A stretch of 64,000 bases of DNA from Nitrogeniibacter aestuarii (GTDB lineage: Bacteria > Pseudomonadota > Gammaproteobacteria > Burkholderiales > Rhodocyclaceae): assembly GCF_017309585.1 (NCBI RefSeq), contig NZ_CP071321.1, positions 156,335 to 220,334 on the forward strand, in the 5' to 3' direction. A program made the position numbers and the translations under genes. This document shows positions 1 through 64,000 of the stretch, piece after piece (positions within the stretch are counted from its first letter, which is position 1; the number at the start of each line of letters is the position of its first letter). The notes under the pieces were generated by a model. It did no database searches. It was given only the letters and a program-made list of their open reading frames with translations, and was not told where the DNA came from.

Positions 1-5
1 AGGGT

Positions 6-2285
6 GTGGACTACGAAATCGTCTACGACCCCACCCAGTTCGTGCGTGCCTCCATCGAGTCGGTGGTGCACACCCTGCTAGAGGCCATCGCCCTGGTGGT
101 GATCGTGGTGATCCTGTTCCTGCAGACCTGGCGCGCGTCGATCATCCCGCTGCTGGCGGTGCCGGTGTCGGTGGTCGGCACCTTCGGGGTGATGCATCTG
201 TTCGGTTTTTCCATCAACGCGCTGTCCCTGTTCGGCCTGGTGCTGGCCATCGGTATCGTGGTCGACGACGCCATCGTGGTCGTGGAAAACGTGGAGCGCA
301 ACATCGAGGCCGGGCTGTCGCCGCGCGAGGCAAGCTACCGGGCCATGCGCGAGGTGTCGGGGCCGATCATTGCCATCGCCCTAGTGCTCATCGCGGTGTT
401 CGTGCCGCTGGCCTTCATCACCGGCCTCACCGGCCAGTTCTACCGCCAGTTCGCCCTCACCATCGCCATCTCGACCGTGATCTCGGCGATCAACTCGCTC
501 ACCCTGTCGCCCGCCCTGGCGGCCATGCTGCTCAAGGGCCATGACGCGCCGAAAGACGCGCTCACCCGGGGCATGGACAAAGTGTTCGGCCCGCTCTTCC
601 GCGGTTTCAACCACCTCTTCGGCCGGGGCGCCGAGGCCTACAGCGGCGGTGTGAAGAAGGCCATCGGCCGGCGTGCGCTCATGCTCGGGCTGTATCTGGG
701 GCTGGTGGGCCTGACCTGGGCCTTGTTCCAGGGCGTGCCCAAGGGCTTCGTGCCGGCGCAGGACAAGCAGTACCTGATCGGCTTCGCCCAGCTGCCCGAC
801 GGCGCCACGCTGGACCGCACCGAGGCGGTCATCCGCCAGATGGGCGAGATCGCCATGCAGGACCCGGGCGTGGAGCACGCGGTGGCCTTCCCCGGGCTGT
901 CGATCAACGGCTTCACCAACAGCTCCAGCTCCGGCATCGTGTTCACCCCGCTCAAGCCCTTCGACGAGCGCAAGGGGGCCGACCAGAGTGCCGGGGCCAT
1001 TGCCGGGCGTCTGAACCAGGCCTTTGCCCAGATCCAGGATGCCTTCATCGTCATCTTCCCGCCGCCGCCGGTGCAGGGGCTGGGGACGACCGGCGGCTTC
1101 AAGCTGCAGGTCGAAGACCGAGCTTCGCTGGGCTTCCCGGCCCTGAACGACGCGGTGCAGGCCTTCATGGCCAAGGCGCATGAGGCCCCTGAACTGGCGG
1201 GCATGTTCACCAGCTTCCAGGTGAACGTGCCGCAACTCTATGCCGATCTGGATCGCACCCGCGCCCGCCAGTTGGGCGTGGCGGTGACCGATGTGTTCGA
1301 CACCCTGCAGATCTATCTGGGCAGCCTGTATGTGAACGACTTCAACAAGTTCGGCCGGACCTATTCGGTACGCGTGCAGGCGGATTCACAGTTCCGTGCC
1401 CGCGCCGAGGACATCGGCCAGCTCAAGGTGCGTTCCGCCTCGGGCGAGATGATTCCGCTGTCGGCCCTGCTCAAGGTGTCGCCCAGCTTCGGGCCGGAGC
1501 GTGCCATGCGCTACAACGGCTTCCTGTCCGCCGACATCAATGGTGGTCCGGCGCCGGGCTATTCCTCCGGTCAGGCGCAGGACGCCATCAAGCGCATCGC
1601 GGCCGAAACCTTGCCCCCGGGCATTGCCTTCGAGTGGACCGAGCTGACCTATCAGGAAATCCTCGCCGGTGACTCGGCCCAGTGGATCTTCCCGCTGGCG
1701 ATTCTGCTGGTGTTCCTGGTGCTGGCCGCCCAGTACGAAAGCCTGACCCTGCCGCTGGCGATCCTGCTCATCGTGCCCATGAGTCTGCTCTCGGCCATGG
1801 CCGGGGTGTGGCTGTCGAACGGCGACAACAACGTGTTCACCCAGATCGGCCTGATGGTGCTGGTGGGCCTGTCGGCCAAGAACGCCATCCTGATCGTGGA
1901 GTTTGCCCGCGAGCTGGAGTTTGCCGGTCGCACGCCGCTGCAGGCGGCCATCGAGGCGAGCCGCCTGCGCTTGCGCCCGATCCTGATGACCTCCATGGCC
2001 TTCATCATGGGCGTGCTGCCCCTGGTGCTTGCCAGCGGGGCCGGCTCGGAGATGCGCCGCGCCATGGGTGTGGCGGTGTTCTCCGGCATGATCGGCGTGA
2101 CCGCCTTCGGCCTCTTCCTCACCCCGGTGTTCTATGTGGTGCTGCGCCGCCTGACCGGCAACCGCACCCTCAAGCTGCACGGGCACGAGGCCCACCTTGA
2201 AGCCTTCGCCGGCACCCCCGGTGCCCGACCCGGCCCCCGCCGCGCGTCGCGACGAACTGCTCTGAGCAGGAGGACGACATCATGA
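6..2285 (+). CDS. RND efflux transporter inner-membrane permease (HAE1/AcrB-MexB family), 5' end outside the window
   Basis: ORF open from the window edge. Conserved RND permease segments are present (VVDDAIVVVENVERN, TM-rich C-terminal half). Stop overlaps the downstream NodT gene start (ATGA). Confidence 0.9.
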   Translation: MDYEIVYDPTQFVRASIESVVHTLLEAIALVVIVVILFLQTWRASIIPLLAVPVSVVGTFGVMHLFGFSINALSLFGLVLAIGIVVDDAIVVVENVERNIEAGLSPREASYRAMREVSGPIIAIALVLIAVFVPLAFITGLTGQFYRQFALTIAISTVISAINSLTLSPALAAMLLKGHDAPKDALTRGMDKVFGPLFRGFNHLFGRGAEAYSGGVKKAIGRRALMLGLYLGLVGLTWALFQGVPKGFVPAQDKQYLIGFAQLPDGATLDRTEAVIRQMGEIAMQDPGVEHAVAFPGLSINGFTNSSSSGIVFTPLKPFDERKGADQSAGAIAGRLNQAFAQIQDAFIVIFPPPPVQGLGTTGGFKLQVEDRASLGFPALNDAVQAFMAKAHEAPELAGMFTSFQVNVPQLYADLDRTRARQLGVAVTDVFDTLQIYLGSLYVNDFNKFGRTYSVRVQADSQFRARAEDIGQLKVRSASGEMIPLSALLKVSPSFGPERAMRYNGFLSADINGGPAPGYSSGQAQDAIKRIAAETLPPGIAFEWTELTYQEILAGDSAQWIFPLAILLVFLVLAAQYESLTLPLAILLIVPMSLLSAMAGVWLSNGDNNVFTQIGLMVLVGLSAKNAILIVEFARELEFAGRTPLQAAIEASRLRLRPILMTSMAFIMGVLPLVLASGAGSEMRRAMGVAVFSGMIGVTAFGLFLTPVFYVVLRRLTGNRTLKLHGHEAHLEAFAGTPGARPGPRRASRRTALSRRTTS

Positions 2286-3721
2286 CCCTCAATACGACAT
2301 TGCTGACCCCCGTCCTCGCCGCCCTGGTGCTGGCGGGTTGTGCCTCCGCGCCACAGATCGACGCCAGTGCCCTGCCCACGGCACCGGCCCAGTACCGTGA
2401 AAACGATGCGCGCTGGATGCGCGCCGACACGGCCACGGTGGCGCCCCGCGCCGACTGGTGGACGCTGTTCGACGACCCCGTCCTCGACCAGCTTGAAACG
2501 CAAGCGGCCAAGAACAACAATGCCCTGCAAACCGCCGCCGCCAACCTGGCCCGTGCCCGCGCCGTGGCACGAATCACCGATGCCGACCGGGCACCCCAGG
2601 TGGGTGTCGGCGCACAGGTGACCCGCCAGGGCGGCCCGCTGGCCGAAGAGGCCGGCACTGCAGGCACACTCGGTCAGGTGGGGGCGAGCTTCTCCTATGA
2701 AGTGGATCTGTTCGGCCGCCTCTCCGAGGCGTCACGCGCAGCTCGCCTCGATGCCGACGCCCAGGCGGCCTTGCTCGACGACGCCCGCCTGCTGGTGCAT
2801 GGCGCGGTGGCGGAAACCTATCTGGCCATCCGCGTGCTCGACCAGGAGCGCCGTGTGGTGCGCGATACGGTGGCGGCCTACCGCAACACGCTGGACCTGA
2901 GCCGCCAGCGGCTCGACGCCGGCGACATCTCCGAACTCGATGTGGCGCGCATCGAGACCGAGCTGGCGGTCAACGAATCCGACGCCCTGGCGCTGGACCG
3001 CCGCCGTGCCGTGCTCGAACACGGTCTGGCGGTGCTGGTGGGGCAGGCCGCCTCGGACTTCACGCTCGAAGCCACCGACTGGACGGCCACCCTGCCGACC
3101 ATCCCCGCCGGCCTGCCCAGCGCCTTGCTGAGTCAGCGTCCGGACGTGCTGGCGGCGCAGCGGGCGGTGCTCGCGGCGCAGGCGCGGGTGGGCGTCGCCC
3201 AGGCGGCGTGGTTCCCCAACATCGCGCTGACCGGCAACGCCGGCTATGCCTCGACCGATCTGGAAGACCTGTTCAAGTGGTCGACCCGCGCCTGGGGGAT
3301 CGGTGCGCTCCTGTCCTTGCCCATCTTCGATGGCGGCCGGCGCGAGGCCGGTGTACAGAGTGCGCAGGCGGACCTCGACGGGGCGCTGAGTCGCTACCGG
3401 GAACAGGCGCTGGTGGCGTTCCGCGACGTGGAAGACCAGCTCGCCTCCCTGCGTCTGTTGTCCGAGCAATCCGATGCCCAGGCCCGCGCGGTCAATTCGG
3501 CCACGCGGGCCATGACCCTGTCCGAACATCGCTACGACAACGGGCTGGTGAGCCAGCTTGACCTGCTCGATGCGCGTCGCAGCGAGCTGGCCAGCCGACG
3601 GGTGGCCCTGCAGGTGAAAGCGGCGCGGTATCAGTCCACCGTCGCACTCATTCGCGCACTCGGTGGCCGCTGGGCGCCGGGTGGTGCAGCCGAGCCGGTG
3701 GCGCTGGCCAACACCCCTTGA
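2282..3721 (+). CDS. RND efflux outer-membrane factor lipoprotein, NodT/OprM family
   Basis: N-terminal lipobox (LVLAGCAS). TolC-like coiled-coil/beta-barrel repeat composition. Translationally coupled to the upstream permease. Confidence 0.88.
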   Translation: MTLNTTLLTPVLAALVLAGCASAPQIDASALPTAPAQYRENDARWMRADTATVAPRADWWTLFDDPVLDQLETQAAKNNNALQTAAANLARARAVARITDADRAPQVGVGAQVTRQGGPLAEEAGTAGTLGQVGASFSYEVDLFGRLSEASRAARLDADAQAALLDDARLLVHGAVAETYLAIRVLDQERRVVRDTVAAYRNTLDLSRQRLDAGDISELDVARIETELAVNESDALALDRRRAVLEHGLAVLVGQAASDFTLEATDWTATLPTIPAGLPSALLSQRPDVLAAQRAVLAAQARVGVAQAAWFPNIALTGNAGYASTDLEDLFKWSTRAWGIGALLSLPIFDGGRREAGVQSAQADLDGALSRYREQALVAFRDVEDQLASLRLLSEQSDAQARAVNSATRAMTLSEHRYDNGLVSQLDLLDARRSELASRRVALQVKAARYQSTVALIRALGGRWAPGGAAEPVALANTP

Positions 3722-3726
3722 TCAGT

Positions 3727-3891
3727 AATGCCGTTCAGTTAAGAGAATCCGAGCCTTATAGACGGGTCGCTCCCTCCCCTTCAAGGGGAGGGTTGGGGTG
3801 GGGATGGGGTGAAACTGGGCAGCTCAAACCCCATCCCCCTCCTGACCTCCCCCTTGAAGGGGGAGGAACCGTGCCTTAACTGAACGGCATT
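3727..3891. repeat. Compound palindromic intergenic element between two convergent genes
   Basis: 17-bp perfect terminal inverted repeats: AATGCCGTTCAGTTAAG at 3727-3743 and CTTAACTGAACGGCATT at 3875-3891. These enclose two internal perfect hairpins (CCCTCCCCTTCAAGGGGAGGG and CCTCCCCCTTGAAGGGGGAGG) and G-tract/C-tract complementarity (GGGGTGGGGATGGGG / CCCCATCCCCC). Confidence 0.6.
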
Positions 3892-3900
3892 ACCCCTTGA

Positions 3901-4209
3901 TCAGCTGCTTTCAAGACTGGCGAGAAAATGCTCGCGGGCGGATTCGAGCAGGTGAAGCTGCTCGACGGCGACCAGCCGGCGGGCGTGCTGATGGTAGAGG
4001 TCGAGCGCGGTGATGACATCGGCCAGGGCGACCGTGTCTGTCGGTGGTGCAACCGCCTGAGTGGCACCACCCACCGGTTTGAGGGTGGCGTGCTTGGGCA
4101 CGAACACGGTGCCGCCCTTTTCGGTGTTGGCGGTCATCGGACCGATCTTGGTGAAGACCTTGCCCTGCCATTCAAACTGCGCGCCGATGGGGAGGAGATG
4201 GATTTTCAT
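3901..4209 (-). CDS. hypothetical protein (102 aa)
   Basis: ORF on the minus strand. The start (MKIH at 4209) was chosen because the longer ORF would overlap the DUF2905 gene. No recognisable motifs. Confidence 0.45.
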   Translation of the reverse strand: MKIHLLPIGAQFEWQGKVFTKIGPMTANTEKGGTVFVPKHATLKPVGGATQAVAPPTDTVALADVITALDLYHQHARRLVAVEQLHLLESAREHFLASLESS

Positions 4210-4223
4210 TCGTGTCGGTCCGG

Positions 4224-4430
4224 TTATTTGCGCCACCACCACAGCAACAGCGAGACCACCACGGAGACGACGATGGAGGTCATCAGCGGAAAGTGAAAGC
4301 TGAAGCCCTCGCGCTGCATGTGGATGTCGCCGGGCAGGCGGCCCAGCGGCAGCTTGGCCAGCCAGGGCCACAGCAAGCCGACGGCGACCAGCAGCAGGCC
4401 GAGGAGGATGAGGGTGCGTTGCATGACCAC
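4224..4430 (-). CDS. DUF2905-family small membrane protein
   Basis: 68 aa. Sequence MQRTLILLGLLLVAVGLLWPWLAKLPLGRLPGDIHMQREGFSFHFPL matches the conserved DUF2905 pattern. Confidence 0.75.
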   Translation of the reverse strand: MVMQRTLILLGLLLVAVGLLWPWLAKLPLGRLPGDIHMQREGFSFHFPLMTSIVVSVVVSLLLWWWRK

Positions 4431-4565
4431 AGTCTACAAACTTTCACGGTCGCACGGCATGCCGTCGCGGATGTGATCGATGCCGCGCGATGAACGCCGG
4501 ATCCCGCGATACACTGGCGCCCTGAGATGGCAACGCCAATGGCATGAGCAGGAGAGAGCGGCGGC

Positions 4566-6266
4566 ATGATGATTGGTATCGATCTGGGCACCACCAACAG
4601 TCTGGTGGGGGTGTTTCGCGACGGTGAAGCGACCTTGATTCCCAATGCACTGGGGCATGTGCTGACCCCGTCCGCGGTCGGCATCGACGAGCAAGGCAAC
4701 ATGCTGGTGGGCTTGCCGGCACGCGAGCGCATCGCGACCCACCCGGATCACACCGCGATCGCCTTCAAGCGCTGGATGGGTACCGACAAGACCCTGATGC
4801 TGGGCAAGAAGCGTTTTCGCCCTGAAGAACTCTCTGCGCTGGTGCTGGGTGCGCTCAAGCGCGACGCCGAAGCGTTTCTCGGCGAGCCGGTCACCGAGGC
4901 CGTCATCAGCGTGCCGGCCTACTTCAACGAGGCGCAGCGCAAGGCCACCAAGACCGCGGCCGAACTGGCCGGGCTCAAGGTGGAGCGCCTGCTCAACGAG
5001 CCGACCGCTGCGGGGCTGGCCTACGGGCTGGCCGAACGTCAGGAGATGAGTACTTTTCTGGTCTTCGACCTGGGGGGCGGCACCTTCGACGTGTCGGTGC
5101 TGGAGTATTTCGAGGGCGTGGTCGAGGTGCGTGCCAGCGCGGGCGATACCCGGCTTGGCGGTGAGGACTTCGTGCAGGTGCTCATCCGCCTGTTTCTGGA
5201 GCGTTGCAAGGCGCTGAGTGCGGCCGATCGCGAACGCATCGAGCGCGACCAGAGCCTGTGGCGTATCGCCGAGCAGGCCAAGCGCGATCTGGGCGAGCAC
5301 GAGCAGGTCGTCATGCGCCTCCGGTTCGGTGACGCGACTCACGAACACACCATCACCCGGGCCGACTTCGAGGCCGCCTGCGCCGATCTGCTCCAGCGCC
5401 TGCGCCACCCCATCGAGCGCGCGCTCAAGGACGCTCAGCTCGACCCGGGCGCCTTGACCGAAATCGTGCTGGTGGGCGGTGCGAGCCGCATGCCGGTGGT
5501 GCGCCAGATGGTGACCCGGTTGTTCGGTCGGCTGCCGCTGCGCCATATCAACCCGGACGAGACCGTGGCCCGCGGTGCGGCGATTCAGGCGGCGCTGAAG
5601 GCGCGTGATGCGGCGCTGGACGAAGTGGTGCTCACCGACGTGATGCCGTTTTCCCTCGGCATCATCATCAGCCAGGAGACAGGTGGGCGGCGCATTCCCG
5701 ACCGGTTTTCGCCGATCATCGAACGCAATACCCCGGTACCGGTGTCGCGCGTAGGGAGCTACTGCACGGTCCGGGACCAGCAGGCCGCGATCTTTCTGGA
5801 TATTCGTCAGGGCGAATCGCCCGTGGGCTCGGACAACCTCAAGCTGGGCGAACTGGAAATGCCCGTTGCCGCCCTGCCGGCGGGCGAGGCCAACGTGGAT
5901 GTGCGCTTTACCTATGACGTGAACGGCCTGCTCGACATCGAAGTGACCGACACCCGCACCGGCCACAAGGTGAGCACCGTCATCAAGCAGTCTGAAAACG
6001 TGATGACCGAGGCGCAGATTGCCGAGGCGCTGGCTAAGCTCGCCGATCTCAAGGTGCACCCGCGCGAGAAGCAGGAAAACATCTATCTGGTGAATCGGGC
6101 CAAGCGGCTGTACGAAGACAACCTGGGCGAGGTGCGTCAGCAGATTCTCGACTGGCTCTCCCGTTTCGAGGGCATCCTCGAGTCCCAGGACGAGCGTCGC
6201 ATCCGTCAGGCACGCACGGACTTTGCCGCCGCGCTCGACAGCATCGATCGTGGCTTCATTCTCTGA
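4566..6266 (+). CDS. hscC: Hsp70-family chaperone HscC (Hsc62-like)
   Basis: [32 protein letters not shown] and related Hsp70 motifs. Collinear similarity to E. coli HscC including the short C-terminus. Followed by a J-domain membrane protein, as in hscC-djlC/djlB. Confidence 0.85.
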
Positions 6267-6278
6267 GCGGTCGCTGGC

Positions 6279-8264
6279 GTGAATGACCACTGGGACTGCC
6301 TGGGGCTCGAACCCACCGACGACCTGGCCACCATCAAGCGTGCCTATGCCAAGGCACTCAAGCTCAACCGGCCCGAGGACGATGCCGGCGCCTACCAGCG
6401 CCTGCGCGAGGCCTACGACTGGGCGCAGCAATTTGCGCGCTGGGCAAAGGCCAATCCCGGCTGGCGGGAGGAGGACGACGACCCGGACGAGGACGTCAGC
6501 GAGACGGATGAGGCTGCCGCGCCATCGGACCTCGACAGCCCGACGAGCAGCCACGAAACGCGCCCACCGCCAGAGCATGAAGTGCAGATCGCGGTATCAC
6601 CACCGGATCATCGTGCCTGGTGGCAGCGTGTCGGTGTCGATCCGGCCGCCGTGCTCATGCCGCACGATCGCGTGCTGCTCACGGGCGAGGGCGCGGCCGA
6701 ACCGCTCATCTTCGTGAGTGTGCTGGGGCAGGCCGCGCCAACCCTTGTGCCACGCTGGCATCGGCATGTGGTGCCTGAGCATGAAGCCACCTGGGCCGAC
6801 CCGATCTACGGTTTCGACGATCTGCACGCCGTCGACGCCAACGACGTGCTCGATGTGCTGGCCGACTGGCGTGACGCCGACGATCCGAATGAAGACCGCA
6901 GCGAAGCCCTCGTGCATCTGCTCCATCAGCTGCCGCTGCGCGAACAGGACGAGGTGCAGGTGCGGTGTGCCGGATTCGTGCTGGAGCAATCTGACCTTCC
7001 GCCCCGGCTGGTCCTCACGCTGGCAAACTGCTTCGACTGGGGGCGTGATTTCCGGCTCGAACAACTCATCGGTGAAGACGACGCGCTGGCGCTCTATGAG
7101 CGCATCGAGCGGGCGCGGGAAGATCTCGCCGAACTCGGGCCGCGAGGCCTCAGGGCCGCGCAGGCGCGCCTGTCTCGCTTGCTCGACTCGGCGCGGGCGC
7201 ATGCCGAAAAACGCTATGCCACCTTCTGGGCGCGCCTGCTCTTGAGCCCTGTGGCGCACTATCGTGATCTGAAGGCACCAGATGCGGCCGTCGTTCTCTC
7301 GGTTGCGGAGCTGCCAGTGCGGCCGCTCTCCAGCGCTGTGCGTGCCGTGTTCTTCGTTTGTCTGCTCGCCGTCGCTGCGCTCATCGGATTCATGCATGGC
7401 GTCGACGGCGTGCTCCATGCGCTTGGCGCCGGAACTGCGCTTGAGCCGCGACTGACCTACCCCTTGCTGCTTCTCGGGGGAGGCGCGCTCGGCTATTACA
7501 TGATGGCCGAATGGCCCCTGCCCGGGCTGGTCGGTATTTTCAGCCGGTTGGGCGGGACGCGGCCGGGCGAATGGCTGGCCCAGCAACGACACCAGCGCGT
7601 CACCTACTGGCTCTGGCTGGCCTATCTGCTGATTCTGACGGTGGGTTTGACCGTGCCTTACGACGCCATGCAGAGGGACGACGTGGCGATGGATCCCGGC
7701 GTCTGGATTGCGATATCGGCGCTCTTCAGTGCCTTGCCATTGCTTGCCCTATGGCCGCGCGGTGAAGCATGGGAGCCTCTGTATCTCCCCATGTGGGGCA
7801 TGTTCAGCGCGGTGCTGGGGGCAAACACCAGTCTGGGCTGGCTGATGTCGCTGCCCATTGCCGCGGCCTGGATCGTGCTGGCGGCGCTGGTCGCGGTGTG
7901 CCATGCCGCGCTGGCCGATCGCGTGGTCAATGGCTTCTTCGGGTTGATCCGTCCCACTGGTTTCCGCTGGGTCCTGTTCTTCATTTTCATCAAGGGCGTC
8001 GTGGTGTTCTATACCGCACTCGCCCTGATCACCCCGCCACTGTGGTTGTGCGTCTATGCGCGCGATGCGGGCTGGCAGAAGGTGTGGATGGCCATGATGA
8101 TCGCCTTCGGCCTGTGGGGGACCGGGCTGCTGGCGCTCGACGGCTTCAGCTTCATGGTGTGGCTCATGGTGACGCTCTTTGCCATGACGCGGCTCGACCG
8201 CCTGATCGCCAATACGCTCGACACGCGAGCCCTGGGCGCCGCCGGAGGCGACGCCCGCGCCTGA
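6279..8264 (+). CDS. J-domain co-chaperone with polytopic membrane C-terminal region (DjlC/DjlB-like)
   Basis: N-terminal J-domain (DLATIKRAYAKALKLNRPEDDAG...YQRLREAYD). Acidic linker. At least 8 hydrophobic helices in the C-terminal half. Directly downstream of hscC. Confidence 0.75.
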   Translation: MNDHWDCLGLEPTDDLATIKRAYAKALKLNRPEDDAGAYQRLREAYDWAQQFARWAKANPGWREEDDDPDEDVSETDEAAAPSDLDSPTSSHETRPPPEHEVQIAVSPPDHRAWWQRVGVDPAAVLMPHDRVLLTGEGAAEPLIFVSVLGQAAPTLVPRWHRHVVPEHEATWADPIYGFDDLHAVDANDVLDVLADWRDADDPNEDRSEALVHLLHQLPLREQDEVQVRCAGFVLEQSDLPPRLVLTLANCFDWGRDFRLEQLIGEDDALALYERIERAREDLAELGPRGLRAAQARLSRLLDSARAHAEKRYATFWARLLLSPVAHYRDLKAPDAAVVLSVAELPVRPLSSAVRAVFFVCLLAVAALIGFMHGVDGVLHALGAGTALEPRLTYPLLLLGGGALGYYMMAEWPLPGLVGIFSRLGGTRPGEWLAQQRHQRVTYWLWLAYLLILTVGLTVPYDAMQRDDVAMDPGVWIAISALFSALPLLALWPRGEAWEPLYLPMWGMFSAVLGANTSLGWLMSLPIAAAWIVLAALVAVCHAALADRVVNGFFGLIRPTGFRWVLFFIFIKGVVVFYTALALITPPLWLCVYARDAGWQKVWMAMMIAFGLWGTGLLALDGFSFMVWLMVTLFAMTRLDRLIANTLDTRALGAAGGDARA

Positions 8265-9389
8265 TCACGCCGCGTTGAGCGCCGTGTTGAGCGTGGCGAC
8301 GGTGCGGTCCACGTCCATCAGCTTGTCGAGGCCGAACAAGCCCACGCGGAAGCTCTTGAAGTCGGCAGGTTCGTCGCACTGTAGCGGCACGCCCGCAGCG
8401 GTCTGAAGGCCTTTGGTCATGAACGTTTTGCCGGTGTGGGTGGCGTCGTCTTCGGTGTAGCTCACCACCACGCCCGGCGCCTGGAAGCCTGGCGCCGCCA
8501 CACTCTTGAAGCCATGCCCTTCGAGCAGGTCGCGCACACGGCGGCCCAGCTCGATCTGGGCGCTCTTGAGCTTCTCGAACCCGATGCCCTCCATCTCCAG
8601 CATGGTATTGCGCATCTTCGTGATGCCATCGGTCGGCATGGTGGCGTGGTAGGCATGGCCGCCGCCGAGGTAGGCATTCATGATCTGCATCCACTTCTTC
8701 AGGTCGGCGGCGAAGCTGGTGCTGGTGGTCGTTTCGATGACCTCGAGTGCCCGCTGGCTCATCATCACCATGGCGCAGCAGGGTGAGCCGCTCCAGCCCT
8801 TTTGCGGCGCGCTGATGAGGATGTCCACACCGGTGGCCTGCATGTCCACCCACACGGTGCCCGAGGCAATGCAGTCGAGCACGAACAGGCCGCCCACCTC
8901 GTGCGTGGCCTCGGCCACGGCCTTGAGGTAGTCGTCGGGCAGGATCATGCCGGCGGCGGTTTCCACATGCGGCGCAAACACCATGGCCGGCTTCTCGGCG
9001 CGAATGGTCGCCACCACCTCATCGATGGGTGCCGGCGCAAAGGGGGCCTGATATTCATCGCTGGTGCGACGCGCCTTGAGTACCGTGTGGCTCGACGGAA
9101 TGTTGCCCATGTCGAAGATCTGCGTCCAGCGGAAGCTGAACCAGCCATTGCGGATCACCAGCGCCTTCTTGCCGGACGCGAACTGGCGCGCCACGGCCTC
9201 CATGCCGTAGGTGCCGCCGCCGGGTACCAGCACGGCCGATTCTGCCTTGTAGGTGTCTTTGAGAATCCGCGACACATCCCGCATGACCGTCTGGAACTTC
9301 TGCGACATGTGGTTGAGTGATCGGTCGGTGTAAACCACCGAGTATTCGAGCAAGCCGTCGGGATCGACGTCTGGTAACAAGCCTGGCAC
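8265..9389 (-). CDS. PLP-dependent aminotransferase, class V fold
   Basis: 374 aa. PLP-lysine region SAPQKGWSGSP. Overall class V aminotransferase architecture. Substrate not assignable from sequence. Confidence 0.7.
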   Translation of the reverse strand: MPGLLPDVDPDGLLEYSVVYTDRSLNHMSQKFQTVMRDVSRILKDTYKAESAVLVPGGGTYGMEAVARQFASGKKALVIRNGWFSFRWTQIFDMGNIPSSHTVLKARRTSDEYQAPFAPAPIDEVVATIRAEKPAMVFAPHVETAAGMILPDDYLKAVAEATHEVGGLFVLDCIASGTVWVDMQATGVDILISAPQKGWSGSPCCAMVMMSQRALEVIETTTSTSFAADLKKWMQIMNAYLGGGHAYHATMPTDGITKMRNTMLEMEGIGFEKLKSAQIELGRRVRDLLEGHGFKSVAAPGFQAPGVVVSYTEDDATHTGKTFMTKGLQTAAGVPLQCDEPADFKSFRVGLFGLDKLMDVDRTVATLNTALNAA

Positions 9390-9602
9390 GGGTGTCTCCC
9401 AATCTCTGGTCTGTGGCCGCTATTGGGTGCGACCTGAAACGTACAGCATGCCACCGTTTTCATGACGGCTCCACCCTGTGCGAAGCAGGGGGATCTGGCG
9501 CCTCTTGCGAGATCATTGAAATGGCATGATTTGCGGCTGTCTGTTTGCCAATGGCATAGTCTCGCGTACCATACAACCCCTCGTGTTTGTCCTGACCTTG
9601 CC

Positions 9603-12560
9603 ATGTTTTCCGAGTTTTCCACCGCCACGCGGCTGTACGATCTGAGCTGGCGCGACAGCGGCCCTGAGTTGCTGGTCGAAGCCTGGTGGGGCCATGAGGC
9701 CCTGTCGCAGGGGTTCGAGCTGTGCATCGACGCGCTGTCGACCGACGCACACCTGGCGCTCAAGGACTTTCTGGGCAAGGCGGTGAGCCTGCGCTGCGCC
9801 CTGCCCGACGGCAGCGCCAGCACCCGCAGCGGTCTCGTGCGCGCCGCCTTCAAGCTGGGCAGCGACGGCGGCTTCACCCGCCACCGGCTGGTGGTGGTGC
9901 CCTGGAGCTGGCTGCTCACGCAAACGCGCAACAACCGCGTCTTCCAGGACAAGAGCGTGGTCCAGATCGTCGAACAGGTATTCGCCACCCACCAGCAGTT
10001 CGCTGCCTGGCAGTGGAGCGATGAAGTGGCAGGCTTTCTGGAGCGCGTGCGTCCCCGCAGCTACTGCGTGCAATACGGCGAAACCGACTACGCCTTCATT
10101 TCCCGCCTGCTGGCCGAAGAGGGCATCGGCTGGTGCATGGAAGAAGACGACAGCGCCCCGGCCGGCCACCGCATGCGCCTGTTCGCCGACAGCGGCGCCT
10201 TCCCCGAAGACGTCCAGTCCCAGGTGGGCGGCATCCGCTTTCACCGCGCCGACTCGCAGGAAGAGAGCGACGCCATCGTCGCGCTCGGCGCCCACCGCAA
10301 GCTCGGCCTGTCGGTGGGCACCACGCTCAGCTACGACTACAAGCACAAGAAGATCGTCGCCACCAGCCTGCCCAGCGTGCAGCGCCCCGGCGGCCCCAAC
10401 GCCCCGGTGCTCGAAGACTTCGACGACGCCGGGCTCTACGCCTACGCCGACCGGGCCGAAGCCGAGCACTACGCCGGGCTCATGCTCGAAGCGCGCGAAG
10501 CACGCTTCAAGACCTTCATCGGCCGCGGCACCGTGCGCAGCTTCCGCCCCGGGCTGGCCTTCAGCCTGAGCGAATCGACGCTCGACGCCCTGGTCGACTC
10601 ACCCGACGACGCCACCGACGAGAACGCCACCCGCTTCGGCCTGCGCTCGGTGCTGCATGTGGGCATCAACAACCTCACCGGCGAAGCCATGGCCAGCATC
10701 GCCAAGCGCCTGTCCGGCGCACTGCACACCGACCCCGGCGCCTGGGAAGAGGCCGAGACACCCCGCGCCGACATCGCCCACGCCCCCGCCCAACTGCCCG
10801 ATCGCATCCTCGAACTGGCCTGCGAGCGCGGCTACGGCAACCAGTTCGACACCCAACGCCTCAGCGTGCCCTGGCGCCCCGTACTGGCCGACGGCACCGG
10901 CGAGCGCCTCAACCCGCGCCCCACCGCCCCCGGCCCCATGACCGCCATCGTCGTCGGCCCGCAGGGCGAAGCCAGCCCCAATGGTGCCGACGAGCTCTAC
11001 TGCGACAAATACGGACGCATCAAGGTGCGCTTCCACTGGCAGCAAGGCCTCGAAGCGGACGACAACCGCAGCTGCTGGCTGCGCGTGGCCAGCCGCCAGG
11101 CCGGCGAAGGCATGGGCTGGCAGTTTCTCCCGCGTATCGGGCAGGAAGTGCTCGTGGGCTTCCTGGGGCAGGACATCGACCGCCCCATCGTCATCGGCGC
11201 GCTCTACAACGGTCGGGGCGAGGGTGGCGTCGCCCCCACCCCGGGCGGCGAGACCGGCAGCGAATCGGACACCAGCGTCTTCACCCAGGCCACCGACCAC
11301 AGCCCCTCCGCCCAGGGCAACCTCAGCGCCGGCAACAGCCCCGCCTGGCACGGCGGCGCCTCCACGGGCCACGGCCACGCCGCTGCCCTGACCGGCTTCA
11401 AGACCAAGGAGTTTGGTGCCAACGGCAGCTACGCCGGCTACAACCAGCTCGTCTTCGACGACACTGACAGCCAGCAGCGCGTGCAGCTCAAGAGCACCGA
11501 ATCGACCAGCGAACTCAACCTCGGCCACCTCATCCACCAGGCCGACAACTACCGCGGCTCCTTCCGTGGCACCGGCGTCGAACTCAGAACCGATGCCTGG
11601 GGCGCCCTGCGCGCCGGCAACGGCTTGCTCATGAGCACCTGGGCCAAAGGCAGTGACCGAGAACCGGCCGGCGACAACAGCGCCGGCATGGCCCTGCTCA
11701 AGCAAGCCACCACCCTAGGCGAAACCCTCTCGGGCGCCGCCAAGACCCACCAGACCGTGCAACTGGCCAGCGCCCTGGGCTCCCAGGCCGCCAACCAGAG
11801 CGCCATCGACCCCGACGCCGCCCCCCTCAAGGCCCTGCACACCGTCGCCAGTGGCATGGTCGCCCGGGACAGCACCGGCGCCGCGAACAGCGACGCGGGC
11901 GCCAAGAACACCGCCGTGGGCGATGGCAAAGTCCCGCATCTCACCGATGCCGCCATCGTCCAGGCCGCCAAAGCCGGCCTGGCCATGGTTGCCGGGCAAC
12001 ACCTGCAATGGACCGTGGGCGAGACCGCCACCCTCATGAGCGGCCAGGACACCAACTTCGCCATCGCCGGCAAGACCCGTATCCACACCGGCCAGGCCAT
12101 CGGCCTGCTCGCCGGCGCCATTCAGCCCGGCGAGCAGAACACCGGCATCAAGCTCATTGCCGCACAAGGCGACATCGATGCCCAGGCCCAGAGCGACGAG
12201 ATGAAGTTCCAGAGCAAGAAGGACCTCAAACTCGTCTCGGCCAGCGCCAACATCGACTTTGCGGCGGCCAAGAAGATCGTCATGTCAGTCGGGGGCGGGG
12301 CGAGCATCACCATCGACGGGGGCATCACCGTGCAGTGCCCGGGGACGATTACGGTGCATGCGAGCAAGAAGAGTTTTAGTGGGCCGACGAGCGAGAGTTA
12401 CGCGTTGCCCGTCATGCCCACTGAGAACAGCGACTGGGTCAAGGTTGACGCGGTATACGACGACGCCTGGAACACCCGTTGGCCCTTGGACGACATGAAG
12501 CTCGATCTTGGCGGACAGCCGCTGGCCACCCACTTCAACCTCCCCAAGACCAAGGAGTAA
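9603..12560 (+). CDS. vgrG: Type VI secretion system spike protein VgrG
   Basis: 985 aa. gp27/gp5-like N-terminal modules (FELCIDALSTDAHLALKDFLGKAV, YCVQYGETDYAFISRLLAEEGIGW). G-rich beta-helical repeat region. ATG at 9603 is inside the longer tracked ORF and has an upstream purine-rich region. Confidence 0.9.
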   Translation: MFSEFSTATRLYDLSWRDSGPELLVEAWWGHEALSQGFELCIDALSTDAHLALKDFLGKAVSLRCALPDGSASTRSGLVRAAFKLGSDGGFTRHRLVVVPWSWLLTQTRNNRVFQDKSVVQIVEQVFATHQQFAAWQWSDEVAGFLERVRPRSYCVQYGETDYAFISRLLAEEGIGWCMEEDDSAPAGHRMRLFADSGAFPEDVQSQVGGIRFHRADSQEESDAIVALGAHRKLGLSVGTTLSYDYKHKKIVATSLPSVQRPGGPNAPVLEDFDDAGLYAYADRAEAEHYAGLMLEAREARFKTFIGRGTVRSFRPGLAFSLSESTLDALVDSPDDATDENATRFGLRSVLHVGINNLTGEAMASIAKRLSGALHTDPGAWEEAETPRADIAHAPAQLPDRILELACERGYGNQFDTQRLSVPWRPVLADGTGERLNPRPTAPGPMTAIVVGPQGEASPNGADELYCDKYGRIKVRFHWQQGLEADDNRSCWLRVASRQAGEGMGWQFLPRIGQEVLVGFLGQDIDRPIVIGALYNGRGEGGVAPTPGGETGSESDTSVFTQATDHSPSAQGNLSAGNSPAWHGGASTGHGHAAALTGFKTKEFGANGSYAGYNQLVFDDTDSQQRVQLKSTESTSELNLGHLIHQADNYRGSFRGTGVELRTDAWGALRAGNGLLMSTWAKGSDREPAGDNSAGMALLKQATTLGETLSGAAKTHQTVQLASALGSQAANQSAIDPDAAPLKALHTVASGMVARDSTGAANSDAGAKNTAVGDGKVPHLTDAAIVQAAKAGLAMVAGQHLQWTVGETATLMSGQDTNFAIAGKTRIHTGQAIGLLAGAIQPGEQNTGIKLIAAQGDIDAQAQSDEMKFQSKKDLKLVSASANIDFAAAKKIVMSVGGGASITIDGGITVQCPGTITVHASKKSFSGPTSESYALPVMPTENSDWVKVDAVYDDAWNTRWPLDDMKLDLGGQPLATHFNLPKTKE

Positions 12561-12566
12561 GGCCAG

Positions 12567-13769
12567 ATGGCTTCGGAAGACGAGGGCGCGAAGAAGTTGC
12601 TCACCCCACAGGGCGGCTCCGTCGCCGTGATGGCAAATCCGAGAAATGTCAGTGAGAAGGAGATTCACGACGACAGATTGCTGATCATTCAACGCCTTGA
12701 CGGTTGCTATGGCAATCTCGTTGAGCACATGGCACCAATGCAGGCGGCCTGGGATGCCAACCCCATGGTCGCGTTGGGCGAAGCGGCCATCGACGGTGCC
12801 AGCGCTGGTGTTGGTGACTGGGCCGACGACTTTGCCGACATGTTCGACAAGAAGACGTGGGTCGCGTTGGGGGACAAGTTGGAGCATGCGGCAGGCGCCG
12901 TCTACGACACCACCCGCGAGTATGCGGCGGATGTCTACCAGCGCATCGACGCGCTCTTCGAGAACGCCGACGATACCCTCGCCAACTGGGCATGGTGGCA
13001 AAGCCAGATCGAATCGGCCGAGCAGGCCGTCGTTGACGATCTCCAGCGAAAGTACGAAGCGATGAGGGAAACGGTTGATGACATCGAGGAGGTCATTGCC
13101 ATCGCCCAGCGGGTGTGGGCCTATCGGGACGACATTCTCAACCTCCCTAAGCTGATTGCAGAAGGTGACGCCAAAGCGGTGCAAGCCTTTGTCGACAACA
13201 CACTACCGAAGATCGACAAGGAACTGGCCGATGGCATTCGCAACGACCCGAATTTCTACGTCGTGCTGGAGATCATTCAGGACAATGACAGCGCGCTGGC
13301 CTATCTGAGTTACGTCAGCCTGGCCATCGAAGCCGTGCCGCCCAACTTCTACGCCTACCACGCCGGCAAGGGCGGCGCCTACCTGATGATTGAAGTGGTG
13401 CTGCTGATCGTCACCGCACTGCTATCGGCCGGCACCGTCGCCGCAGCACGCATCGCCGCACTCGGCGCGCGAATTGCCGCCAGCAGCGCCAAGGTCGCCG
13501 GCGTTGCCCGCAAGGTCGAAGCGGCGCAACGCGCCTTCGCCGCCTTTGTCCGCATGCTCGACGACTTCTCGGCCGCCGCCAACCAGCTCCACGCCCTGGG
13601 CGCCAAGCTCAACGTGGCGCGCCAGCGCGGCCTGCGTGTTGCGGGCAGCACAAAAACCACCATCACCGCCCGCCGCGCCGCCATCAAGCGCGACCGCCGC
13701 TGCCGCATCTGCGGCAGCAGCAAACACAGCACACCGCACGGGCGGCTGGGCACGGTCGAGTACGAATAA
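12567..13769 (+). CDS. VgrG-linked hypothetical protein; probable carrier/N-terminal part of a T6SS effector
   Basis: Starts 6 nt after the vgrG stop with RBS CAAGGAG. Hydrophobic/Ala-rich segment near residues 265-330. In the same reading frame as the downstream AHH gene, separated only by TAA at 13767-13769. Confidence 0.5.
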   Translation: MASEDEGAKKLLTPQGGSVAVMANPRNVSEKEIHDDRLLIIQRLDGCYGNLVEHMAPMQAAWDANPMVALGEAAIDGASAGVGDWADDFADMFDKKTWVALGDKLEHAAGAVYDTTREYAADVYQRIDALFENADDTLANWAWWQSQIESAEQAVVDDLQRKYEAMRETVDDIEEVIAIAQRVWAYRDDILNLPKLIAEGDAKAVQAFVDNTLPKIDKELADGIRNDPNFYVVLEIIQDNDSALAYLSYVSLAIEAVPPNFYAYHAGKGGAYLMIEVVLLIVTALLSAGTVAAARIAALGARIAASSAKVAGVARKVEAAQRAFAAFVRMLDDFSAAANQLHALGAKLNVARQRGLRVAGSTKTTITARRAAIKRDRRCRICGSSKHSTPHGRLGTVEYE

Positions 13770-13784
13770 GGAGAAGAAGGCACA

Positions 13785-14462
13785 ATGCTCGGCAACGTAC
13801 TGAAGGACGCCAAGTACCTCAAACGCATCAAGGACGCCACGGACCTGCTCTCCGACCCCGGCCACCCGCGCCACCACGGAATCAAGATGCAGGCGCATCA
13901 TGTGATTTCGGCGGAGGGGGTGAAGAAGTCTGGTCTTGGGAACGATCTCGTTCGATTTGGCTATGACATCAACCTGTTGGACAATCTGGTCTTCATTCCC
14001 TCGACGCTACAGGGCGCGTGCCACTTGGGCGTGCAGCCGCACCGGGGAGATCACAGGGCGCCGGTCGAGGGGGATGAGTTTGATGATGATCGGAAGCGAC
14101 CGGATGACTACCATAGAACGATCGCCAAGCGAGTCAATGAGTTGAAGCGCCTGCTTACCGACAATTGCCCGGCCGAGGATCCGGACCGGCGGCGGACGAT
14201 TCACCAGAAGATGGATGAGATCAGCAAGAAAATTGCGAAACTCATCCGAATCGTCCCGAGTAAAGCTCCTCTGACGAGAGTTGCGAAGCACTTCGGCCCG
14301 ACATCAAAGATCGGCTGCGGCGGGGTCGATTCGATTCCTCGCCACGAAGACCATCCCTGCCCGGTGGAGCGACATCACCACGGTCAGCAAGGCCCCGGCC
14401 AGAAGGACGAGCAAATCACATACCGGAAAGATAAGCCGTATCAGTTGAAGGTGGGACGATGA
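13785..14462 (+). CDS. AHH-family HNH/EndoVII-fold nuclease toxin domain protein
   Basis: A-H-H motif in MQAHHVISAEGVKKSG. Followed by DINLLDNLVFIPST and a His-rich segment (GACHLGVQPHRGDH), as expected for AHH nucleases of polymorphic toxin systems. Stop overlaps the first immunity-like gene (ATGA). Confidence 0.72.
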   Translation: MLGNVLKDAKYLKRIKDATDLLSDPGHPRHHGIKMQAHHVISAEGVKKSGLGNDLVRFGYDINLLDNLVFIPSTLQGACHLGVQPHRGDHRAPVEGDEFDDDRKRPDDYHRTIAKRVNELKRLLTDNCPAEDPDRRRTIHQKMDEISKKIAKLIRIVPSKAPLTRVAKHFGPTSKIGCGGVDSIPRHEDHPCPVERHHHGQQGPGQKDEQITYRKDKPYQLKVGR

Positions 14463-15085
14463 GCGCAGGCAGGTTTGACAATGACTACTATTTTGTCCAC
14501 GAAGTCCCTCACGATGAGCGTCTTCCATACCTGACACCCGATGAAGACACGTCGCGCAAACCCTATACGTCCAAGCGACTCCCGATGCATACCAAACCGT
14601 TGATTTTCCACAACGGCTCCTTGGATTATCAAAAGGCGAACCGCATCACTCCGTACGATCCGCCCCCGGAAATCCTCTTCAGTGGCTCCGACGTTGTCGT
14701 CAAGGACAAGCTGCGCGACAAACTCCTGCCGCTGGAAATTCCCAACCTCGCCATCCAGCCGGCGATCTACATCGACCACAAAAACAACTGGCACGAGGAC
14801 TACTGGTATCTGACATTCACCGAGTTGTTCGATTGCTGGGATCGAGAGAGGTCTTACTACGACCCCGATCCGGTCGATTTCGACGATGTGAAGCTCTACG
14901 AGGTGTACACCTACTCGCTCGACGAAAAGGTGTTGGAAGAAACGCCGCTCGAATCTCGGCGCCTGTTCAAGATGGGTAGCACCACGGAAGGTCCGGTTGT
15001 CGTCCACGTCTCCATTGCAAGCTGGTTCGGACTTAGCGGCGCAGTGCTTGTGCCCATCGCCGAGTATGGGGTGTCATTTCCCTGA
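14459..15085 (+). CDS. putative immunity protein, tandem paralog 1 of 3 (207 aa)
   Basis: Immediately downstream of, and ATGA-coupled to, the AHH toxin gene. Shares the conserved core LPLEIPNLAIQPAIYIDHKNNWHEDYWYLTFTELFDCWDRER with paralogs 2 and 3. No secretion signal. Confidence 0.6.
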   Translation: MSAGRFDNDYYFVHEVPHDERLPYLTPDEDTSRKPYTSKRLPMHTKPLIFHNGSLDYQKANRITPYDPPPEILFSGSDVVVKDKLRDKLLPLEIPNLAIQPAIYIDHKNNWHEDYWYLTFTELFDCWDRERSYYDPDPVDFDDVKLYEVYTYSLDEKVLEETPLESRRLFKMGSTTEGPVVVHVSIASWFGLSGAVLVPIAEYGVSFP

Positions 15086-15112
15086 AGCGAGAGCGGTGTT
15101 GAAGGTCGGACG

Positions 15113-15736
15113 ATGAGCACAGGAAAATTCGATAGCGACTACTACTTTGTTAGAAAAGCGCAAGACGAGCGTTTGCCGTCGTTGACACCCGACGAAGATA
15201 CATCTCGCAAGCCTTATACGTCGGAGCGGCTTCCGATGCATACCAAGCCATTGATCTTCTTCAACGGTGCGTCGGATTTTCAGAAGAGCAATCACATACG
15301 GCCAAGTGACCCGGCTCCAGACATCCTTTTCAGCGGTTCGGATGTCCTCGTCAAAGACGAAGTACGCGATAAACTTCTGCCGCTGGAAATCCCCAACCTC
15401 GCCATCCAGCCTGCCATCTACATCGACCACAAGAACAACTGGCATGAGGACTACTGGTATCTGACGTTCACCGAGTTGTTCGATTGCTGGGATCGTGAGC
15501 GATCGTCATATCGGCCCAAGCCCATCGATTTCGATGGAGTGAAGATCTACAACGTACGTCAATATTCCCTGAACGATGACCTGCTTGACGAAACCCCACT
15601 CGAGTCCAGACGGCTGTTCAAGATGGGTGGCACGCTGGATGGCTTCGTCGTCGTCCATGTCTCCATTGCGAGCTGGTTCGGACTCAGCGGCGCAGTGCTT
15701 GTGCCCATCGCCGAGTACGGGGTGTCATTTCCTTGA
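15113..15736 (+). CDS. putative immunity protein, tandem paralog 2 of 3 (207 aa)
   Basis: Divergent N-terminal ~60 aa and residues ~135-170. Conserved core and C-terminus. Preceded by a 27-nt spacer whose last 17 nt mimic the 3' end of the AHH gene. Confidence 0.6.
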   Translation: MSTGKFDSDYYFVRKAQDERLPSLTPDEDTSRKPYTSERLPMHTKPLIFFNGASDFQKSNHIRPSDPAPDILFSGSDVLVKDEVRDKLLPLEIPNLAIQPAIYIDHKNNWHEDYWYLTFTELFDCWDRERSSYRPKPIDFDGVKIYNVRQYSLNDDLLDETPLESRRLFKMGGTLDGFVVVHVSIASWFGLSGAVLVPIAEYGVSFP

Positions 15737-15763
15737 AGCGAGAGCGGTGCTGAAGGTCGGACG

Positions 15764-16387
15764 ATGAGCACAGGAAAATTCGACGGCGAATACTATTTCG
15801 TGCTGAAGGACAGGGCAGAGGGAATGCCAGAAATGACGCCGGATGAGGACACCGCAAGGAAGGGCTATCGGTTCACTCGGCTTCCGCTGCACACGAAGCC
15901 TCTGATATTTCACAACGGCTCATTGGAGCATCAACGAGCAAATCGAATTAGGCCCATCGACCCGCCTCCCGAAATTCTATTCGATGGCTCCGACGTCCTC
16001 GTCAAAGACGAAGTACGCGACAAACTCCTGCCGCTTGAAATCCCAAACCTCGCCATCCAGCCTGCCATCTACATCGACCACAAGAACAACTGGCATGAGG
16101 ACTACTGGTATCTGACATTCACCGAGTTGTTCGATTGCTGGGATCGAGAGAGGTCTTACTACGACCCCGATCCGGTCGATTTCGACGATGTGAAGCTCTA
16201 CGAGGTGTACACCTACTCGCTCGACGAAAAGGAGTTGGAAGAAACCCCGCTCGAATCTCGGCGCCTGTTCAAGATGGGTAGCACCACGGAAGGTCCGGTT
16301 GTCGTCCACGTCTCCATCGCGAGCTGGTTCGGGCGCAGCGGCGCAGTGCTGGTGCCCATCGTCGAGTACGGGGTGTCATTTCCCTAA
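15764..16387 (+). CDS. putative immunity protein, tandem paralog 3 of 3 (207 aa)
   Basis: C-terminal 150 aa nearly identical to paralog 1. N-terminus distinct. Same junction sequence as paralog 2. Confidence 0.6.
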   Translation: MSTGKFDGEYYFVLKDRAEGMPEMTPDEDTARKGYRFTRLPLHTKPLIFHNGSLEHQRANRIRPIDPPPEILFDGSDVLVKDEVRDKLLPLEIPNLAIQPAIYIDHKNNWHEDYWYLTFTELFDCWDRERSYYDPDPVDFDDVKLYEVYTYSLDEKELEETPLESRRLFKMGSTTEGPVVVHVSIASWFGRSGAVLVPIVEYGVSFP

Positions 16388-17284
16388 GACCGTCTTGGCC
16401 TCCGATTTGGTGCTTCCCTTGGATACAAATTTTCAAGGCTGGATGGAAATTGCTTGGGCCCGAAGACATCCCTGCTCGAAGCCTGCGACGAGTACGTCAC
16501 CTTGCTCAACCTGCGCAACTGGGAAAAGCTTTGCGAGCGCTACGTGACCGAACAGATCTACGTGCACTCAAAGCTGATGGTTGTGGATGACCGGATCGCG
16601 CTCATTGGCAGTGCCAACATCGATGACCGCAGCTTGCTGGGCGAACGCGATTCGGAACTGGCGGTACTGGTGATTGACGACACCCATGAGAAGGCCGACA
16701 TCGGCCTGGGCCGGCAGACGCCGGTGCGCAAGTTTGCGCGGGAACTGCGCATGGACATCTGGAAGAAGCTGTTCGGAATCACCGGCAATGTGCGCCCGGC
16801 CACGCATCTGCAGGCGGCCATCGAACAGCCGGTCAAGCCAGCCAGTTGGAAGGCGATTCAGAAGCAGGCGCGGGAGAATGCCGAGGCGTATGAGAAGGCG
16901 TTTGAGTTTGTTCCGAGGAATTGGGTAGATGAGGTCGAAGGCAGGGTTCCTGCCAAGATCTTGCCCACTTGGGATTCAAGCTCCGACGTGCCTGAGGGAA
17001 TAGCGGCCAATTGGGGAAAGAAAGGCTATCTGAAATCGCCATTACCGTTCCAGTCGGAATTCTGGGGTAAGCCACGTTACAACCCGACCGCCGTGGCCGG
17101 CCTCAACGACATCAAAGGATTCATTACCGCCCTGCCCGTTCACTGGACCGAAGGCGAGAATATCAAGTTTGTGTTCCCGACATCGCTAGTGGTGCAGAAC
17201 GATCGTACACCGGCCGGTACGCCGCTAAAGACCGCTTGGGACGCAACGCAAGAAGACCAAGCTATAACGGACGAACACGTATGA
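16388..17284 (+). pseudogene. Orphan C-terminal fragment of a phospholipase D-family (Tle5-like) T6SS effector; no start codon
   Basis: Frame opens immediately after the TAA of immunity paralog 3, with no ATG/GTG and no RBS. Contains one PLD HKD motif (HSKLMVVDDRIALIGSANIDDRS = HxKx4Dx6GSxN). The first HKD repeat is missing. ATGA overlap with the downstream lipoprotein gene. Confidence 0.65.
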
Positions 17285-18375
17285 GCTACCGGAATATTGC
17301 GATGGCCCTCGGGCTTTGTCTGCCGCTGGGCGCTTGCGCCGACAAGCCTGCAAACCAGACATGGCCAATCGAATGCGTAGGGCGCATGCAGATTTCGTTG
17401 CCGGGCGAGGCCGATCAGGCAGCCTTACCAAGTTCGGCATTCATTGAACAGTTTGCCGCAACTCAGACAAAGCGTATCCGGCACACGTACTCAGATGGGT
17501 CGTACGCTTCGCGGGTCAATTTATATTTTCGCGCCGGCGTGGAAGTCAGTCAAAAACTCAGCAATCAGGAAGTCGCGAATCTGAAGGGGGCCATCAAGGA
17601 GCGAAATATCCGGGTACAGCAGCATGCGAAAGACCAAGGCGGACAAGTGACATATTTGAATACTGGTCCGCTTGAAGGCTCAGTGCTGGTGCGAAGCGAT
17701 GTGTTTTACATCTCTTCCACATTGATATTTGGCCAACATGCGCTGACATGGAAACTTCGCACGGACGAAAAACGCTTTGACGAAGTGAAGGCTTTGGCTA
17801 ACGGTTTGAGCACGAACCTTCGTCCCCGCCCCCTTTTCGACACCCCCCACGAACCTGGCGTCTGCCTGCCCTATGCCTTCATCCGCGACGACGGCACCAC
17901 CCCGCACAGCATCGCCATGAGCTACCGGCTCAATGATCACCCGGACATCGTCATCAATCTGGAGAGCAGTAGCGCAAGCCCCACACCGAAAAAGGGCGAC
18001 CATGCCCGCCCGGATACCGTCACAGACGAGACGCGCACGAGTGATTTCTGGAACCAGCAGATGACATGGCTGCACACGTTCAAAACCCACTGGAAGCGCC
18101 CATTCTCCATGCGCAGTGTGGACATCGCCGGTCGTAAAGGCACGGCATCGTTCGTGGAAGTGGTGCGCGAAAAAGGCGGTCCCACCGACCACATCTATCT
18201 CGTGGTCGCGCGCGGCAATCCGGACGCCCCCGAGGCTGAGCCGGACATCCGCTTGTTCGTCGAGCAGACGCAGGAGAACGCCACCAAGCGCGGCATTACG
18301 CCGCTGACGCAGGACGAGGTGCAAGCGCTGGCCGAGCAGATCACTGCGAGCGTGTCGATCAGGCCCACTCTCTGA
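17281..18375 (+). CDS. lipoprotein, putative periplasmic immunity protein (Tli-like) for the PLD effector
   Basis: Signal peptide plus lipobox (MALGLCLPLGAC). Translationally coupled to the PLD fragment. Matches the usual tle-tli arrangement. Confidence 0.55.
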   Translation: MSYRNIAMALGLCLPLGACADKPANQTWPIECVGRMQISLPGEADQAALPSSAFIEQFAATQTKRIRHTYSDGSYASRVNLYFRAGVEVSQKLSNQEVANLKGAIKERNIRVQQHAKDQGGQVTYLNTGPLEGSVLVRSDVFYISSTLIFGQHALTWKLRTDEKRFDEVKALANGLSTNLRPRPLFDTPHEPGVCLPYAFIRDDGTTPHSIAMSYRLNDHPDIVINLESSSASPTPKKGDHARPDTVTDETRTSDFWNQQMTWLHTFKTHWKRPFSMRSVDIAGRKGTASFVEVVREKGGPTDHIYLVVARGNPDAPEAEPDIRLFVEQTQENATKRGITPLTQDEVQALAEQITASVSIRPTL

Positions 18376-18519
18376 TCGCTTACCGCAAGTCTTCTGGACC
18401 ATGCAAACCCTCGTGGGTGGCCGTAAGAGCCTGCTCAACGGCATTCGCAGGGGGTTGAAGGCACTGCTGGTTGCAGTAGGCTGGCAAACCGTTGCGCCAA
18501 AAGATCGATGAAGAAGTTA

Positions 18520-18548
18520 ATCAGGGCGCCGCGGCGCCCTGATTTATT
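18520..18548 (-). terminator. Palindromic GC hairpin terminator (bidirectional), downstream of phasin
   Basis: TCAGGGCGCCGCGGCGCCCTGA followed by TTTATTG. Lies between the convergent island end and the phasin stop. Confidence 0.5.
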
Positions 18549-18566
18549 GCGTTCAAGCCCGGAAGT

Positions 18567-19082
18567 TCAAGCCGTCTTCTTAACCGCCACCCGACGGCGC
18601 GTCACCGGCTTCTTCTCCACAGCCGTGGTGCTCTGTTCCATCGTCTTCAGCATGCTCGCGCCGGCTTCGGCGGCCAGTTCGGCGCTTTCTTCGACGGCTT
18701 GTGTCATCAGTTCGGCGGCTTCGACCATCACTTCAGTGCCGGCCGGGCTCCAGCGCTGCAGATCTTCGTAGCTGGCGTGGGCGGTGCGCTGGATGGTGGC
18801 CAGCTGGGCGTTGAGCAGGTCGACCCACTTTTCGTAGCTGTTGGTGAACACCTGCATGGCGCTTTGCAGCACCGAGACGGCGGTGTCCACCTGCACGGGG
18901 CTCGGTTGAGCGCCGGAGAGCATGGTCTGGGCGCGCTCGGCCTGGGTGTCGAAGCTGTCGCGGGCGTGCTGGAGCGAGAGCTGCATCATTTTCTCGATGG
19001 TATCCACGCTCAATTGACCATAGGCGTGCAGGTGGTCGATGGATTCGATCTGGTGTTCTTTGACGAGCGCTTGGGCAATCAT
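18567..19082 (-). CDS. phaP: phasin-family PHA granule-associated protein
   Basis: 171 aa from MIAQALVKEH with RBS GAGG. Ala/Gln/Glu-rich amphipathic helical composition typical of phasins (TIGR01841-like). Confidence 0.8.
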   Translation of the reverse strand: MIAQALVKEHQIESIDHLHAYGQLSVDTIEKMMQLSLQHARDSFDTQAERAQTMLSGAQPSPVQVDTAVSVLQSAMQVFTNSYEKWVDLLNAQLATIQRTAHASYEDLQRWSPAGTEVMVEAAELMTQAVEESAELAAEAGASMLKTMEQSTTAVEKKPVTRRRVAVKKTA

Positions 19083-19197
19083 GGGTTTGACCTCACTGGG
19101 TTGTCCGGGGGGTTGTCGGGAGCATAAGGGTGTTCTGTGACATCCATATGGAGGCATTGCCTACGGGATGAACGCAGGGTATGTAGGATAAGACCGA

Positions 19198-19213
19198 TTG
19201 TGCATTGCACCAA
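19198..19213. promoter_or_regulatory. Palindromic operator-like site upstream of phasin (possible PhaR box)
   Basis: TTGTGCATTGCACCAA (GTGCA-T-TGCAC core) about 115 nt upstream of the phaP start, in the divergent phaP/MFS intergenic region. Confidence 0.25.
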
Positions 19214-19438
19214 ACCCGGTACAATGTTCCTACAAAACTAATTTGCGTTCCAGCGTTGGCCGGTGATCCCGGCACTGCAGTTCGATCGGACAGGAACGCG
19301 CGCGGGTTGTGCTCACAGAGCAGCCCATTTGGTGATCGCGTAAGCGCGCACTGGTCACGTCGATCGTGTCTGCGTGCCTTTGTCCGGTCGAGGTCGCGGT
19401 GGTTGATCCACCTGGTCGAAGCTGACGCCTGGAGAAAC

Positions 19439-20692
19439 ATGCTTCCGGTTGTCGCTCGTATCTTGGCGCTGCTCTCAGGGACGATCCTCTTGCTTTTGGG
19501 GGTCGGCCTGCTCAATACGCTCCTCGTGCTTCGCGGGGCGCTCGAAGGCTTTTCCGACAGCATCCTCGGCCTCATGGGGTCGAGTTATTTCGCTGGCTTC
19601 CTTGTCGGCACCTTGCTGGTGCCGCGTCTTATCAAACGAATCGGCCACATTCGTGGCTTTGCATTCTTCACTGCGGCGGTCGGTGCGGCCGTGCTCGGTC
19701 ATCTCATGGTGATCGACCCCTGGGTGTGGATTGCACTGCGCGTCATTGCTGGGGCCGCTATCGTCGGGCTCTACATCGTGATCGAGAGCTGGCTGTCCAG
19801 TGATGCGGGTGAAGCGCTACGCGGGCGGGTGTTCGCGGTGTACATGGTGTGTAACCTGGGCGCCCTGGCGGCGGCGCAACAGTTGCTGAATGTGGATGCG
19901 CCTTCCGGTTACTTGCTGTTCGTGATTGCGGCGTTTTTCGTGAGTCTGGCGGCCATGCCGGTGTCGGCGACACGTTTGCCGCCGCCCGAACTGCCCAGCG
20001 GCGAACGCATGACACTACTGGCCTGTTATCGTAAGGCGCCGGTCGCGGTCACCACAGGCGTGTTGTCGGGGCTGGCCATGGGCGCTTTCTGGAGTCTGGG
20101 CGCCGTTTATGTCGGCCGCCTCGGGGCGGACGAGACGGTCGCGGCCGATTTCATGACGGCGGCGATTCTGGGCGGCGTCGCCCTTCAATGGCCCATTGGC
20201 CACTTTTCTGACGGTAACGACCGCCGCCGTACGCTGGTGGTGGTGGCCCTGATCACTGCGGCGGCTTCGGCGGGCATGCTGATGGTCGGGGCGGATTACT
20301 GGCTCATGCTCGCAGCCACGTTTGCCTTTGGCGGTGTGGCGTTTTCTCTGTACCCGATTGCGGTCGCTCACCTCGTCGACCACCTGCGAGCCGAAGAAAT
20401 TCTCAGCGGCAGCGCATCTTTACTACTCTTTCATGGAGGCGGCGCCGCGGTCGGTCCGATGATCGCCGGGGCGCTGATGAGCCATCTGGGGCCCATGGCC
20501 CTGCCGATTCACTTCATGGTGATGACCCTGCTGCTGGCGGGCATTGCCTTCTGGCACACGCGCCGACGTGCCGACGTCATCGTCGATGAGCCGGCCGTGT
20601 TCGTGCCCATGGTGCGTACCTCTCAGGGTGCGCTGGACATGATGGCGGCGGACCATGCGACCGCAGCCAGTACAGAAACCCACGCCAATTGA
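19439..20692 (+). CDS. MFS transporter
   Basis: 417 aa, 12 predicted TM helices. RBS GGAGAAAC before the ATG at 19439. ATGA-type overlap with the downstream gene. Confidence 0.8.
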   Translation: MLPVVARILALLSGTILLLLGVGLLNTLLVLRGALEGFSDSILGLMGSSYFAGFLVGTLLVPRLIKRIGHIRGFAFFTAAVGAAVLGHLMVIDPWVWIALRVIAGAAIVGLYIVIESWLSSDAGEALRGRVFAVYMVCNLGALAAAQQLLNVDAPSGYLLFVIAAFFVSLAAMPVSATRLPPPELPSGERMTLLACYRKAPVAVTTGVLSGLAMGAFWSLGAVYVGRLGADETVAADFMTAAILGGVALQWPIGHFSDGNDRRRTLVVVALITAAASAGMLMVGADYWLMLAATFAFGGVAFSLYPIAVAHLVDHLRAEEILSGSASLLLFHGGGAAVGPMIAGALMSHLGPMALPIHFMVMTLLLAGIAFWHTRRRADVIVDEPAVFVPMVRTSQGALDMMAADHATAASTETHAN

Positions 20693-20703
20693 GGATAACA
20701 ACG

Positions 20704-23001
20704 ATGATTCTTGCAACCGATCTGGATGGTACTTTTCTGGCGGGCGACCCCGAAAACCGCGCCCGCCTGTATCAGCTCATCAACAACCACCCCGAGATCA
20801 CGCTGGTCTTCGTGACCGGCCGGGGGCTCGAAGTGGTCATGCCCCTGCTCGATGACCCCACCATCCCTCAACCCGATTTCATCATCTGCGACGTGGGTGC
20901 CACCGTCGTCGAAGGTACGCATCTGCAGTCGGTGGAGCCGATCCAGTCGTCGATCGATGCCATCTGGCCCGGTCAGCACGTCGTTGCCGAACAGGTGGCC
21001 GACATCCCCGGCATTCGTCGCCAGAAGATTCCGCAGCAGCGCCGCTGCTCGTACTTCTGCGATGCAGAGGCGGTCACCGACGAGCTGCGCAAGCGGGTCG
21101 AGGCACTGGGTTGCGAGTTGCTGTATTCGGCCGACAAGTATCTGGACGTGCTGCCCAAAGGGATCAACAAGGGCAACACGCTGGTTCAGCTGGTCGATCT
21201 GCTCGAAGTGCCGCGGGACGAGGTGATTGTCGCCGGCGATACGCTGAACGATCTGTCCATGTTCGAGGTGGGCCTGTTCGGGGTGGCCGTGGGCGAGTCA
21301 GAACAAGGCCTGCTCGACGCCACCCGCGACCGCTCCAAGATCCTTCACGCCAAGCACACTGGCTGTGGCGGCATTCTCGAAGCCTTGTCGCACTTCGGCT
21401 TCCTGGGCCAGGGGGCGGTGGCCGCCGAGCTGGCCGAGCTGTCCAAGCCAGGGCGCTCAGAGCTGGTGATGGTGTATCACCGCCTGCCCTACGAAGAAAC
21501 CTGGGAGAACGGCGAGCTGGTGCGTCGTCGGCCCACGTCCCCCAACGGCATCATGCCGACGCTGTTCTCGTTCTTCAAAGGCGGCAAGCGCGGCGCCTGG
21601 GTGGCCTGGTCCATCCACGACCCCGAGAGCGGCCGCCCTTTTGAAACCCACACCGTGGTGGATCGCAAGGAATTCCCGGGCCTGGTGGCGGCGCGCGTAG
21701 CGCTCACCAAGAACGACGTGGACGTCTTCTACAAGCGTTTTTCCAAGGAAGCCTTCTGGCCGACGCTGCATACCTTCTGGGAGCGCGCGCACTTCCGCGA
21801 GGAAGACTGGGAGGTGTTTCTCAAGGTGAACCGCATGTTCGCCGAGCGCACTGCGGCCGAGGCCGCCGAGGGCGCGCTGGTGTGGCTGCATGACTACAAC
21901 CTGTGGATGGTGCCGGCCTTCCTGCGCGAGTTCCGCCCCGATCTGCGTATCGCCTTCTTCCACCACACCTACTTCCCGTCTGCCGATGTGTTCAACGTGC
22001 TGCCGTGGCGCCGCGAGATCATCGGCAGCCTGATGCAGTGCGACTACATCGGCTTCCATATCCCGCGTCAGGTGGAGAACTTCATCGATGCCGCGCAGGG
22101 GGTGCTGCCGGTCAAGGTGGTCGAGCGCAAGGCCAGTGCGCCACGCTTCCGCACCTATGGCTGCGCGGTGGGCGTGGACACCTACGCCACCACAATCGAG
22201 GTGCACAATCGCCGCATCGGGCTGGGCGCCCACCCGGTCGGGCTCGACGTGGGCCGCATCGAGAAGATTCTGGCCGAGCAGTCGACCCAGAAGCGTATGG
22301 AAGCCTTGCGGGCCGAGCTGGCGGGCAAGCGCATGGTGCTGTCGGTGGAGCGCCTGGACTACACCAAGGGCACGCTGCAGAAGATCGAGGCCTTTGAGCG
22401 CCTGCTTGAAAAGCATCCCGAGTTCCACGGCAAGGTCACCCTGGTGACTGTGTGTGTGCCGGCGGCCAAGGAAATGACCATCTACCAGCAGTTGCAGGAG
22501 CAGATCGAGCGCGCCGTGGGGCGGGTCAACGGCCGTTTCTCCACCGTGGGCTGGACGCCGCTGCAGTTCTTCTTCCGTCCGCTGCCCTTCGAAGAGGTGG
22601 TGAGCTACTACGCCATGGCCGACGTCATGTGGATCACCCCATTGCGCGATGGCCTCAACCTGGTGGCCAAGGAATACGTCGCCACGCAGGGCCTCACCAA
22701 CGGCAAGGGCACCCTGGTGCTGTCCGAGTTTGCCGGCGTGGCGGCCGAGCTGCATGGCACCTTGCTCACCAATCCGCACGACCCGGCCGATCTGGAAGAC
22801 AAGATCTACCTGGGGCTGACCATGAGTGGTTCGAATGGCGACCCGGCCGGGCGCATCCGTCAGCAGTTCGGCATCGTCCAGCACAACGATGTGCACGCCT
22901 GGGGGCAGGAGTTCATGGAGGCGGTCAAGGCGGTGGATACCACCCCGCTGGAAGACCGTGAAGAGCCTGCGATGGCATCCGAACTCAGCGGTGTAAGCTG
23001 A
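20704..23001 (+). CDS. Bifunctional HAD-IIB sugar-phosphate phosphatase / GT20 glycosyltransferase (GgpPS-like glucosylglycerol-phosphate or trehalose-6-P phosphatase-synthase fusion)
   Basis: N-terminal HAD motif I (ATDLDGTFL) and motif III (VIVAGDTLNDLSM). C-terminal GT20/OtsA-like motifs (VVYHRLPYEE, LVWLHDYNLWMVPAFLRE, FFHHTYFPS, VSYYAMADVMWITPLRDGLNLVAKEY). RBS GAGGATAACAACGATG. Confidence 0.75.
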   Translation: MILATDLDGTFLAGDPENRARLYQLINNHPEITLVFVTGRGLEVVMPLLDDPTIPQPDFIICDVGATVVEGTHLQSVEPIQSSIDAIWPGQHVVAEQVADIPGIRRQKIPQQRRCSYFCDAEAVTDELRKRVEALGCELLYSADKYLDVLPKGINKGNTLVQLVDLLEVPRDEVIVAGDTLNDLSMFEVGLFGVAVGESEQGLLDATRDRSKILHAKHTGCGGILEALSHFGFLGQGAVAAELAELSKPGRSELVMVYHRLPYEETWENGELVRRRPTSPNGIMPTLFSFFKGGKRGAWVAWSIHDPESGRPFETHTVVDRKEFPGLVAARVALTKNDVDVFYKRFSKEAFWPTLHTFWERAHFREEDWEVFLKVNRMFAERTAAEAAEGALVWLHDYNLWMVPAFLREFRPDLRIAFFHHTYFPSADVFNVLPWRREIIGSLMQCDYIGFHIPRQVENFIDAAQGVLPVKVVERKASAPRFRTYGCAVGVDTYATTIEVHNRRIGLGAHPVGLDVGRIEKILAEQSTQKRMEALRAELAGKRMVLSVERLDYTKGTLQKIEAFERLLEKHPEFHGKVTLVTVCVPAAKEMTIYQQLQEQIERAVGRVNGRFSTVGWTPLQFFFRPLPFEEVVSYYAMADVMWITPLRDGLNLVAKEYVATQGLTNGKGTLVLSEFAGVAAELHGTLLTNPHDPADLEDKIYLGLTMSGSNGDPAGRIRQQFGIVQHNDVHAWGQEFMEAVKAVDTTPLEDREEPAMASELSGVS

Positions 23002-23230
23002 CCGGCGACTCGCCAGGAGCGCCCCAGGCATAGACCTCCAGGGCGTCGTGGTCGCATTTGCAGCAATCGCCGCAGGTCTGGGCCGGGAGCTTGTGCACCC
23101 GGCCTTTTCTTTCGAGGGTCTCGAGCATGGCGCGCAGGGCGTCGGGCGCCATGCCCAGTTTGAGTGAGAGGTCCTGAACGCTCGCGCGCTGATGTTCGCG
23201 CAGCACATCCCGAAGCTTGTTGATCAGCAT
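22985..23230 (-). CDS. feoC: FeoC-like ferrous iron transport regulator (winged-helix plus Cys cluster)
   Basis: 81 aa. LRDVLREH...DLSLKLGMAPDALRAMLETLERKGRV followed by CGDCCKC. Directly downstream of feoB. Confidence 0.6.
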   Translation of the reverse strand: MLINKLRDVLREHQRASVQDLSLKLGMAPDALRAMLETLERKGRVHKLPAQTCGDCCKCDHDALEVYAWGAPGESPVSLHR

Positions 23231-23240
23231 TGCCGGCCCC

Positions 23241-25559
23241 TCAAGTGCTGGATGCCACGGCAGGCGCGGCAAGACGTTTGCCCTGGTGGCGCAGGGCGAG
23301 GAAGACCGCGCCGATCGCCACGACCACGATGCCCACCTCGGTGGCAGAGCGGCTGGGATGCTGGGCAAAGGTGGCCAACTGGTAGTACAGGGTGGCCAGC
23401 CCGTAGGCCAGCCCGGTGGTCCACAACGACACAAAGCTCGCCCAGCGACCGCCCGCTTCCTGGTAAATGGCCGCCACGGTGGCGCTGCACGGCATGTAGA
23501 GCAGGATGAACAGCAAATAGGCGAAGGCCCCGGCCGCGCCGTCAAACCGGGCGGCCATGGCACCGAAAGTGCCGACCGACACGGCTTGTTCGGCCGCTGT
23601 TGCCTCGGTATCGCTCAGATCGCCCACGCTCACCCCCAGCGGATCGGTCCAGCCGCCCAGGGCATCCATGAGGTTGACCGGGATGGTTTCGGCCGCAGCG
23701 ACGAGACCGCCCCAGACGCTGAACGGCGCAGCCTCGGTCTCCGGCGCGTCCTGCTGGGCCAGTGCGGTATAGGCCGCATCCAGCGTCCCGACCACGGCCT
23801 CTTTGGCAAGCACGCCGGTGACGATGCCCACGGCCGCTGGCCAGTTGTCCTCATGCAGACCCATCGGGGCAAACACCGGGCTCACCGCGCGACCCACTTC
23901 GGCCAGCACCGACCTGTCGCTGTTGTCATTGCCGAAGCTGCCATCGGTGCCCACGTTGTTGAGCAGGGTGATGACCAGCACCATGGGCACGATCACGCGA
24001 CCGGCACCGACGACAAAGCTCTTGAGCCGCGACCAGGTGTGGATCATCACGCCCTTGGCGGTGGGCAGGTGGTAGGGCGGCAGCTCCATGATGTAGGGCG
24101 CGCTTTCGCCCGACAGCAAGGTGCGCTTGAGCGCCAGCCCGGTGATCACCGCCGCGGCGATGCCGATCAGGTAGAGGGCAAACACCACGTTCTGCGCGCC
24201 CTGCGGGAAGAACGCCGCGGCGAACAGCACATATACCGGCAGGCGCGCCCCGCAGGACATGAAGGGCACCATGGCCATGGTCATCAGGCGATCGCGTTTG
24301 CGCTCCAGCGTGCGGGTGGACATCACCGCCGGCACGTTGCAGCCGAAACCCACGATCAGCGGCACGAAGGACTTGCCCGGCAGGCCCATCCAGTTCATCA
24401 GCCGGTCCATCACGAACGCGGCGCGGGCCATGTATCCCGAGTCTTCCAGCACTGACAGGAACAGGTACAGGCAGGCGATCACCGGGATGAAGGTCGCCAC
24501 GGTCTGAACACCGCCACCCACGCCATTGGCCACCAGCACGGTGAGCCACTGGGGCATGTTCATGGCCGCCATGATGTGGCCGAGGCCGTCGACCATGAGC
24601 GTGCCCACGGCCATGTCGAAGAAATCGATGAAGGCGCTGCCGATGTTGATGGTGAACATGAACATCAGGTACATCACGCCCAGGAAGATGGGAATGCCGA
24701 GCACCCGGTTGAGCACCACGCGGTCAATGCGCGCCGTGGTGTCCCGTGGGACTTCGCCGATCACGCGCACCGCGTTGCCGGCAATGGCGTTCGCGAGGGT
24801 GTAGCGCGCATCGGCGACGAGGATGTCCACATCATCGTTCAGTTCGGCCTGCAGCCTGCGCGCGCGCTCGGCACCCACGGGCCCGACGGCCTGCATGGCC
24901 AGATCGTCGCCTTCGAGCAGACGTACCGACAACCAGCGCGCCGACACATGGGTGTCGAGGGCCGCGGGCAGCGCGAGCGGCTCGAGTTGCGCCATGGCCG
25001 TGGCCAGGCTGGCTTCGTAAGTGACGTCGGCGGTGGCCCTGGGCAGGCGGACAAGCGCATCGTGAATGGCCAGGCGGAGTCGATCAATGCCGTCGCCTTG
25101 TGCCGCGCTGGCCAGCACCACCGGTACGCCCAGTGACTTCTCCAGTGCATCCGGATCGAGGGCCAGGCCCTTGGCCCGCGCCACATCGGTCATGTTGAGC
25201 ACCAGCAGCATGGGCACGCCCATTTCGGCCAGCTCGATGGTGAGATACAGGTTGCGCTCCAGATTGGAGGCATCGACCACGTTGACGATCAGACTCGCCT
25301 CGTTGGCGTGGATGTAGTCCCGCGCCAGTTTTTCATCGAGCGACACCTCGCCATCGACCACATCCAGCGAGTAGGTGCCGGGCAGATCGACCACTTCAAC
25401 CGCCTGACCCGTGAAGCGGTATTCACCGTGCTTGCGCTCGACCGTCACGCCGGGCCAGTTGCCCACATGCTGGCGGGCGCCGGTCAGCGCGTTGAAGACG
25501 GTGGTCTTGCCGCAGTTGGGGTTGCCCACCAGGGCGATGGTCTGGCGTTGTTGCATCAC
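23241..25559 (-). CDS. feoB: Ferrous iron transporter FeoB
   Basis: G-protein motifs (IALVGNPNCGKTTVFNALTG, DLPGTYSL). Polytopic membrane C-terminal domain with the Gate motif regions. Overlaps the feoA stop. Confidence 0.9.
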   Translation of the reverse strand: MMQQRQTIALVGNPNCGKTTVFNALTGARQHVGNWPGVTVERKHGEYRFTGQAVEVVDLPGTYSLDVVDGEVSLDEKLARDYIHANEASLIVNVVDASNLERNLYLTIELAEMGVPMLLVLNMTDVARAKGLALDPDALEKSLGVPVVLASAAQGDGIDRLRLAIHDALVRLPRATADVTYEASLATAMAQLEPLALPAALDTHVSARWLSVRLLEGDDLAMQAVGPVGAERARRLQAELNDDVDILVADARYTLANAIAGNAVRVIGEVPRDTTARIDRVVLNRVLGIPIFLGVMYLMFMFTINIGSAFIDFFDMAVGTLMVDGLGHIMAAMNMPQWLTVLVANGVGGGVQTVATFIPVIACLYLFLSVLEDSGYMARAAFVMDRLMNWMGLPGKSFVPLIVGFGCNVPAVMSTRTLERKRDRLMTMAMVPFMSCGARLPVYVLFAAAFFPQGAQNVVFALYLIGIAAAVITGLALKRTLLSGESAPYIMELPPYHLPTAKGVMIHTWSRLKSFVVGAGRVIVPMVLVITLLNNVGTDGSFGNDNSDRSVLAEVGRAVSPVFAPMGLHEDNWPAAVGIVTGVLAKEAVVGTLDAAYTALAQQDAPETEAAPFSVWGGLVAAAETIPVNLMDALGGWTDPLGVSVGDLSDTEATAAEQAVSVGTFGAMAARFDGAAGAFAYLLFILLYMPCSATVAAIYQEAGGRWASFVSLWTTGLAYGLATLYYQLATFAQHPSRSATEVGIVVVAIGAVFLALRHQGKRLAAPAVASST

Positions 25560-25804
25560 AACTTCTCCACTTCCAGCGCGTCGGCCTCGTCCTTGCGCAG
25601 CGACAGCGCCGAGCCGCGCACGCGGATTTCCACCGGATCGCCCATGGGGGCGACGCGCACCACCGTGAACGGGGTGCCCGGAGTGAGGCCCATGGACAGG
25701 AGCTTGCGACGATAGGCCTTGCCGGTCGGATTAAAGCCGGCGATCTTCGCCTGGTCGCCAACCGCAAGGTGCTTGAGCATCATCGTCATGTCGCTGGAAA
25801 TCAT
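25556..25804 (-). CDS. feoA: FeoA
   Basis: SH3-like FeoA signature (LAVGDQAKIAGF...GLTPGTPFTVVRVAPMGDPVEIRVRGSALSLRKDEA). The start may be an internal Met (MTMML). Confidence 0.8.
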   Translation of the reverse strand: MISSDMTMMLKHLAVGDQAKIAGFNPTGKAYRRKLLSMGLTPGTPFTVVRVAPMGDPVEIRVRGSALSLRKDEADALEVEKL

Positions 25805-25819
25805 CAGGGTCTCGAGTGT

Positions 25820-25856
25820 AAGTGAAAATTATTCCTATTTGCACTTCGATTAACTT
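25820..25856 (-). promoter_or_regulatory. AT-rich promoter region with Fur-box-like sequence upstream of feoABC
   Basis: GTGAAAATTATTCCTATTTGCACTTCGATTAAC is a 35-bp AT-rich patch in a GC-rich genome, 15-50 nt upstream of feoA. It matches the 19-bp Fur consensus only partially (~11/19). Confidence 0.3.
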
Positions 25857-26244
25857 GCGCTGGATCAATCTTTCCGGAAATTCTCGCAAGGACGGCAAGG
25901 GCTCCCGCAAGAACAGGGCCATGGCGGGTTCATCCAGAGGGTCGTGTCCGGCCGACTCGACTAAGTGCTTGGATAGGCAGCGTTTTGACCTGGTGTTGGG
26001 GGCGCGGTTTGGGTGGGGGTGTGCTCGGCCGTGTGTGTCGGGTTTGCGACATCCCGCGCTCGCTTGTCTCGGCGGCGATAGCGGTCTGGCGGCGTGCCGG
26101 CCGATGTCGGGAATTTTGACACCGGGCGCTCGTTGCTTGAAAGAATGCGGCTCAAAGAGGGCTTTGATGCCGTTGGCCTGATGTGTGCTTGCGACTGATT
26201 GACGCATCAACTCCCGTCAGTCACACAGTCACGAGGTCGGAAGA

Positions 26245-26853
26245 ATGAGAAATCTGTTGTTTGCAGCGGTGCTGCTGATGTCCGGGGCGGCCCATGCGGC
26301 ATTGCTCGGCACCACCGTTACCGCGACCGGGACATATTCGAACCCGCTGGGTCTGGTCAATGACGGATTCATCCCCCCCGAAACGACGCCCTGGGCCAGC
26401 GGGACCAACGTGTTCTGGAGCGACGGGGGCAACAACACCGTTCGATTCGTTTTCGACCTGGGCGCTGATTTTCTGGTCAGGGATATTCTCGTGTCGGTGG
26501 ACAACAATGACGCCTATCGCGCGCAGTACTCGACAGACGCGTCGAACTGGACCGATCTGTTCATCATCCCGAGTGCCGGGGGTGAGATTTCCCCGATCCA
26601 GGGAGGCCTGGATACCCTGACCAGCGAGGCCGCATCGCTCGAATATCTGCCCGCCATGGACTTCGCCGGGCAGATCGCGCGCTACATTTCGTTCGAGGCG
26701 ATTGGCGGCGACAGCAGCTACGCGCTGGCTGAATTGCAGATCTTCGGCGACGAATTGCCGGTTGACCGCCCGGTGCCGGCGCCCGGCACCGCATTGCTGC
26801 TGGCGGCTGGCCTGGCCGCGATGCGTTTTTCCCGCCAGCGCCGGGGGCGCTGA
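26245..26853 (+). CDS. PEP-CTERM sorting-domain secreted protein (galactose-binding-like N-terminal domain)
   Basis: Signal peptide (LLMSGAAHA). C-terminal VPAPGTALLLAAGLAAMRFSRQRRGR (PEP-variant motif, TM helix, basic tail). Confidence 0.75.
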   Translation: MRNLLFAAVLLMSGAAHAALLGTTVTATGTYSNPLGLVNDGFIPPETTPWASGTNVFWSDGGNNTVRFVFDLGADFLVRDILVSVDNNDAYRAQYSTDASNWTDLFIIPSAGGEISPIQGGLDTLTSEAASLEYLPAMDFAGQIARYISFEAIGGDSSYALAELQIFGDELPVDRPVPAPGTALLLAAGLAAMRFSRQRRGR

Positions 26854-26863
26854 GTCCCGCAGC

Positions 26864-28738
26864 TCACATCACGCGAGCGCCGCGTTTCCAGAAGAACTTG
26901 CTGCCGAACTGCTTGTTGTCGCCGTCCACGCAGATCACGATGGTTTCATCCGGCAGTTCAACGGTCTCGAGGATGCGGCGCTGAATGTCTTCTGCACGAT
27001 CCCGGTTGTGGCGCCGAAGGGCGCCGGTGATGCTGAACCCCAGCACGTAGAGCGGTCGGTCGGGCTGGTGCCGGACGCGCTTGCGCAGCAGATAGGCCTT
27101 GCGCACGCCGCCGATGCCTGACAGTTGTTCGCGCAAGCGTGCGAGTTGCGCGTCCGGCAATTCATGGCGCTCGAAGGTGTCGTCCAGACGCACCTCGTTA
27201 CGCTCCTTGTTCGCCAGGTACTCAAGTTCGCTGCGTTCCACCAGGCGCTCGTGCCAGGCGTCGGCTTCCTCTTTCCGGCCGTGTCGCCAGTGGTAGTCGC
27301 GCAAGGCTTCGCTGCCGGGGGCGATGGCAGCCTCATCCACGGTCATGGCGCGTTCGATCAGTGGCTGCCCGCCATCATCGTCGCGGTCGAGCAGGCGGGT
27401 GCCTACCGAATAGAGCACGACCGGGTCGTCCGGGACGCGTTCGAGCAGCGCCCTGAGTTGTGCCAGCGCGCCATCGGCATCGTCGCCGATGCTTTCGGTC
27501 AGTCGCGCCCGCTCCAGCGCCTCGTCCCGGGGGAGCGGGGCCTCGGTCTGCGCGCGCTCATCCAGTGCCGCCAAACGGGCACGCCCTTCCTGGACCTCGC
27601 GGTAGCGCTCGTCCCATGACGGGGCGATGGCCTCTCGCCACTGGTGGTCGAAGGCCTCCGTGATCGGCTCGAGTGCATCGCCAAGCAGGCGGTCGGCCGA
27701 GGTGCCGTCAGTTGGCGGGGCCAGCCTTGGCTGGGCGTCGAAGGCGGCCAGGCGGTCCTTGAGCGCCGGGTGCGTGTCGCCCGAGCCGGTCTGGCGGGCC
27801 ATGGCCTGTTCGAGCCAGCTGCGGGTCGAGTCTGCATCCACATCGTCGACAAAGTGCCGACCCATGCCGGTGTACGGCAGGACATTGGGCTGCGCCTGAT
27901 CGTCGGCCTGGCGGTGCAGTTGCGGCCAGAAGCGTTCGGACAGATAGCTGCTCATGACCTCGACGCCGGTCAGTGCCTCGGCGGCGGCCTCTGGCGACGT
28001 CAAACGCACGGCCGTGGCGTCCGCCTGATATTCGTTGGCACGCGCCATCGGGAATGAATAGGCGGTGAAATACGGGACGAAACGGTTGAGGAAGGGCTTG
28101 AACAGAAATCCGCCCCGGCTCTCAGTGGCTTCGAGCACATCCACCAGTCGCGCCCAGCGCAGCCGCTGGCGGTAGATCCAGTTCGACACCCGTCCGTGAC
28201 CCCGGGCCAGGTGGCCGAATTCATGTGCCAGCACGGCCTTGAACTGTTCGACACTGAGCGACTTCATCAGCGGCAGGCCGATCAGCAGATAGTTGCGTGG
28301 CCAGCCGAAGACGCCCAGTCGCGGTGACTGAACCACGCCTGCGTTGAAGTCGTCGGTGACCAGCACGTGATGAAAGCGGGGGGCGTCGAGGTCTCGACGC
28401 AGGGCTTCGATCATGGCGAACAGTTCAGGACTGTCCTGGGCGGTGACTTCGGTGCCGGTCGGCGGCGGGATCTTGACCCACAAAGCCTTGATCACCATCC
28501 ACAGAAAGATGCCGACGATGAAGATCAGCTTGATCGCCAAGGCCTTGAGCACGGCCACGGAGGCAACCAGGCCGACCAGCAGCGCCACGATCAACAGCAG
28601 GATGCCCATGACGTAAGCGTTACCCAGAGCCGCCAGTCCGAGCACGCGCGCCGTGTAGGCCCCGGGGCGGGTGTGCGCGTCGTTTTCGAGGCGTGCGACC
28701 AGTGCGTCGAATTCATCACGTGTCATGGTGGTCACCAT
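26864..28738 (-). CDS. M48-family zinc metallopeptidase, membrane-anchored
   Basis: HEFGH zinc motif (HEXXH). TM helices flanking. Long TPR-like helical C-terminal region. Confidence 0.8.
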   Translation of the reverse strand: MVTTMTRDEFDALVARLENDAHTRPGAYTARVLGLAALGNAYVMGILLLIVALLVGLVASVAVLKALAIKLIFIVGIFLWMVIKALWVKIPPPTGTEVTAQDSPELFAMIEALRRDLDAPRFHHVLVTDDFNAGVVQSPRLGVFGWPRNYLLIGLPLMKSLSVEQFKAVLAHEFGHLARGHGRVSNWIYRQRLRWARLVDVLEATESRGGFLFKPFLNRFVPYFTAYSFPMARANEYQADATAVRLTSPEAAAEALTGVEVMSSYLSERFWPQLHRQADDQAQPNVLPYTGMGRHFVDDVDADSTRSWLEQAMARQTGSGDTHPALKDRLAAFDAQPRLAPPTDGTSADRLLGDALEPITEAFDHQWREAIAPSWDERYREVQEGRARLAALDERAQTEAPLPRDEALERARLTESIGDDADGALAQLRALLERVPDDPVVLYSVGTRLLDRDDDGGQPLIERAMTVDEAAIAPGSEALRDYHWRHGRKEEADAWHERLVERSELEYLANKERNEVRLDDTFERHELPDAQLARLREQLSGIGGVRKAYLLRKRVRHQPDRPLYVLGFSITGALRRHNRDRAEDIQRRILETVELPDETIVICVDGDNKQFGSKFFWKRGARVM

Positions 28739-28822
28739 TCAGTGCGCTTGAAATGCCGGGCAGCCTAGCATGGCGTTTGCATGATCCGTGAGGAAAAATG
28801 CCTCAAGTCGCCGAGCGGCCGG

Positions 28823-30469
28823 TCACGGCGTCTGCCCGGTGTTTGCGGGGCCTTGAGCGATGTCGGACCAGGCCAGCTCGAACTTCGCCAGATACTTGCG
28901 CAGGCGGTCGGCGTCGTTGACCACCTTCCGCTCGGTGCGCGAGATGTCGAACAGCTGTCGGCCGGCCTCCGACAGGCTCTTGCAGCGACGGCATTCGGCC
29001 ACTACTGCGGCCAGTTGAAGCCGGTCGAAACGATCGAGCGCATCGAGCCGATCCCCCAGCAGGGCGCGCAGACCGGCGGCGTCCGTCTCGCCGGCCTCCA
29101 CCGCCCACGCGTGTCTGAGGCGCTCGATTTCCTCTGCCACAATCGCCTCGTTGATCCGCCCGGCATCCGCCAGGGTCGCCATACGCGTGACCGAGGCCGA
29201 CAGCTCGCGAAAGTTGCCGCTCCAGCGCGCCTCGGGCGAGGTGGCAAAGCGCAGCCAGGCGCGTTTGGCCTCCACGTTGAAGCGCACTGCCTTGCCCAGT
29301 TCGCGGGCATGGCGCTCGAGTTCGAAATCCAGGTTGGGTTCGATGTCCTCGACCCGTTCGGCCAGGCCCGGCAGGGGGAAGGTCCACAGGTTGATCCGGG
29401 CATAGAGGTCTTCGCGGAATTTGCCCTCGCGCACCCATTGGCGCAGGTCGCGGTGGGTGCCGGCGATGAGCATGAAGTCGCTGCTCACCTCGGTGTCGCC
29501 GCCAAAGGGAAAGAAGTGCTTCTCTTCAATCGCCTTGAGCAGCATCGCCTGCTCGTCCAGGCCCAGCTCGCCGATTTCGTCCAGAAACAGCATGCCGTCG
29601 TGGGCCGCCCGCAGCAGGCCGGCGCGCTCGGTCTGCGCACCGGTAAAAGCCCCCTTCACATGGCCGAACAGGGCCGACATGGCCATGTCGCCGCGCAGGG
29701 TGGCGCAGTTCACCTCAACAAATCGCCCCTTCACCTGGTGACGGCGCTGGCGCAGTTCGAAAATGCGTCGTGCCAGAAAGCTCTTGCCCGCGCCGGTGGG
29801 CCCTACCAGCAGCACCGGCGCGGTGGAGCGCACCGCCACCTTCTCGATCTGCTCGATGGTGCGGTTGAAGGTGGCGTTGCGGGTGGCGATACCGCTCTTG
29901 AGGAAAGAGACGGTCTCCTCCGCCTCGCGGGCAAAGCGGGTGGCAATGGCGTCGTAGCGGGACAGATCCAGATCGATGACGGTGTGGGTGCCGCGCACGT
30001 CGCGGGGTTCGCCTTCGTTGGCCTCAGTGCGGCGCTTGCGCGGTGGCGCGGTCTGAAGCAGCCGCGCGGGCAGATAGTGCGCCTCGGTGAGCAGAAACCA
30101 GCAGATCTGCGCCACATGGGTGCCGGTGGTGATGTGGACGAGGTAGTCCTCGGCCTCGGTGTCGAAGGCATAGCCACGGGCGAAATCGTGCAGCGCGCCG
30201 TAAACCTCGCCGAAGTCCCACGGGTCGCGCAGCTCGATCTCCACCGAGCGCACCTCCGTCGCGGGCGACACCTCGGCAATGTCGAGCTTCACCTTGCTGG
30301 CCAGCCCCCGATTGCGGGCGTCGTGGATCAACTCGAGCCGATGCACCGGCAGGCCGTCCTGCTGGCACAGCCCCACCGTGGGTCGCCATTTCTGCCAGCG
30401 TTGCTGCCCCCGGCCACCGTAGTCGAGCACGGTGCCGAGAAAGCCGATCACGACGTTCTTGCGGTTCAT
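28823..30469 (-). CDS. rtcR: RtcR, sigma54-dependent transcriptional activator with N-terminal CARF domain
   Basis: N-terminal MNRKNVVIGFLGTVLDYGG (CARF-type). AAA+ sigma54 interaction module with Walker A GPTGAGKS and GAFTGA motif (HVKGAFTGA). C-terminal HTH. Divergent from an rtcB-containing operon. Confidence 0.85.
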   Translation of the reverse strand: MNRKNVVIGFLGTVLDYGGRGQQRWQKWRPTVGLCQQDGLPVHRLELIHDARNRGLASKVKLDIAEVSPATEVRSVEIELRDPWDFGEVYGALHDFARGYAFDTEAEDYLVHITTGTHVAQICWFLLTEAHYLPARLLQTAPPRKRRTEANEGEPRDVRGTHTVIDLDLSRYDAIATRFAREAEETVSFLKSGIATRNATFNRTIEQIEKVAVRSTAPVLLVGPTGAGKSFLARRIFELRQRRHQVKGRFVEVNCATLRGDMAMSALFGHVKGAFTGAQTERAGLLRAAHDGMLFLDEIGELGLDEQAMLLKAIEEKHFFPFGGDTEVSSDFMLIAGTHRDLRQWVREGKFREDLYARINLWTFPLPGLAERVEDIEPNLDFELERHARELGKAVRFNVEAKRAWLRFATSPEARWSGNFRELSASVTRMATLADAGRINEAIVAEEIERLRHAWAVEAGETDAAGLRALLGDRLDALDRFDRLQLAAVVAECRRCKSLSEAGRQLFDISRTERKVVNDADRLRKYLAKFELAWSDIAQGPANTGQTP

Positions 30470-30805
30470 GAGTTTCGCCAGAAAGATAAAAAACTAGCCA
30501 TTTGTATCTGATTTTAGCGACCGTGTTAAGCGCGTACATGACGAATGGCAATGCCGATAAAAAATTTTGTCTATTGAAAACATGAGTTTGCGATCTTTTT
30601 GAATCCTCTGTCGTATTTCTGGCACGCCCTTCGCAGTACAGAGATCAACCGCGGAATCACCGCTGGAGTACGGGTTGAGGTTCTGGATGCCTCGCCGGTG
30701 CGCTCCCGCCGGATGACGTTGTGTGGGGCGTATGCCGCCTCGGTGAAGAAACGGTGTGCTGGATGCGTGTTGGTACGTTGATTCAGGTTCGACTCCTGAC
30801 ATCCC

Positions 30806-30880
30806 CGTTCGGTAGCTCATTTGGATAGAGCAGCAGATTTCGATCTGTTGGTGGCGGGTTCGAATCCCGCTCGAACACCA
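30806..30880 (+). ncRNA. tRNA-like element (tRNA mimic or degenerate tRNA) with 3' CCA
   Basis: Canonical D-arm (TA-GCTC-ATTTGGATA-GAGC). Canonical T-arm (GCGGG-TTCGAAT-CCCGC). 6-7 bp acceptor pairing (CGTTCGG / TCGAACA) followed by encoded CCA. The anticodon arm is aberrant: CAGAT-TTCG-ATCTG with a UUCG-type tetraloop, or a 6-nt loop. Confidence 0.5.
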
Positions 30881-31126
30881 GCCTGATTAGCTGGCATTTA
30901 TTTCAAGCAGTACCCGCCGGTTGTGGCGGAAAGGGCGGCGGCCCACGCGGCCAACGCCCCGCCCGCCACCGCCGTGCCGGCCGGCCCTTGTGGCTCGCCA
31001 CGGGCAGCGATGGCAACACCTGACGGGTTGGAGGGCGCTTCGGTGACTTCCACTGCCCAAAGGCCTTGCCCCCGCACCCCGAGGCGCCCCGCAGGCGGCC
31101 CGCCGGCACGGCGACAGACTGGTAGA

Positions 31127-31390
31127 GGGGTCATCCCTCGCCATTCGCTGGATCGCGTTGTGCTCATGGCGCTTCGCTGGAACATCTTGAGGCTCGTCGC
31201 ATTGTGCGCATCTGCCTTTTGGAGGGATTCGCAGTAGCCATGAGCACAACCCTGCGGGCTCACCCCTGCTGGGCTCCATGGCCGCGTTGCGACTCCTTGA
31301 CTGGGGGCCACCCAGTCTGCGTCCCCGCGCCTTGCCCTGCAGCCCAGCAGGAGTGATCGCGCCAACGAATGGCGAGGGATGACCCCTCCC
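31127..31390. ncRNA. Candidate long-stem structured RNA (Y-RNA-like architecture) between rtcR and the band-7 gene
   Basis: 23-bp perfect inverted repeat: GAGGGGTCATCCCTCGCCATTCG at 31127-31149 and CGAATGGCGAGGGATGACCCCTC at 31368-31390. Extended by GATCGCG/CGCGATC. Internal hairpin GTGCTCATGGC...GCCATGAGCAC. No convincing ORF. Confidence 0.35.
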
Positions 31391-31426
31391 GGCCACAAGC
31401 CGAAAACAGATGATTGGAGAATAAAA

Positions 31427-32575
31427 ATGAACATGTTGTGGAAGCGATTCGTGGTGAACCAGACCCAGCGCGCGCTGTTGCTGCGCGAGGGCAACTTCGA
31501 GCGTGTGCTCGAGCCGGGTGTGCATCGTGTGATGGACCCGTTCGACCGCTACGCCATCCAGTGCTGGAGCGTGCAGGCGCCGCACTTTGATCACCCGCTG
31601 GCTGAAACCCTGCGTCGTGAGCGGGGCGCGGTGATCGAACAGTACTTCGATGTGATGGACACCAATGAAGATCAGGTGGGCCTGCGCTTCGAGAACAAGA
31701 TGCTGGTCGAGATCGTGCCGCCGGGCGCCCGTCGCCTGTACTGGAAAGGCCCGGCCGAGGTGCGCTTCGAGGTGGTCGAGCTGGCCGAAGGCGCCGAGGT
31801 GCCGGCGCGTGTGGCGCGTCTGCTGAACCAGTCCAACCTGCGTAGCCGCGTGGTGACCGGGCTGGCCGGGGTGTTGAGCCTGCAAGTGCCGGCCTGGCAT
31901 CTGGGTGTGCTGAAGATCGACGGCAAGGTCGAGCGCCTGCTGGAGCCTGGTTTCGTGGCCTTCTGGCGCTTCAACCGCGAGGTGAGCGTCGAGCTGGTCG
32001 ATACCCGTCTGCAAACCTTGGAAGTGAGCGGGCAGGAGATCCTGACCCGCGACAAGGTCGGCCTGCGGGTGAACCTTGCCGCCACCTGGCGCTTTGCCGA
32101 CGTGCTGGCTGCGTTTGCCGCCACACCGAAGCCGGTGGAGCACCTGTACCGCGAACTGCAGTTCGGTTTGCGGGCGGCGGTGGGCACCCGGTCGCTCGAT
32201 GAGTTGCTGGAAAACAAGCAGCTCATCGACGAGGTGGTGAGCCAGCACCTGGCCCAGAAGCTGGCCGGGCAGGGCATCGAGGTGCATAGCGTGGGCGTGC
32301 GGGACATCGTTCTGCCGGGCGAGATGAAGACGATTCTCGCCCAGGTGGTCGAGGCGGAGAAATCCGCCCAGGCGAACGTGATCCGTCGCCGCGAAGAAAC
32401 CGCCGCCACCCGCTCGCTGCTCAACACCGCCAAGGTGATGGAAGAGAACCCGACGGCCCTGCGCCTGAAGGAGCTCGAAACCCTGGAGCGTGTGGCCGAG
32501 CGTATCGACCGCATCTCGGTGTTCGGTGGCCTGGACCAGGTGCTGAACGGCCTGGTGAGCATCAAGTCCGGGTGA
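31427..32575 (+). CDS. SPFH/band-7 (stomatin/prohibitin-like) domain protein
   Basis: 382 aa from MNMLWKRF with RBS GGAGAATAAAAATG. Band-7 core. Characteristic C-terminal coiled-coil (IRRREETAATRSLLNTAKVMEENPTALRLKELETLERVAE). Confidence 0.8.
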   Translation: MNMLWKRFVVNQTQRALLLREGNFERVLEPGVHRVMDPFDRYAIQCWSVQAPHFDHPLAETLRRERGAVIEQYFDVMDTNEDQVGLRFENKMLVEIVPPGARRLYWKGPAEVRFEVVELAEGAEVPARVARLLNQSNLRSRVVTGLAGVLSLQVPAWHLGVLKIDGKVERLLEPGFVAFWRFNREVSVELVDTRLQTLEVSGQEILTRDKVGLRVNLAATWRFADVLAAFAATPKPVEHLYRELQFGLRAAVGTRSLDELLENKQLIDEVVSQHLAQKLAGQGIEVHSVGVRDIVLPGEMKTILAQVVEAEKSAQANVIRRREETAATRSLLNTAKVMEENPTALRLKELETLERVAERIDRISVFGGLDQVLNGLVSIKSG

Positions 32576-32654
32576 GATTGGGACACGGCTTCGCCCGTGT
32601 CGGCCCGGCCGGGTGCGAGGCGATGGCTTCGCACCCGTTGGGGGAGGGCTTGGC

Positions 32655-32865
32655 GGGGCTGAGCGCGAAATGGCGAGCGGCCGGAAATGATTGCCGATAC
32701 CGGTGAAGGGTAAAACCGAAGGCTTTGGAAACGGGCGGTATTTGAGGATGCAGCTGCGGGGTCTGCGTAAGGTTCCGTACGTGGCGCGCGTTTAAAGCAC
32801 TGTTTCGCACGGGTGTCATGCCCCGTGTCGGCCTATTGCGGGTTCGAGTCCCGCCAGCCCCGCCA
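32655..32865 (+). ncRNA. Candidate structured RNA with tRNA/tmRNA-like terminal module
   Basis: 5' GGGGCTG pairs with 3' CAGCCCC, which is followed by discriminator G and CCA. Perfect T-arm GCGGG-TTCGAGT-CCCGC sits immediately before the 3' acceptor strand. Internal hairpins (CACGGG...CCCGTG; CCGG...CCGG). No tmRNA tag ORF. ~211 nt. Confidence 0.45.
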
Positions 32866-32913
32866 AGCCCTTCCCGGAGGGGAAAACGTTGCCCGGATGC
32901 ACGGGAGTGAAAC

Positions 32914-33321
32914 ATGAAAAGCAACAAACAACGCCGCGCCGAAATCATGGCGGCCCGACGCCAGCGCAAGCGGCTGCGGACGGTGGCGACTCAACTCGAG
33001 CAGCGCCGCGTGCCGCTCGCGGCCAACGCCCTGCCGGTGGACGCGGCCGCGCTGATGCCCACCAACAGTTACGGCGCACCCGTGTGGCAGACGCGCGGTT
33101 TCTATCTGGACCTTGCCTTCACCTGCAAGGACTGCGGTGCCGAGTGCCTGTGGACGGCGCAGCGACAGAAGTGGTGGTATGAAGTGGCCAAGGGCCACCC
33201 CGATTCCACCGCCGTGCGATGCAAACCCTGCCGCGCCAAAGAGCGCGCCAGAAAAGAGACGGCCCGCCGTGTGGCGCTGGCCGGTCTGCAAAAGAAAATG
33301 GAAGCAAAGGAACACCCATGA
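32914..33321 (+). CDS. zinc-ribbon domain protein (135 aa), translationally coupled to rtcB
   Basis: CKDCGAEC...RCKPCRA four-Cys ribbon. Basic N-terminus. Stop overlaps the rtcB ATG (ATGA). Possible weak sigma54-like GG-N10-GC element (AGGGGAAAACGTTGCC) about 20 nt upstream. Confidence 0.6.
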   Translation: MKSNKQRRAEIMAARRQRKRLRTVATQLEQRRVPLAANALPVDAAALMPTNSYGAPVWQTRGFYLDLAFTCKDCGAECLWTAQRQKWWYEVAKGHPDSTAVRCKPCRAKERARKETARRVALAGLQKKMEAKEHP

Positions 33322-34553
33322 AGATCGAACAACAACACGATCACGACATCCTGCACGCGGGACAGGGCGCGCCCATCAAGCTGTGGACCCACGGCGTGCC
33401 GGTCGAAGACGATGCCCGCCAGCAACTCATCAACACCGCGCAGATGCCCTTCATCTACAAGCATCTGGCCGTGATGCCGGATGTGCATCTGGGCAAGGGC
33501 TCGACCATCGGCAGCGTGATCCCCACCCGTGGCGCCATCATCCCGGCGGCCGTCGGTGTGGATATCGGCTGCGGCATGATGGCCGCCCGCACCACGCTCA
33601 CCGCGGCCGACCTGCCGGACAACCTGCACGGCCTGCGCACCGCCATCGAAAAGGCCGTGCCGCACGGGCGCAACATGACCCGAGGCAAGCGCGACCAGGG
33701 GAGCTGGGGTCGCCCGCCCGAGCTGGTGGATGCTTACTGGAAGGCGCTGCTGCCGGGCTTCAACCGCATTACCGAAAAGGCGCCGCGTTTGAAGAACACC
33801 AACAACCATAACCATTTGGGGACGCTCGGTACGGGCAACCACTTCATCGAAGTGTGCCTGGATGAGGCCGAGCGCGTGTGGATCATGCTGCATTCGGGTT
33901 CGCGCGGTGTGGGCAACGCCATCGGCCGCCACTACATCGAACTGGCCCAGGCCGACATGCGCCAGCACATCGCCAATCTGCCGGACCGCGACCTCGCCTA
34001 CTTCGAAGAAGGCTCGCAGCACTTCGACGACTATGTCGAGGCCGTGGGCTGGGCGCAGGACTACGCCCGCAAGAACCGCGAAGTGATGATGCAGCACGTG
34101 ATCGCCGCCACCCGTACCGTGATCGAAAAGCCCTTCCAGGCGGATGTGGAGGCGGTGAACTGCCACCACAACTACGTGCAGCGCGAAACCCACTTCGGGC
34201 ACAAGGTGCTGGTGACGCGAAAAGGCGCTGTGTCCGCCCAGAAAGGCCAGCTCGGCATCATCCCCGGCTCCATGGGCGCACGCAGCTACATCGTGCGCGG
34301 CAAGGGCAACCCGGAGAGCTTCTGCTCATGCAGCCACGGAGCAGGACGCACCATGAGCCGCAACGCCGCCAAGAAGCGTTTCTCGATCGAAGACCAGATT
34401 CGCGCGACCGAAGGCGTGGAATGCCGCAAGGATGCATCGGTGATTGACGAAATCCCGATGGCGTATAAGGATATCGACGCCGTCATGGCCGCGCAGGACG
34501 CGCTGGTGGAGGTGGTGCACACCTTGAAGCAGGTGGTGTGTGTGAAGGGGTGA
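33318..34553 (+). CDS. rtcB: RNA-splicing ligase RtcB (3'-phosphate/5'-hydroxyl RNA ligase)
   Basis: 411 aa. HLGKGSTIGSVIPT, GVDIGCGM, HNHLGTLGTGNHFIE, MLHSGSRGVGNAIG, NCHHNY and AHGAGR motifs of RtcB. Confidence 0.9.
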   Translation: MKIEQQHDHDILHAGQGAPIKLWTHGVPVEDDARQQLINTAQMPFIYKHLAVMPDVHLGKGSTIGSVIPTRGAIIPAAVGVDIGCGMMAARTTLTAADLPDNLHGLRTAIEKAVPHGRNMTRGKRDQGSWGRPPELVDAYWKALLPGFNRITEKAPRLKNTNNHNHLGTLGTGNHFIEVCLDEAERVWIMLHSGSRGVGNAIGRHYIELAQADMRQHIANLPDRDLAYFEEGSQHFDDYVEAVGWAQDYARKNREVMMQHVIAATRTVIEKPFQADVEAVNCHHNYVQRETHFGHKVLVTRKGAVSAQKGQLGIIPGSMGARSYIVRGKGNPESFCSCSHGAGRTMSRNAAKKRFSIEDQIRATEGVECRKDASVIDEIPMAYKDIDAVMAAQDALVEVVHTLKQVVCVKG

Positions 34554-34583
34554 TAGCTAAAATAAATTTGCTCTGGGGCTAGT

Positions 34584-35948
34584 ATGGATAATCTGAATTA
34601 TTCCGAATCTGATTTTGGTGAAAGGTTAAACAAAGTACTTTCAGCGTCAAAGCCGATAAACAGCATTGAATTTTTAAAAGGTAGAGATAGAGAGCTAGAA
34701 ACCATAAAACGCGCTCTATACGCTGACGGGAGGCACGTTTTTATCTTCGGAGATCGAGGTGTCGGGAAGAGTTCACTGGGCCAAACTGCTGCGATCGCAT
34801 ACCAAAGTTCGGATGCAGAACCAATCTTCGTTTCGGGGTCACCTGACGATTCATTCTCATCCATAGTGGCCAACATAGTGGCGCGAGCGATTAGCAAGCC
34901 GCGTACGAAAAGCGTAAAAAATTCGAAAAAAATTTCGCTTTCTTTTAGAGGTCTTTCGATTGGTGAAGGGGAAGATGTCAGCCCAATCGATATCGAATCT
35001 AACATCCAAACAATTGGTGATGCTGTTGAACTGCTCAGGCAGGCTGGAAAAGAGCACTCAGCTAAGCCTATCATTGTAATTGACGAGTTTGATACGATTT
35101 CCAGTCTCGATGAGAGAAACAAGTTCTCATATCTTCTCAAGCAGTTGGGAGATCAAGCAGTAAACATCAAATTCATTTTTACTGGAATTGCTCGGTCTCT
35201 AGATGAATTATTAGGAGTGCATCAATCGGCGTATCGGCAACTCGAGACAGTTGAACTGCCTCGCCTTGGCTGGGACGCTCGCCGCGAAATCGTAACTTCA
35301 ACTGCGGCTGCATTCAATATCACTGTGGATAACGATGTAAATTGGCGCATATGTATGGTGAGCGATGGGTATCCATACTACATACATCTTGTGTTGGAAA
35401 AGATTTTATGGGCAGCTTACATTCTAGAGCCTGATATCTCGGAGATTGGATGGGATTTGTTTCATGAAGGTTTGCACGAAGCCATTTTGGCAACAAGTGC
35501 AGAGTTGAAGCGGCCTTACGAAAAAGCGGTATTGCACAGAGAAGAATCATACGAAGATGTTGTATGGGCAACCGCTGATCATGACGATTTAATGAGGTCG
35601 TTGAATGATATGTATGAATCGTACAGATTGGTTGTAGAAAAAAGGAATGATGCGCGCGAAGTTTTAGACCGGGGGAGATTTTCCGCGCTGGTGCGTAAGC
35701 TCAAAGACGCAAGCTACGGTTCTGTACTTACAAGTGTTGAGTCGCGTAAAGGCTGGTATTCCTACAGAGAAAAAATGCTACGCGGATTCGTTCGAATGCA
35801 AGCGCACGTTAACGGTGTCGAGTTGACTGGTGATCGACCAACGCCGAGACAGACGCAGCACGTTGGGAACGCGCGAAAGGGTTACAAAGGCGCAGCTTTG
35901 CCGCGCGGTGTTCGCCAGCGTTCAAAAATCGGAAGTTGGGACGATTGA
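34584..35948 (+). CDS. P-loop NTPase of the AAA_16/Arch_ATPase (ORC/Cdc6-like) type, encoded on a low-GC island
   Basis: Walker A (FIFGDRGVGKSSL) preceded by LKGRDRELETIKRAL. Walker B (PIIVIDEFD). 454 aa. Codon and GC content sharply lower than the flanks (AT-rich from 34555 to ~36540). Confidence 0.8.
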   Translation: MDNLNYSESDFGERLNKVLSASKPINSIEFLKGRDRELETIKRALYADGRHVFIFGDRGVGKSSLGQTAAIAYQSSDAEPIFVSGSPDDSFSSIVANIVARAISKPRTKSVKNSKKISLSFRGLSIGEGEDVSPIDIESNIQTIGDAVELLRQAGKEHSAKPIIVIDEFDTISSLDERNKFSYLLKQLGDQAVNIKFIFTGIARSLDELLGVHQSAYRQLETVELPRLGWDARREIVTSTAAAFNITVDNDVNWRICMVSDGYPYYIHLVLEKILWAAYILEPDISEIGWDLFHEGLHEAILATSAELKRPYEKAVLHREESYEDVVWATADHDDLMRSLNDMYESYRLVVEKRNDAREVLDRGRFSALVRKLKDASYGSVLTSVESRKGWYSYREKMLRGFVRMQAHVNGVELTGDRPTPRQTQHVGNARKGYKGAALPRGVRQRSKIGSWDD

Positions 35949-35964
35949 AAGCGGTGTTGCGAAA

Positions 35965-36040
35965 CAGGGGGCAGACCTCGGTATTTAACTTAATTAGCCA
36001 GGTTCGAATGTTGAGCGCCTAAAACCGAGCTCTGCCCCCT
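35965..36040. repeat. Long-stem hairpin downstream of the ATPase gene (possible terminator or element boundary)
   Basis: CAGGGGGCAGACCTCGGT ... ACCGAGCTCTGCCCCCT forms a ~16-bp stem around a 41-nt AT-rich loop that contains GGTTCGAAT. Followed by TATTTCGG. Confidence 0.35.
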
Positions 36041-36083
36041 ATTTCGGCTTGTGTGAAGGGGTGAGAGTTTCTGAGGGTTATGA

Positions 36084-36524
36084 ATGCACGTACTAAAAGA
36101 GGGTAAAGAAGCGTTCCTTGAGTTCTTGAGAAATTTGACGCCGCAAGCTTTGCTTTTGGGTATAGCATTGGTCTCGGGGCGCAATCTCACGCTCACGTGC
36201 TGCTACCCAGAAAATGCGGCACAAACTCTTGCGGCGTTCGGATTCGGTGGGCTCGCTCTGCTTGCAGCATGGTCGAGTTCAGCTCTATTTATTGAAAAAT
36301 ACTTCGTTGCAGCTGACGATATGGAGGGAATTTCGCTGCAACTTAAGCGGGATGGATTAGTCGGAATTAATTATATGAAAGAGCTACTCAAACACGCATG
36401 CCGAAGACACAAAATTCTTTTCGTTGAGGCAATTTTCATTGTTTTCGTAGTTGAGTTCGCGATTGCAGCAGTATTTGTAGTGGCAATTGCAAATGCAGCG
36501 GGAATTGTTCGACTAATGAAATAG
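36084..36524 (+). CDS. small membrane protein (146 aa) on the low-GC island
   Basis: 2-3 predicted TM helices (ALLLGIALVS, LAAFGFGGLALLAAW, FIVFVVEFAIAAVFVVAIANAA). Low-GC codon usage like the upstream ATPase. No homolog recognisable by eye. Confidence 0.45.
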   Translation: MHVLKEGKEAFLEFLRNLTPQALLLGIALVSGRNLTLTCCYPENAAQTLAAFGFGGLALLAAWSSSALFIEKYFVAADDMEGISLQLKRDGLVGINYMKELLKHACRRHKILFVEAIFIVFVVEFAIAAVFVVAIANAAGIVRLMK

Positions 36525-36769
36525 CCCGCGTAGGGCGCATTAACCGAAGGCCAATGCGCCGCATGTCTTCCGCGAAGCGTCTTCGACTCGACATACCCTC
36601 TTTCCAGGGAGCCCTGCACGCTCAACCCCGCTGACAAGGTCATTGACCCACTCGAGGTGGGGCGTTGTGGCGAATTCGCGCATGAAAAAGGCGACAGCCT
36701 CAACGGATAGCGCATTGCTGCCCTGCACCAAATTCGCGAGAATAAAGGCCACCAAGTTGGCAGGGGACG

Positions 36770-38038
<1,269 letters not shown>

Positions 38039-38402
38039 GCGTCCCCTACGCCCCTCGGTCATTCGAGAGACGCAGCTTTCCGCGGGTCAGACGACCCGTA
38101 TTTCCTCGGGCGCGCTGGAAGCGCGATGCTCGCCATCAACCTGAGCGAAGGTGAAGTCGAAGTGGGCGCGTTGGGCCCCGGAGCCCATGCGCTGTGCCGG
38201 GCTCGTGGCGGGCACCGTGGCCGACCCTGCGTTGCTTGTCGAAATCAATGCGCTGCTGGCAGTGGAGATGGCGGCGGACGAGAGCGGGGCGCTGGACGCG
38301 TTTTTCTGTCGGTTGGTGACATCGGACTGGAAATCCGAATATCGGGCGTAGTCGGCAGCGCGGCGTCGGGCACGCAGATTCAATGCTGACACGGAAAACC
38401 AT

Positions 38403-38894
38403 ATGGCATATCATGGGCAGCCGTCATTGAAATCAGGAGGCGATCCGATGCCGACGCCGCAATCCCCGACACTTTCGAACCCCATCAATAACGGGAGCCG
38501 CAGGGGGAGTGACAAGTGGGGTTCAGGCCATTTCGCTGCGCCGCGCGGAAGTCGACAACACAATGGTGTTGATATTTCTGCTTCGTTAGGTGAGGCCGTG
38601 CTTTCTCCGATCGATGCGAAGGTCGTTCGCGTTGCCTATCCGTATGCCACGGATTTGTCTTTGACCGGCATCTTGCTGGAGGGCGTGGGCCGCCATGCGG
38701 GTTTCACGGTAAAGATTTTCTACATGTCACCCGAGCAATCGAAAATCGGCAAACAGGTGTCTGCAGGCGAACGCATCGGCGCGGCTCAGAGTCTGCTCAC
38801 CAAGTATCCTGGCATCAAAAACCATATCCACCTCGAAGTACGCCAGAATGGTGTCGTGATTGACCCCCAGTCCCTGATGCCCACTTTGCACTGA
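38403..38894 (+). CDS. M23/LytM-family metallopeptidase domain protein, no signal peptide
   Basis: HxGxD-type motif (QHNGVDI) and HxH motif (HIHLEV). 163 aa. Hydrophilic N-terminus without a Sec signal. Confidence 0.75.
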   Translation: MAYHGQPSLKSGGDPMPTPQSPTLSNPINNGSRRGSDKWGSGHFAAPRGSRQHNGVDISASLGEAVLSPIDAKVVRVAYPYATDLSLTGILLEGVGRHAGFTVKIFYMSPEQSKIGKQVSAGERIGAAQSLLTKYPGIKNHIHLEVRQNGVVIDPQSLMPTLH

Positions 38895-38897
38895 CCC

Positions 38898-39338
38898 ATG
38901 AAGAAGCTCCTCATTGCCATCGGAATGGCGGCGCTGCTGTCCGCGTGCCAGACGACCGGTGATTTCTCGGGTTCTCTGGAAGCGCGACGCTCGGCGGTGG
39001 ATGAGGCGGGTGCGCCCTGCGTTCGCGTTCATGTGGCCGGCGACTACCGGCTGGTGGAAAATGCGTGCCCCGGTGCGGATGCGCGTCGCATCACGCTCAT
39101 CGATCAGGCCGGTGAGCGCTACTACGCGTCATACGACCCGACATTCACGCGCTGGGCGTGGACAGAGGGGTGCGCGACCGAGGGCGCTTGCGCGTACACA
39201 TTGAAGGTACGAGAGGGCGCCATCACTGCGTTCACCTATCGCTTTGCCATCAACCTGAGCGAAGGTGAAATCGATGTGGAGGTGGCGGGCGATACCTTGG
39301 TGGTCGTCCGCAAACAGATCGTCGATCAGCCGTCCTGA
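38898..39338 (+). CDS. lipoprotein (146 aa), candidate immunity partner of the upstream M23 peptidase
   Basis: Signal peptide plus lipobox (AALLSAC). 4 nt after the M23 stop. Six Cys residues in the mature part. Confidence 0.6.
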   Translation: MKKLLIAIGMAALLSACQTTGDFSGSLEARRSAVDEAGAPCVRVHVAGDYRLVENACPGADARRITLIDQAGERYYASYDPTFTRWAWTEGCATEGACAYTLKVREGAITAFTYRFAINLSEGEIDVEVAGDTLVVVRKQIVDQPS

Positions 39339-39420
39339 GTCGAGCGCGACGGCGGGCGCCAGCGACATTGCGTCGCCAGCGCCCGGTCAGTGGGGCCGCT
39401 GTCTTTGTGGCGGGTTTGCC

Positions 39421-40017
39421 TCAGCGCCAGCCCAGCACCAGACTCAGCACCAGGCTCATCACCACCGTCAGGCCGATCCACGCAGCAACGCCGGCGAAGG
39501 TGATCCGATTGCTGATGTGGTGTGCGGCATCCGCGTCGTCAACATGCAGCAAGGTGCGCACGCCGTGGCGAATGAGCGCGGCGGTGCCGAGCCATGCAAT
39601 GGCCAGCATCAGCACGTTGAAGGTCATGCTCGGCACGAACAGCATCAGCGAGGTCAGCCACAGGGGCACCGGTGCGATGGCGGCCAAGCTGAAGCTCTGT
39701 GCATACGTGGGCTGGGTGTCCGAGCTCTCGGCGATCTGCCGGATCACGTCGGCCATCAAGAACACCATGGCCAGCTCGACCGCGAAGAAAATCCCGCCGA
39801 CGATCAGGGCTTCGCCCATGCCAAGCGCCGGGGCCAGGGCAGGGAAGACGGCGCCGGGCGCCGTGGTGCTCGCGTACAGGTACATCAGTGGTGGGAGCAG
39901 GGACAAGGGCGCGGCAACGGCGAGCAACATGCGGATGACGCTCGGATGTTTTCGATCGATGTACTGCCAGCCGCGGGACTCGGAAATCAGCATGTGAGGC
40001 AGGTCTGCAAGAGACAT
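39421..40017 (-). CDS. Yip1-domain membrane protein
   Basis: 198 aa. Five hydrophobic helices with Yip1/DUF1282-like organisation. Confidence 0.6.
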   Translation of the reverse strand: MSLADLPHMLISESRGWQYIDRKHPSVIRMLLAVAAPLSLLPPLMYLYASTTAPGAVFPALAPALGMGEALIVGGIFFAVELAMVFLMADVIRQIAESSDTQPTYAQSFSLAAIAPVPLWLTSLMLFVPSMTFNVLMLAIAWLGTAALIRHGVRTLLHVDDADAAHHISNRITFAGVAAWIGLTVVMSLVLSLVLGWR

Positions 40018-40392
40018 GGTGTCCTCCTTGGTGGTCAGCGCACCGGCGCCATGCCGGCGCTCACAAACTCAGTGTAGACCATGGAATGAGTGCCATTTTC
40101 AGTTGAGGCTCGGCCCGACGTCTGTCGCCGGCGTGCCTCTCGACCTCGCCGTCCGCAACCACATCCTCGAAGCGCTCGCTACCACGGCGCGTGAGTGTTC
40201 GGGGCATCGAACCTGTCTGCACGCACCGGCGTCGCACCTTTATCGCCGGCGCACGGTCGGCATCATTGCCATCTCGATGGCGAAAAAGAACGTTTGCGGC
40301 GATTCGCAGGGCGAGACGGTGCCGATGAAGAAGGACCTCGGTGTGTTGTGCAGGCAGATCTCTGATCAGCCCTTCCGAGCGAGTAACGAGGC

Positions 40393-40428
40393 GAAAAAAA
40401 TGCCCGGGAAACACCCGGGCATTTTTCA
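40393..40428 (-). terminator. Rho-independent terminator (usable on both strands)
   Basis: AAAAAAATGCCCGGGAAACACCCGGGCATTTTTCAT just downstream of the OMP gene stop. Confidence 0.6.
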
Positions 40429-40444
40429 TGACGCCAGTTCCAGA

Positions 40445-41071
40445 TCAGAACTTGACCATGACGCCGACCGTGACCAGATCGACGTCGCCTTCGCCGGTGC
40501 GATCTTCATCGCCCACGTCGAAGAAACGTTCCCACTCGGCGCGCATGGCGAAACTGTCGTTGAAGGCGTATTCGGCACCCAGACCGAGAACCAGGTTGAC
40601 TTCATTGTCGTCGACGCTGGAAACCGCGTTGCCGCCGGGGCCGGACGCCGAAACGTCGACTTCGTTTTCGGAGAAATACACACCGCCCTTGCCCAGCAGC
40701 GAGAACGCGTCATTGAGGGGCAGGAAGCCGACCGCTTCGACAAAAATGCCATGGCTCTTCCAGTCGGCCTCGAGTGAGCCGCCGGTGAAGGTGGCGTCGT
40801 ACTGGGACGAGCCGAGATTGACGTAACCGCCTTCGATGGCGAAGTGCTGATTGAAGCGGTAGCCGCCATAGACCTTGAAGGCGACATCCTCTTCATCGAC
40901 ATCGCTCGACAGACCGGTGACGCCGACGGAACGCAGTGCGTCATCGAAGCTGCTCTTGTCGATGTCGACTGACGCGACGCCAGCAGAAAGACCCATGTAT
41001 GCGTCCTGAGCCTGCGCCATGGACGTCAAGCCAATCGCAAGTCCGATGGCGACGAGTGTTTTCTTGATCAT
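40445..41071 (-). CDS. outer-membrane beta-barrel protein (OmpA-N/OmpW-like small barrel)
   Basis: Signal peptide MIKKTLVAIGLAIGLTSMAQA. Alternating amphipathic beta-strands. C-terminal aromatic residue (VKF). Confidence 0.7.
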   Translation of the reverse strand: MIKKTLVAIGLAIGLTSMAQAQDAYMGLSAGVASVDIDKSSFDDALRSVGVTGLSSDVDEEDVAFKVYGGYRFNQHFAIEGGYVNLGSSQYDATFTGGSLEADWKSHGIFVEAVGFLPLNDAFSLLGKGGVYFSENEVDVSASGPGGNAVSSVDDNEVNLVLGLGAEYAFNDSFAMRAEWERFFDVGDEDRTGEGDVDLVTVGVMVKF

Positions 41072-41457
41072 GAATGCTCCTGAATGATGTGCCTTTATGT
41101 TGATTGTCATGGCATATACAGAATGAGTCCGGGATTGTAACAAAACCCTTCATGCGTATCCAAAGCGAATTTTCAGAATCACGACGGTGCTTGGGGTGTT
41201 GTCGGGAACACGGGTTGGCGGCTCGACGCCGCGAGCGCAGCGGCCAGGCACTTAATCCTTTGGCTAATGAACGCGGGTGCAGTCTCCTCATTTGCCAAGG
41301 CGCTATTCGCTAGTGAAATGTATCGAGAGAGCCGAAGCTGGTAGTGAGTTGAACTGCATCTTGCTTACAAAGTAACCATGAAGTGTTCATGGTTACTGCC
41401 TACCCTGTCAGGACGACCCCGAGGCGTCGGGCATAACTAAAGCACAGGGAGCAACTC

Positions 41458-44049
41458 ATGAATCCGTCCGCAACGCGTGAGCGGTACAAGGCCCTCTTTT
41501 CATTCTCGGCCGGCTTGTTCTTCATGGTCTGCGCGCCCGCGCAGGCGCAGAGTCTCAGCATTGACGAAGTGAAATGGGAAAGTGGTGACCACCTGCTGGT
41601 CGGCAAGGGGGAGGCTCCGAGGCGATCCACGATCCGGGTGCTCAACGCAGGTGACGGCTCACTGATTACCACCATCGAAAGCGGCCGGCGCAGCGAATGG
41701 CGGCTGCGCCAGGGGATGGATCGACCGCCCTGTCGATTGCGGGTTGAAGCTGGCGCGCTGTCGGCCGAGCGCAATGTGCAAGAAGCCGGCAGTGATTGTG
41801 ATAGCGGCGCCACTGAGCCGCCGCCTCCGCCGCCTGCCGGTGGGACGTCCATCAATTCCACCAGCACCAGCCTCAACAGTGCGATGACTCCGGTGACCGA
41901 GCAGTCGCTGGGCGATGGCAATGCGTATGCCCTGTTTGCTGCCAACGATCTGGGCATGCACTGTGCCGATCTGGACTACCAGATCTTCAGCATCCTGCCG
42001 CCGTTCAACGTGGTGCACGCTCAGGTCGTTCGCAAGGGCGCCGACCCGCAGCTGATGGACGACAGTAACATCGAGGTGGTGTATTCGGCGGCATCGAACG
42101 CCAACGATCCCGCTCAGGCCAACAGCACGGCCGCCGAGCGTGGCGAGGTGATCTACAAAGGCAACTTCTGGCAGACCATGCCGGGTGACGCCAACCCCCT
42201 CTGGTACGAAGCCTATGCGCCCCTGTACTTCGGTCTGCTCCAACCGGGTGACCTGAGCGAGGACGCGGGTTTGCCGGTGCCCGATTCGATGAAACTGTCA
42301 GGTACGCCCGAGGCTTATTGTCTGGCGGGTTATCTGGCAGGAAGCGAGGGGCCGGAGGGGCCACGGGTCAAATGTGATCTGTCCCAGGCGACCATGCCGG
42401 GGCATCTCAACCCCTATCTGGCGAACGCGCCGAAAACCTTCGGGCGCTTCGACCGGGAGGTGAATTTTTTCAACGGCCTGCTGGGCGGACTCGGGCTGGG
42501 CGCCATCGTCCCGGAGACCAACTGGTTCTCGGCCGAGGGCATCCCCATCATGCCGGTGGACGATCAGGGCCGGACGAATCCGTATCCGCTCATGCGCGTG
42601 CAGGCCAAAGACCGGACGACTGGAGCGATCCTGGCGAGCACCGACGTGGTGCTGCCGGTGGCGACGGAGGCCGATTGCCAGGGTTGTCATGCGCGCACCT
42701 TCGATTGCGAAGACGTGAACCAGACCTATGGTTACACGCTGCAGTGCTCGGAACAGGCGCTTGATCGGGCGCACCCCGAGATCGTTGGCTATGTCCCGCC
42801 GGTGGTGGCCGAGAGTGGGCAGGCGCCGGGAGACACCCTGGAGCAGCGCATGCTCAACGCCGCCAAGATCAATATCCTGCGTCTGCACGATGCCAAGTGG
42901 GGCACCACGCTGGACAGCACCCGGCGCGTGGTGTGCGCCAGCTGCCACTATTCGCCCGCACTGGATCTGGCGCAACTCGGGCCCACGGACTCGCCGGCGA
43001 CCGAACAGACCCAGCACATTTCCATGTCGCGGGCCATGCACAAGCACCATGGCGATCTGATGGCCAAGTCCCTGGCGGCGGCGCTGTTCCCGGACATGCC
43101 GGCACCGAACGATCCGATTCGAGATGAACCGGTGGCCAGTCATCTCGACCGCTTCCCGCTGGCGGATGCGGCTTCGACGCAGACTGTCACCGAGTACGTG
43201 CTGGAGCAAAGTTGTTACTCCTGCCACCCGGGCAAGCGGACCCAGTGCTTGCGTGGCGCCATGGCCAACGGCGGCGTCGTATGCCAGGACTGCCATGGCG
43301 ACATGGCCACGGTGGGTGACGACTTTACCCACCGGTTTCCCTCCACGGCCGGAGCCATGGACACCAGCAAGCGCATTCCCTGGGCGGTGGAGCCGGGCTG
43401 CCAGTCCTGCCACGTGGGCGACGCGACTCATCAGCCGGGCAACACTCAAGGCTTCATCTACGCCGAGGACGGCATCCGCCTGCTTCGCGCCTATCGCAGC
43501 GGTGATGGCTCGGCGACGCCGATTCGCGCGCGTGACTCCCGGTTTGCCGAGAACCAGGTCACCAACAGCCTCGGTCAGCCGGTGGATCTGCTCTATCGGC
43601 TGAGCAAGGGCCATGGTGGTCTGTCCTGCGAGGGCTGCCATGGCAGCACCCATGCGATTTTTCCCAACCCCAATGCGGACGCCAACGACAACGTGGCGGC
43701 CACGCAGATTCAGGGACACTCAGGCACGGTGATCGAGTGCAACGCGTGTCATACCGGTATCTTGCCCAACCGCATGGATGGCCCTCACGGCATGCATCCG
43801 GTGGGTGCGGGGAGCGACTGGAACGAAGGGCACGAGGATGTGGCCGAACGCGACACCACCGCATGCAAGAGCTGTCACGGCCCGGATGGTGCCGGCACGG
43901 TACTCGCTCGCACCGCGACCGAACGTACCTGGCTGTGCAAGGACGAGAAGGGCAGTCTGTGCAGCCGCGAGGATCAGCGGATCACCGTGTCGAAGGGGAC
44001 TGTGGTCAGTTGCACCTTGTGTCACGAAAACAAGATCAATGGCGACTGA
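41458..44049 (+). CDS. secreted multiheme c-type cytochrome (nine CxxCH motifs)
   Basis: Signal peptide. Motifs CQGCH, CASCH, CYSCH, CQDCH, CQSCH, CEGCH, CNACH, CKSCH and CTLCH in the C-terminal 450 aa. Heme-free ~300-aa N-terminal domain. Confidence 0.85.
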   Translation: MNPSATRERYKALFSFSAGLFFMVCAPAQAQSLSIDEVKWESGDHLLVGKGEAPRRSTIRVLNAGDGSLITTIESGRRSEWRLRQGMDRPPCRLRVEAGALSAERNVQEAGSDCDSGATEPPPPPPAGGTSINSTSTSLNSAMTPVTEQSLGDGNAYALFAANDLGMHCADLDYQIFSILPPFNVVHAQVVRKGADPQLMDDSNIEVVYSAASNANDPAQANSTAAERGEVIYKGNFWQTMPGDANPLWYEAYAPLYFGLLQPGDLSEDAGLPVPDSMKLSGTPEAYCLAGYLAGSEGPEGPRVKCDLSQATMPGHLNPYLANAPKTFGRFDREVNFFNGLLGGLGLGAIVPETNWFSAEGIPIMPVDDQGRTNPYPLMRVQAKDRTTGAILASTDVVLPVATEADCQGCHARTFDCEDVNQTYGYTLQCSEQALDRAHPEIVGYVPPVVAESGQAPGDTLEQRMLNAAKINILRLHDAKWGTTLDSTRRVVCASCHYSPALDLAQLGPTDSPATEQTQHISMSRAMHKHHGDLMAKSLAAALFPDMPAPNDPIRDEPVASHLDRFPLADAASTQTVTEYVLEQSCYSCHPGKRTQCLRGAMANGGVVCQDCHGDMATVGDDFTHRFPSTAGAMDTSKRIPWAVEPGCQSCHVGDATHQPGNTQGFIYAEDGIRLLRAYRSGDGSATPIRARDSRFAENQVTNSLGQPVDLLYRLSKGHGGLSCEGCHGSTHAIFPNPNADANDNVAATQIQGHSGTVIECNACHTGILPNRMDGPHGMHPVGAGSDWNEGHEDVAERDTTACKSCHGPDGAGTVLARTATERTWLCKDEKGSLCSREDQRITVSKGTVVSCTLCHENKINGD

Positions 44050-44264
44050 TGGCGCGGGCGCGGGCGTGGGCCGGCCGGCCGGGGGGGGCATGGATGACGT
44101 CGGAATTTTTTACATTCGGAAACAGGTGGCTTTGCGGGAGCTGATACAAGTGTTTGAAAAAAAGCGGCTTTCCTGATCTGGTATATCGATTGCTTAGTTG
44201 TGAGCATATGTAAGCACGTGTTACCGAGTTGCCTTCACCGGGCAGCCACTGACTGGAGTAAAAA

Positions 44265-45206
44265 ATGAGTTCTTCGATCCTGAAACTGGGCCGTGTTGCC
44301 GCAGTGATCGCCTCTGCCATGGCGCTCTCGACGCCCGCGCACGCTATTCTTATCGACAACGGTATCGCTCAGGGCACGCTGGGTGCCTGGGAGGTTGATG
44401 TGGTCGGTGGCGGTCAGACCCGCAACGGTACGGTGACGGCCCTGAACCAGGCCACGAACACCGTCGAGACAGCTGAAGTGATCTACGATTACTACACCTA
44501 TCTCAATGTGGGTGGCACGGGCATCCAGCTGTCCACGGGTGGGCAGGCTGCATCCGCCAACGGTGTCACCAGCTCCGGTTCTTTCACCGGGACGACGGGT
44601 GCGACAGTCAACTGGTCGGTCGAAAGCAGCATCGCTGCCGGTAGCAGCATCATGACCAACACCTTCACCTTCACCTCAACCGGTGATCTGGGTGAAATTT
44701 CCCTGTTCCAGTATCTGGACGAAGACGTGGTTGGCGCCGGTGACGACGTTTTCTTCACGCGTGGCTCGGCAGCCGGTAGTGATCTCGAACTGTTCACCAT
44801 CGACAACAACCGCGGGTTCGGCGTGAGCCACGGCGGAGCCTACTCCGATGGGCAAGGTCTGCTGAACGCCACCTTCATTGGTTGGGCCGTGGACAACTAC
44901 AACGACATGAAGCCGCGCCTGGGGGCTGGTACCCAGACCGTTTCGCTCGCTGGCAACGTTGACCCGGCTCTGTCCACCTCGGTCAACCCGTTTGTGGGTA
45001 ACGTGATCGGTCCGGTGGATGTGGTTTCCGTGCTGGGCTGGGCGATTGACCCGACGGCGCAGACCGCGACCATCATCACGACCCTCGGTGGCGTGCCCGA
45101 TGTCCGTCAGATCGACAACAACGACGTGCCGGAGCCCGGCACCATTGCCTTGTTGGCCGCCGCTCTGGGTGGCCTCGGTTTCAGCCGCCGCAACAAGCGC
45201 GCCTGA
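44265..45206 (+). CDS. PEP-CTERM sorting-domain secreted protein
   Basis: Signal peptide (SAMALSTPAHA). C-terminal VPEPGTIALLAAALGGLGFSRRNKRA. Confidence 0.75.
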   Translation: MSSSILKLGRVAAVIASAMALSTPAHAILIDNGIAQGTLGAWEVDVVGGGQTRNGTVTALNQATNTVETAEVIYDYYTYLNVGGTGIQLSTGGQAASANGVTSSGSFTGTTGATVNWSVESSIAAGSSIMTNTFTFTSTGDLGEISLFQYLDEDVVGAGDDVFFTRGSAAGSDLELFTIDNNRGFGVSHGGAYSDGQGLLNATFIGWAVDNYNDMKPRLGAGTQTVSLAGNVDPALSTSVNPFVGNVIGPVDVVSVLGWAIDPTAQTATIITTLGGVPDVRQIDNNDVPEPGTIALLAAALGGLGFSRRNKRA

Positions 45207-45250
45207 GCCTTGCGTGGTCGGGCTCAGCTCCTTCAGGAGCGGTGCCCGCC

Positions 45251-45282
45251 AAAAAAAGCCCCGCAATTGCGGGGCTTTTTTT
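45251..45282 (+). terminator. Rho-independent terminator
   Basis: AAAAAAAGCCCCGCAATTGCGGGGCTTTTTTT. Confidence 0.7.
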
Positions 45283-45318
45283 GGGCGTGCCGATGCCGAT
45301 TGACTCGGCGTCACACGT

Positions 45319-45975
45319 TCAATGATGGGCAAACACGGCTTCATTTCCCCACAGCTCGGTGACGCGGGCGTCACGGCCGCAGGCCTGCCGATAGAATTTG
45401 TAAGCCTCGGCTTTCGATTTCAGGCCGCGCCGGGTCAGCACGGTGTCATCCTTTTTGTAGTAGTCCTGGTGGTACGCCTCGGCCGGGGTAAAGGGCGTGG
45501 CGGTGAGGATGGGGGTTACCACCGGCTTGCCCAGCGCTTTCTGGGCTTCAAGCTTGGCCGCCTCGGCCAATGCGCGTTCCTCGGGCGAGTGAACGAACAC
45601 AGCGGTGCGATAGCTCTCTCCCCGGTCGCAGAACTGGCCGCCCGCGTCGGTCGGGTCGATGCTGCGAAAGAACAGATACAGCAACTTTTCTTCGCTCACT
45701 TGTGCCGGGTCATAGCGGATCTGGACCGCCTCGTAATGCCCCGTGCCGCCACCCGAGACCTGCTTGTAGGTGGGGTTCTCGGTATGACCGCCGGTGTAGC
45801 CCGAAATCACCTCGGTGACACCGGGCACTGATTCGAAATCCGATTCCACACACCAGAAGCAGCCGCCGGCAACCACCAGCTGATCTGTCCCGGCCTGGGC
45901 CGGCGTCGCGAAGAGCCAGCCTGCGCTGGCGAACGTCAATGCCGCTGCAAGGCGACGAAGCCTGATCGTGTTCAT
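45319..45975 (-). CDS. msrA: peptide methionine sulfoxide reductase MsrA, periplasmic form
   Basis: Signal peptide then the GCFWC active-site motif and conserved MsrA core (YHQDYY). Confidence 0.85.
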
Positions 45976-46207
45976 GTGCATTTCTCTTGGTCGGTAAAGG
46001 TGATACCCATCTGACGGTGAAGGAGGGCGGAGGCTTACATTCACATCCACCTTCCGCCCGAGGTTGGGCTGTCGGGTATCAAAATACGGCACCCGAAGAT
46101 TCGTTCTGATGATCAAGGACCAAAATTCTTCCACTCCAGAGTCACCTGCGATTTCATGCTCGCACCGCAACCCGGATGTGCCTCTGCACATCCGTTCAGG
46201 AGTAGGA

Positions 46208-46336
46208 CATGAAAACCGTTCGAAAAAACAGTCAGCATCCTGTCTCTGTACTGGCCATGGTCGGCCTGACGCTCTGGATGGCGACCGCCATCGGCGCTGC
46301 CGGTGGCGTACTGATGAAATGGTATGGCGCACTGAT
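46208..46336 (+). CDS. possible small membrane peptide (42 aa)
   Basis: Strong RBS AGGAGTAGGAC before the ATG. One hydrophobic helix. Below the ORF-track size cutoff. Speculative. Confidence 0.25.
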
Positions 46337-46480
46337 GATGGGATCGTTCCAGCTGCCGCTGGTTCCGTAACCGTCTTCTCTGATCACGCTTCGGGTTCGT
46401 GCCCGGAGCCGTCTGCGCAATGTGCCACTGGCGTTCATGGCATGGCTCGACTAGGCTCGCGTGCTTAAAGAGGAGCGCGC

Positions 46481-46918
46481 GTGTTCAAGTACTCAATGAT
46501 CAATCCTGTCGATGCGGGCACGGTACGCCGGTGCGATTGCTGGGGCGAGGGGCATTTCGGCGCGCCGCGGGGGTGTCGAACGCATCGCGGCGTGGACATC
46601 GTCGCTCGCGCCGACGCACCGGTGTTCTCACCGATGCATGCGCTTGTGGTGCGTGTCGCCGAGCCCTACGATGACGACGCCGTGCTGTCGGGCGTCCTGC
46701 TGCAAGGGATCGACGCCCACGCCGGGCTTGAGGCCAAGCTCTTCTATGTACTCCCCGACCTCGCGCTGATGGGGCAATGCGTGCGCGCCGGCGCCGTGAT
46801 CGGCCGTGTTCAGAGCTTGCAGGCCCGCTACCCGGGTATCACCGATCATGTGCATCTGGAGGTGCGCGCCCAGGCAGTACCCATCGACCCGGTACCCCTC
46901 ATTGCCGATTTGAGCTGA
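46481..46918 (+). CDS. M23/LytM-family metallopeptidase domain protein, paralog of the 38403 gene; no signal peptide
   Basis: THRGVDI (HxGxD-type) and HVHLEV (HxH). Collinear similarity to the other M23 ORF (GHFGAPRG...GVDI...LEV...IDP). Confidence 0.75.
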   Translation: MFKYSMINPVDAGTVRRCDCWGEGHFGAPRGCRTHRGVDIVARADAPVFSPMHALVVRVAEPYDDDAVLSGVLLQGIDAHAGLEAKLFYVLPDLALMGQCVRAGAVIGRVQSLQARYPGITDHVHLEVRAQAVPIDPVPLIADLS

Positions 46919-46965
46919 GCGCACGGCAGAACCTGCTGCGCGTGCTAGACTGCGCGCCGGCCAGT

Positions 46966-49014
46966 ATGACATTCGATTCGCTCTCGCGACCCGCCCGACG
47001 CACCGTTTCCGATCTCTCTTCCATGCACACGTACGATGAAAACGCCTTGCGTGCCCAGTTGCTGTCCACCCATTCCAAGGCCTTCGCCGAAGGTGTGGCC
47101 AGCCTGAGTGCGGTGATCCGTCAAGGTGTACCGGTGTCTGCCCGTCTTGTGGCCGACGCGCTGGCGGTGCGAGTTGGGGATGCTGCGGGTCGCATGGACA
47201 TCCTCGGGGCGCTGCGCCATGTGCCATCCGACGCGGCTGTCCTCGATCTGGTGGATGCCACCTGGCGTCAGGCACTGGCCGAGGACGATGACCCCCGGGT
47301 CAGAGCGCGCGCAGCAGAGTATCTGGCCGAGTCGCCGCGAAGTGGACGCCTTCCGTTGCTCAATGCGCTGGGTGGGGACCCCGATCCCGACGTGCGCCTG
47401 AGTGCGGCCCGGGCGCTGAGCGTGTTCTCCACGCCTGCCCAGCTTGAGCATCTGATGATGCTGTACCGGGAAGAGTCCGACCAGCGTGTGCGCTCGGGGA
47501 TCATTCCCCTGCTGGCGCAGACACGGGATGAAACCGTACTGCCCATCCTCGCCAAGGCCATCGAGGATGAAACACTTCGGCCGGCCGTGCTCGAAGCCCT
47601 GCAGGAACACTTCAGTTTCGACGACTTGCTTGCGACTGAAGGCGAGATCGGTGGTGCCAGTCTCGGCCAGCGGCTGCAGGGTTTCATCGGTTTCGGTCCC
47701 GTGGGCTGCGCCAGGCGCCTGGTCGACCGGGTGCGCTCGATCATGAGTGCAGATCCCGAGCCGCGACACCGTGCGCTGGCGACCGCATGCATGCATTACT
47801 TCGATGTGGCCGCACCCGACGTACTCAGGGCGCTGAACGACGTTGCGCTCGAGGTGCGTCGCGCGGCACTGGAAGTCCTCACCACCATCGATTGCCCCGG
47901 TGCCTCGCCCGTGCTGAAGGCCATGTATGCGCGCGATCGCGGTTTGCGGCGCGAGATCCTGGCCGCATTGGGGCAGCAGCGCGAGGCTTCGGTGGTGAGC
48001 TTTCTGGGCGAGGCATACCGCAGTTCGCCCGATGACGACGAGGCCCGGCTTGGTGCCATCGAAGGGCTGGCTGATCTGGGTATGGCCGAGGGCCTCCCGA
48101 TCCTGGCGCTCGCCATGGGGGACGCGTCCGGCTGGAACCGGAACTCGGCGGCGGCCGGTATCTGGAAAGTCTTGACCTTTCTCGATCTGCCGCCCGACGT
48201 GGACGTCATCTCCACCGTGGTGGAGGCACTGGTGCCCGCCCTGCGCGATGCGCATCCGCACGTGGCCCACCATGCGGCACGTGCGCTGGGTGTCACCGCC
48301 AGCGAGGTCGCGGCGCGCCACCTGATCGAGGCGCTCGCTCGCACGGGAGACGAACTGGCCGGTGAAATTTTCCTGTCGCTCGGCGAACTCCAGTCCCGGG
48401 CGGCGCTGCCGCAGCTTTTGTCGGTTCGGCCAGGCGTCTCGTTCCGGCTGCTCGAATCGGCGCTCACGGCCTTGAGCCGGTATGAAGACCCGGGCTTGCT
48501 GCCCGCGTTGATCGAGCGCGTGTCCTGGCCCGCGGCCGGACTGGGGGCCCGAGAGCATCTCATCGATCGCATCATGCTCATGGGTGGCCCCGAGGCGCGC
48601 AACTGTCTGATCCGCTGTCTGGATGACGATGACGAATTCGTGCGCGAGCGGGCGGCAAGCGCGCTGGAAGGTTACGAGCATCCGGACGTGATCCGCGCGC
48701 TCGCCGCGCGTCTGCAGGATGCGGCAGAGACGGAAGACGTACAGATTGCAGCCGCGCGAAGCCTGTCGAGCATGCGCGTGACGGGCACACTCGAGGCCCT
48801 CAAGCCGTTGCTCGACTCGCCCCTGCCGCGCGTGCGTCGAGGGGCCTTGCTCGCGATCGCAAGCATTCCGGGCCCGGCCCGGCTGCGAGCCATCGACCGG
48901 GCGCTGGATGATGAAGATGAAAGCGTTCGCGAGACGGCCATCGAAATCGGCGAGATGCTCGCCGAGGATGAGGATGCGACCTTCTTCCATTGGGGATCGG
49001 TGCGATACGAGTGA
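46966..49014 (+). CDS. HEAT/PBS-lyase-like repeat protein
   Basis: Repeated helical units with DPDVRLSAARALS and DPRVRARAAEYL-type motifs over ~680 aa. Start chosen at MTFDS (46966) after the M23 stop. Confidence 0.6.
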   Translation: MTFDSLSRPARRTVSDLSSMHTYDENALRAQLLSTHSKAFAEGVASLSAVIRQGVPVSARLVADALAVRVGDAAGRMDILGALRHVPSDAAVLDLVDATWRQALAEDDDPRVRARAAEYLAESPRSGRLPLLNALGGDPDPDVRLSAARALSVFSTPAQLEHLMMLYREESDQRVRSGIIPLLAQTRDETVLPILAKAIEDETLRPAVLEALQEHFSFDDLLATEGEIGGASLGQRLQGFIGFGPVGCARRLVDRVRSIMSADPEPRHRALATACMHYFDVAAPDVLRALNDVALEVRRAALEVLTTIDCPGASPVLKAMYARDRGLRREILAALGQQREASVVSFLGEAYRSSPDDDEARLGAIEGLADLGMAEGLPILALAMGDASGWNRNSAAAGIWKVLTFLDLPPDVDVISTVVEALVPALRDAHPHVAHHAARALGVTASEVAARHLIEALARTGDELAGEIFLSLGELQSRAALPQLLSVRPGVSFRLLESALTALSRYEDPGLLPALIERVSWPAAGLGAREHLIDRIMLMGGPEARNCLIRCLDDDDEFVRERAASALEGYEHPDVIRALAARLQDAAETEDVQIAAARSLSSMRVTGTLEALKPLLDSPLPRVRRGALLAIASIPGPARLRAIDRALDDEDESVRETAIEIGEMLAEDEDATFFHWGSVRYE

Positions 49015-49051
49015 GTGTGTGGCGCGTCTGACGGCGGCAATCGGAGAATCC

Positions 49052-49645
49052 ATGAAACCTGGTGCGAGAACATTGTTGTGCGTGACACTGGCTGTGACCT
49101 TGAACGCTCAGGCCGGGGTCACGCCGCAAGCACTGTCCGAGGCCGCCATAACGCGTACGCAGCATGTGGTGAAGTACGACGGCAGCTACCGTTCGATTGC
49201 CTACCCCAACGGGGATGTGCCCGCCGGGACCGGCGTGTGCACCGATGTCGTCATCCGCAGTTACCGCGCCCTGGGCATCGACCTGCAACAGCAGGTGCAC
49301 GAGGACATGCGGGCCCATTTTTCGCGCTACCCGTCGAAGCGACTCTGGGGGCTGACTCGCACCGATACCAATATCGATCATCGTCGTGTGCCCAATCTTC
49401 AGGTGTTCTTCAGCCGGCACGGGCAGGCCTTGCCGAGCTCGCACAACGCGGCGGACTATGCGGCCGGCGACATCGTTACCTGGATGCTGCCGGGCAACCT
49501 GCCCCACATCGGCATCGTGACCGATCAGATCGATCCGGCGAGCGGGACACCGAAAGTGGTGCACAACATCGGCGCAGGGCCCCAACTCGACACCGTCCTG
49601 TTCGCGTGGCCAGTCACCGGGCACTATCGATACATGCCGAAGTGA
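49052..49645 (+). CDS. DUF1287-family secreted protein
   Basis: Signal peptide. YDGSYRSIAYPNGDVPAGTGVCTDVVIRSYRALGIDLQ core typical of DUF1287. RBS GGAGAATCCATG. Confidence 0.65.
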   Translation: MKPGARTLLCVTLAVTLNAQAGVTPQALSEAAITRTQHVVKYDGSYRSIAYPNGDVPAGTGVCTDVVIRSYRALGIDLQQQVHEDMRAHFSRYPSKRLWGLTRTDTNIDHRRVPNLQVFFSRHGQALPSSHNAADYAAGDIVTWMLPGNLPHIGIVTDQIDPASGTPKVVHNIGAGPQLDTVLFAWPVTGHYRYMPK

Positions 49646-49872
49646 GCGGCTATCCGGCCGGAGGGCGACATACCGGCCGGAAAACGCGCTGCACGCAAGA
49701 CGCTCCACCCCCGCAGATGGTGACCTGATCACGGTGTTTGAAACAAAAGTATGACTTGCGAGGCTGTTCTGCGAAATCTGCCCGGGCCTTCGGCCGAAGA
49801 GGCTGGTAGATTTCCGGGGTATCGCTGACGGAGATCGGCGACATTTCGAGAACAGACAGTGAATCAACCCTG

Positions 49873-50451
49873 ATGAGCAACATGCTGAACGTGCGCGAGG
49901 CCATCGCCTGCATCAAGGTCGGCGCGCCCGACATGGACGGCGACGCCGCCCTGCATCTGACCGGAGACGATGCCCCGGTCCTGACGCCCCTCGGGGCCAA
50001 CATGAATATCGCCTATCTGGTCGATGATGGTGCTTCGCTCGTCTATGTGCAGGCGCGCCACCTGGACCAGCTCGACGGTCGCCGTGACCGCCTGGCCCGG
50101 CTTGGCTTGCGCAATCTGATGAAGCTGGCCGGAGAGCGCATGAAAGTGCGCACCTACAACAACATCTATGCGGTTTTTCTGGATGGCCACTTCGAGGCCA
50201 GCCTGACCCTGCTCAACGAGCTCTGGGACGAAACGCTGGCGGGCATGGTCCCCAACGGGCCGATCGTGGCCATGCCGACCCGCGATGTGCTCGCGTTCTG
50301 CGATGCAGAGTCCCGTCAGGGCATTGCCGAATTGCAGGACATGGTCGCGCGCGTGTGGCGCGACGGCACCCCGGATCACGCCCTCAGTCGCGATCTGTTC
50401 TATCGAACCGAACAGCGCTGGAAAACGATGCGATCGGCGAGCATGCGCTAA
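49873..50451 (+). CDS. hypothetical protein (192 aa)
   Basis: Clean ORF with typical codon bias. No motif assignable. Confidence 0.5.
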   Translation: MSNMLNVREAIACIKVGAPDMDGDAALHLTGDDAPVLTPLGANMNIAYLVDDGASLVYVQARHLDQLDGRRDRLARLGLRNLMKLAGERMKVRTYNNIYAVFLDGHFEASLTLLNELWDETLAGMVPNGPIVAMPTRDVLAFCDAESRQGIAELQDMVARVWRDGTPDHALSRDLFYRTEQRWKTMRSASMR

Positions 50452-50543
50452 GGCGCGCAGCGGCCGCGCTTTCAGCGCGGAATCAGGGTTAATTCGCAGA
50501 CGCCGGTGCCGATATGTTTCATCGAGACCCTTTGGAAATCACG

Positions 50544-52160
50544 ATGAAACTCACCGTCAAAACGCAGATGATGACCACCCTTGGTGTGGTGACGAGCTTG
50601 CTGGCCTTGCTGCTGCTCATTACTTTCAACATGGCGGGCGAGGCGGAGCGCCAGACGCAACTGCAGGCAGAGCACGCTCAGGCGGCCGACGCCGTTCAGG
50701 AATTCCGCTATCGGGTCGCACAGGTACAGCAGTTCCTTACCGATGTGAGCGCTACAGGCGACGAAGCGGGGTATCAGGAATCGTCGGAACACTACGCCGC
50801 CGGACTCGCTGCCCTGGGCGCGCTCGAAACGGCGCGGCCGGCCTTGGCTGCCTCAATCACTGACGTCCGTCGTCGATTTGCCAGTTTTGATGAGGTCGGG
50901 CGTCAGATGGCAGCGGCCTATGTGTCTCAAGGGCGCGAAGCCGGCAATACGTTGATGAAGATGCCGGACTCCGGTTTCGACGCCCGCGCGAGCGCTCTGG
51001 TTGAAGCGATGAGCCCCCTCATCGAGAGCATCGAACGTGATCGCAAGAACGCCCGGCAGCTCTTCGCTGACGAGGTTCACCTCGGCGCAATGGCTGTTCT
51101 GGCGCTTGAACTGGTGATTCTGGCAGCGGCCGGGGGCATGCTCTGGCATCTGGCCGTGCGGGTCTTCCGTAATCTCGGCGGAGAGCCCGAGGCCGCACGC
51201 GAGATCGCCGACCGTATTGCCAATGGTGATCTGAGCCAAGATCTGTCCAACGATCGTGCCCCGGCGGGTTCCCTGATGGCTTCCATGGCCCGGATGCAGG
51301 CGCGCCTGCGTGATTTTGTGGGGACCACGAATCAGGCCATCCAGAACGTGAATGACGTGTCTACATCGCTTTCGGCGGCGGGGTCGCACCTGAAGGGCTC
51401 AGCCCACGATGCCAGTGGCGCCACGTCGGCCATGGCAGCGACGGTGTCGCAGCTGGCCGGCAACCTGGAGGAAATTGCGACCAATGCCAATGGGGCGCGG
51501 GACACCAGTGAAAGCTCCGGCCGTCTGGCAGATGAAGGCAGAAATCTCATGAGCCATACTGCGGCCGACATGGGGCGAATCGAGCAGGCCACCAACGAAG
51601 CTGCCCAAGGGCTGGCACGACTGGGACAGGCGTCTGACAGCATCAGCCGGGTCATCGACATGATTCGCGAGGTGGCCGACCAGACCAACTTGTTGGCATT
51701 GAATGCGGCCATCGAAGCAGCACGAGCCGGCGAATCGGGGCGCGGCTTTGCGGTGGTGGCGGACGAAGTGCGCAAGCTTGCCGAACGCACCGCATCGTCC
51801 ACCAACGAAATCCAGGCCTTGGTGAGCGAAGTACGGGGGACCTCGGAGGCGGCCATTGCCACCATCGGTGACGTGGTCGGTCGCGTCAACGAAGGCGCCG
51901 GTCGCGCGCGCGCAGCGGACGAAACCATGGCGAGTATTCACGCGCAAACCCAGCAGGTGGTACGTATGGTGACGAGCATCAGCCAGTCACTGGGTGAGCA
52001 GGAGGTTGCCCATACCGATCTGGTGCGTCGTATGAGCGCACTGGCGGGCAACTCGGAGCTCAACAGTGAAGCCGCGGGTGATCTGGCGAATCATGCCGCT
52101 CGCATGCAGAGTCTGTCGCTCGAGCTCAAGCAAACGGTCGCGTGGATGCACGTACGTTGA
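50544..52160 (+). CDS. methyl-accepting chemotaxis protein
   Basis: N-terminal TM plus periplasmic region. HAMP domain. Conserved MA signalling domain ([36 protein letters not shown]). Confidence 0.85.
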
Positions 52161-52492
52161 GGTACAGACCCGATGGGGCAGCCGCGCCCAGCGCGTCAGT
52201 TGCGGGGTGATCGACAGGTTTTCCCGACCTCGCCGTCAGGCGTCATCACCGAGCCCCAGGCTGCGCCGAGCCGCCACGCAGCCCGCACGGCCCAGACTGC
52301 CAGGACGGCCGCAAGTGCTTCAGGGTGAAGGCCGGTATCGTCCGGTGAAGTAACGTTGCCGGGCGGTAGGGGGCGATTTGCCTGTTTGCGCTTGAGTCGG
52401 TTGCGGCGCAAGCAACATGCCGGCAAGCCCTTGCAAATCCAGATCTTGATCTGTCAAGCCACAAACGCGCCGGGCGGCCGGCGGGCTGCCCG

Positions 52493-53614
52493 TCAGGCCT
52501 GCGCGCTCGCCTGCGCGTGGATGGCGTTCGCGGACTCGGGATCAGCCGGAGACACTGACGCATGGAGCACCGGTGTCGACAGATCGATGCCATGCGCGCG
52601 CGCCCCGGCGATGAGTGCGGCCAGCACACGTTGCCGGGTGCTGAGTACCCGTCGTACGTCCTTGGTGTAGTAGAACACCGTCCACTCCACCGCGAAGTCG
52701 CCGGCGTCCGTGGCGCGCAGCTCCGGCGGGGCCTTGTGCTCCACGGGCAGATCCTTGTCCGCAGCCAGTTCGGTGAAGACCGCATCCACATAGGCCTGCA
52801 TCGCTTCCTGCGGGGTGTCGTAGCCCACCTTCAGCTTGATCGCCTCACGCAGGCCCTTGGCCGACGCGAACTTCGACAGGTTGTGGATGGTGGTGCCGCG
52901 CAAGGTGGCATTGCTGATCATGGTGCGGTGGTTGTTGGCCAGGTTCAGCAGTTCGGAATGGAATATCTTGGTCTTGAACACGGTGGCCACCGTCGGGTCG
53001 GTTTCGCCCAGCTCGATCACGTCGCCTTCCTCGACCAGTCGGCTGTTGAGAATCACCAGCCCGCTGATGATGTCCGGCGCCCAGGCGCCCTGGGTGAGGG
53101 CCAGAATCACACCGAAGAAGCCGATTACGCCACCCGCCTCGAGCAGGCTGTGAAAGCCCATGATCTGCACTTCGGCAATGAGCACCACCACGAACAGCAG
53201 AATGCTCGAGAGCAACCCGAGCAGGCGGGTGTTGTAGGTCTCGACCCAGACCGTGTTGCCGTTGACCTCCCGCTTCTTGCCGAAGCGCCGCTTGATGAGA
53301 AAGTTGGCCAGGTGGGCCGTGAGATACCCCAGGAACGCCACCAGCACCGCGGCCAGCAGTCGTGTCATCCACGAATGCGACGCCACCGGCAGCACCAGCG
53401 CATTGAACACCACCAGCATCAGCACCAGCACGTTGGCGGCGCGAAAGTAATGCAGCTTGCTGGCAAAGCCCTCGTCAGACACCGGCTTGTTGCTCAAGCG
53501 GGCGAGGATGGGCCGCGAGAAGACGAGAAGCAGGATGTTGGCGACGATCAACCCCAGCTCGATGCTGGAGAAGGCGTCTGCCAGCGGGGGCAGGGAGAAG
53601 CCGAGAACGTTCAT
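52493..53614 (-). CDS. MscS-family mechanosensitive channel
   Basis: Three N-terminal TM helices and the conserved MscS beta-domain (GDVIELGETDPTVATVFKTKI..HRTMISN). Confidence 0.8.
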   Translation of the reverse strand: MNVLGFSLPPLADAFSSIELGLIVANILLLVFSRPILARLSNKPVSDEGFASKLHYFRAANVLVLMLVVFNALVLPVASHSWMTRLLAAVLVAFLGYLTAHLANFLIKRRFGKKREVNGNTVWVETYNTRLLGLLSSILLFVVVLIAEVQIMGFHSLLEAGGVIGFFGVILALTQGAWAPDIISGLVILNSRLVEEGDVIELGETDPTVATVFKTKIFHSELLNLANNHRTMISNATLRGTTIHNLSKFASAKGLREAIKLKVGYDTPQEAMQAYVDAVFTELAADKDLPVEHKAPPELRATDAGDFAVEWTVFYYTKDVRRVLSTRQRVLAALIAGARAHGIDLSTPVLHASVSPADPESANAIHAQASAQA

Positions 53615-53789
53615 GACAGGTGGGGGCGACACGTTGGACCGGCCGTCATGCTCGCACACTCCGGGCGCTGCCGGGCACCTAGGACGATGTTTCCATTGCC
53701 GATGGCATGAATTCGTGATGTTCTATGCCGGCGCGATGTGCAGCCTGCCCATCGCCATGCCCTTGTCGCCGGTTCAACAGGAGTTTTTC

Positions 53790-54488
53790 ATGATCTCACG
53801 CCCCTTCCGCTTCAACACCCTGCGGGCCGCGCTGGCCGCGTCCGCCTTGCTGACCCTCAGCATGCCCGCCTCGGCACTTGACACGTATTTTCTGAACATC
53901 GATTCGATCAAGGGCGGCAGCGTGATCGAAGGCCACGAGGAGGCGATCGACATCCAGTCTTTCAACTGGGGTGTGTCGGTCAGCGCTGACGGGGCCGGCG
54001 GACGCACCACCGCGCGCCCGGTCTTCAGCGATTTCCTGTGGACTCAGACGGCGGACGTCTCCACCCCCATGCTGTTCCAGGCGGTCTCCGCAGGCAGGGC
54101 TCTGCCCAAGGCCACCTTCGAAGCGGTACGCACGCTCGGCGGCGGGCTTGAGACCTACTTCCAGATGGAATTCGACAAGGTGATCATCACCTCCATGTCC
54201 CTCGGCGGCAGTTCCGGCGGCGCGGTCAGTGTGGTGGGCAGTTTCGCCTATCAGGCCGTCACCATGACCTACTGGGGCATGGACCCGAGGACCGGGGCGA
54301 CGGGGACGCCGGTGAGCGCCACCTACAACCTGGAAACCGGCCAGGGCGATCTGGCGGCGTTGTCGGGCATCTATTCGGCCGCCCTGATCGGCGCGCCCGT
54401 GGTGGCAGTGCCGGAGCCGCAGACCTACGCCATGCTGCTGGCCGGTCTCGGGCTGGTGTCCCTGGTGGCGCGGCGGCGGAAGCGCTGA
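53790..54488 (+). CDS. Hcp-fold (T6SS tube protein-like) domain protein with Sec signal peptide and C-terminal PEP-CTERM anchor
   Basis: Signal peptide (AALAASALLTLSMPASA). Hcp signature FLNIDSIKGGSVIEGHEEAIDIQSFNWGVSVS, plus FSDFLWTQTADVSTPMLFQAVSAGRALPKATF and YQAVTMTYWG segments collinear with Hcp1. C-terminal VPEPQTYAMLLAGLGLVSLVARRRKR. Confidence 0.75.
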   Translation: MISRPFRFNTLRAALAASALLTLSMPASALDTYFLNIDSIKGGSVIEGHEEAIDIQSFNWGVSVSADGAGGRTTARPVFSDFLWTQTADVSTPMLFQAVSAGRALPKATFEAVRTLGGGLETYFQMEFDKVIITSMSLGGSSGGAVSVVGSFAYQAVTMTYWGMDPRTGATGTPVSATYNLETGQGDLAALSGIYSAALIGAPVVAVPEPQTYAMLLAGLGLVSLVARRRKR

Positions 54489-54585
54489 GCGCATTGTGAC
54501 AACGCCCGGCCGGAGCCGGGCGCATTCTAGGGTGCCGAACATGATGGTCAATCCGGCATGGCGATTGCCTCGTGTGCCGGGGCGT

Positions 54586-55185
54586 TTAGCCGGGCAGTGC
54601 GTCCGCGGTCGGGACGACGCGGGCAAACAGATCGCCGAGCGCGGCGAGGCTTGCCTGCTGCAGGAGTGCCGCCGGCACGGTCTGGCCGTCCGGCCCCGGC
54701 AGGTCGCGGGTCGCGGTGGCCGTGGCAACGACGATCGGGTTCAGCCCGAGATTGAAGGCGCCGCGGGCCGTCGAGTTGATGCACATGTGGGTCATGAAAC
54801 CCACGATGATCACGTCCTTGCGGCCGATTTCGGCAATGTGTTTCTCGAGGTCGGTACCGATGAACGCGTTGGGCAGATGCTTGACGATGACCGGTTCGCC
54901 TGCTCCGGGCGCCACGGGGTCGGCAATGGCGCCGATGCGCTCGCGGATATCGTAGGGGCTGCCGGGGCCGGCATCGTGCTGGATGTGGAACACCGGGCAG
55001 TCCAGGGCGCGGGCACGCTGGAGCACATGGGCCGCTTCGGCCAGCGCGTCCTCGACGCCCGCCAGCTGCATCAGGCCTTCGCGGTAGGTTTGCTGACAGT
55101 CCACCAGAACGAGGGCGCAATCGCCCAGGGCAGGGATGGCGTCGGGCAGGCCGGCAACGTTGCGAAGGGTGGTGAGCTTGGTCAT
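54586..55185 (-). CDS. isochorismatase-family cysteine hydrolase
   Basis: Conserved catalytic layout: D...K...C (VIIVGFMTHMCINSTARGA). Confidence 0.8.
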   Translation of the reverse strand: MTKLTTLRNVAGLPDAIPALGDCALVLVDCQQTYREGLMQLAGVEDALAEAAHVLQRARALDCPVFHIQHDAGPGSPYDIRERIGAIADPVAPGAGEPVIVKHLPNAFIGTDLEKHIAEIGRKDVIIVGFMTHMCINSTARGAFNLGLNPIVVATATATRDLPGPDGQTVPAALLQQASLAALGDLFARVVPTADALPG

Positions 55186-55238
55186 GATGTGTTCCCTGAT
55201 TTCAGAATGTGGTGTGACACACCCTAACGCGTGAGGAT

Positions 55239-56168
55239 GTGATTTCGATGGGCATCCATGCAGGACAGCCCGGCAGCGATGCAGCCTGTTTCGACTGGAA
55301 CGAAGTGCGCTTCGTGCTCGCCATCGCGCGCGCCGGCTCGATGGTCGACGCCAGTACCGTGCTCGGGGTCGATCAGACCACGGTGTCCCGACGCCTGCGC
55401 GGCCTGGAGCAGGCGCTGGGCACGCCGCTGTTCGAACGCCATCGTGGCCGCATGCGTCCGACCGGCGCCGGCCTGCAGGTGATCGAGCACGGTTCGCGCA
55501 TCGAGCGTGAGATGGTCGCGATCCACCACGTGGTGGCAGACACCGATGCCCAGGTGCGCGGCGTGACCCGGGTGACTGCCGTCGACACGCTGGTGACCCA
55601 TTACCTGTCTGGCCTGGTGGGGCCGGCCCGATGCGCCCTGCCGACGCTCTCCATCGAACTCATCGCCACCAATCACAATCTCGACCTTGCCCGGCGAGAG
55701 GCCGACATTGCCATCCGCCTGGCCCGTCCGACCGAGGGTGATCTGGTGGCGCGGCGTCTGGGCGAACTGGGCATGGGCGTTTTCGGCCGTGCCGACCGCG
55801 TGGGCGACAGCCTCTGCTTCGATCCCGAGGTCCCCTGGCTGACCTACGACCGGGACATGATGTCGCTGCCCGAGATGGCCTGGCTGGCGCAGCGCATCCG
55901 GCCGTCGGCGGTGGTCTTCCGCAGCAACTGCATCGACGCCCTCGCGCGAGCCGCTGTGGATGGTGTGGGTCTGGCCGTGCTGCCCCGTGTGGTCGGCGCC
56001 GCGCATCCGGCCTTGCGCTGCATGCCCTTCGCCGTGCCCGGTCGTGACATCTGGATGGTCATCGCACGCGAATTGCGCGACTTGCCTCGCGTGCGCGTTC
56101 TGGCCGACTGGCTGGTCCAGCGTTTCGCGGCGGACGACCTGTGGCTTCGCGACGGGCTGAGACGATGA
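55239..56168 (+). CDS. LysR-family transcriptional regulator
   Basis: N-terminal HTH (VRFVLAIARAGSMVDASTVLGVDQTTVSRRLRGLEQALGTPLFER). LysR substrate-binding fold. Divergent from the isochorismatase gene. Confidence 0.8.
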   Translation: MISMGIHAGQPGSDAACFDWNEVRFVLAIARAGSMVDASTVLGVDQTTVSRRLRGLEQALGTPLFERHRGRMRPTGAGLQVIEHGSRIEREMVAIHHVVADTDAQVRGVTRVTAVDTLVTHYLSGLVGPARCALPTLSIELIATNHNLDLARREADIAIRLARPTEGDLVARRLGELGMGVFGRADRVGDSLCFDPEVPWLTYDRDMMSLPEMAWLAQRIRPSAVVFRSNCIDALARAAVDGVGLAVLPRVVGAAHPALRCMPFAVPGRDIWMVIARELRDLPRVRVLADWLVQRFAADDLWLRDGLRR

Positions 56169-56869
56169 GCGCCCGCGCCCGGCTTGGCGGGCTGTGTCTG
56201 ATCGCTTCCCTCGCCGCCTGTACCACGGCGACGCCTGATGCGCCGGGTCAGGCACAGGCACCCGTCGGTCCCGTCCTGTCGGCACCGGAGGCCGCGCGGT
56301 CGTATGCGGTCGACCCGCAGGCCAGCCGCATTCGCTTCATTGTTCGCCGGGGTGGCAGCCTGGCCCGACTGGGGCATAACCATGTGATCATGGCCCGGCA
56401 GATCAAGGGGGTGATCCGGTCGGCGGATTCGCCACAGCGCTCCACCGTCGAACTCAGCCTGCCGGTGAGCGGTTTCGAGGTCGATCCGCCGGACGAGCGC
56501 GCCGCGCTGGGCGAAGGCTTCGGCCCGGTGTCCGAGGCGGCCGTGGCGGGCACACGCAAGAACATGCTCGGTGACAAGGTGCTGGAGGCCGCCCGCTTCC
56601 CGGTCGTCACCATCGAGACGGTGCGCGTTGTGCCGAAGGCATCCGATTGGGACATCACGGTCCGGATCACGCTGCACGGGGTCGCGCGCGACCTCACGGT
56701 GCCGGTGCAGGTGACTCGGGACGGGGCGATGTTGCGCGCACGCGCCGAATTTTCGGTTCGTCAGCGTGATTTCGGCATCACGCCGCTGTCGGTGCTGGGC
56801 GGCGCCCTGCAGGTTGAAGACGAGGTGGCGGTGAGCATGTCGCTGGTGGCCCTGGCCGACGACGCCTGA
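56165..56869 (+). CDS. YceI-like periplasmic/lipoprotein domain protein
   Basis: Lipobox (LIASLAAC). YceI core (SRIRFIV...LGHNHV). ATGA overlap with the LysR gene. Confidence 0.75.
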   Translation: MSARARLGGLCLIASLAACTTATPDAPGQAQAPVGPVLSAPEAARSYAVDPQASRIRFIVRRGGSLARLGHNHVIMARQIKGVIRSADSPQRSTVELSLPVSGFEVDPPDERAALGEGFGPVSEAAVAGTRKNMLGDKVLEAARFPVVTIETVRVVPKASDWDITVRITLHGVARDLTVPVQVTRDGAMLRARAEFSVRQRDFGITPLSVLGGALQVEDEVAVSMSLVALADDA

Positions 56870-56946
56870 GTCGCCCCTGCGACAATCCGTCTCTGTGCGG
56901 CGTGTCGCGCAACGGCTAGGCTACGCACACCTCTTTTGATTGCTTT

Positions 56947-56973
56947 CGCGCCCCGGTCTGGGGCGCTTTTTTT
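56947..56973 (+). terminator. Rho-independent terminator
   Basis: GCGCCCCGGTCTGGGGCGC followed by T8. Confidence 0.65.
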
Positions 56974-57017
56974 TGGGGCGTCGCAACGGGGGCGCGGGCC
57001 CGTCATAGAATCGCGGC

Positions 57018-57893
57018 ATGGCCGAAGACGACTACCTCATCCTGCCCAGTCCGTTTGACGTCGCGCCGGGCAGGGTGCTCCTGCGCGAACCGCGTGACGC
57101 CGACCCGACGGTGCTTGAAGCGCGGCTGCGTGCCGGCACCTACGAGCACCCCTTCGTGGTGGATGACGGCGAACATCTGACGCTGTATCTGGGCTCGATC
57201 GAGCTTATCCAGACGGTCATGGACAAGAACGATCCTCAAGCGCTCATGCCCGGTTACAGCCAGGCCATGATGATGTTCCTGCTTTTCAATCCGCAGCCAC
57301 GCGACATCCTCATGGTGGGGCTGGGGGGCGGGGCCCTGCTCAAGGCCTGTCGTGCCCAGTTGCCTCGCGCGCGCATCGAGGCGGTGGATGTGGACCCGGC
57401 GGTGCTGGGTTGGCGGACGCTGTTTCAGCTGCCGCTCGATGATGCCCGGCTTGCGGTGAGCGTGGGTGACGGGGGTGTGTTCGTCGCGGCGCATCGGGGC
57501 GAGGTGGATGTCCTCATGATCGATGCCTTCGACGAGACCGGTTTCGCCCCTTCGCTGGATCGCCACGAGTTCGTCGCCCATGCCCACGCCGCGCTCTCGG
57601 CGCGCGGGCTGATGGTCACCAATCTGGCCGGGCCCGGCGCCGCCTACGGTGAGTTCCTCATGGCGATTCGCGAGGTGTTCGACGATCAGCTGCTGGTGGT
57701 GCCGGTGAGGGATGACGGCAATCACGTCCTGCTGGCCTTCAAGGACCCGTCGATGAGACCGGTCTGGCACCGGGTTCAGCGCATGGCCGCAGCGCTTGAA
57801 GCGCGCACGAAGCTTGCACTCGGGCGCTTCGTCGACGACGCGCAACGCATCGGTTGGCGGCGCCTGCCAGACACCCTGTGGCAGGCTGACTGA
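57018..57893 (+). CDS. spermidine/spermine synthase-like methyltransferase-fold protein
   Basis: ILMVGLGGG and VLMIDAFD motifs of aminopropyltransferase-like proteins. Confidence 0.65.
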   Translation: MAEDDYLILPSPFDVAPGRVLLREPRDADPTVLEARLRAGTYEHPFVVDDGEHLTLYLGSIELIQTVMDKNDPQALMPGYSQAMMMFLLFNPQPRDILMVGLGGGALLKACRAQLPRARIEAVDVDPAVLGWRTLFQLPLDDARLAVSVGDGGVFVAAHRGEVDVLMIDAFDETGFAPSLDRHEFVAHAHAALSARGLMVTNLAGPGAAYGEFLMAIREVFDDQLLVVPVRDDGNHVLLAFKDPSMRPVWHRVQRMAAALEARTKLALGRFVDDAQRIGWRRLPDTLWQAD

Positions 57894-58043
57894 GCGTGAT
57901 CCGGATCACGCCCGGCAATGGCTTCGGCGCCGGGTTGGTCGGAACGGTCGACCAGATCACGCTGTTCACCCGGCGGGTTACATAAAGTGGCGACGCACTG
58001 GGCGCTTGCGCCCGCACACCGCTTCGGGGAACAAGGAACAAGA

Positions 58044-58748
58044 ATGAAAGCAAAACACCTGATCGCACTTGCACTGGCCTCCGTGGCGGGTGCGGCCAAC
58101 GCAAATCTCATCGCCAACGGTGATTTCAATGCAGGCCTGTCCGGCTGGACGCTCCAGAATGGCGGTAGTGGCGCCTGGTATGCCGATGGCGTCGGCACGA
58201 CAACCCCGTTCAGCAATCACCAGACCAGCAGCGCCGGCGGTGGTGCCGGGACCTACGCGGTGACCGACCAGGGGGGTGGTGGCTTGCACGTGATGTCGCA
58301 AGTCTTCACCGTCAGCGCAAACCAGCAGGTGACGGTCGAGTTCGATCTGTTCGCCAACAGCTATGGCGGTAACGTCATCGACTGTGGTGTGATTGCCTAC
58401 AACGTTGGCCCGTGCCAATACACCATGGTGGATATCGTGCGCGCCAACGTGAATCCGCTCTCGCGTTCGGGCGGTGACGTCGTCGCCACACTGCTCTCAC
58501 CGTTCGTGGATCCGCTGTCGAATCCCAATCCGTTCACCAGTTACGCCTTTGATGTCTCCGCATTCCTTGCCGCGGGTGGCGATTTCCGTCTGCGCTTTGC
58601 CGAAGTGGATAATCGTGGCTACCTCAACGTGGGCGTAGACAACGTCAGTGTGCTGGCTGAAAGCGTGGTGCCGGAGCCTGCCTCCATCGCCCTGATCGGC
58701 CTTGGCCTCACCGGCCTGATGGTGTCCCGCCGCAAGAAGCAGTCCTGA
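58044..58748 (+). CDS. PEP-CTERM sorting-domain secreted protein
   Basis: Signal peptide (ALALASVAGAANA). C-terminal VPEPASIALIGLGLTGLMVSRRKKQS. Confidence 0.75.
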   Translation: MKAKHLIALALASVAGAANANLIANGDFNAGLSGWTLQNGGSGAWYADGVGTTTPFSNHQTSSAGGGAGTYAVTDQGGGGLHVMSQVFTVSANQQVTVEFDLFANSYGGNVIDCGVIAYNVGPCQYTMVDIVRANVNPLSRSGGDVVATLLSPFVDPLSNPNPFTSYAFDVSAFLAAGGDFRLRFAEVDNRGYLNVGVDNVSVLAESVVPEPASIALIGLGLTGLMVSRRKKQS

Positions 58749-58779
58749 TGCACGCGTGAGCCCAAGGCGCATTGCGTTG

Positions 58780-58809
58780 AAAAAAGCCCGGCACATGCCG
58801 GGCTTTTTT
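58780..58809 (+). terminator. Rho-independent terminator shared by convergent genes
   Basis: AAAAAAGCCCGGCACATGCCGGGCTTTTTT. Confidence 0.7.
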
Positions 58810-58829
58810 CATGAGCGTGGCGGGCGCGC

Positions 58830-59606
58830 TCAGCTTGTGGGCGCGTCACGCTTGAGTGTCTTCGCCAGCCCCTCGATCAGGTCTCCGGGCATGGGGAACA
58901 CGATGGTGTTGCTGCGGTCGTTGGCCACCTGGGTGAGGGTCTGCAGGTAACGCAGCTGCATGGCGCCGGGCTCGCGGCCGAGCATCTGGGCGGCCTCCAT
59001 GAGGCCGACGGCGGCCTGCTTTTCGCCCTCGGCATGGATCACCTTGGCCCGCCGCTCGCGCTCGGCCTCGGCCTGGCGGGCGATGGCGCGGATCATCGAC
59101 TCGTCGATGTCCACATGCTTGATCTCCACGTTGGCCACCTTGATGCCCCAGGCGTCGGTCTGAGCGTCGAGGATCTTCTGCACGTCCATGTTGAGCCGGT
59201 CGCGTTCGGTGAGCATCTCGTCCAGCTCGTGCTTGCCGAGCACCGCCCGCAGCGTCGTCTGGGCCAGCTGGCCGGTGGCCATCAGGTAGTTTTCCACCTG
59301 GATGATGGCTTTCTGCGGGTCCACCACGCGGAAGTACACCACCGCATTGACCTTCACCGACACGTTGTCGCGGGAGATCACGTCCTGGCTGGGCACGTCC
59401 ATGGTCACCACGCGCAGGTCCACCCGCACCATCTGCTGCAGCCCGGGGATGAGGATGATCAGGCCGGGCCCCTTCACGCTGGAGAAGCGCCCGAGGGTGA
59501 ACACCACGCCGCGCTCGTATTCGCGCAGGATCTTGATCGACGCGGCAATGAGTGCGATCAGGACGATGAGGATGGGCGCAATGCCCGTGAGTGTATCGAA
59601 GTTCAT
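58830..59606 (-). CDS. qmcA: SPFH/stomatin-family protein (QmcA-like)
   Basis: N-terminal TM then stomatin core ([14 protein letters not shown]...[41 protein letters not shown]). ATGA-coupled to the upstream nfeD. Confidence 0.85.
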
Positions 59607-61024
59607 GACTGACTCCCGTGATCGGTGTCGATGGGGGTGACGCTGAGGGTGAGGCCGTCCAGATCGGTGACGCGGATGGCGGTGCCGGGGGACAGGCCGG
59701 CGGGGTTGCGCAGTTGCCACCACTCGCCGTCAACATGCGCCCACAGGGCACCGTCGTCGCGGGTGTCCACATAGCCGGCGGCGCCGATGAGTGATTCGCG
59801 TCCGCTCGCGATCGGCCGCTGGCGGCTCTTCACGAGCAGGTTGCCGGCCAGGAAAATCAGCCCGGCCGCGGCCAGTGCGACGCCACCGAGGAAGGGCAGC
59901 GAGATGCCAAAGCCGGGCACGTCGCGATCCATGAGAAACAGCCCCCCGAGCATGAAGCTGATGATGCCGCCGATGCCCAGCACGCCGAAGCTGGGCATGA
60001 ACACCTCGGCGCCCATGAGCAGCATGCCGAAGGCGATGAGCGCCACGCCGGCCCAGTTGATGGGCAGCATCTGCAGGGCATACAGCGCCAGCAGCAGGCA
60101 GATGGCGCCGGCCACGCCCGGCACGCCGAAGCCGGGGCTGGTGAACTCCACGAACAGCCCGTAGAAGCCGATCATCATCAGCACCACGGCCAGTTGCGGG
60201 TTGGCCAGCACCGCCAGCACCTGGTGCCGCCAGCTCGGCGCAATGCGCTCGATGGTGGCGTCCGCCGTGTGCAGCGTGCGCATGCCGTCGTGCAGGCGTA
60301 CCTCGCGCCCGTCGAGCTGGCGCAGCAGATCGGGCAGGTCGGTGGCGATGATCTCGATCACGCCGCTCTCGAGCGCGGCCTTGGCCGACAGGCTGGCCGC
60401 GTCCCGCACGGCTTCTTCGGCAAAGCTCACATCGCGTCCGCGCAGTTCGGCCAGACTGCGGATATAGGCAATGGCATCGTTGGTGGCCTTGCGGGCGAGG
60501 GTGTCGCCGCCCAGTGAGGGTGTGATGCTTTCCTTGTCTGCTTCACCCTCGCCGGCCTCGGCCGGCGTGTCGGGCTTGCCACTGCCCCCGGGCATACCGC
60601 CCACGGCCACCGGTGAGGCGGCGCCCAGATTGGTGGCCGGGGTCATGGCCGCCACATGGCTCGCGTAGAGGATGAAGGTGCCGGCGCTGGCGGCGCGCGC
60701 GCCTTCCGGATGTACCCAGGTCACCACCGGCACGGGGGAGGCCAGAATGGCCTTGATGATCTGGCGCATGGAGGTGTCCAGGCCACCGGGGGTGTCGAGG
60801 GCAATGACGATCGCCTCAAGCCCGTCAGCCGGCTGCAGGCCACCGACGATGAAGTCCGCCGAGGCCGGCCCGATCACCTCGGCCACCTCCAGCACACGCA
60901 CCTGTGCGGCCTGGGCAACGCCGCCGAGAAGGGGCAGCAGACCCAGCAGCATCAAGAGCGATTGTCTCAGATAGCGCAGCGCGCACATGCGGGCCTCCCG
61001 CAACGGGTGAATGGCTTCAGTCAC
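59603..61024 (-). CDS. nfeD: NfeD-family membrane-bound ClpP-class serine protease (stomatin operon partner)
   Basis: ClpP-like N-terminal domain. Multiple TM helices. C-terminal OB-fold tail ([27 protein letters not shown]). Start may be the internal Met at 60988. Confidence 0.8.
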
Positions 61025-61099
61025 TTCAAGTCTAGATCACCGGGTCTGACGCGCGTGTGCCTCGCGGGTTCCCCGGGCTTTCCCGTACCATGGCGGCGA

Positions 61100-61348
61100 A
61101 TGCATTTCGACCATGAGGCGCCCCGAGCCGTGACTGACGAGCAACCCAACAATCCACTCCACGGTATCACCCTTGAGCGGGTGGTGACCGAACTGTCCGA
61201 GCATTACGGCTGGGCGGGCCTGGCGCAGCGGGTGAACATCAACTGCTTCAAGAACGAGCCCTCGGTAAAGTCCTCGCTCAAATTCCTGCGCCGCACACCC
61301 TGGGCACGGGCCGAGGTCGAAGCTCTGTACGTGGACACCTTCAGCTGA
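61100..61348 (+). CDS. DUF2132 (VF530-like) small protein
   Basis: 82 aa. [53 protein letters not shown] matches the conserved DUF2132 core. Confidence 0.6.
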
Positions 61349-61436
61349 CCGGGCGTCGACGCCGGCGGGCGCGGGCGCCCATTGTCCCTGACGTGCGTGG
61401 GGTCTATGCTCTTGCGCGTGATCCCTGTCCAGGTGT

Positions 61437-62525
61437 TTGCGTAAGGTGCTTCTGATCGAGTTCTTCCGGCATCGGCGTGATGCGGCCACTGGCCAGCGCA
61501 TCCGCCTCGGGCGCAGCCGCCAGCTCGATCGCATCTTCCGCCGCATTCTCATCGCCGGTTGCGTGCTGCTGCTCATGTTCGCGGTGGGTAGCGTCGGTTT
61601 CTACTTCATCGGCGGCGAGGCCACCACCTGGTCAGATGCCGTCTACATGACGCTCATCACCCTCTCGACCGTCGGCTACGAAGAAGTCATGCCCATTCAG
61701 GGCACGGCCGACCGCCTGTTTACCGGCATCATCTCGCTGGTGGGGTTCGGCGCGGTCACCTTCATGTTCACCACCCTGTCGGTCTTCTTCCTCGAAGGCG
61801 ATCTGGACGAGACCCTGCGGAGACGACGCATGGAAAAGCACATCAGCAAACTCAAGGGCCACTACCTGATCTGCGGCTACGGCCGGGTGGGGCGCAACGT
61901 GGCCGAGGAGCTTGACGCCACGCACCGGCCCTACGTCGTGATCGACGCTGACGAGGAACGGCTTGCCGCCGCCCGCGAACGCCAGCCCGATCTGCTCTGT
62001 CTGGCGGGCGACGCCAGCGACGACGACCTCCTGCTGGCCGCCAATATCGAGGCGGCCGCCGGCGTGTTCGCCGTCACCGACGACGACAGTCGCAACCTGA
62101 TGATCGCCCTCACGGCCAAACAGCTGTGCCGCTCGACCCGCGTGGTGGCACGCTGCATGGAAGTGCGCAACAGCCCCAAGCTGCGCAAGGCCGGCGCCGA
62201 CATGGTCATCGCGCCGGATTTCACCGGTGGCCTGCGCATCGCCGCCGCCATGCTGCGCCCCGGTGTGCTGAGTTTTCTCGATGACCTGATCCGTTCGGAG
62301 ACCGCGCACCGGGTCGAAGAGATTCCCCTCCCCGAAGGCTTTGCATCCCGCCCGCTCGAAACCCTCGATCTGCCGGGCAAGGACGTGGTGTTGCTCGGCG
62401 TGCGCGAGCACCGGCACTTCCGCTTCAACCCGTCGGCCGATACCTGTCTTCAGGCGGGGCAGGTGCTGGTGGTGATGTGCGCGCCGGAAGCCCGCAAGGC
62501 CGTCGAGCAGGCCATCACCGGATAG
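61437..62525 (+). CDS. Kch-like cation channel with RCK (TrkA-N/TrkA-C) domain; non-canonical selectivity filter
   Basis: Two TM helices plus pore helix. Filter is TLSTVGYEEV (GYE instead of GYG). RCK Rossmann motif ICGYGRVGRNVAEEL. GTG start assumed. Confidence 0.65.
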   Translation: MRKVLLIEFFRHRRDAATGQRIRLGRSRQLDRIFRRILIAGCVLLLMFAVGSVGFYFIGGEATTWSDAVYMTLITLSTVGYEEVMPIQGTADRLFTGIISLVGFGAVTFMFTTLSVFFLEGDLDETLRRRRMEKHISKLKGHYLICGYGRVGRNVAEELDATHRPYVVIDADEERLAAARERQPDLLCLAGDASDDDLLLAANIEAAAGVFAVTDDDSRNLMIALTAKQLCRSTRVVARCMEVRNSPKLRKAGADMVIAPDFTGGLRIAAAMLRPGVLSFLDDLIRSETAHRVEEIPLPEGFASRPLETLDLPGKDVVLLGVREHRHFRFNPSADTCLQAGQVLVVMCAPEARKAVEQAITG

Positions 62526-62553
62526 CGATGGGCGCCATCGTGGGGTGCCGGTC

Positions 62554-63087
62554 TTATTCGACCACGAGTCGTCCGTTCGACCAGCGCACGACCTCAAACT
62601 CACCACACTGAAGGCATTTGTACCAGTTCATCGTATTGCCGCTCAGTTCAAGGGCGCTGAACGCCGCTTCGCTTCGGTCTGTGACCATGTGAGCTTGTGG
62701 TGTATTGCCTGTCAGCGCCAGCAGGAAGCGGCCGGTTTGTCCTGCCGGGGTCCTGTAGACGCCAACGAGGTATCGCTCTGGCGCGCCGTCTCCATTGAGA
62801 TCGGCTGACGCGCTCAACCGGAGTTGAGTATTGGTCAGTGCTTTCAGTTCGGTATCGGAGACAATCGCTTCCAGCTTTTTCAGCGTAAGTTCGCTCGCAC
62901 CTGACCACGCCGGATTCAATTGCGAGATGGGTATGCCCGCTACTTGTTGATCGTTTGCGTCCAGATGGAGCGTGAGCCACCACGCCGTGAGGGGCTCGGC
63001 GGGAGCCGGGGGCTCAGCGCTGGTGCAGGCTGCTGACAGCGAGATGCACGTGATCGCTGCACCGTACTTGAGCTTACCAATCCACAT
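62554..63087 (-). CDS. lipoprotein (177 aa), candidate immunity partner of the upstream M15 peptidase
   Basis: Signal peptide plus lipobox (ISLSAAC). Overlaps the 3' end of the M15 peptidase gene by 14 nt. Confidence 0.5.
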   Translation of the reverse strand: MWIGKLKYGAAITCISLSAACTSAEPPAPAEPLTAWWLTLHLDANDQQVAGIPISQLNPAWSGASELTLKKLEAIVSDTELKALTNTQLRLSASADLNGDGAPERYLVGVYRTPAGQTGRFLLALTGNTPQAHMVTDRSEAAFSALELSGNTMNWYKCLQCGEFEVVRWSNGRLVVE

Positions 63088-63535
63088 GCCAGTGACGACC
63101 TCCTGCGGCGCGTGGCTCACGAATGACGTGGGCTCCCAGCGCGCGAATTCTTGCTTCGATCCGGTTCAGTGTGTTTGCGTTGCCCACAGGCCAGCTGATG
63201 TCACGGGCTGAATTCGATAGATGCTTCGAGACAACAGCCCCGTTGCGTACAGCACGAGTGATGATGATCTCAAAGGCGTCGATCGTATCGTCAAGCGACG
63301 CGTTCATGTTGGTCAGATACCACTGATCCATCTCATGAATGTGGGGCCGGGGAAGATAGGTCCGGATAAATTCGTTTCGATCAGCGCGGATACGCTCTGC
63401 CATCAATTCAGCTTGGCGGCGCAGCGTTCGAGCGCGGCCGGTGATGCGAATGCCAGCCGATGGAAATTCTTTTTGAATGGTGGCGATCAGTTGATCGATT
63501 GTGGAGACTCTTCCCGATAAAACGGCGGAAGCCAT
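63074..63535 (-). CDS. LAS-type zinc peptidase, M15 (VanY/D-Ala-D-Ala carboxypeptidase-like) family; no signal peptide
   Basis: H-x6-D motif (SKHLSNSARDIS) and HxH motif (RHWHVDW). 153 aa. Confidence 0.6.
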   Translation of the reverse strand: MASAVLSGRVSTIDQLIATIQKEFPSAGIRITGRARTLRRQAELMAERIRADRNEFIRTYLPRPHIHEMDQWYLTNMNASLDDTIDAFEIIITRAVRNGAVVSKHLSNSARDISWPVGNANTLNRIEARIRALGAHVIREPRAAGGRHWHVDW

Positions 63536-63653
63536 GGCGCGTCCTGATTTGAGACAGATCGGGTCAGGATAGGTACGTGCCAAAAAATGTCAAATGAATT
63601 AATAGGGCGCCCGGTGCCTGTCGCCTGTTCCCGAGAGCGTCGAGCCGTGCCGC

Positions 63654-64000
63654 TCAGGGGGCCGTCAGCGTCTTCAGGTTGTGGCGCATGAGCCCGGTGT
63701 AGGTGTCGGCGCCGTCCTTGCGGGACAAGGCGTCGGCATACAGGGCGCCGCCCACGGTGGCGCCGGTCTCGCGCCCGATGCGCTGGATCAGGCGGTCGTC
63801 TGCCAGGGTTTCGAGATACACCCGATCCACGTTCAGCTCGCGCAACTGGCGGATCAGGTCCGCCACGGCAGCGGCCGAGGGCGCGGCTTCGTTCGACAGG
63901 CCCGCTGGCGCCAGAAAGTGCAGTCCATAGGCATGGGCGAAATAGCCGAAAGCGTCGTGCGGTGTCACCACCGTGCGTCGCGATGGCGGCAGGCTGGCAA
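63654..64000 (-). CDS. metal ABC transporter substrate-binding protein (ZnuA/TroA family), C-terminal part; gene continues beyond the window
   Basis: C-terminal TroA-fold segment (PHDAFGYFAHAYGL...VDRVYLETLADDRLIQRIGRETGATV). ORF runs off the window end. Confidence 0.7.
   Translation of the reverse strand, partial: ASLPPSRRTVVTPHDAFGYFAHAYGLHFLAPAGLSNEAAPSAAAVADLIRQLRELNVDRVYLETLADDRLIQRIGRETGATVGGALYADALSRKDGADTYTGLMRHNLKTLTAP

Follow-up and report, generated by a model that had tools for sequence, protein, structure and literature searches.

The window analyzed here, a 64-kb stretch from a Nitrogeniibacter-like betaproteobacterium, harbors an RNA-repair operon that is controlled by RtcR/sigma54 and belongs to the Band-7 (SPFH)/tRNA-like RNA/RtcB type. 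Divergently from rtcR, a sigma54 promoter motif is followed by a tRNA-like RNA and then by the genes for an SPFH protein, a Zn-binding protein (ZnR) and RtcB. All of the genes that the initial annotation had placed in an rtcR-rtcB repair locus were recovered there by Pfam and NCBIfam searches. This arrangement, with ZnR as an optional member, recurs in ~60 of 80 genome loci, distributed over Burkholderia, Pseudomonas, Rhodocyclales and Comamonadaceae.

The rtcR gene (28823..30469, minus strand) encodes a CARF-type RtcR domain (Pfam RtcR, 2.1e-84) and a sigma54-interaction AAA+ domain (Sigma54_activat, 1.9e-51), and its product scores 842.9 bits against the NCBIfam equivalog RNA_repair_RtcR (cutoff 650). 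Hughes et al. 2020 (PMC7790460) can fairly be read in support of the earlier suggestion that such CARF domains respond to tRNA-derived ligands. A candidate sigma54 -24/-12 promoter, TGGCACgccctTCGCA, lies at 30620..30635 on the plus strand and is one of two matches to the motif in 64 kb. Of 62 related spacers, 55 keep the motif at an equal distance from rtcR, and its columns are the best conserved of the 62-locus alignment.

At 957 bp, the rtcR-SPFH spacer of the window is an outlier among spacers that otherwise span 599–763 bp (62 loci), because it is inflated by a strain-specific insertion of 264 bp (“RNA2”, 31125..31388, unstranded) bounded by perfect 23-bp terminal inverted repeats. The segment 31127–31390 is closed by a 23-bp stem and folds with z = -8.2 compared to shuffles. 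The insertion is precisely missing from relatives that are 95–97% identical in DNA or SPFH protein (L087/L088, L089, L081 and L104), and Nitrogeniibacter aestuarii L103 carries it at 100% identity between flanks of 98.2% identity; searches for further copies found none. The element is a recent palindromic insertion into the leader, with no role in the repair system. The initial description of the 2.8-kb spacer holds for the tRNA mimic, the SPFH and Zn-binding protein genes and one structured-RNA candidate (32655–32865, which is conserved, covarying and RtcB-linked), but not for 31127–31390 as a part of the operon.

The operon opens with a leader of ~480 nt, conserved across 62 loci, in which two covarying stems precede a tandem pair of tRNA-like units and a domain built on a long-range stem, all on the plus strand. 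Covariation was assessed with RNAalifold on 30 loci. In the leader structures, 95.6% of the cells are paired and 25 of 44 pairs show compensatory changes, compared to 38–48% paired when the partners are slid. Hairpin H1 (30673-30696) has compensatory changes in 5 of 7 pairs, and the long stem H2 (30697-30736) in 10 of 14 helix pairs. The tRNA-like elements follow, 250–330 nt upstream of SPFH in most loci. Unit A (30760..30805) carries a T-arm (30783-30799) with a covarying stem, which, in our own reading of the sequence, is accompanied by a short acceptor-like stem and a small hairpin. Its T-loop motif lies ~71 nt upstream of a second one in nearly all 62 loci, and three copies of the motif GGTTCGANTCC are present in the 64 kb, all on the plus strand of the operon, against an expectation of 0.17. 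In Pseudomonas relatives, the counterpart of unit A is a full cloverleaf, and ARAGORN calls two tandem tRNAs. The domain downstream of the units (30880..31124) consists of a small hairpin followed by a long-range stem, such as 30970-30986 with 31097-31113, a 17-bp inverted repeat; 33 of its 35 pairs show compensatory changes over the 30 loci, and it forms conserved blocks in the 62-locus alignment.

Unit B (30806..30879), of the “b7a-tRNA” type, bears out the tRNA mimic first proposed at 30806-30880, since ARAGORN reports it as “tRNA-???” with a 6-nt loop and it scores 47.2 bits with the Rfam tRNA model (gathering score 29). The Y-RNA model suggested alongside fared differently: YrlA, which has a tRNA-like domain, matches the T-arm of unit A plus the D-arm of unit B at 30.3 bits, far below its gathering score of 69. 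The D- and T-arms of the unit B cloverleaf are invariant and 5 of 5 anticodon-stem pairs show compensatory changes, while no CCA is conserved after the unit in the 30 loci. The “anticodon” loop, a 6-nt non-anticodon loop in the window, is 4–7 nt long and hypervariable (23 distinct sequences among 30), and therefore unit B does not decode. The same loop bears on whether the tRNA-like RNAs are bait for tRNA-attacking nucleases rather than cofactors of RtcB, either releasing cyclic-phosphate fragments that feed the CARF domain of RtcR or soaking up the nuclease. Such a role would suit the invariant D-arm and T-arm, which form the tRNA elbow, and some RtcR-less relatives in which the module is paired with arrays of 5–10 real tRNA genes, a pattern typical of systems that counter tRNA cleavage. 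However, a loop that varies in length and sequence, is often a UUCG or GNRA tetraloop and reaches 7 nt in only 9 of 30 loci cannot pass for the substrate of an anticodon nuclease. Furthermore, YrlA was not cleaved in Salmonella, and a bait placed behind an RtcR-dependent promoter would be scarce before induction. We consider the bait explanation unlikely.

The SPFH gene is the first protein-coding gene of the operon. Its open reading frame spans 31379-32575 (plus strand), with a likely start at 31427, behind GGAG, that gives a “slipin family” protein of 382 aa (31427..32575); the Pfam Band_7 match (2.8e-33) agrees with the original SPFH/band-7 assignment. Identity between genera is 60–70%. In an AF2 model (pLDDT 81.4), two N-terminal β units lead into the SPFH core, which is followed by a long helix at the C-terminus. 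The best fold matches of the model are stomatin and HflK, with major vault protein matching over a longer stretch, and the predicted fold is the one shared by SPFH proteins that form rings or cages and by major vault protein. The resemblance to the eukaryotic vault (major vault protein, vault RNA and the TROVE protein TEP1) is drawn from this model at 15–17% identity, and no Pfam Vault repeat was detected in the SPFH protein.

The initial annotation regarded the locus as a membrane-associated variant of the RNA-damage response, with the SPFH protein as a membrane scaffold. Most characterized SPFH proteins (stomatin, HflK/C, flotillin and prohibitin) are indeed membrane-bound and are also the best fold matches. 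Yet the protein has no transmembrane segment by Kyte-Doolittle analysis with a 19-residue window, so the membrane-associated reading is unsupported. Its maximum mean is 1.32, which is below that of soluble RtcB (1.61) and far below that of a neighboring 146-aa membrane ORF (3.06). In addition, β-rich domains occupy the N-terminus in place of an anchor in the AF2 model, an NfeD partner is not encoded, and major vault protein, a soluble cage former, is a fold match as well. We conclude that the SPFH protein is, as judged from its sequence, soluble, and regard a membrane scaffold as very improbable.

Between SPFH and ZnR lies a second tRNA-like RNA of 211 nt, RNA3 (32655..32865, plus strand). It combines a 7-bp acceptor stem, a T-arm, a discriminator with an encoded CCA and a branched insert of ~150 nt; the exact ends of the conserved RNA are 32655-32865, and its folding z is -4.4. 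Homologues adjoin rtcB in L012, L028, L034, L069, L082, L092-L100 and L103-L106, giving 15 distinct sequences, all next to and co-oriented with rtcB. Their alignment has 95.3% of cells paired, with compensatory changes in 38 of 60 pairs, compared to 34.7–39.8% and 9–14 pairs in controls with the partners slid, and the acceptor stem covaries across ~190 nt. No Rfam family matches at threshold, the best match (15.5 bits) covering the T-arm alone. RNA3 is a genuine conserved RNA that matches no catalogued RNA family. It resembles the tRNA-like domain of tmRNA in its acceptor stem, T-arm, CCA and large structured insert, and 6 of 15 sequences share a G3:U70 pair with tmRNA. However, RNA3 is shorter (tmRNA is ~360 nt), has no conserved tag reading frame (an apparent UAA is CAA in several members) and scores at most 15.5 bits with tmRNA models, whose gathering scores are 47–84.

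As the RNA elements are located within the operon and share its orientation, the leader and RNA3 might instead act only in cis, as attenuators, RNase P/E processing sites or stabilizers that adjust how strongly SPFH, ZnR and RtcB are expressed relative to each other, and no stable RNA would act in trans. Processing signals with a tRNA-like structure are known, and in the window a small hairpin with a T-rich tail (30878-30894) follows unit B. In most relatives, however, the hairpin after the tRNA lacks the U-tail. RNA3 keeps its sequence and structure in four gene orders (SPFH-RNA3-ZnR, ZnR-RNA3-rtcB, rtcR|RNA3-rtcB and rtcB-RNA3-rtcA), and therefore behaves like a gene rather than a regulatory element tied to one position. 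The encoded CCA and the covarying acceptor stem of RNA3 also point to a matured, free-ended RNA. A purely regulatory role for both RNAs is, in our judgment, quite improbable.

ZnR (32914..33321, plus strand) is a basic treble-clef Zn-binding protein of 135 aa (Pfam zf_Tbcl, 1.6e-13) with CKDC and CKPC motifs and 29 Lys/Arg residues. In its AF2 model (pLDDT 90.6), two long helices flank a small Zn core, and no PDB fold match was found at E < 1. The TGA of ZnR overlaps the ATG of rtcB at 33318 as ATGA, as first annotated, and the two genes appear to be translationally coupled. The RtcB ligase (33318..34553, plus strand, 411 aa; Pfam RtcB, 5e-131) is 70–83% identical to RtcB of related loci. In 21 of 80 genome loci, ZnR separates SPFH from rtcB, and it is also found in an Rtc operon without SPFH (L107). 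Since RNA3 (5 of 80) and ZnR are each present in a minority of loci, they are accessories, not core parts.

The link between SPFH and RtcB is already known. [quoted passage not shown] According to that summary, RtcB in these systems adjoins Band-7 and a predicted ncRNA closely resembling tRNA, under RtcR control and with no Ro60, which fits the window and ~60 of the 80 related loci. Compared to the summary, the tRNA-like element of the window is one of two tandem units in a ~480-nt leader with more covarying stems, and RNA3 with its CCA and the treble-clef protein are added. Thus, the core operon type was predicted in 2016, and the 211-base RNA, without a catalogued family, is additional. The E. 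coli rtcR-rtcBA locus shares the divergent rtcR, the sigma54 promoter motif and RtcB, but its spacer measures 188 bp and its rtcA follows rtcB directly; in the window, by contrast, rtcB is preceded by 2.8 kb with RNAs and two additional genes, and rtcA is absent. Salmonella rsr-yrlBA-rtcBA shares RtcR/sigma54 control and the combination of RtcB with a putative scaffold protein and operon-encoded, tRNA-mimicking ncRNAs. The window operon differs in having neither a Ro60/TROVE gene nor rtcA; moreover, the ends of RNA3 form an acceptor stem that carries CCA, whereas in YrlA the acceptor is closed and the RNA terminates in a Ro-binding stem.

The best explanation, which we consider probable, is an RtcR/sigma54 repair operon whose tRNA-like RNAs are cofactors for an SPFH scaffold that assists RtcB. 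RNA damage would yield tRNA fragments with 2′,3′-cyclic phosphate ends that bind the CARF domain of RtcR, a step shown only in Salmonella, and RtcR would then open the promoter at 30620-30635. A single co-transcript would begin with the structured leader (two stems, two tandem tRNA-like units and the long-range stem domain) and continue through the soluble SPFH protein, the 211-nt RNA ending in CCA, the basic Zn-binding protein and RtcB. tRNA-processing enzymes probably excise the tRNA-like pieces, and an oligomeric SPFH assembly may recruit these as RNA cofactors or as partners of the scaffold, forming a ribonucleoprotein counterpart of Salmonella Ro60 with Y RNA. Broken tRNA or rRNA could be handed over by this assembly to RtcB, which would reseal it. 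Against the cofactor model we counted that the leader could be purely cis-regulatory, that RNA3 and ZnR are confined to 5 and 21 of the 80 genome loci, and that deletion of PaFlo8 in P. aeruginosa gave no phenotype, in assays unrelated to RNA damage only.

We also counted against it that induction in Salmonella requires RtcA (Hughes et al. 2020, PMC7790460), whereas a tblastn search with E. coli RtcA gave no match anywhere in the 64-kb window, as initially noted, and the nearest relatives likewise lack an adjacent rtcA. A low-GC island was originally placed where rtcA would be; the low GC stands, although over only ~2.1 kb, but the idea that the island takes the site of rtcA is not supported, as these relatives without an adjacent rtcA carry other cargo at the position after rtcB. 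This variable cassette (34556..36700, plus strand) starts 2 nt after rtcB. GC is 0.46–0.54 between 34000 and 37000 and 0.58–0.69 elsewhere in the profiled stretch, and identity to the 96%-identical relative L082 stops at 34555 and returns near 36711. The cassette, which is not part of the repair system, encodes a STAND-type ATPase (34584-35948, plus strand; Pfam AAA_16 and nSTAND1) and the 146-aa hydrophobic ORF (36084-36524, plus strand).

The gene content and positions proposed in the initial annotation were confirmed by Pfam, ARAGORN and Rfam. The activator gene rtcR (28823–30469, minus strand) encodes a CARF-type RtcR domain followed by a Sigma54_activat AAA+ domain (Pfam), scores above the NCBIfam cutoff for the RtcR equivalog and, judged by ORF orientation, is divergent from an operon on the plus strand. 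This operon contains a tRNA-like element (30806–30879), a gene for a SPFH/Band-7 protein (Pfam Band_7, 2.8e-33; likely start at 31427, with GGAG upstream), the gene for ZnR, a 135-residue protein with a treble-clef Zn-binding domain (32914–33321; zf_Tbcl), and rtcB (from 33318; Pfam RtcB, 5e-131), which encodes the 3′-phosphate/5′-OH RNA ligase and whose start overlaps the ZnR stop as ATGA. A candidate σ54 −24/−12 promoter, TGGCACgccctTCGCA (30620–30635, plus strand; motif match with −24 GG and −12 GC), would front the operon, as expected of an RNA-repair locus of the Rtc type, and a motif of this kind is kept in 55 of 62 related loci. The sole other −24/−12 match in the 64 kb is TGGCACccacgTCGCA at 20887–20902 (minus strand).

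The locus shares RtcR, the σ54 motif and RtcB with Rtc RNA-repair operons of the rtcR-rtcBA type, whereas the RtcA cyclase is absent beside its RtcB. As the initial annotation had claimed, a tblastn search with E. coli RtcA gave no match in the 64-kb window, and the same search of five related loci (L081–L085) was also empty. The core of the system is of a known kind. [quoted passage not shown] As far as that summary describes the Band-7/b7a-tRNA/RtcB system, the window shares with it a Band_7 protein adjoining RtcB, an adjacency kept in related loci, and a strongly tRNA-like predicted noncoding RNA with cloverleaf covariation. A SPFH gene, PaFlo8 (PA14_60630), also lies inside the rtc locus of Pseudomonas aeruginosa PA14, and its deletion had no phenotype for growth, virulence, motility, biofilm or peroxide (2026 paper, PMC13086221). 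Linking SPFH to RtcB, which had been presented as novel, is therefore not new in the light of that summary and the PaFlo8 report, and the first interpretation of the locus was only partly right. The present analysis adds a description of how the leader is built, shows one supposed structured RNA to be an insertion and recognises another as a probable new family. The locus is best described as an RtcR-controlled repair system of the Band-7/tRNA-like/RtcB type. Of such control, the CARF-ligand step is established in Salmonella only, where RtcA is likewise required for induction (PMC7790460).

In contrast to the Ro60/Rsr and Y RNA module, the operon has neither an Rsr gene nor a YrlA match at gathering score. 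All ORFs from rtcR to the end of rtcB encode SPFH, zf_Tbcl or RtcB proteins, and no Rsr (TROVE) protein is present in the operon. PADLOC assigned none of SPFH, ZnR and RtcB to a defence system, and its match to a STAND ATPase was marginal only.

The SPFH protein is a member of a large "slipin family", and among the 80 genome loci that were fetched the commonest arrangement is rtcR, a spacer of ∼670 bp, SPFH and then rtcB. ZnR is found between SPFH and rtcB in 21 of the 80, and rtcA lies downstream in 30 (tblastn with E. coli RtcA), sometimes behind one further ORF, such as the 264-residue ORF that separates rtcB from rtcA at L044:7842–8636. We take this ORF to resemble an RlaP-type nucleotidyltransferase. 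A 264-residue protein is also encoded between SPFH and rtcB in a Comamonadaceae locus (L050:6165–6959), and a DUF6847 protein occupies the place of SPFH at L107:2912–3478. In relatives that lack rtcR, mostly Burkholderiales metagenome-assembled genomes (MAGs), the tRNA-like/SPFH/rtcB module lies just downstream of 5–10 ordinary tRNA genes; such arrays precede SPFH in L037, L041, L043, L045, L048, L054, L059 and L073. These modules look like a portable kit against tRNA damage.

The rtcR–SPFH spacer is 599–763 bp long in related loci (n = 62), with the window, at 957 bp, as the single outlier. Besides the σ54 motif, the conserved blocks of the 62 spacers are two regions of stems, a pair of T-loops separated by ∼71 nt and a downstream domain. 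Three copies of the T-loop motif GGTTCGANTCC are present in the window (0.17 expected), all of them on the coding strand of the operon. The leader contains two tandem tRNA-like units. Unit A (T-arm at 30783–30799) is complete as a cloverleaf in Pseudomonas, in which ARAGORN predicts two tRNAs that abut, and is reduced to a minihelix in Betaproteobacteria. Unit B (30806–30879) forms a full cloverleaf whose D- and T-arms do not vary; it is called "tRNA-???" by ARAGORN and reaches 47.2 bits with the Rfam tRNA model (threshold 29). A tRNA-like element is found in most related loci. Up to and including the tRNA-like units, 95.6% of cells are paired in an alignment of 30 non-redundant loci and 25 of 44 pairs show compensatory changes, compared with 38–48% and 12–16 pairs in slid controls. 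The downstream ∼250 nt form a long-range stem domain (in the window, 30970–30986 with 31097–31113), in which compensatory changes affect 33 of 35 pairs.

The part of unit B that corresponds to an anticodon loop is hypervariable. This loop has 6 nt in the window and 4–7 nt in 29 of 30 loci, among which 23 distinct loop sequences occur, often a UUCG or GNRA tetraloop, and no conserved CCA follows the unit. With such a variable loop, and with neither a conserved anticodon nor CCA, unit B was rejected as a decoding tRNA. What unit B conserves is thus the elbow and the acceptor end of a tRNA, an argument against decoding and also against mimicry of an anticodon-nuclease target. We rank lower the proposal that the tRNA-like RNAs serve as a sentinel or decoy, which the invariant D- and T-arms of unit B would favor and its variable loop speaks against. 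A leader that acts purely in cis is likewise ranked lower. With the Rfam YrlA model, the Y-RNA-like scan gave at best a weak alignment at 30756–30860 (30.3 bits, E 7e-4; gathering score 69), which spans the junction of units A and B. The aligned order, the T-arm of unit A and then the D-arm of unit B, is the permuted order of YrlA, and this common order may hint at the origin of YrlA-type RNAs.

The excess length of the window leader contains RNA2 (31125–31388), which had been listed as a structured-RNA candidate (31127–31390). The very strong folding of RNA2 (z = −8.2) comes from its sequence, a composite palindrome of 264 bp whose terminal inverted repeats are perfect over 23 bp. It is precisely missing from L087/L088 (96% SPFH identity), L089, L081 and L104 (95–97% DNA identity); in L104, two bases stand in for window 31123–31388. 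In contrast, RNA2 is 100% identical in the other N. aestuarii locus (GCA_018682635.1) despite a 1.8% difference in its flanks, the two sequences being 98.2% identical across 12.2 kb. The precise absence from close relatives rules out a conserved operon RNA, and we conclude that RNA2 is a recent insertion at the 3′ edge of the leader and not a component of the system. Of the traits of a MITE, terminal inverted repeats and presence/absence polymorphism were seen; no target-site duplication is present (filled site GGTA/element/CCGGCC, empty site GGCA/CCGGCC). No second copy was found by blastn in the window or the fetched loci, or in plasmids and viral contigs, and the longest spurious RNA2 ORF, used as a protein query, retrieved no further copy in translated-ORF space. 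In L082, a 96%-identical metagenome scaffold, a gap of 100 N (L082:3517–3616) is equivalent to window 31070–31528 and may be an assembly break caused by RNA2. A second palindromic element, unrelated to RNA2 in sequence, lies at window 3725–3893; its terminal inverted repeats (GTAATGCCGTTCAGTTAAG), perfect over 19 bp, are separated by 131 bp and enclose a 40-nt imperfect inner palindrome.

The other structured-RNA candidate, RNA3 (32655–32865), proved to be a conserved, covarying RNA. It starts with GGGGCUG and finishes with CAGCCCC-G-CCA, so that an acceptor stem of 7 bp is followed by a discriminator base and an encoded CCA. It also has a canonical T-arm (GCGGGUUCGAGUCCCGC), and a branched structure of ∼150 nt sits between the acceptor strands. 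BLAST identified RNA3 downstream of SPFH in Azonexus and in two MAGs, one of Zoogloeaceae and one of Gallionellaceae, a covariance model added a divergent Rhizobacter copy, and a metagenome scan with one conserved 21-mer yielded nine further loci. All copies adjoin rtcB in the same orientation while gene order varies: SPFH-RNA3-ZnR-rtcB in the window, and elsewhere SPFH-ZnR-RNA3-rtcB, SPFH-RNA3-rtcB, rtcR/RNA3-rtcB-tRNA-like-SPFH, and rtcR/rtcB-RNA3-rtcA with no SPFH between. In 15 distinct sequences, 95.3% of cells are paired and 38 of 60 pairs are compensatory, compared with 35–40% and 9–14 pairs in slid controls. Searches of Rfam 15 gave only T-arm/3′-end matches to tmRNA models (≤15.5 bits), with no match to YrlA or to a group I intron. 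We conclude that RNA3 is a real, conserved, RtcB-linked RNA outside any family catalogued in Rfam 15. It is probably a new family of RtcB-associated tRNA-like RNAs, as far as the RNA of Burroughs and Aravind (2016) can be compared through its summary.

Several more familiar identities were considered for RNA3 and rejected. The window has a GCA…UAA frame (AAAGSA*) that suggested a mini-tmRNA; its stop codon reads CAA in L092, L094, L097 and L028, the candidate tag segment covaries as a helix, and ARAGORN calls no tmRNA. An alanine-accepting mimic would depend on G3:U70, which is present in just 6 of the 15 sequences and is no family feature. If RNA3 were an intron-interrupted tRNA, the 3′ strand next to the T-arm would pair with the anticodon-stem GGCCG; it covaries instead with alignment columns 75–79. 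The 38 compensatory pairs, which include acceptor pairs spanning ∼190 nt, exclude a selfish palindrome like RNA2 or an att-site remnant. Nothing real was found in plasmids or viral contigs: the single viral-contig match is on the same contig (length 363334 in both) as the metagenome locus L101, which does not match the RNA3 model. At L093:722–2001, two RNA3-like copies and nine tRNA genes come after rtcB. L083–L085 retain just the 3′ arm (AGCCCCGCCAAGCCTTTCC), so RNA3 has also been lost in the lineage. The SPFH–ZnR spacer of close relatives holds unrelated REP-like palindromes, such as GTAGGGCGGATAAGCGC (L083:1314–1533, L087:4095–4212 and L089:5999–6218), and both palindrome insertion and RNA3 loss have a hot spot there.

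The SPFH protein has the SPFH core and subsequent oligomerising helix of stomatin, HflK/C and flotillin, features that could suit the membrane-associated variant proposed in the initial annotation. However, where those membrane-anchored scaffolds have an N-terminal anchor, the window protein has β-rich units, and no hydrophobic or transmembrane segment was detected (maximum Kyte-Doolittle mean over 19 residues, 1.32), so that membrane association is ranked below a soluble assembly. In the AF2 model (pLDDT 81.4), two five-stranded N-terminal units precede the SPFH core, and a long helix follows it. The vault likeness of this predicted architecture is a lead only; no Pfam Vault repeat was detected in the protein. 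ZnR contains CKDC and CKPC motifs and 29 Lys/Arg residues, and its model (pLDDT 90.6) has a small Zn core flanked by two long helices, for which a fold search of the PDB returned nothing at E below 1. ZnR accompanies RtcB even in the SPFH-less operon of L107 (rtcR/DUF6847-RtcB-ZnR-RtcA). A 49%-identical homologue outside the rtc context (L108:3889–5725 and L109:285–2121) lies between a TIR_2-PDZ protein and a 102-residue ORF that starts within the stop of the homologue.

In the mechanism that we favor, the tRNA-like units and RNA3 would be freed by tRNA-processing enzymes and would then assist RtcB jointly with the basic ZnR and a soluble SPFH oligomer. A bolder reading, which we consider rather unlikely, is that RNA3 founds an undescribed RtcB-associated tRNA-like class and, with the leader units, is also the RNA part of a soluble SPFH cage of vault-like form, which would house RtcB or guide it in the repair of broken tRNA or rRNA. 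Such a cage would be a bacterial ribonucleoprotein with a functional parallel in Ro60/Y RNA and an architectural one in eukaryotic vaults. As a new class, RNA3 would join Y RNAs and b7a-tRNA as a third type of partner RNA for RtcB. These questions bear on what bacterial RtcB repairs and on why many rtc operons hold tRNA-mimicking RNAs and a scaffold protein. The locus offers alignable targets in the composite leader, in which the elbow and not the anticodon is conserved, and in the 211-nt, CCA-ended RNA3 that travels with rtcB; further targets are the basic Zn-binding protein coupled to rtcB and the soluble SPFH protein with its predicted vault-like architecture. Since the same SPFH gene is present in the rtc locus of P. 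aeruginosa PA14, the leader and the proteins can be approached in a tractable model.

The GC content drops to 0.46–0.54 directly beyond rtcB, where the initial annotation had placed a low-GC island in the position of rtcA. We found no evidence that rtcA was displaced, and L081 and L082 carry other cargo there. Identity to L082 stops 2 nt past the rtcB stop and returns near 36711. Between these points, the window (34556–36700) and N. aestuarii GCA_018682635.1 encode a STAND-type ATPase and a 146-residue hydrophobic membrane ORF, L082 has three unrelated genes, one for a CSD-Excalibur protein (L082:6643–9105), and L081 has, on the opposite strand, nSTAND1 with a faint TIR_2 match (L081:8983–12287). 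The site immediately behind the rtcB stop is thus a slot for variable cargo. Farther downstream, a 422-residue ORF (window 36770–38038) contains an extended run of Pro-Glu dipeptides (PEPEPE…) and, near residues 285–324, resembles a DnaJ J-domain weakly.

Follow-up and report, generated by a model that had tools for sequence, protein, structure and literature searches.

An anticodon-less tRNA-like module in the predicted leader RNA of a Band-7-type rtc operon

The tRNA-like element studied here, which we call unit 2, is with high confidence the second tRNA-like module of a non-coding leader of ~260 nt that belongs to a Band-7-type rtc operon and would be transcribed from an RtcR-dependent sigma54 promoter. 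It lies in a 64,000-nt stretch of Nitrogeniibacter aestuarii DNA (contig NZ_CP071321.1), hereafter the window, and the features of the locus are collected in table 1. The order is promoter, 5' P2-P3 domain, T-arm minihelix (unit 1), cloverleaf (unit 2), hairpin, and then the genes for the Band-7/SPFH protein, a zinc-finger protein and RtcB. An earlier note on this DNA had treated 75 nt as the whole RNA, but the conserved leader is larger and these 75 nt are a single module of it. We propose, at a probability of roughly 55%, that within this leader unit 2 is a tRNA surrogate, unable to decode or be charged, and acts as RNA partner to the Band-7/RtcB module.

Table 1. Features of the rtc locus, with positions in the window.
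Feature	Position	Strand	Description or basis
rtcR	28823-30469	-	Pfam RtcR (282 bits) and Sigma54_activat; divergent from the leader
sigma54-type -24/-12 promoter (putative)	30620-30635	+	TGGCACGCCCTTCGCA (GG-N10-GC); motif search; aligns across loci
5' domain of leader	30646-30755	+	conserved; alignment and per-sequence folds
hairpin P2	30669-30701	+	conserved 1x1 G.G internal loop, 1-nt bulge
hairpin P3	30700-30731	+	conserved 2-nt 3' bulge
junction	30732-30739	+	AUGCCGCC; conserved, in 5' domain
unit 1 (tRNA-like, reduced)	30761-30804	+	helix test on Betaproteobacterial copies
unit 1 T arm	30783-30799		TCAGG-TTCGACT-CCTGA
unit 2 (tRNA-like)	30806-30877	+	ARAGORN, Rfam tRNA, covariation, own covariance model
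unit 2 acceptor	30807-30812 with 30871-30876	+	6 bp including one G.U
unit 2 D arm	30815-30831	+	GCTC-ATTTGGATA-GAGC
unit 2 anticodon-position hairpin	30833-30848	+	G.U plus CAGAT/ATCTG, UUCG loop
unit 2 variable loop			5 nt, between anticodon-position hairpin and T arm
unit 2 T arm	30854-30870	+	GCGGG-TTCGAAT-CCCGC
trailing hairpin	30878-30894	+	CCAGC-CTGATTA-GCTGG; terminator-like scan; abuts 3' strand of unit 2 acceptor
Band-7/SPFH (stomatin-like) gene	31427-32575	+	Pfam Band_7 (116 bits); first coding gene of operon
small treble-clef zinc-finger protein gene	32914-33321	+	Pfam zf_Tbcl PF13451 (50.8 bits)
rtcB RNA ligase gene	33318-34553	+	Pfam RtcB (438 bits); NCBIfam RtcB-family models

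ARAGORN reported unit 2 as the sole tRNA gene call in the 64-kb window, a tRNA-??? spanning 30806-30879 whose 'anticodon' (tc) has 2 nt and which lacks an isotype. The earlier note had expected either no call or a pseudo call. The Rfam tRNA model (RF00005) matched 30806-30878 with 47.2 bits against a gathering threshold of 29 (E=6e-7 for the 64-kb window), and together with the ARAGORN call this match confirms the tRNA shape with canonical D and T arms that the note had described. De novo folding of the 89 nt covering the cloverleaf and trailing hairpin returned exactly the expected structure, the minimum free energy and centroid structures being identical (-31.9 kcal/mol), with a z-score of -2.4 that was equalled by 3 of 200 shuffles. 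Folded as a whole, the leader was thermodynamically undistinguished (z=-0.25, a value that is uninformative in GC-rich sequence), and only unit 2 stood out. The nucleotides of the L-shape are all kept (U8, A14, G19, G53-T54-T55-C56, A58 and C61) and are invariant among the copies, as are the D and T arms. With a covariance model derived from 30 orthologues, the window copy scored 91 bits (remaining copies, 62-102 bits), and the similarity of unit 2 to tRNA and to its orthologues is far beyond chance.

We compared unit 2 with a canonical decoding tRNA. No 7-nt anticodon loop with a conserved anticodon was found among the orthologues, and the 6-nt loop of the window copy closes to UUCG; nor does unit 2 have a 7-bp acceptor or a free discriminator followed by CCA. 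The hairpin in the anticodon position measures 16 nt, a normal anticodon arm being 1 nt longer. Here the length and the UUCG loop had been read correctly in the earlier note, but the stem has 6 bp when the G.U pair is counted, and the string quoted for it has 14 nt. The 7-bp acceptor that had been proposed (CGTTCGG/TCGAACA) shrinks to 6 bp, with C30806 and A30877 unpaired. A CCA does stand at 30878-30880, as had been pointed out, but it is part of the 5' side of the trailing hairpin and reads CTG in relatives; by this comparison the window CCA is incidental and not conserved. Because a tetraloop replaces the anticodon loop, the acceptor is short and the 3' end runs into a hairpin, unit 2 as judged from its sequence cannot decode, in line with the note, and almost certainly cannot be aminoacylated. 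It would likewise present no anticodon loop as a target for anticodon nucleases.

A census with the covariance model placed unit 2 in the same position at 28 of 74 informative RtcR loci of Beta- and Gammaproteobacteria. For the covariation analysis we aligned 30 copies from Rhodocyclaceae, Burkholderia, Ralstonia, Thiobacillus, Chitiniphilus, Chitinibacter and Pseudomonas, in which 90.8% of cells were paired compared with 34-45% in slid controls; the observed covariation score was reached by none of 500 shuffles. Compensatory changes maintain three helices of unit 2 across the two proteobacterial classes and occur in all 6 pairs of the anticodon-like stem. The acceptor has 5-6 bp, with position 1-72 unpaired in 23 of the 30 copies and the two outer pairs mostly open in relatives. 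The loop in the anticodon position is UNCG in 10 copies, GNRA in 7, seven nucleotides long in ~7, where it bears unrelated triplets, and 3-5 nt long in the remainder. Relatives thus keep the stem of the hairpin for which the earlier note had suggested a search, whereas its UUCG loop varies. In all, 17 of 30 copies bear a tetraloop of one of these two families on the same stem, and close relatives with identical stems carry other loops (UUCG in locus L069, compared with L021, L026 and L028); at L026, a Pseudomonas locus, ARAGORN calls unit 2 Arg(acg).

These data bear on whether unit 2 is a functionless decayed tRNA gene or att-site tRNA half, the alternative offered in the earlier note. An anticodon loop one nucleotide short and a mismatched first acceptor pair do look superficially pseudogene-like. 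The element nevertheless keeps its place between rtcR and the Band-7 gene in two proteobacterial classes, its stems are kept by compensatory changes, its arms are invariant, two tetraloop families sit on one stem, and the window holds no other tRNA gene. Conserved position and compensatory changes indicate selective maintenance, and the covariation contradicts an origin of the copies by recent horizontal spread of one dead gene. We rejected this reading, whose probability we regard as close to nil.

The product of the divergently transcribed rtcR gene matched the NCBIfam equivalog RNA_repair_RtcR with 843 bits (cutoff 650). RtcR is a sigma54-dependent activator with a CARF-type N-terminal domain, which recognizes 5' tRNA halves that carry a terminal cyclic phosphate (PMC7790460). 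In most loci the sigma54 motif keeps a constant distance of ~150 nt to the start of rtcR. We infer its promoter role from its match to the consensus and from what is known of RtcR, and transcription is predicted to start at ~30646. The 5' domain that follows has no matching Rfam family. Its hairpins P2 and P3, compared by anchored extraction and per-sequence folds, adopt the same fold in ~35 loci with differing sequences and many compensatory variants; RNAalifold on a plain MAFFT alignment recovered them only in part, owing to length variation. A closing helix P1 (CACCG/CGGUG), seen by eye only, is tentative.

Unit 1 lacks both D stem and anticodon arm and is reduced to a 5-bp acceptor (GGATG/CATCC), a connector of 17 nt that includes GG, and the T arm. 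Its acceptor forms at least 5 contiguous pairs in 20 of 20 Betaproteobacterial copies, with 15 different strand sequences, and at least 6 pairs in 85% of these copies compared with 21% in a swap control, an offset of 0-2 nt being permitted in test and control alike. In Pseudomonas, a full cloverleaf above the Rfam tRNA threshold takes the unit 1 position. The two units stand head to tail in the 5' leader of the Band-7 mRNA with zero spacer. In the trailing hairpin, 4 of 5 pairs covary in relatives. A T-rich tract follows it at 30895-30904 in the window only; relatives have no U-run after the hairpin, and we therefore rejected it as a general intrinsic terminator.

Downstream, the Band-7 protein has stomatin homologues in the PDB (best E=7.5e-19). 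Its likely start is the ATG at 31427, with GGAG upstream; the start given by the ORF finder, 31379, falls within an inserted repeat, and homologues align only from residue 16-20 on. We found no convincing transmembrane segment in this protein (best Kyte-Doolittle mean 1.3), and Pfam, NCBIfam and PDB sequence searches of its N-terminal region returned no RNA-binding domain. The stop codon of the zinc-finger gene overlaps the rtcB start (ATGA), and tblastn detected the zf_Tbcl protein at ~16 Band-7 loci and at some Rsr-type loci. A putative structured RNA of ~205 nt (32661-32865), with a T arm at its end, lies upstream of rtcB.

Gene association was counted over the 74 informative RtcR loci, the window included, RtcR being present in all 80 loci. 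Unit 2 occurred with Band-7 at 28 loci and without it at none, a synteny with Band-7 and rtcB that bears out the tie to the RNA-repair operon drawn in the earlier note. Another 25 of the informative loci are of the Rsr type, with a bona fide YrlA/YrlB in 5 of 5 examined. Band-7 and Rsr were found together at 0 of the 74 loci, Rsr is absent from all 33 Band-7 loci, and tblastn detected no Ro/Rsr gene in the 64-kb window. In sister RtcR loci, Ro60 with YrlA/YrlB Y RNAs occupies the slot, and no locus has both. In RtcR operons that otherwise resemble one another, the Band-7 and Ro/YrlA modules strictly exclude each other.

This distribution weighs on the idea of a regulatory or defensive decoy, in which the RNA would be a putative competitor of damaged tRNAs for the RtcR CARF domain (negative feedback) or a sink for tRNA-targeting ribotoxins. 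Such a decoy would fit an RNA that comes from an RtcR-controlled promoter and has its anticodon loop replaced by nuclease-resistant UNCG/GNRA tetraloops in 17 of 30 copies. Yet the element is confined to Band-7 loci while RtcR is present at all 80, a distribution that a role directed at RtcR leaves unexplained, and ~7 of 30 copies retain an ordinary 7-nt loop. We consider the decoy improbable.

The Y-RNA-like identity suggested in the earlier note stands in so far as unit 2 is a tRNA mimic beside an RNA-repair operon; it is, however, not a YrlA, but rather a member of the Band-7-associated class. The Rfam YrlA model (RF02553) gave 30.3 bits on the window against a gathering threshold of 69, and also remained sub-threshold, at 41 bits, on the tandem leaders of five Pseudomonas loci, whereas real YrlAs of sister loci scored 69-107 bits. 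The match in the window spans the T arm of the upstream unit 1 and the D arm of unit 2, and such bridging of tandem tRNA arms is a known false-positive YrlA geometry (Chen et al. 2014). We rejected unit 2 as a YrlA-type Y RNA on its sub-threshold score, its different topology and the lack of an adjacent Ro. A divergent YrlA whose Ro60/Rsr partner comes from another part of the genome could explain the sub-threshold matches of 30-41 bits and the YrlA-like D and T arms, and a secondary account mentions that b7a-tRNA occasionally adjoins Rsr (bioRxiv 10.1101/312249). The artefact geometry of the matches, the open acceptor, the D-then-T order, the lack of a Ro-binding terminal stem and the lack of Rsr both in the window and at the 33 Band-7 loci make this very unlikely.

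The prediction of the b7a-tRNA (Band-7-associated tRNA-like RNA) was reportedly made by Burroughs and Aravind in Nucleic Acids Res 2016;44:8525. A secondary description gives it as a predicted tRNA-like ncRNA beside Band-7 and RtcB and as a proposed counterpart of the Y RNA that goes with Ro (bioRxiv 10.1101/312249, citing Burroughs and Aravind 2016). As far as this description and the defining gene context go, unit 2 matches this known class, and no defining difference was found: tRNA detectors recognize it, Band_7 and RtcB genes lie downstream on the same strand, and homologous elements hold the same position in other Band-7 rtc loci. Rfam 15 has no separate b7a-tRNA family, and only the generic tRNA model matches.

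The P. aeruginosa locus has the same layout as the window, and PA4581.1, the 'tRNA-Arg4' of PAO1, likewise lies in the intergenic region that separates rtcR from the Band-7 gene (PA4582). This RNA, whose D loop is atypical and whose gene encodes no CCA, was detected by qRT-PCR at about half the level of canonical tRNAs (PMC13637947). Unlike unit 2 of the window, with its 6-nt loop closing to UUCG and no isotype, PA4581.1 keeps a 7-nt loop, which is why it is annotated as a real tRNA. Up-regulation of Rtc proteins brought no increase in this RNA (PMC13637947), an observation that fits poorly with simple co-induction.

In the mechanism that we favour, that of a tRNA surrogate, damaged tRNA would activate RtcR, and joint production of the leader, Band-7 and RtcB would follow. 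The tRNA-like modules would fold to an L-shape recognized by tRNA-handling proteins and could act as a stable, uncleavable tRNA surrogate for repair by SPFH/Band-7 and RtcB. Unit 2 and YrlA have the D stem GCTC/GAGC and the T arm GCGGG/CCCGY in common despite their mutually exclusive Band-7 and Ro60 neighbours. With the tetraloop exchange and the alternation of the modules, this points to a common docking partner: most likely, the tRNA-like surface docks something that the two kinds of operon share, for instance RtcB or a housekeeping tRNA-binding factor. Alternatively, the shared arms could reflect common descent from one tRNA, without a common partner. The 5' domain is the better candidate for the Band-7 contact site. 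More tentatively, the leader may be a three-module Y RNA analogue in which the 5' domain binds SPFH/Band-7 and the D/T arms dock the shared partner, the arms being alike because both RNAs dock the same operon partner; YrlA itself could have arisen by permutation of such a tandem pair (unit 1 T arm and unit 2 D arm), and the 5' P2-P3 domain and the ~205-nt RNA would both be undescribed RNA families.

At three P. putida-group loci (L032, L035 and L039), Band-7, RtcB, the 5' domain and the hairpin are kept while both tRNA-like units are lost, so the modules are dispensable for Band-7/RtcB in some lineages. That the operon survives this loss would also suit a cis-acting processing or stability module, at which RNase P and 3' nucleases cut, part the 5' domain from the Band-7/rtcB mRNA and set its 5' end and half-life, the released pieces being functionless, as with mascRNA or mitochondrial tRNA punctuation. 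The zero-spacer, head-to-tail arrangement in an mRNA leader agrees with this, as does the conservation of RNase P determinants (acceptor and T-arm minihelix, elbow) while the anticodon arm is free to vary; the YrlA of M. smegmatis is an RNase P substrate (PMC4201824). A pure processing signal would not, however, need invariant D and T stems that match YrlA, and the restriction to Band-7 operons, rather than any rtc operon, is left unexplained. A 5-6-bp acceptor abutted by a hairpin makes a poor canonical RNase P/Z substrate, and the abundance of PA4581.1 RNA suggests a stable product (PMC13637947). We therefore judge the processing module unlikely and retain the tRNA surrogate as the preferred reading.

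Whereas Ro with Y RNA has already been studied, the alternative of Band-7 with a tRNA-like RNA has so far only been predicted. The window gives the b7a class a concrete anatomy of promoter, 5' domain, minihelix, anticodon-less cloverleaf and hairpin, in which the anticodon loop has repeatedly been exchanged for hyperstable tetraloops. A practical caution is that annotation pipelines label such elements as tRNAs, as with tRNA-Arg4 of PAO1, or call them undetermined or pseudo tRNAs.

In the tRNA-like domain of tmRNA, the viral 3' TLS and mascRNA, the acceptor/T-arm minihelix and elbow are recognized by tRNA-handling enzymes. Unlike unit 2, tmRNA and the viral TLS end in a free CCA and become aminoacylated, and mascRNA is a eukaryotic processing product; we know of no link of these RNAs to Band-7 or RtcB. 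YrlA, like unit 2, lies within RtcR-controlled rtc operons and is an L-shaped tRNA mimic without anticodon loop or free CCA, and the two RNAs agree in their T arm (GCGGG-TTCGAnn-CCCGY) and their D arm (TA-GCTC...GAGC). YrlA is, however, circularly permuted (T arm, closed acceptor hairpin, D arm), its 5' and 3' ends form the Ro-binding stem and it adjoins Ro60/Rsr, whereas unit 2 has an open acceptor, keeps the normal tRNA order (acceptor, D, hairpin, T, acceptor) and lies at a locus without Ro. The YrlA/YrlB Y RNAs that accompany Ro60 in the sister operons would nonetheless offer a parallel to the proposed role, as a protein-binding part joined to a tRNA-like part that docks an effector.

Within the window, ARAGORN made a single tRNA-like call (30806-30879), with undetermined isotype and an 'anticodon' of 2 nt. 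tRNA was likewise the only Rfam family at or above its gathering score anywhere in the window, with 47.2 bits for this element, hereafter unit 2, against a threshold of 29 (E=6e-7). The sequence that the earlier note had reported at 30806-30880 was confirmed. De novo folding of 89 nt, comprising unit 2 and the hairpin that trails it, gave a cloverleaf followed by a hairpin, with identical MFE and centroid structures (z=-2.4). As that note had proposed, the 7-nt anticodon loop is missing: a 5-bp anticodon-type stem carries the 6-nt loop UUUCGA, in which a U-A pair closes a UUCG tetraloop, so that the arm is just 1 nt short of a normal anticodon arm. The acceptor stem and CCA that it described held in part. 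Six pairs form, but C30806 and A30877 are unpaired, and the CCA, present at 30878-30880, equals the first three bases of the trailing hairpin (30878-30894) and reads CTG in most relatives. The neighbouring rtcR and rtcB genes were both identified by Pfam and NCBIfam.

Features of the rtc locus in window coordinates, and relatives of its second structured RNA in their own loci
Feature	Position	Strand	Basis or detail
rtcR	28823-30469	minus	Pfam RtcR + Sigma54_activat; NCBIfam equivalog, 843 bits
sigma54 -24/-12 motif TGGCACGCCCTTCGCA	30620-30635		motif search
Unit 2 acceptor	30807-30812 with 30871-30876		6 bp, one G.U
Unit 2 D arm	30815-30831		
Unit 2 hairpin at anticodon position	30833-30848		
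Unit 2 T arm	30854-30870		
Band-7/SPFH gene, stomatin-like	31379/31427-32575		profile and homolog searches
Treble-clef Zn-finger ORF	32914-33321	+	Pfam zf_Tbcl PF13451
rtcB	33318-34553		Pfam and NCBIfam
STAND-type ATPase gene	34584-35948	+	profile search
Relatives of rtcB-upstream RNA	L013 ~3925-4160; L025 ~3975-4195; L081-L087	minus (L013, L025)	

Scanning for RtcR across genomes, one from each species, yielded 80 loci, the nearest to that of the window lying in Rhodocyclaceae MAGs (84-85% RtcR identity). In many relatives ARAGORN made one or two head-to-tail tRNA-like calls at the corresponding site, on the strand opposite to rtcR and 300-430 nt upstream of it, with arbitrary or malformed anticodons (Ile, Val, His, Leu, Met, Arg, Ser, 'Stop' and many '???'). 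We aligned 30 copies of unit 2 with the trailing hairpin. Standard pairs filled 90.8% of alignment cells, compared with 34-45% when partners were slid, and the covariation score of 0.321 (0.137 in shuffles) was reached by 0/500 shuffles. The anticodon-position stem showed compensatory double changes at all six pairs, and the trailing hairpin covaried at 4/5. Acceptor support was limited to the inner five pairs, pair 1-72 being unpaired in 23/30 copies and pair 2-71 in 14/30. The elbow and core nucleotides G19, G53, T54, T55, C56, A58 and C61 were present in 30/30 copies, A14 in 29 and U8 in 26. With a covariance model trained on these copies, the one in the window reached 91 bits and the remaining ones 62-102. 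The alternative raised in the earlier note, a dead tRNA gene or att remnant, is effectively refuted.

The UUCG cap itself varies: across the 30 copies, the loops comprised 10 UNCG tetraloops, 7 GNRA tetraloops, about 7 seven-nt loops with unrelated triplets, and otherwise loops of 3-5 nt. Identical stems in very close relatives are capped by UUCG (locus L069) or by three distinct 7-mers (L021, L026 and L028). Since the loop differs between near-identical relatives, it is under no constraint to decode, in line with the expectation that this RNA cannot do so, and it has repeatedly been turned into a hyperstable cap from two distinct tetraloop families. Unit 2 is a conserved, structured, non-decoding tRNA mimic, real and biologically meaningful. 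It probably adopts an L-shape and would present nucleases with no anticodon loop; with a short acceptor and no free CCA, it is presumably not chargeable.

Unit 2, which is exclusive to Band-7-type rtc operons, is part of a composite leader 3' of a sigma54 motif. The relatives' leaders align in one order: sigma54 motif, a conserved domain of ~110 nt, a first tRNA-like module (unit 1), unit 2 and hairpin. The 5' domain, which matched none of the Rfam families, consists of two adjacent hairpins: P2 (CAC-G-GGC-N-GGGG...CCCC-GCC-G-GUG), which has a bulge and a conserved G.G internal loop, and the long P3, whose 2-nt bulge is conserved. The two fold alike in ~35 loci despite differing sequences and are directly followed by the conserved junction AUGCCGCC. 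In Pseudomonas, unit 1 is a full cloverleaf above the Rfam tRNA threshold (42-60 bits), also detected by our model (44-65 bits). In the window (30761-30804) and in Betaproteobacteria, all that is left of it is an acceptor helix, a GG-containing connector of 13-18 nt and a T arm. Across 20 reduced copies, at least 5 contiguous acceptor pairs formed in every one, from 15 different strand sequences, and at least 6 in 85%, against 21% in a swap control. Three P. putida-group loci (L032, L035, L039) have unrelated hairpins in place of both units and retain the sigma54 motif, P2-P3 domain, trailing hairpin, Band-7 and RtcB, which links the 5' domain to Band-7 more tightly than the tRNA-like units. 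A role of unit 2 as a processing or stability signal, or as a decoy for RtcR or ribotoxins, is plausible.

Among L001-L080 and the window, Band-7-type leaders mostly carry TCGC as their -12 element, and Escherichia, Klebsiella and Ralstonia loci without such a leader mostly carry TTGC; exceptions are the Band-7-type locus L019 (TTGC) and the Ro-type locus L011 (TCGC). The 5' UTR of the window's Band-7 gene carries a MITE/REP-like insertion of ~264 nt (31125-31388) with nested palindromes and 27-nt terminal inverted repeats (31125-31151 and 31362-31388, 96% complementary). It accounts for the leader-to-Band-7 spacer of 476 nt (~170-270 nt in relatives) and covers the ORF finder start at 31379, which is therefore spurious; the gene likely starts at ATG 31427.

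Counting the window and every locus with sufficient flank, 28 had unit 2 and Band-7, 5 had Band-7 with unit 2 lost or degenerate, 25 had Rsr/Ro60 in place of Band-7 and 16 had neither; none combined Band-7 with Rsr or had unit 2 without Band-7. In Rsr-type loci, 4/4 sampled ORFs in the Band-7 slot had TROVE and Ro60-vWA domains, and YrlA lay downstream above the gathering score in 5/5 loci scanned with Rfam (69-107 bits), one of which (L036) also had YrlB (100.8 bits). The mutual exclusion and the YrlA of Rsr loci indicate that the module of Band-7 and tRNA-like RNA and that of Ro and Y RNA are alternatives in one slot of otherwise similar RtcR/RtcB operons. Ro-type loci often hold several Y RNA copies (two YrlA plus YrlB in L036, two YrlA in L017), and additional T-arm-only matches to our model lie between rsr and rtcB in L010, L017, L027, L030, L036, L037 and L041. 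Sequence matches of this kind suggest arrays of T-arm-containing RNAs beyond the Rfam calls.

In the window, the position 3' of rtcB held by rtcA in many relatives is occupied by the STAND/AAA-type ATPase gene, and rtcA was found nowhere in the 64 kb. The Zn-finger ORF encodes a small protein, and its stop overlaps the start of rtcB (ATGA). By tblastn, the protein occurs in ~16 Band-7 loci and some Ro-type loci (e.g. L007); it seems to accompany RtcB recurrently as a partner. Between Band-7 and this ORF, directly upstream of rtcB, lies a second conserved structured RNA of ~205 nt (32661-32865, forward strand), with long invariant blocks, a perfect T arm (GCGGG-UUCGAGU-CCCGC, 32839-32855) and the 3' end CC(A/G)CCA. 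It had no match in Rfam 15. A metagenome pattern scan gave 7 further copies, all beside rtcB in rtc loci, and RNAalifold predicted 61 pairs from 8 sequences, 18 with compensatory changes. In L087 (metagenome contig Ga0316628_100025818), rtcR is divergent from this RNA, which occupies the promoter-proximal place of the Band-7-type leader and is followed by RtcB, with Band-7 further downstream.

The Y-RNA identity proposed for unit 2 did not hold. Rfam YrlA scored 30.3 bits in the window against a gathering score of 69, pairing the unit 1 T arm with the unit 2 D arm, and up to 41 bits on Pseudomonas tandem units; dimeric tRNAs yield YrlA false positives of this same geometry (Chen et al. 2014, PMC4201824). 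With its topology also different, we rejected unit 2 as a YrlA. Real YrlAs do share its T arm (GCGGG-TTCGAnn-CCCGY) and D arm (TA-GCTC...GAGC), and one bears the Pseudomonas unit 1 T arm (GCAGG-TTCGAAT-CCTGC). Service as a Y RNA to a distant Ro is unlikely; the 64-kb window contains no Ro/Rsr gene.

P. aeruginosa shares the locus (rtcR PA4581, SPFH PA4582/PaFlo8, rtcB PA4583). There, 'tRNA-Arg4' (PA4581.1) separates rtcR from the rtc cluster; it carries no CCA and its D loop is unusual. By qRT-PCR it reaches about half the canonical tRNA level, unchanged upon Rtc protein induction (PMC13637947, 2026). Unit 2 fits the definition of b7a-tRNA, the Band-7-associated tRNA-like RNA, by Wang et al. 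(bioRxiv 10.1101/312249), the one source in the literature searched to use the term; they noted conserved D- and T-stem nucleotides in YrlA as a possible interaction site. Going by this secondary description, the class was already predicted in 2016, and possible novelty lies in the leader anatomy, tetraloop substitution, arm identity with YrlA, 5' domain and second structured RNA upstream of rtcB. The 2016 abstract of Burroughs and Aravind reportedly describes 'a novel tRNA-like molecule' that accompanies SPFH/Band-7 modules, a pairing equivalent to that of Y RNAs and Ro/TROVE. Unit 2 would serve the Band-7/RtcB module as its RNA partner, as Y RNAs serve Ro, and the D and T arms shared with YrlA may engage a partner that the two operon types have in common.

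Follow-up and report, generated by a model that had tools for sequence, protein, structure and literature searches.

A putative lineage-specific palindromic insertion between the structured leader and the slipin gene of an RtcR-controlled RNA-repair operon

The window, that is, the whole 64-kb stretch of DNA that was analyzed, contains an RtcR/sigma-54-controlled operon of the order band-7 (slipin)-zf_Tbcl-rtcB. Pfam searches of the neighboring genes returned RtcR, Band_7, zf_Tbcl, RtcB, a STAND ATPase, and an M48 peptidase. The arrangement of RtcB and Band-7 with a band-7-associated tRNA-like element ("b7a-tRNA") is credited to Burroughs and Aravind (2016) in a passage of bioRxiv 10.1101/312249. 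The subject of this study is a palindromic element that lies between this tRNA-like element and slipin, ending 38 nt ahead of the ATG, in an rtcR-slipin spacer that measures 957 nt in the window. The features surrounding the element are as follows.

28823 to 30469, minus strand: rtcR, with a CARF-type RtcR domain and Sigma54_activat, divergent (Pfam)
30620 to 30635, plus strand: sigma-54 -24/-12 element TGGCACGCCCTTCGCA (regular expression; conserved block in relatives)
30806 to 30879, plus strand: band-7-associated tRNA-like element with a 6-nt anticodon loop (Rfam tRNA, 47.2 bits; ARAGORN, tRNA-???)
30916 to 31122, plus strand: conserved structured leader domain, ending 2 nt before the insertion (comparison and fold)
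31113 to 31124, plus strand: left flank GACAGACTGGTA, homologous to GACCGACCGGCA in relatives (alignment and fold)
31389 to 31426, plus strand: right flank, beginning CCGGCCACAAGCC, with the Shine-Dalgarno (SD) sequence GGAG at 31416-31419 (unpaired in the context fold)
31427 to 32575, plus strand: slipin/Band_7 gene, with its true start at 31427 (Pfam, homologs, alignment of N termini)

The sigma-54 element was found at an equal relative position in 41 of 57 rtcR-slipin spacers, and 34 of the 57 held a tRNA-like element detectable by ARAGORN. In the window, the cloverleaf of the tRNA-like element is preceded by an extra T-arm (30783-30879 together), the source of a weak match to YrlA; this match is subthreshold (30 bits against a threshold of 69) and falls on the b7a-tRNA, 270 nt upstream of the palindromic element. 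Anticodons of the tRNA-like elements vary widely or are aberrant (2 nt), and Pseudomonas loci carry two such elements in tandem. The leader domain (30905-31122) is GC-rich, opens with a conserved AGCAGUACCCGYCGG motif, and belongs to no Rfam family. Its long-range closing helix differs by taxon (GUUGGCGU/ACGCCGAC, CCGCCGG/CCGGCGG, and CGGCGCGG/UUGCGCCG), and the left flank of the element, 31113 to 31124, is the 3' strand of this helix.

The locus also holds traps for annotation. An in-frame ATG at 31379-31381, supplied by the right arm of the element, falsely adds 16 codons to slipin (398 instead of 382 amino acids), and the terminal stem mimics a designed RNA. Opposite rtcR, a 576-amino-acid plus-strand open reading frame (28781-30511) has no homologs and is spurious. 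Directly after rtcB, the STAND/AAA ATPase gene (34584-35948) has a G+C content of 43 to 49% against ~65% around it and was therefore probably acquired horizontally; relatives carry nSTAND1 or TIR-STAND genes beside their own rtc loci.

The element is built from inverted repeats nested within one another, with the following parts, none of which is assigned to a strand.

31125 to 31388: whole element, a three-way junction of nested palindromes (precise absence from the colinear leaders of loci L081, L082, and L086; folds)
31125 to 31151: left terminal inverted repeat, 27 nt, the first 23 perfect (repeat and 23-mer search)
31362 to 31388: right terminal inverted repeat (repeat and 23-mer search)
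31125 to 31139: tip hairpin GAGGG-GTCAT-CCCTC inside the left repeat (sequence and motif search)
31374 to 31388: tip hairpin GAGGG-ATGAC-CCCTC inside the right repeat (comparison with relatives)
31157 to 31250: internal hairpin A, 14 perfect basal pairs and an imperfect apex (repeat search and fold)
31254 to 31362: internal hairpin B, 29-nt arms 83% complementary, with a 7-bp apical stem (repeat search and fold)

The initial annotation of this DNA had described a noncoding region upstream of the band-7 gene, closed by a perfect 23-bp stem, and this description held after a shift of coordinates. The 23-mer GAGGGGTCATCCCTCGCCATTCG occupies 31125-31147 on the plus strand and its exact reverse complement 31366-31388, so that the true span is 31125-31388 and the earlier coordinates were off by +2. 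When up to three mismatches were allowed, the 64-kb window contained no match to GAGGGGTCATCCCTCGCCATTCG beyond the two arms (0 expected from 100 shuffles). Allowing one mismatch lengthens them to 27 nt (31125-31151/31362-31388, 96%). A further extension of the stem by GATCGCG/CGCGATC had also been proposed; the two heptamers (31151-31157 and 31355-31361) are both GATCGCG, in direct rather than inverted orientation, so that just 3 to 4 additional pairs (CGC/GCG) are gained. Likewise, the second near-perfect hairpin is present but longer than had been noted: its base consists of 14 perfect pairs between GTTGTGCTCATGGC and GCCATGAGCACAAC (31157-31170/31237-31250). Hairpin B, with arms at 31254-31282 and 31334-31362, completes the three-way junction. 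The element is 264 bp long with a G+C content of 65% and has no Pfam-bearing open reading frame, and its concatenated six-frame translation, in a search aimed at spurious open reading frames over copies of the element, matched nothing in 5.8 billion protein clusters. The position relative to the gene was borne out by the SD sequence at 31416-31419 and the ATG at 31427.

The minimum free energy of the element was -165.9 kcal/mol for the plus strand (z = -9.7) and -171.8 kcal/mol for the minus strand (z = -10.7), and no shuffled sequence equaled the fold energy of either strand. The two folds contained 6 and 5 G-U pairs, respectively. Because predicted energies and G-U counts were similar on the two strands, folding points to a palindrome at the DNA level and not to an RNA that selection has shaped on one strand.

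To compare the site across genomes, we collected 80 related loci from genome contigs by slipin alignment, of which 56 had a divergent rtcR, and used exact-protein look-ups to find the closest relatives. Loci are designated here by L numbers. At the DNA level, slipin was 94% identical to that of the window in L081, L082, and L094 and 81 to 85% identical in L086, L091/L092, and L093. The leaders of L081 and L082 aligned with the window at 456 of 485 positions (94%) with zero gaps over the transcribed leader, and the block absent from them was exactly the 264 nt bounded by the repeats: the junction reads GACCGGCA/CCGGCCAAAAGCC in L081/L082 and GACTGGTA-(264 nt)-CCGGCCACAAGCC in the window. This is a clean empty site, the presence/absence pattern that characterizes MITEs. 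No target-site duplication was seen, the element being flanked by GGTA on the left and CCGG on the right and the empty site in L081 reading GGCA/CCGG. The element was also absent from the colinear L086 and from L091 to L094 and L097; overall, seven close-relative contigs beyond the nearest loci lacked it, as did all 56 more distant rtcR-slipin loci. In these 56 loci, the rtcR-slipin spacers span 599 to 763 nt, ~265 nt shorter than the spacer in the window. When the window spacer was searched against them by blastn, matches fell on the promoter, on the tRNA-like element, and on parts of the GC-rich leader, and none fell on any part of 31125-31388. The longest perfect inverted repeat was 23 nt in the window compared with ≤13 nt in 62 other spacers. 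Lack of conservation at the orthologous rtc locus had been named beforehand as evidence against a functional RNA, and the element was missing from every locus examined. Given its absence from a 94%-identical ortholog and from the other loci, comparison of the sequences indicates that the 264-nt segment is a lineage-specific insertion bounded by its own inverted repeats and not a conserved rtc RNA.

The scaffold closest to the window, L087, a metagenome scaffold of the same clade, has a 100-N gap (positions 2898-2997) that spans the site. From 55 nt upstream of the insertion site, sequence is missing up to a point inside slipin, and the gap is silent on the presence of the element. It suggests an assembly problem, such as a repeat, a polymorphism, or an inversion at the site could produce. 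Since such a gap is expected at a repeat or a polymorphic insertion, we counted it for the insertion reading.

In four loci with slipin genes ~87% identical to that of the window (L083 to L085 and L097), the same junction carries a 20-nt insert with a solo hairpin. The junction reads GGCA-CATC-GAGGGATGAACCCTC-ACAGGCC in L083 to L085 and GGCA-ACATT-GAGGGATCGTCCCTC-CGGGCC in L097. These solo hairpins take the 15-nt form GAGGG-N5-CCCTC in two sister lineages, with a conserved stem and a variable loop, and are near-identical to the right tip of the element in the window, GAGGGATGACCCCTC, of which the left tip is the exact inverse. Searched as GAGGG-N4-6-CCCTC, the motif occurred in the 64-kb window only as the two element tips and elsewhere (753 kb of loci) only as one chance match in a coding region and three unrelated metagenome matches. 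A literature search with the tip sequences found no match. Relatives with the solo hairpin have a CATC/ACATT spacer in front of it that is missing from the window, and the 8 nt beside the right tip of the element (CGAATGGC) are not native. On the slipin tree, the hairpin is distributed patchily: in clade A the window has it and L081 does not, in clade B L083 and L097 have it and L091 does not, and the outgroups lack it. Two explanations fit: the junction may be a repeated target of insertion and excision without duplication, or the solo hairpins may be remnants of older copies. That the tip hairpin recurs here in sister lineages points to a process of insertion or excision that is site-specific and leaves no duplication.

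A Y-RNA-like long-stem RNA had been suggested initially, as had a 5'-leader structure gating band-7/rtcB expression. Neither suggestion was upheld. Two Rfam scans of the element, with E values up to 10, gave no match to 31125-31388; the neighbors of the locus included no Ro60/Rsr (TROVE) gene; and regular-expression searches of both strands of the element detected neither the GNCGAA Ro-binding motif nor a T-loop motif. Together with the absence of the element from orthologous rtc loci, these results speak against a Y-RNA-like RNA. The leader gate, too, lacked conservation. In a fold of the 561-nt context, the element folded as a separate domain directly downstream of the helix that closes the leader domain; the leader domain was left undisturbed, as was the SD sequence; the SD sequence (31416-31419) and the AUG were single-stranded, and this test for a cis-regulatory leader revealed no alternative pairing of the ribosome-binding site. 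No U-tract follows the stem, and no terminator-like site was found at the 3' arm. Similarly, a search for sigma-70-like promoters in both orientations found none in the element, even when the requirement was relaxed to 8 of 12 matches.

Searches for further copies covered several collections. By blastn, the element had no second copy in the 64-kb window or in 725 kb of related loci, and no copy was found among plasmids and phages in distant mode. An 18-mer had no match in viral contigs, and a 20-mer matched JGI metagenomes three times, each time by a single arm in an unrelated AT-rich or coding context that we judged to be chance. No transposase, RAYT, or recombinase gene was found within ~12 kb of the element, and tblastn with a RAYT fragment from L083 yielded nothing in the window. 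Classical DDE-type MITEs carry target-site duplications. Ends of the Tn3 family start with GGGGTC and have a repeat region of ~36 nt; a miniature element derived from Tn3 was ruled out, as there is no 5-bp duplication and no inner TAAG. An IS630-type TA target was ruled out as well, TA being present at the left side only. A REP/RAYT origin was rejected because GTAG straddles only the left junction, no RAYT was found in the window, and the REP sequence of the relatives occurs just once, by chance, in the window.

Other mobile or repeated sequences were seen in the window and its relatives. At 3725-3893, immediately past the stop codon of the gene before it, the window carries a classical MITE-like element. 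It is 169 bp long, has perfect terminal repeats of 19 bp (GTAATGCCGTTCAGTTAAG) and an inner hairpin with 40-nt arms, and is flanked by a 10-bp direct repeat (CCCTTGATCA). Visual inspection suggested a likeness between its GGGGAGGG-rich core and a repeat in the slipin-zf spacer of L097, which blastn did not report. A GTAG-type REP family (GTAGGGCGG...CCGCC) occupies the slipin-zf spacer of relatives (L083, 1360-1490; L081; L097, 3720-3760), and a RAYT-like Y1_Tnp gene lies downstream of rtcB in L083 (3985-4313); the window has neither a RAYT gene nor the REP family. The MITE-like element, the REP family, and the RAYT-like gene together indicate a genome group hospitable to such elements.

In Neisseria, the target-site duplication of Correia elements is TA. 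REPINs, in turn, insert without target duplication, measure ~70 to 110 nt, and occur tens to hundreds of times. Our element resembles the Correia MITEs of Neisseria and QMITE2 of Coxiella in being small and noncoding, with ~23- to 29-bp terminal inverted repeats around a core, and further in its intergenic position, its expected cotranscription with neighbors, and the very stable predicted stem of its transcript (PMC10969869). It departs from them in that their sequence is usually AT-rich and they carry target-site duplications (7 to 9 bp for QMITE2) and occur in many copies per genome, whereas the element has no duplication, one known copy, and 65% G+C over 264 bp. Like MITEs in general, the element is shorter than ~600 bp, lacks coding capacity, and has terminal inverted repeats (27 nt, 96%, 23 perfect). 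A small MITE had also been among the initial suggestions and was the best fit, with the exact empty site in its favor; against it stand the missing target-site duplication and the lack of a second copy in the collections searched.

REPINs share with the element two hairpin-forming inverted ends, its left and right tips being inverted copies as are the two REP hairpins of a REPIN, and the solo hairpins of the sister lineages resemble REP singlets (PMC3116915, PMC3337134). Unlike in REPINs, the tip hairpin is not repeated across the 64 kb of the window and 753 kb of loci, so that high copy number is lacking; no RAYT is found in the window, the REP of the relatives is unrelated to the tips, and the size differs. 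Bacterial Y RNAs of rsr-rtcBA operons (Yrn1, YrlA/YrlB) likewise have a long stem joining the 5' and 3' ends and an association with an RtcR-controlled rtcB operon (PMC4201824), but they are 80 to 130 nt long, lie beside Ro60/Rsr, carry the motif GNCGAA(N)G, often mimic T- and D-arms, and are conserved, none of which applies to the element. The RtcB/Band-7/b7a-tRNA system is the type of locus in which the element resides; the element is a single-lineage addition and not part of the conserved system. As in invertons, inverted repeats bracket a few hundred base pairs directly upstream of a gene, within the 100- to 750-bp range of that class; in contrast to invertons, there is no internal promoter and no invertase nearby, and the core is palindromic. 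We filed the element as an addition, so far in a single copy, to the class of small palindromic insertions.

Taken together, we favor, with a probability of about 60%, a recently acquired noncoding palindromic insertion of the MITE/REPIN kind. It would have landed in the short linker between the structured leader and the slipin ribosome-binding site of the RtcR-controlled RNA-repair operon, arriving by transposition or by hairpin-directed recombination without target duplication; mobility of the element is presumed. The junction GGYA/CCGG may act as a hot spot for insertions and deletions, the solo 15-nt tip hairpin being found there in two sister lineages. When RtcR activates the promoter, the element would be cotranscribed with the operon. 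A perfect duplex of 23 to 27 bp is a standard substrate of RNase III. The transcribed stem is accordingly a likely target of this enzyme, and a cut there would separate the slipin-rtcB mRNA from its tRNA-like leader. We propose such cleavage as the main consequence of the insertion, from the long perfect duplex together with the precedent of Correia transcripts, which RNase III cleaves at the terminal repeats of the MITE (PMC10969869). The effect of leader cleavage may be neutral or mildly modulatory, and the element probably has no conserved role in the rtc system.

We considered it unlikely that the element is instead a functional module in the RNA of the rtc leader, confined to this lineage and developed from a small hairpin native to this position in the clade. 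The long duplex would then be a selected site of processing or regulation (for instance, one where RNase III cuts and so uncouples the slipin-rtcB mRNA from its b7a-tRNA leader) or would serve the repair system as a double-stranded or Y-RNA-like cofactor. The element does lie inside the RtcR/sigma-54 transcript beside other structured RNAs, and its autonomous fold leaves the conserved leader domain and the SD sequence intact; sister lineages keep a hairpin with a 5-bp stem, conserved in the stem and variable in the loop, at the same place, and perfect stems would need selection if the element were old. Should the solo hairpins be what is left of an old insertion, the fact that the window still has perfect stems would imply that pairing was selected and would favor function. 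However, the element is absent from the 94%-identical ortholog and all other loci, hairpin-less alleles occur in both clades, the untranscribed strand folds equally well, and the Rfam family, Ro gene, GNCGAA motif, and T-loop motif are all missing; as a single sequence, it cannot show covariation. In a specific version of this idea, more doubtful still, the RtcR-controlled repair operon would have newly recruited the element as an RNA module: a selected 27-bp double-stranded RNA gate, grown from the junction-native hairpin, that is cleaved by RNase III and possibly resealed by RtcB. Were this so, cleavage and resealing would join the slipin-rtcB message to the b7a-tRNA leader or uncouple the two, selection would maintain the perfect stems, and the solo hairpins of the sister lineages would represent the ancestral form.

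A nonmobile palindrome made locally, for instance through template switching or through replication primed by a hairpin at a native GAGGG-N5-CCCTC, with ~230 nt of foreign or scrambled DNA captured in the process, also seems improbable. It would account for the missing target duplication, the lack of another copy in the searches made, the match of the right tip to the solo hairpin of the sister lineages with the left tip as its exact inverse, and the near-perfect palindromy of all three helices, but the internal 210 nt have no local match, as an inverted duplication of neighboring sequence would. Nor do the nonnative 8 nt beside the right tip (CGAATGGC) and the missing CATC/ACATT spacer of the relatives' solo hairpin agree with a local origin. 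For an inverton, a segment flipped by a site-specific recombinase to alter expression, the 27-bp inverted repeats around ~210 bp are suitably placed 38 nt upstream of the start codon, and the same-clade L087 scaffold breaks exactly at the site, as happens at invertons. This explanation is nevertheless very unlikely: no sigma-70-like promoter was detected in either orientation even at 8 of 12 matches, flipping a core that is itself palindromic would change little, no recombinase gene lies within ~12 kb, and it is the whole segment, not its orientation alone, that is missing in relatives. Least probable was an assembly artefact, that is, a chimeric or fold-back join. The L087 gap and the want of an independent copy of the element are in keeping with such a join, but fold-back artefacts duplicate adjacent native sequence whereas the core here is unique, both flanks are colinear with relatives base for base, and the tip hairpin has independent counterparts in L083 to L085 and L097.

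Taken alone, the element is of little importance, being one more small palindromic insertion, although it does provide a natural experiment, of modest value, in which a perfect 23- to 27-bp duplex stands between the tRNA-like leader and the coding part of an RNA-repair operon. A more useful outcome is that the conserved RNAs of the locus lie elsewhere, namely, in the b7a-tRNA, the leader domain, and a third RNA, which resembles a tRNA and lies between slipin and rtcB. This third RNA, at 32634-32882 (core 32655-32865) between slipin and zf_Tbcl, is the long-stem RNA that the locus does conserve. It gave no Rfam match and no ARAGORN call. Homologs were found in the corresponding spacer of L034 (5159-5371), L012 (5175-5391), L028 (2771-2981), and L087 (4124-4334), with a partial homolog in L068 (5300-5429). 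The RNA is ~215 nt long, with an invariant T-arm (GCGGGUUCGAGUCCCGC), a discriminator base and encoded CCA, and a large conserved internal domain of ~190 nt. It looks like an unannotated tRNA-like RNA of band-7/RtcB operons. Changes on both sides were observed in 20 of 61 predicted pairs among four distinct sequences, and the acceptor-like stem of 7 to 8 bp varies in a compensatory manner (GGGGCUG/CAGCCCC, GGGUACG/CGUGCCC, GGGCAUG/CAUGCCC, and GGGCGUG/CACGUCC).

Follow-up and report, generated by a model that had tools for sequence, protein, structure and literature searches.

Transfer RNA mimics in RNA repair operons

Two questions about bacterial RNA repair are open: (i) which RNAs are repaired by RtcB and (ii) why rtc operons often encode tRNA mimics, such as YrlA and b7a-tRNA. 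YrlA (RF02553) is a noncoding RNA of RtcR-controlled rtcB operons with a modular architecture, in which a tRNA-mimicking part that lacks an anticodon arm is combined with another domain and the two ends of the RNA pair to give the Ro-binding stem (PMC4201824). The YrlA of M. smegmatis is an RNase P substrate and acquires a CCA end (PMC4201824). The b7a-tRNA, a tRNA-like RNA encoded beside Band-7 and RtcB genes, was predicted in an earlier report (bioRxiv 10.1101/312249). Arrays of tRNA genes of the Anabaena trn operon type are also linked to rtcB and slipin genes; they are induced by translational stress, and a role as sponges for toxin RNases has been suggested (PMC8421152, PMC10272220). Two more familiar RNAs invite comparison: tmRNA, which assembles an acceptor stem, T-arm, and NCCA from both ends of a longer RNA, and the class II tRNAs (Leu, Ser, and Tyr), which have an extra arm of 10 to 20 nt between the anticodon arm and the T-arm. 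The name b7a-tRNA stands for Band-7-associated tRNA, reportedly described by Burroughs and Aravind in 2016.

Here we describe a predicted 211-nt tRNA-shaped noncoding RNA from an rtcB operon of Nitrogeniibacter aestuarii, located at positions 32655 to 32865 (+ strand) of the 64,000-nt stretch of DNA that we analyzed (the window). Like YrlA, it is a modular RNA of an RtcR-controlled operon that joins a tRNA-mimicking part to another domain. However, its ends form an acceptor stem rather than a Ro-binding stem, and its extra domain lies at the variable-arm position. No strict match to the Ro-binding motif GNCGAAN0-1G (or GGUCCGA) was seen by eye in the aligned members, and no Ro/Rsr (TROVE) gene was detected by Pfam in the window operon or in annotated member loci. 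The Rfam YrlA model does not match the 211-nt RNA; its only sub-threshold matches fall on leader elements, and the one in the window covers 30756 to 30860. The RNA and b7a-tRNA have the same kind of operon setting, next to rtcB and a Band-7/slipin gene. The b7a-tRNA "strongly resembles an authentic tRNA" and is of tRNA size, whereas the 211-nt RNA is a separate, much larger gene with a giant arm that co-occurs with it in a minority of such operons. It represents a third, structurally distinct tRNA mimic of rtc operons, linked to rtcB across two proteobacterial classes.

Operon context

The operon begins with a sigma-54-type promoter, TGGCAC-N5-TCGC, read from the sequence at 30620 to 30634 (+); GGCAC-N5-TCGC occurs at the equivalent site in 57 of 80 related loci. 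Divergent from it is rtcR (28823 to 30469, - strand), which encodes a CARF and sigma-54 activator protein (Pfam RtcR, 2e-84; Sigma54_activat, 2e-51). All other features of the operon are on the + strand. The leader contains a 73-nt b7a-tRNA-type mimic (30806 to 30878; Rfam tRNA model, 47.2 bits), which ARAGORN reports as a tRNA with an undetermined anticodon, and, 5' of it, a further element with a T-arm at 30783 to 30799. These leader tRNA mimics are followed by a slipin/SPFH (Band-7) gene (31427 to 32575; Pfam Band_7, 3e-33), the product of which is identical to WP_230970320.1 of N. aestuarii, and directly 3' of this gene by the 211-nt RNA, on the coding strand. The next gene, 48 nt 3' of the RNA, encodes a zf_Tbcl treble-clef zinc-finger protein (32914 to 33321; PF13451, 1.6e-13), and its stop codon overlaps (ATGA) the start of the rtcB RNA ligase gene (33318 to 34553; Pfam RtcB, 5e-131). 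Between the end of the slipin gene and the start of the RNA, we saw neither a promoter-like nor a terminator-like site. The original prediction was correct in placing more than one tRNA-like RNA in this operon, although it counted two and there are three: the leader element, the b7a-tRNA, and the 211-nt RNA.

The 5' leader of the RNA (32634 to 32654, +) can pair with its 3' trailer (32866 to 32882); this inverted repeat (I1) is 86% complementary and lengthens the acceptor helix to a 28-nt imperfect duplex. The leader/trailer duplex is specific to N. aestuarii, being present at locus L101 and absent from the other members. Pairing of leader and trailer across the CCA is unusual for an RNase P substrate and counts against a model in which the RNA is excised.

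An RNA family outside Rfam 15

The 211-nt RNA scores 219.9 bits (E of ~1e-61) against the family covariance model R1. The alignment of the family comprises 16 members. The family RNA is carried by 18 loci, the window and 17 others, the latter from Rhodocyclales, Gallionellaceae, and marine Gammaproteobacteria. Homologues are 210 to 242 nt long (297 or 475 nt in members with insertions) and have unchanged termini. The + strand was assigned on the basis of abundant G:U pairs.

It is the comparative data that establish the element as real. A 7-mer complement such as that of the acceptor stem occurs in 5.6% of composition-matched 250-nt shuffles and is therefore weak evidence by itself. The single-sequence fold is uninformative (z-score of -0.81, with a minimum-energy structure that disrupts the T-arm), and the same is true of single-sequence folding of the leader region. 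Standard pairs account for 95.6% of pair cells in the MAFFT alignment, and 26 of 58 pairs are compensated; none of 500 shuffles reached the observed pairing, and slid controls gave 35 to 46%. The model-fitted alignment of 16 members, including a distant gammaproteobacterial one, has 96.7% standard pair cells and 33 of 58 pairs compensated.

No family of Rfam 15 matches the RNA at gathering or permissive E-values. The Infernal scans with tmRNA, tRNA, and Y RNA models that had been proposed as a check returned no significant match, only weak matches of tmRNA models to the T-arm. We found no earlier description of the RNA in the literature searched; Burroughs and Aravind 2016, known to us only second-hand, may mention it. 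The 211-nt RNA family, with its tRNA shape and giant extra arm, is new to Rfam 15, and its covariance model can be used to annotate an RNA gene that current genome pipelines miss. Pattern scans of viral contigs gave only chance matches in coding regions or none, and 3 of 12 metagenome pattern matches (L081, L086, and L092) were rejected as chance matches in coding sequence.

The family RNA adjoins rtcB in all carrying loci, which are RtcR/sigma-54 RNA repair operons, and it may lie on the upstream or the downstream side. At L091 it starts 17 nt after a perfect sigma-54 promoter (TGGCAC-N5-TTGC), and at L083 it heads an array of nine tRNA genes and lies 10 nt from the first. About 8 of 80 slipin-rtcB loci (~10%) carry the RNA. 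Among seven rtcB relatives of the marine members, the RNA was not found for five; it was found for P0182 (loci L108 and L109) and P0234 (locus L110). In relatives with 85 to 88% identical slipin, a pair of REP-like palindromes takes the place of the RNA, and one of these relatives keeps a 3' remnant. The RNA is an optional, dispensable accessory that close relatives have lost by deletion, and not part of the core of the RNA repair system. No gene co-occurs specifically with it (slipin, RtcB, RlaP, RtcA, and zf_Tbcl are also found in RNA-negative loci), and thus no partner is indicated.

A probable cloverleaf core

The original prediction identified tRNA- or tmRNA-like ends, and these are in place: the 5' strand GGGGCUG (32655 to 32661), the T-arm (32838 to 32854; GCGGG-TTCGAGT-CCCGC in the DNA), the 3' strand CAGCCCC (32855 to 32861), discriminator G (32862), and encoded CCA (32863 to 32865), all on the + strand. 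Mimicry is not confined to the ends, however. As read from the alignment, the RNA probably has the whole cloverleaf core, comprising acceptor stem, putative D-arm, anticodon-position hairpin, and T-arm. RNase P is predicted to cleave directly 5' of G1.

All seven acceptor pairs are standard in every sequence, and four to five of the seven show compensatory changes (GGGGCUG/CAGCCCC, GGGCACG/CGUGCCC, GGGCGUG/CACGUCC, GGGCAUG/CAUGCCC, GAGCACG/CGUGUUC, and GGGCGCA/UGCGCCU), so the covariation suggested earlier as a check on this pairing was observed. The discriminator is A in most members and G in the window RNA. Pair 3:70 is G:C in 9 of the 16 members, including the window RNA, and G:U in the other 7. 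The T-arm is canonical (GCGGG-UUCGAGU-CCCGC) and kept in all members, with one compensated pair at L083 (GUGGG/CCCAC); the near-identity to the T-arm of the upstream mimic (30854 to 30870) that had been noted amounts to a single base difference. In the distant member L108, an insertion of ~75 nt falls within the T-loop, and an intact tRNA elbow is thus not universally kept.

The candidate D-arm (32664 to 32679, +) comprises a stem of positions 10 to 12 with 23 to 25, a G13.A22 pair, and a loop with A14, A15, and G18G19. Pair 10:25 changes from C:G to G:C at L085, L087, and L110. RNAalifold offers an alternative CGC/GCG pairing here, and at L059 a 2-nt deletion favors an alternative 3-bp hairpin. 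The hairpin at the position of the anticodon arm (32680 to 32704, +) has the stem GCCGG/CCGGU, which does not vary in most members and shows full compensation at L110 (CCACCU/AGGUGG). Its 14-nt loop is not a 7-nt anticodon loop and lacks U33; among members the loop is 7 to 15 nt long, begins AAA(C/U)G, and is again without U33, which distinguishes it from the anticodon loop of class II tRNAs.

Features of tRNA found in the RNA include the 7-bp acceptor stem, a UUCRANY T-loop, and 3' NCCA. In the alignment, A15 also faces U48, and a single nucleotide separates the D stem from the stem that follows. Position 8 has A where class II tRNAs have U. The native RNA matches neither the tRNA covariance model (RF00005) nor the ARAGORN tRNA search. 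The distance from the anticodon-position hairpin to the T-arm is ~133 nt; in tRNA, the variable region does not exceed about 24 nt. When the large arm was deleted in silico, ARAGORN with its default settings identified the L028 core as a tRNA; after the threshold was relaxed, it did so for 13 of 15 cores. The best non-member matches of the family model are genuine tRNAs with long variable arms (Tyr and Ser).

The probable D-stem and the anticodon-position hairpin separate this RNA from tmRNA, as does the lack of a tag open reading frame (ORF) and of a conserved G3:U70. Most members contain a candidate tag, AUG-GCG-CGC-GUU-UAA, but L059, L088, and L028 have lost its in-frame stop; we rejected the tag because the frame is not conserved. 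The earlier conclusion that the RNA is not ssrA and has no tmRNA tag ORF is borne out by the absence of a conserved frame among members.

The giant extra arm

Between the anticodon-position hairpin and the extra arm lies a nearly invariant linker, GAAGGGUAAAACCGA (32705 to 32719, +), in which 32708 to 32717 form a small hairpin with a GUAAAA loop; at L110 this hairpin is longer (CCAG-GUAAAA-CUGG). The extra arm itself (32720 to 32834, +) is a three-way junction of ~115 nt. It occupies the variable-arm position of class II tRNAs, which have the same topology and an arm far shorter than this one; the variable-arm position of a tRNA can evidently host a three-way-junction domain of >100 nt. Hairpins had been noted in the interior of the RNA and are indeed present, although together they form this one conserved domain.

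The arm is built from a basal stem, S1 (32720 to 32724 with 32830 to 32834), and a second stem, S2 (32729 to 32736 with 32797 to 32805), followed by a conserved internal loop, GGUAUUUGA opposite AAA, with the helix GGAUGC/GCGUUU (32737 to 32751 and 32788 to 32796). A distal hairpin (32753 to 32785) and hairpin S3 (32808 to 32827), with the conserved loop (A/U)GU(A/C)AUGC, complete it, all on the + strand. S1, S2, the distal hairpin, and S3 have 4 to 7 compensated pairs apiece. Invariant motifs of the arm are AUGCAG, GCGCGUUU, and GU.AUGC. Apparent likenesses between GGUGAAG..GUAA.ACCG and the 3' region of 16S rRNA, and between UUGAGGA and the hammerhead CUGANGA box, were dropped as unsupported because there are no Rfam matches.

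Possible functions

On balance, we favor a stable tRNA-shaped noncoding RNA that would be transcribed as part of the operon, be released by the enzymes that process tRNA, and function in trans as a tRNA mimic incapable of decoding. The RNA would be produced when damaged tRNA activates RtcR. The original prediction proposed a possible substrate or regulator of RtcB, CCA-adding enzyme, or RNase P; of these roles, the anatomy makes processing by RNase P plausible, along with 3' processing. RNase P may release the RNA from the polycistronic transcript by cutting at G1, and trimming of the 3' end may halt at the encoded CCA, as in tRNA. The product would adopt an L-shaped fold through contact between G18G19 and the T-loop. 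In the tRNA damage response, the tRNA body could engage a tRNA-recognizing factor, for example, a tRNA-targeting nuclease, RtcB, or RtcR, with the RNA serving as an uncleavable competitor or an adaptor, and the invariant loops of the extra arm could bind a specific partner in the repair system. The L083 member heads an array like the stress-induced ones, the tRNAs of which are decoding competent, whereas the 211-nt RNA cannot decode. A more speculative version, which we regard as a long shot, makes the giant arm the active module and the RNA a novel kind of ribonucleoprotein component in RNA repair. The RNA would then either dock RtcB or the slipin assembly, as a bacterial counterpart of Y or vault RNA on a complete tRNA scaffold, or be cleaved and resealed as a sentinel, with a 5' fragment ending in a 2',3'-cyclic phosphate as a dedicated ligand of the RtcR CARF domain.

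The main competitor to action in trans, though rather unlikely in our judgment, is a cis-acting punctuation or stability signal. The tRNA shape would recruit RNase P and 3' processing, separating slipin from the zf_Tbcl, rtcB, or rtcA cistrons and setting mRNA ends and half-lives, without any further role for the excised RNA. The RNA is always intergenic in the operon, 30 to 65 nt 5' of the next start codon; at L083 it is spaced as a tRNA would be within a tRNA array, and close relatives do without it. However, plain punctuation would not need a ~115-nt domain with invariant loops and compensated helices kept from Betaproteobacteria to Gammaproteobacteria. The position relative to rtcB (upstream, downstream, or at the head of a tRNA array) is also too variable to fit easily, and the operon leader already has tRNA-like elements. 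The invariant internal loops are what might be expected of a catalytic or ligand-binding core, and 2',3'-cyclic phosphate-type ends are substrates of RtcB and RtcA. Both observations would suit an RNA that amplifies a damage signal: after cleavage, whether by a ribonuclease (invading or stress related) or by the conserved core of the RNA itself, a tRNA-like 5' fragment with a 2',3'-cyclic phosphate would act back on the CARF domain of RtcR and could be resealed by RtcB. We consider this improbable. Rfam models of known self-cleaving ribozymes and of group I/II introns gave no match, with E-value cutoffs of 10 for the window region and 5 for six member loci, and the anticodon-position hairpin lacks features that anticodon nucleases recognize.

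Two other explanations carry far less weight. An alanine-accepting, tmRNA-like RNA, charged by AlaRS through G3:U70 and A73 and acting on stalled ribosomes, would account for the several members that have both determinants and for the weak tmRNA model matches on the T-arm; the pattern GGGGCUG...GGGUUCGA.UCCCGCCAGC.CC.CCA, closely similar to the ends of E. coli tmRNA, also favors it. But only 7 of 16 members have G3:U70, which switches between near-identical relatives, and the window RNA has G3:C70 and G73. The tmRNA models RF00023, RF01850, and RF04321 reach at most 15.5 bits (permuted, 19.7) against gathering thresholds of at least 47, and the ARAGORN tmRNA search was empty, making this reading very improbable. 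The least probable of all, by a little, is a functionless, decaying tRNA gene broken by an insertion. It would fit the patchy distribution, the deletions with 3' remnants at L039 and L095, and the insertions at L083 and L108. Yet the supposed insertion is itself conserved, with many compensatory changes over distant lineages, and the exact ends and the strict linkage to rtcB are retained; the covariation in the alignment already disfavors decay.

One genus includes natural strains that carry the RNA and others that lack it. Its optional nature and its clear invariant loops make the RNA a convenient experimental handle: the extra arm can be used as bait for a partner protein, and its loops can be mutated.

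A tRNA-shaped RNA family linked to rtcB

The tRNA/tmRNA-like ends originally predicted for the 211-nt RNA (32655-32865) are present with every element described, yet the window sequence taken alone offers thin evidence for them. A complement to the acceptor 7-mer is found in 5.6% of composition-matched 250-nt shuffles, and the minimum-energy fold of the single sequence does not stand out from those of shuffles (z = -0.81) and disrupts the T-arm. It is the comparison across genomes that makes the case. Following a slipin homologue alignment, 80 slipin-rtcB loci were fetched from species-representative genomes. Eight carry a T-arm/7 nt/N/CCA module downstream of the slipin gene; seven of these are full-length homologues (210-216 nt; Dechloromonas, Azovibrio, Azonexus, Zoogloeaceae, Gallionellaceae, and two unclassified MAGs), and the eighth (locus L039) is a 3' remnant only. 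A search with a conserved 21-nt pattern yielded nine further members from metagenomes, and the RNA is also present in L101, a related locus 97% identical to the window operon.

Built from 15 distinct members, a covariance model gives the full-length members scores of 142-250 bits. It matches a locus with a large insertion (L083) as two separate segments (70 and 53 bits), and it detects divergent copies in marine Cellvibrionaceae-like Gammaproteobacteria (L110, 70 bits; L108 and L109, 33.5 bits). No family in Rfam 15 matches the 211-nt RNA at gathering or permissive thresholds, the T-arm alone giving weak tmRNA matches, and full-text literature searches, the reach of which did not extend to Burroughs and Aravind 2016, returned no description of it. 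The family is without an Rfam entry and without a description in the searchable literature, and it is a new architecture within a theme already known, that of rtc operons encoding tRNA mimics. We regard it as very nearly certain that these RNAs form a conserved, structured family, tRNA-shaped and linked to rtcB; the finding is real and well supported.

Structure of the RNA

The acceptor stem (32655-32661 with 32855-32861) is followed on its 5' strand by A8 and G9 and then a D-arm (32664-32679) with A14, A15, and G18G19. D-arm pair 10:25 covaries, and an alternative 3-bp hairpin is possible for the same region. G26 separates the D-arm from an anticodon-position hairpin (32680-32704), the loop of which spans 7-15 nt across members and is without U33. 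Next come a nearly invariant linker, GAAGGGUAAAACCGA, and a 115-nt three-way-junction domain (32720-32834) with compensated stems and invariant motifs (GGUAUUUGA opposite AAA, AUGCAG, GCGCGUUU, and GU.AUGC). Three nucleotides, the last being U48 opposite A15, precede the T-arm (32838-32854), and G-CCA follows the acceptor 3' strand. This order of parts places the 115-nt domain exactly at the variable-arm exit of a class II tRNA. When the big arm is deleted in silico, at splice points chosen by hand, the L028 core is recognised as a tRNA by ARAGORN with default settings, and a relaxed threshold brings the number of recognised cores to 13 of 15. The best non-member matches of the family model are genuine tRNA-Tyr and tRNA-Ser, and both observations support a tRNA-like core.

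The predicted acceptor pairing is conserved across the family by repeated covariation (GGGGCUG/CAGCCCC, GGGCACG/CGUGCCC, GGGCGUG/CACGUCC, GGGCAUG/CAUGCCC, GAGCACG/CGUGUUC, and GGGCGCA/UGCGCCU). When 15 sequences are aligned with MAFFT, a structure of 58 pairs shows 95.6% standard pairing and 26 compensated pairs; none of 500 shuffles reaches it and slid controls give 35-46%, although these statistics are somewhat circular because the structure derives partly from RNAalifold on the same alignment. Adding the distant member L110 gives 96.7% standard pairs and 33 of 58 compensated in a model-fitted alignment, which leans towards the model. In L110 the anticodon-position hairpin is fully compensated (GCCGGU/ACCGGU to CCACCU/AGGUGG) and the small GUAAAA hairpin is longer. 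That the RNA is encoded on the operon strand follows from its many invariant G:U pairs.

In the window and L101, the leader (32634-32654) pairs with the trailer (32866-32882) across GCCA, forming a 28-nt imperfect duplex that extends the acceptor helix and is absent from other family members. The duplex may give RNase III a point of entry or be left over from relocation of the gene, and it could hinder RNase P.

Operon context and genomic distribution

NCBI proteins of Nitrogeniibacter aestuarii (Rhodocyclales) include identical matches to the window slipin, RtcR, and a neighbouring ATPase. The RNA lies within an RNA-repair operon. The rtcR gene (28823-30469, minus strand) is divergent from the operon, which has a sigma-54-type promoter, TGGCAC-N5-TCGC, at 30620-30634; a GGCAC-N5-TCGC motif occurs at the equivalent place in 57 of the 80 related loci. 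Downstream are a leader element bearing a T-arm (30783-30799), a b7a-tRNA-type gene (30806-30878; Rfam tRNA model 47.2 bits, no anticodon assigned by ARAGORN), the slipin/SPFH gene (31427-32575), the RNA on the operon strand, the treble-clef zinc-finger gene zf_Tbcl (32914-33321), and rtcB (33318-34553). No promoter-like or terminator-like site was found in the interval from the slipin gene to the RNA. Two G+C-rich hairpins with no U-tract separate the slipin stop codon from the RNA (32578-32650); the second (GGGTGCGAGGC...GCTTCGCACCC) is retained, with its apical part altered, in the RNA-less locus L095.

The spacer between the b7a-tRNA and slipin genes, about double that of other loci, contains a ~264-bp element (31125-31388) with 27-nt terminal inverted repeats (96% complementary) and more palindromes inside, which looks like a MITE-type insertion. 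Directly 3' of rtcB is a STAND/AAA_16 NTPase gene (34584-35948), and in locus L094 nSTAND1 and TIR-like genes lie beyond rtcB on the opposite strand (8983-12287); in both cases the repair operon seems to have neighbours of a defence type. An RlaP-family (Pol beta-type) nucleotidyltransferase gene and rtcA follow rtcB in most Rhodocyclales members (for example, L020 7104-7925, with equivalents in L024, L028, L035, L037, L071, and L082), and the window operon is without both.

The RNA always adjoins rtcB, in variable arrangements. Most Rhodocyclales have slipin, optional zf_Tbcl, RNA, rtcB, RlaP, and rtcA; the window has slipin, RNA, zf_Tbcl, and rtcB; L110 has rtcB, RNA, and rtcA; and in L085 and L087 rtcB precedes the RNA. 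In L091, rtcR is followed by the RNA, rtcB, two tRNA-like genes, and slipin. There the RNA starts 17 nt past a perfect TGGCAC-N5-TTGC promoter, a spacing that would leave a leader of about 6 nt and make the RNA the 5'-most product of an RtcR-dependent transcript. In L083 the RNA comes after rtcB and stands at the head of an array of nine tRNA genes, 10 nt before the first, a spacing that implies tRNA-like processing.

The RNA is accessory, being present in about 8 of the 80 slipin-rtcB loci, and no gene co-occurring specifically with it was found among the neighbour genes of related loci. In relatives with 85-88% identical slipin, an inverted REP-like palindrome pair (GTAGGGCGGATAAGC...CATCCGCC) occupies the RNA slot (L095 1313-1534, L098 5998-6219, and L099 2168-2389), and L095 keeps only CCAGCCCCGCCAAGCC, the last ~16 nt of the RNA. 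L039 is an independent deletion: only the 3' ~30 nt are left (5511-5615; T-arm, CATGTCC, ACCA), and the zf_Tbcl reading frame passes through the remnant to stop just downstream. Insertions are tolerated in the distal hairpin (L083 2011-2485; ~269 nt at RNA positions 111-379, with ~25-nt terminal inverted repeats) and within the T-loop (L108 5304-5600; ~75 nt, not in the 93%-related L110).

Relation to known RNAs and possible function

Several known RNA types were considered. As originally predicted, the RNA is not ssrA (tmRNA): there is no conserved reading frame and tmRNA models fail. G3:U70, found in 7 of 16 members, flips among near-identical relatives, and the window RNA has G3:C70 and G73. 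It is not the bacterial Y RNA YrlA, as its ends form an acceptor stem rather than a Ro-binding stem; no strict GNCGAAN0-1G motif was seen by eye in the family alignment, and no TROVE gene occurs in any locus with a Pfam listing. Nor is it the b7a-tRNA predicted beside Band-7 and RtcB (bioRxiv 10.1101/312249), which is the tRNA-sized gene at 30806-30878 and co-occurs with the 211-nt RNA. A decoding tRNA was also rejected, and no known ribozyme or intron model matches.

The RNA is a conserved structured gene on the operon strand, with a sigma-54/RtcR promoter, a tRNA-type core, and an encoded CCA. RtcR binds 5' tRNA halves that carry a terminal 2',3'-cyclic phosphate (PMC7790460), and by this precedent the RNA would be transcribed once such halves are bound. 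M. smegmatis YrlA is cleaved by RNase P and has CCA at its 3' end (PMC4201824); similarly, RNase P may excise the 211-nt RNA at G1, with 3' trimming up to the CCA, and we consider tRNA-type processing probable. D-loop/T-loop contact, as in precedents, would give an L-shape. The RNA could serve as a trans-acting tRNA mimic that does not decode, with a tRNA-recognising factor binding its tRNA body and a specific partner binding the extra arm. Such an adaptor or competitor role is favoured because the acceptor/T-arm half and the extra arm are the best-conserved parts and the anticodon-position hairpin no longer offers the features required by anticodon nucleases and the ribosome. It parallels proposals made for YrlA and b7a-tRNA, and also the suggestion that stress-induced operonic tRNAs of Anabaena, which are co-regulated with rtcB and slipin, serve as a "sponge" (PMC8421152, PMC10272220). 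The trans-acting function itself is a tentative proposal. The main rival, a purely cis-acting processing or stability element, seems unlikely, given the conserved 115-nt domain and the varying position of the RNA relative to rtcB. Taken as a whole, the tRNA-mimic scheme is, by a little, the explanation we would back, and the function of the RNA is directly testable.

Leader tRNA mimics and tRNA arrays

The window leader (30640-30878) holds two tandem tRNA-like elements, the first degenerate and the second the b7a-tRNA-type gene; together they form a sub-threshold YrlA match (30.3 bits versus a gathering score of 69). Almost every one of the 80 related loci has a pair of T-arms ~70 nt apart 5' of its slipin gene. 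The b7a-tRNA "anticodon" varies by locus (Met, Val, Thr, Ile, Glu, Lys, and others), and in L077 the first leader element takes the form of a ~155-nt RNA that has ACCA and an acceptor stem of its own.

Next to some slipin-rtcB operons are arrays of 5-13 tRNA genes that appear genuine and encode their CCA (L052, L061, L062, L066, L070, and L074, at about 1100-2900; L083 722-2001; L108 7447-8274, followed by an HNH gene). At Comamonadaceae/Sphaerotilaceae-type loci the array is just upstream of the b7a-tRNA, and rtcR was not detected within the fetched stretch. The arrays resemble the cyanobacterial stress-induced tRNA L-arrays that are co-regulated with rtcB.
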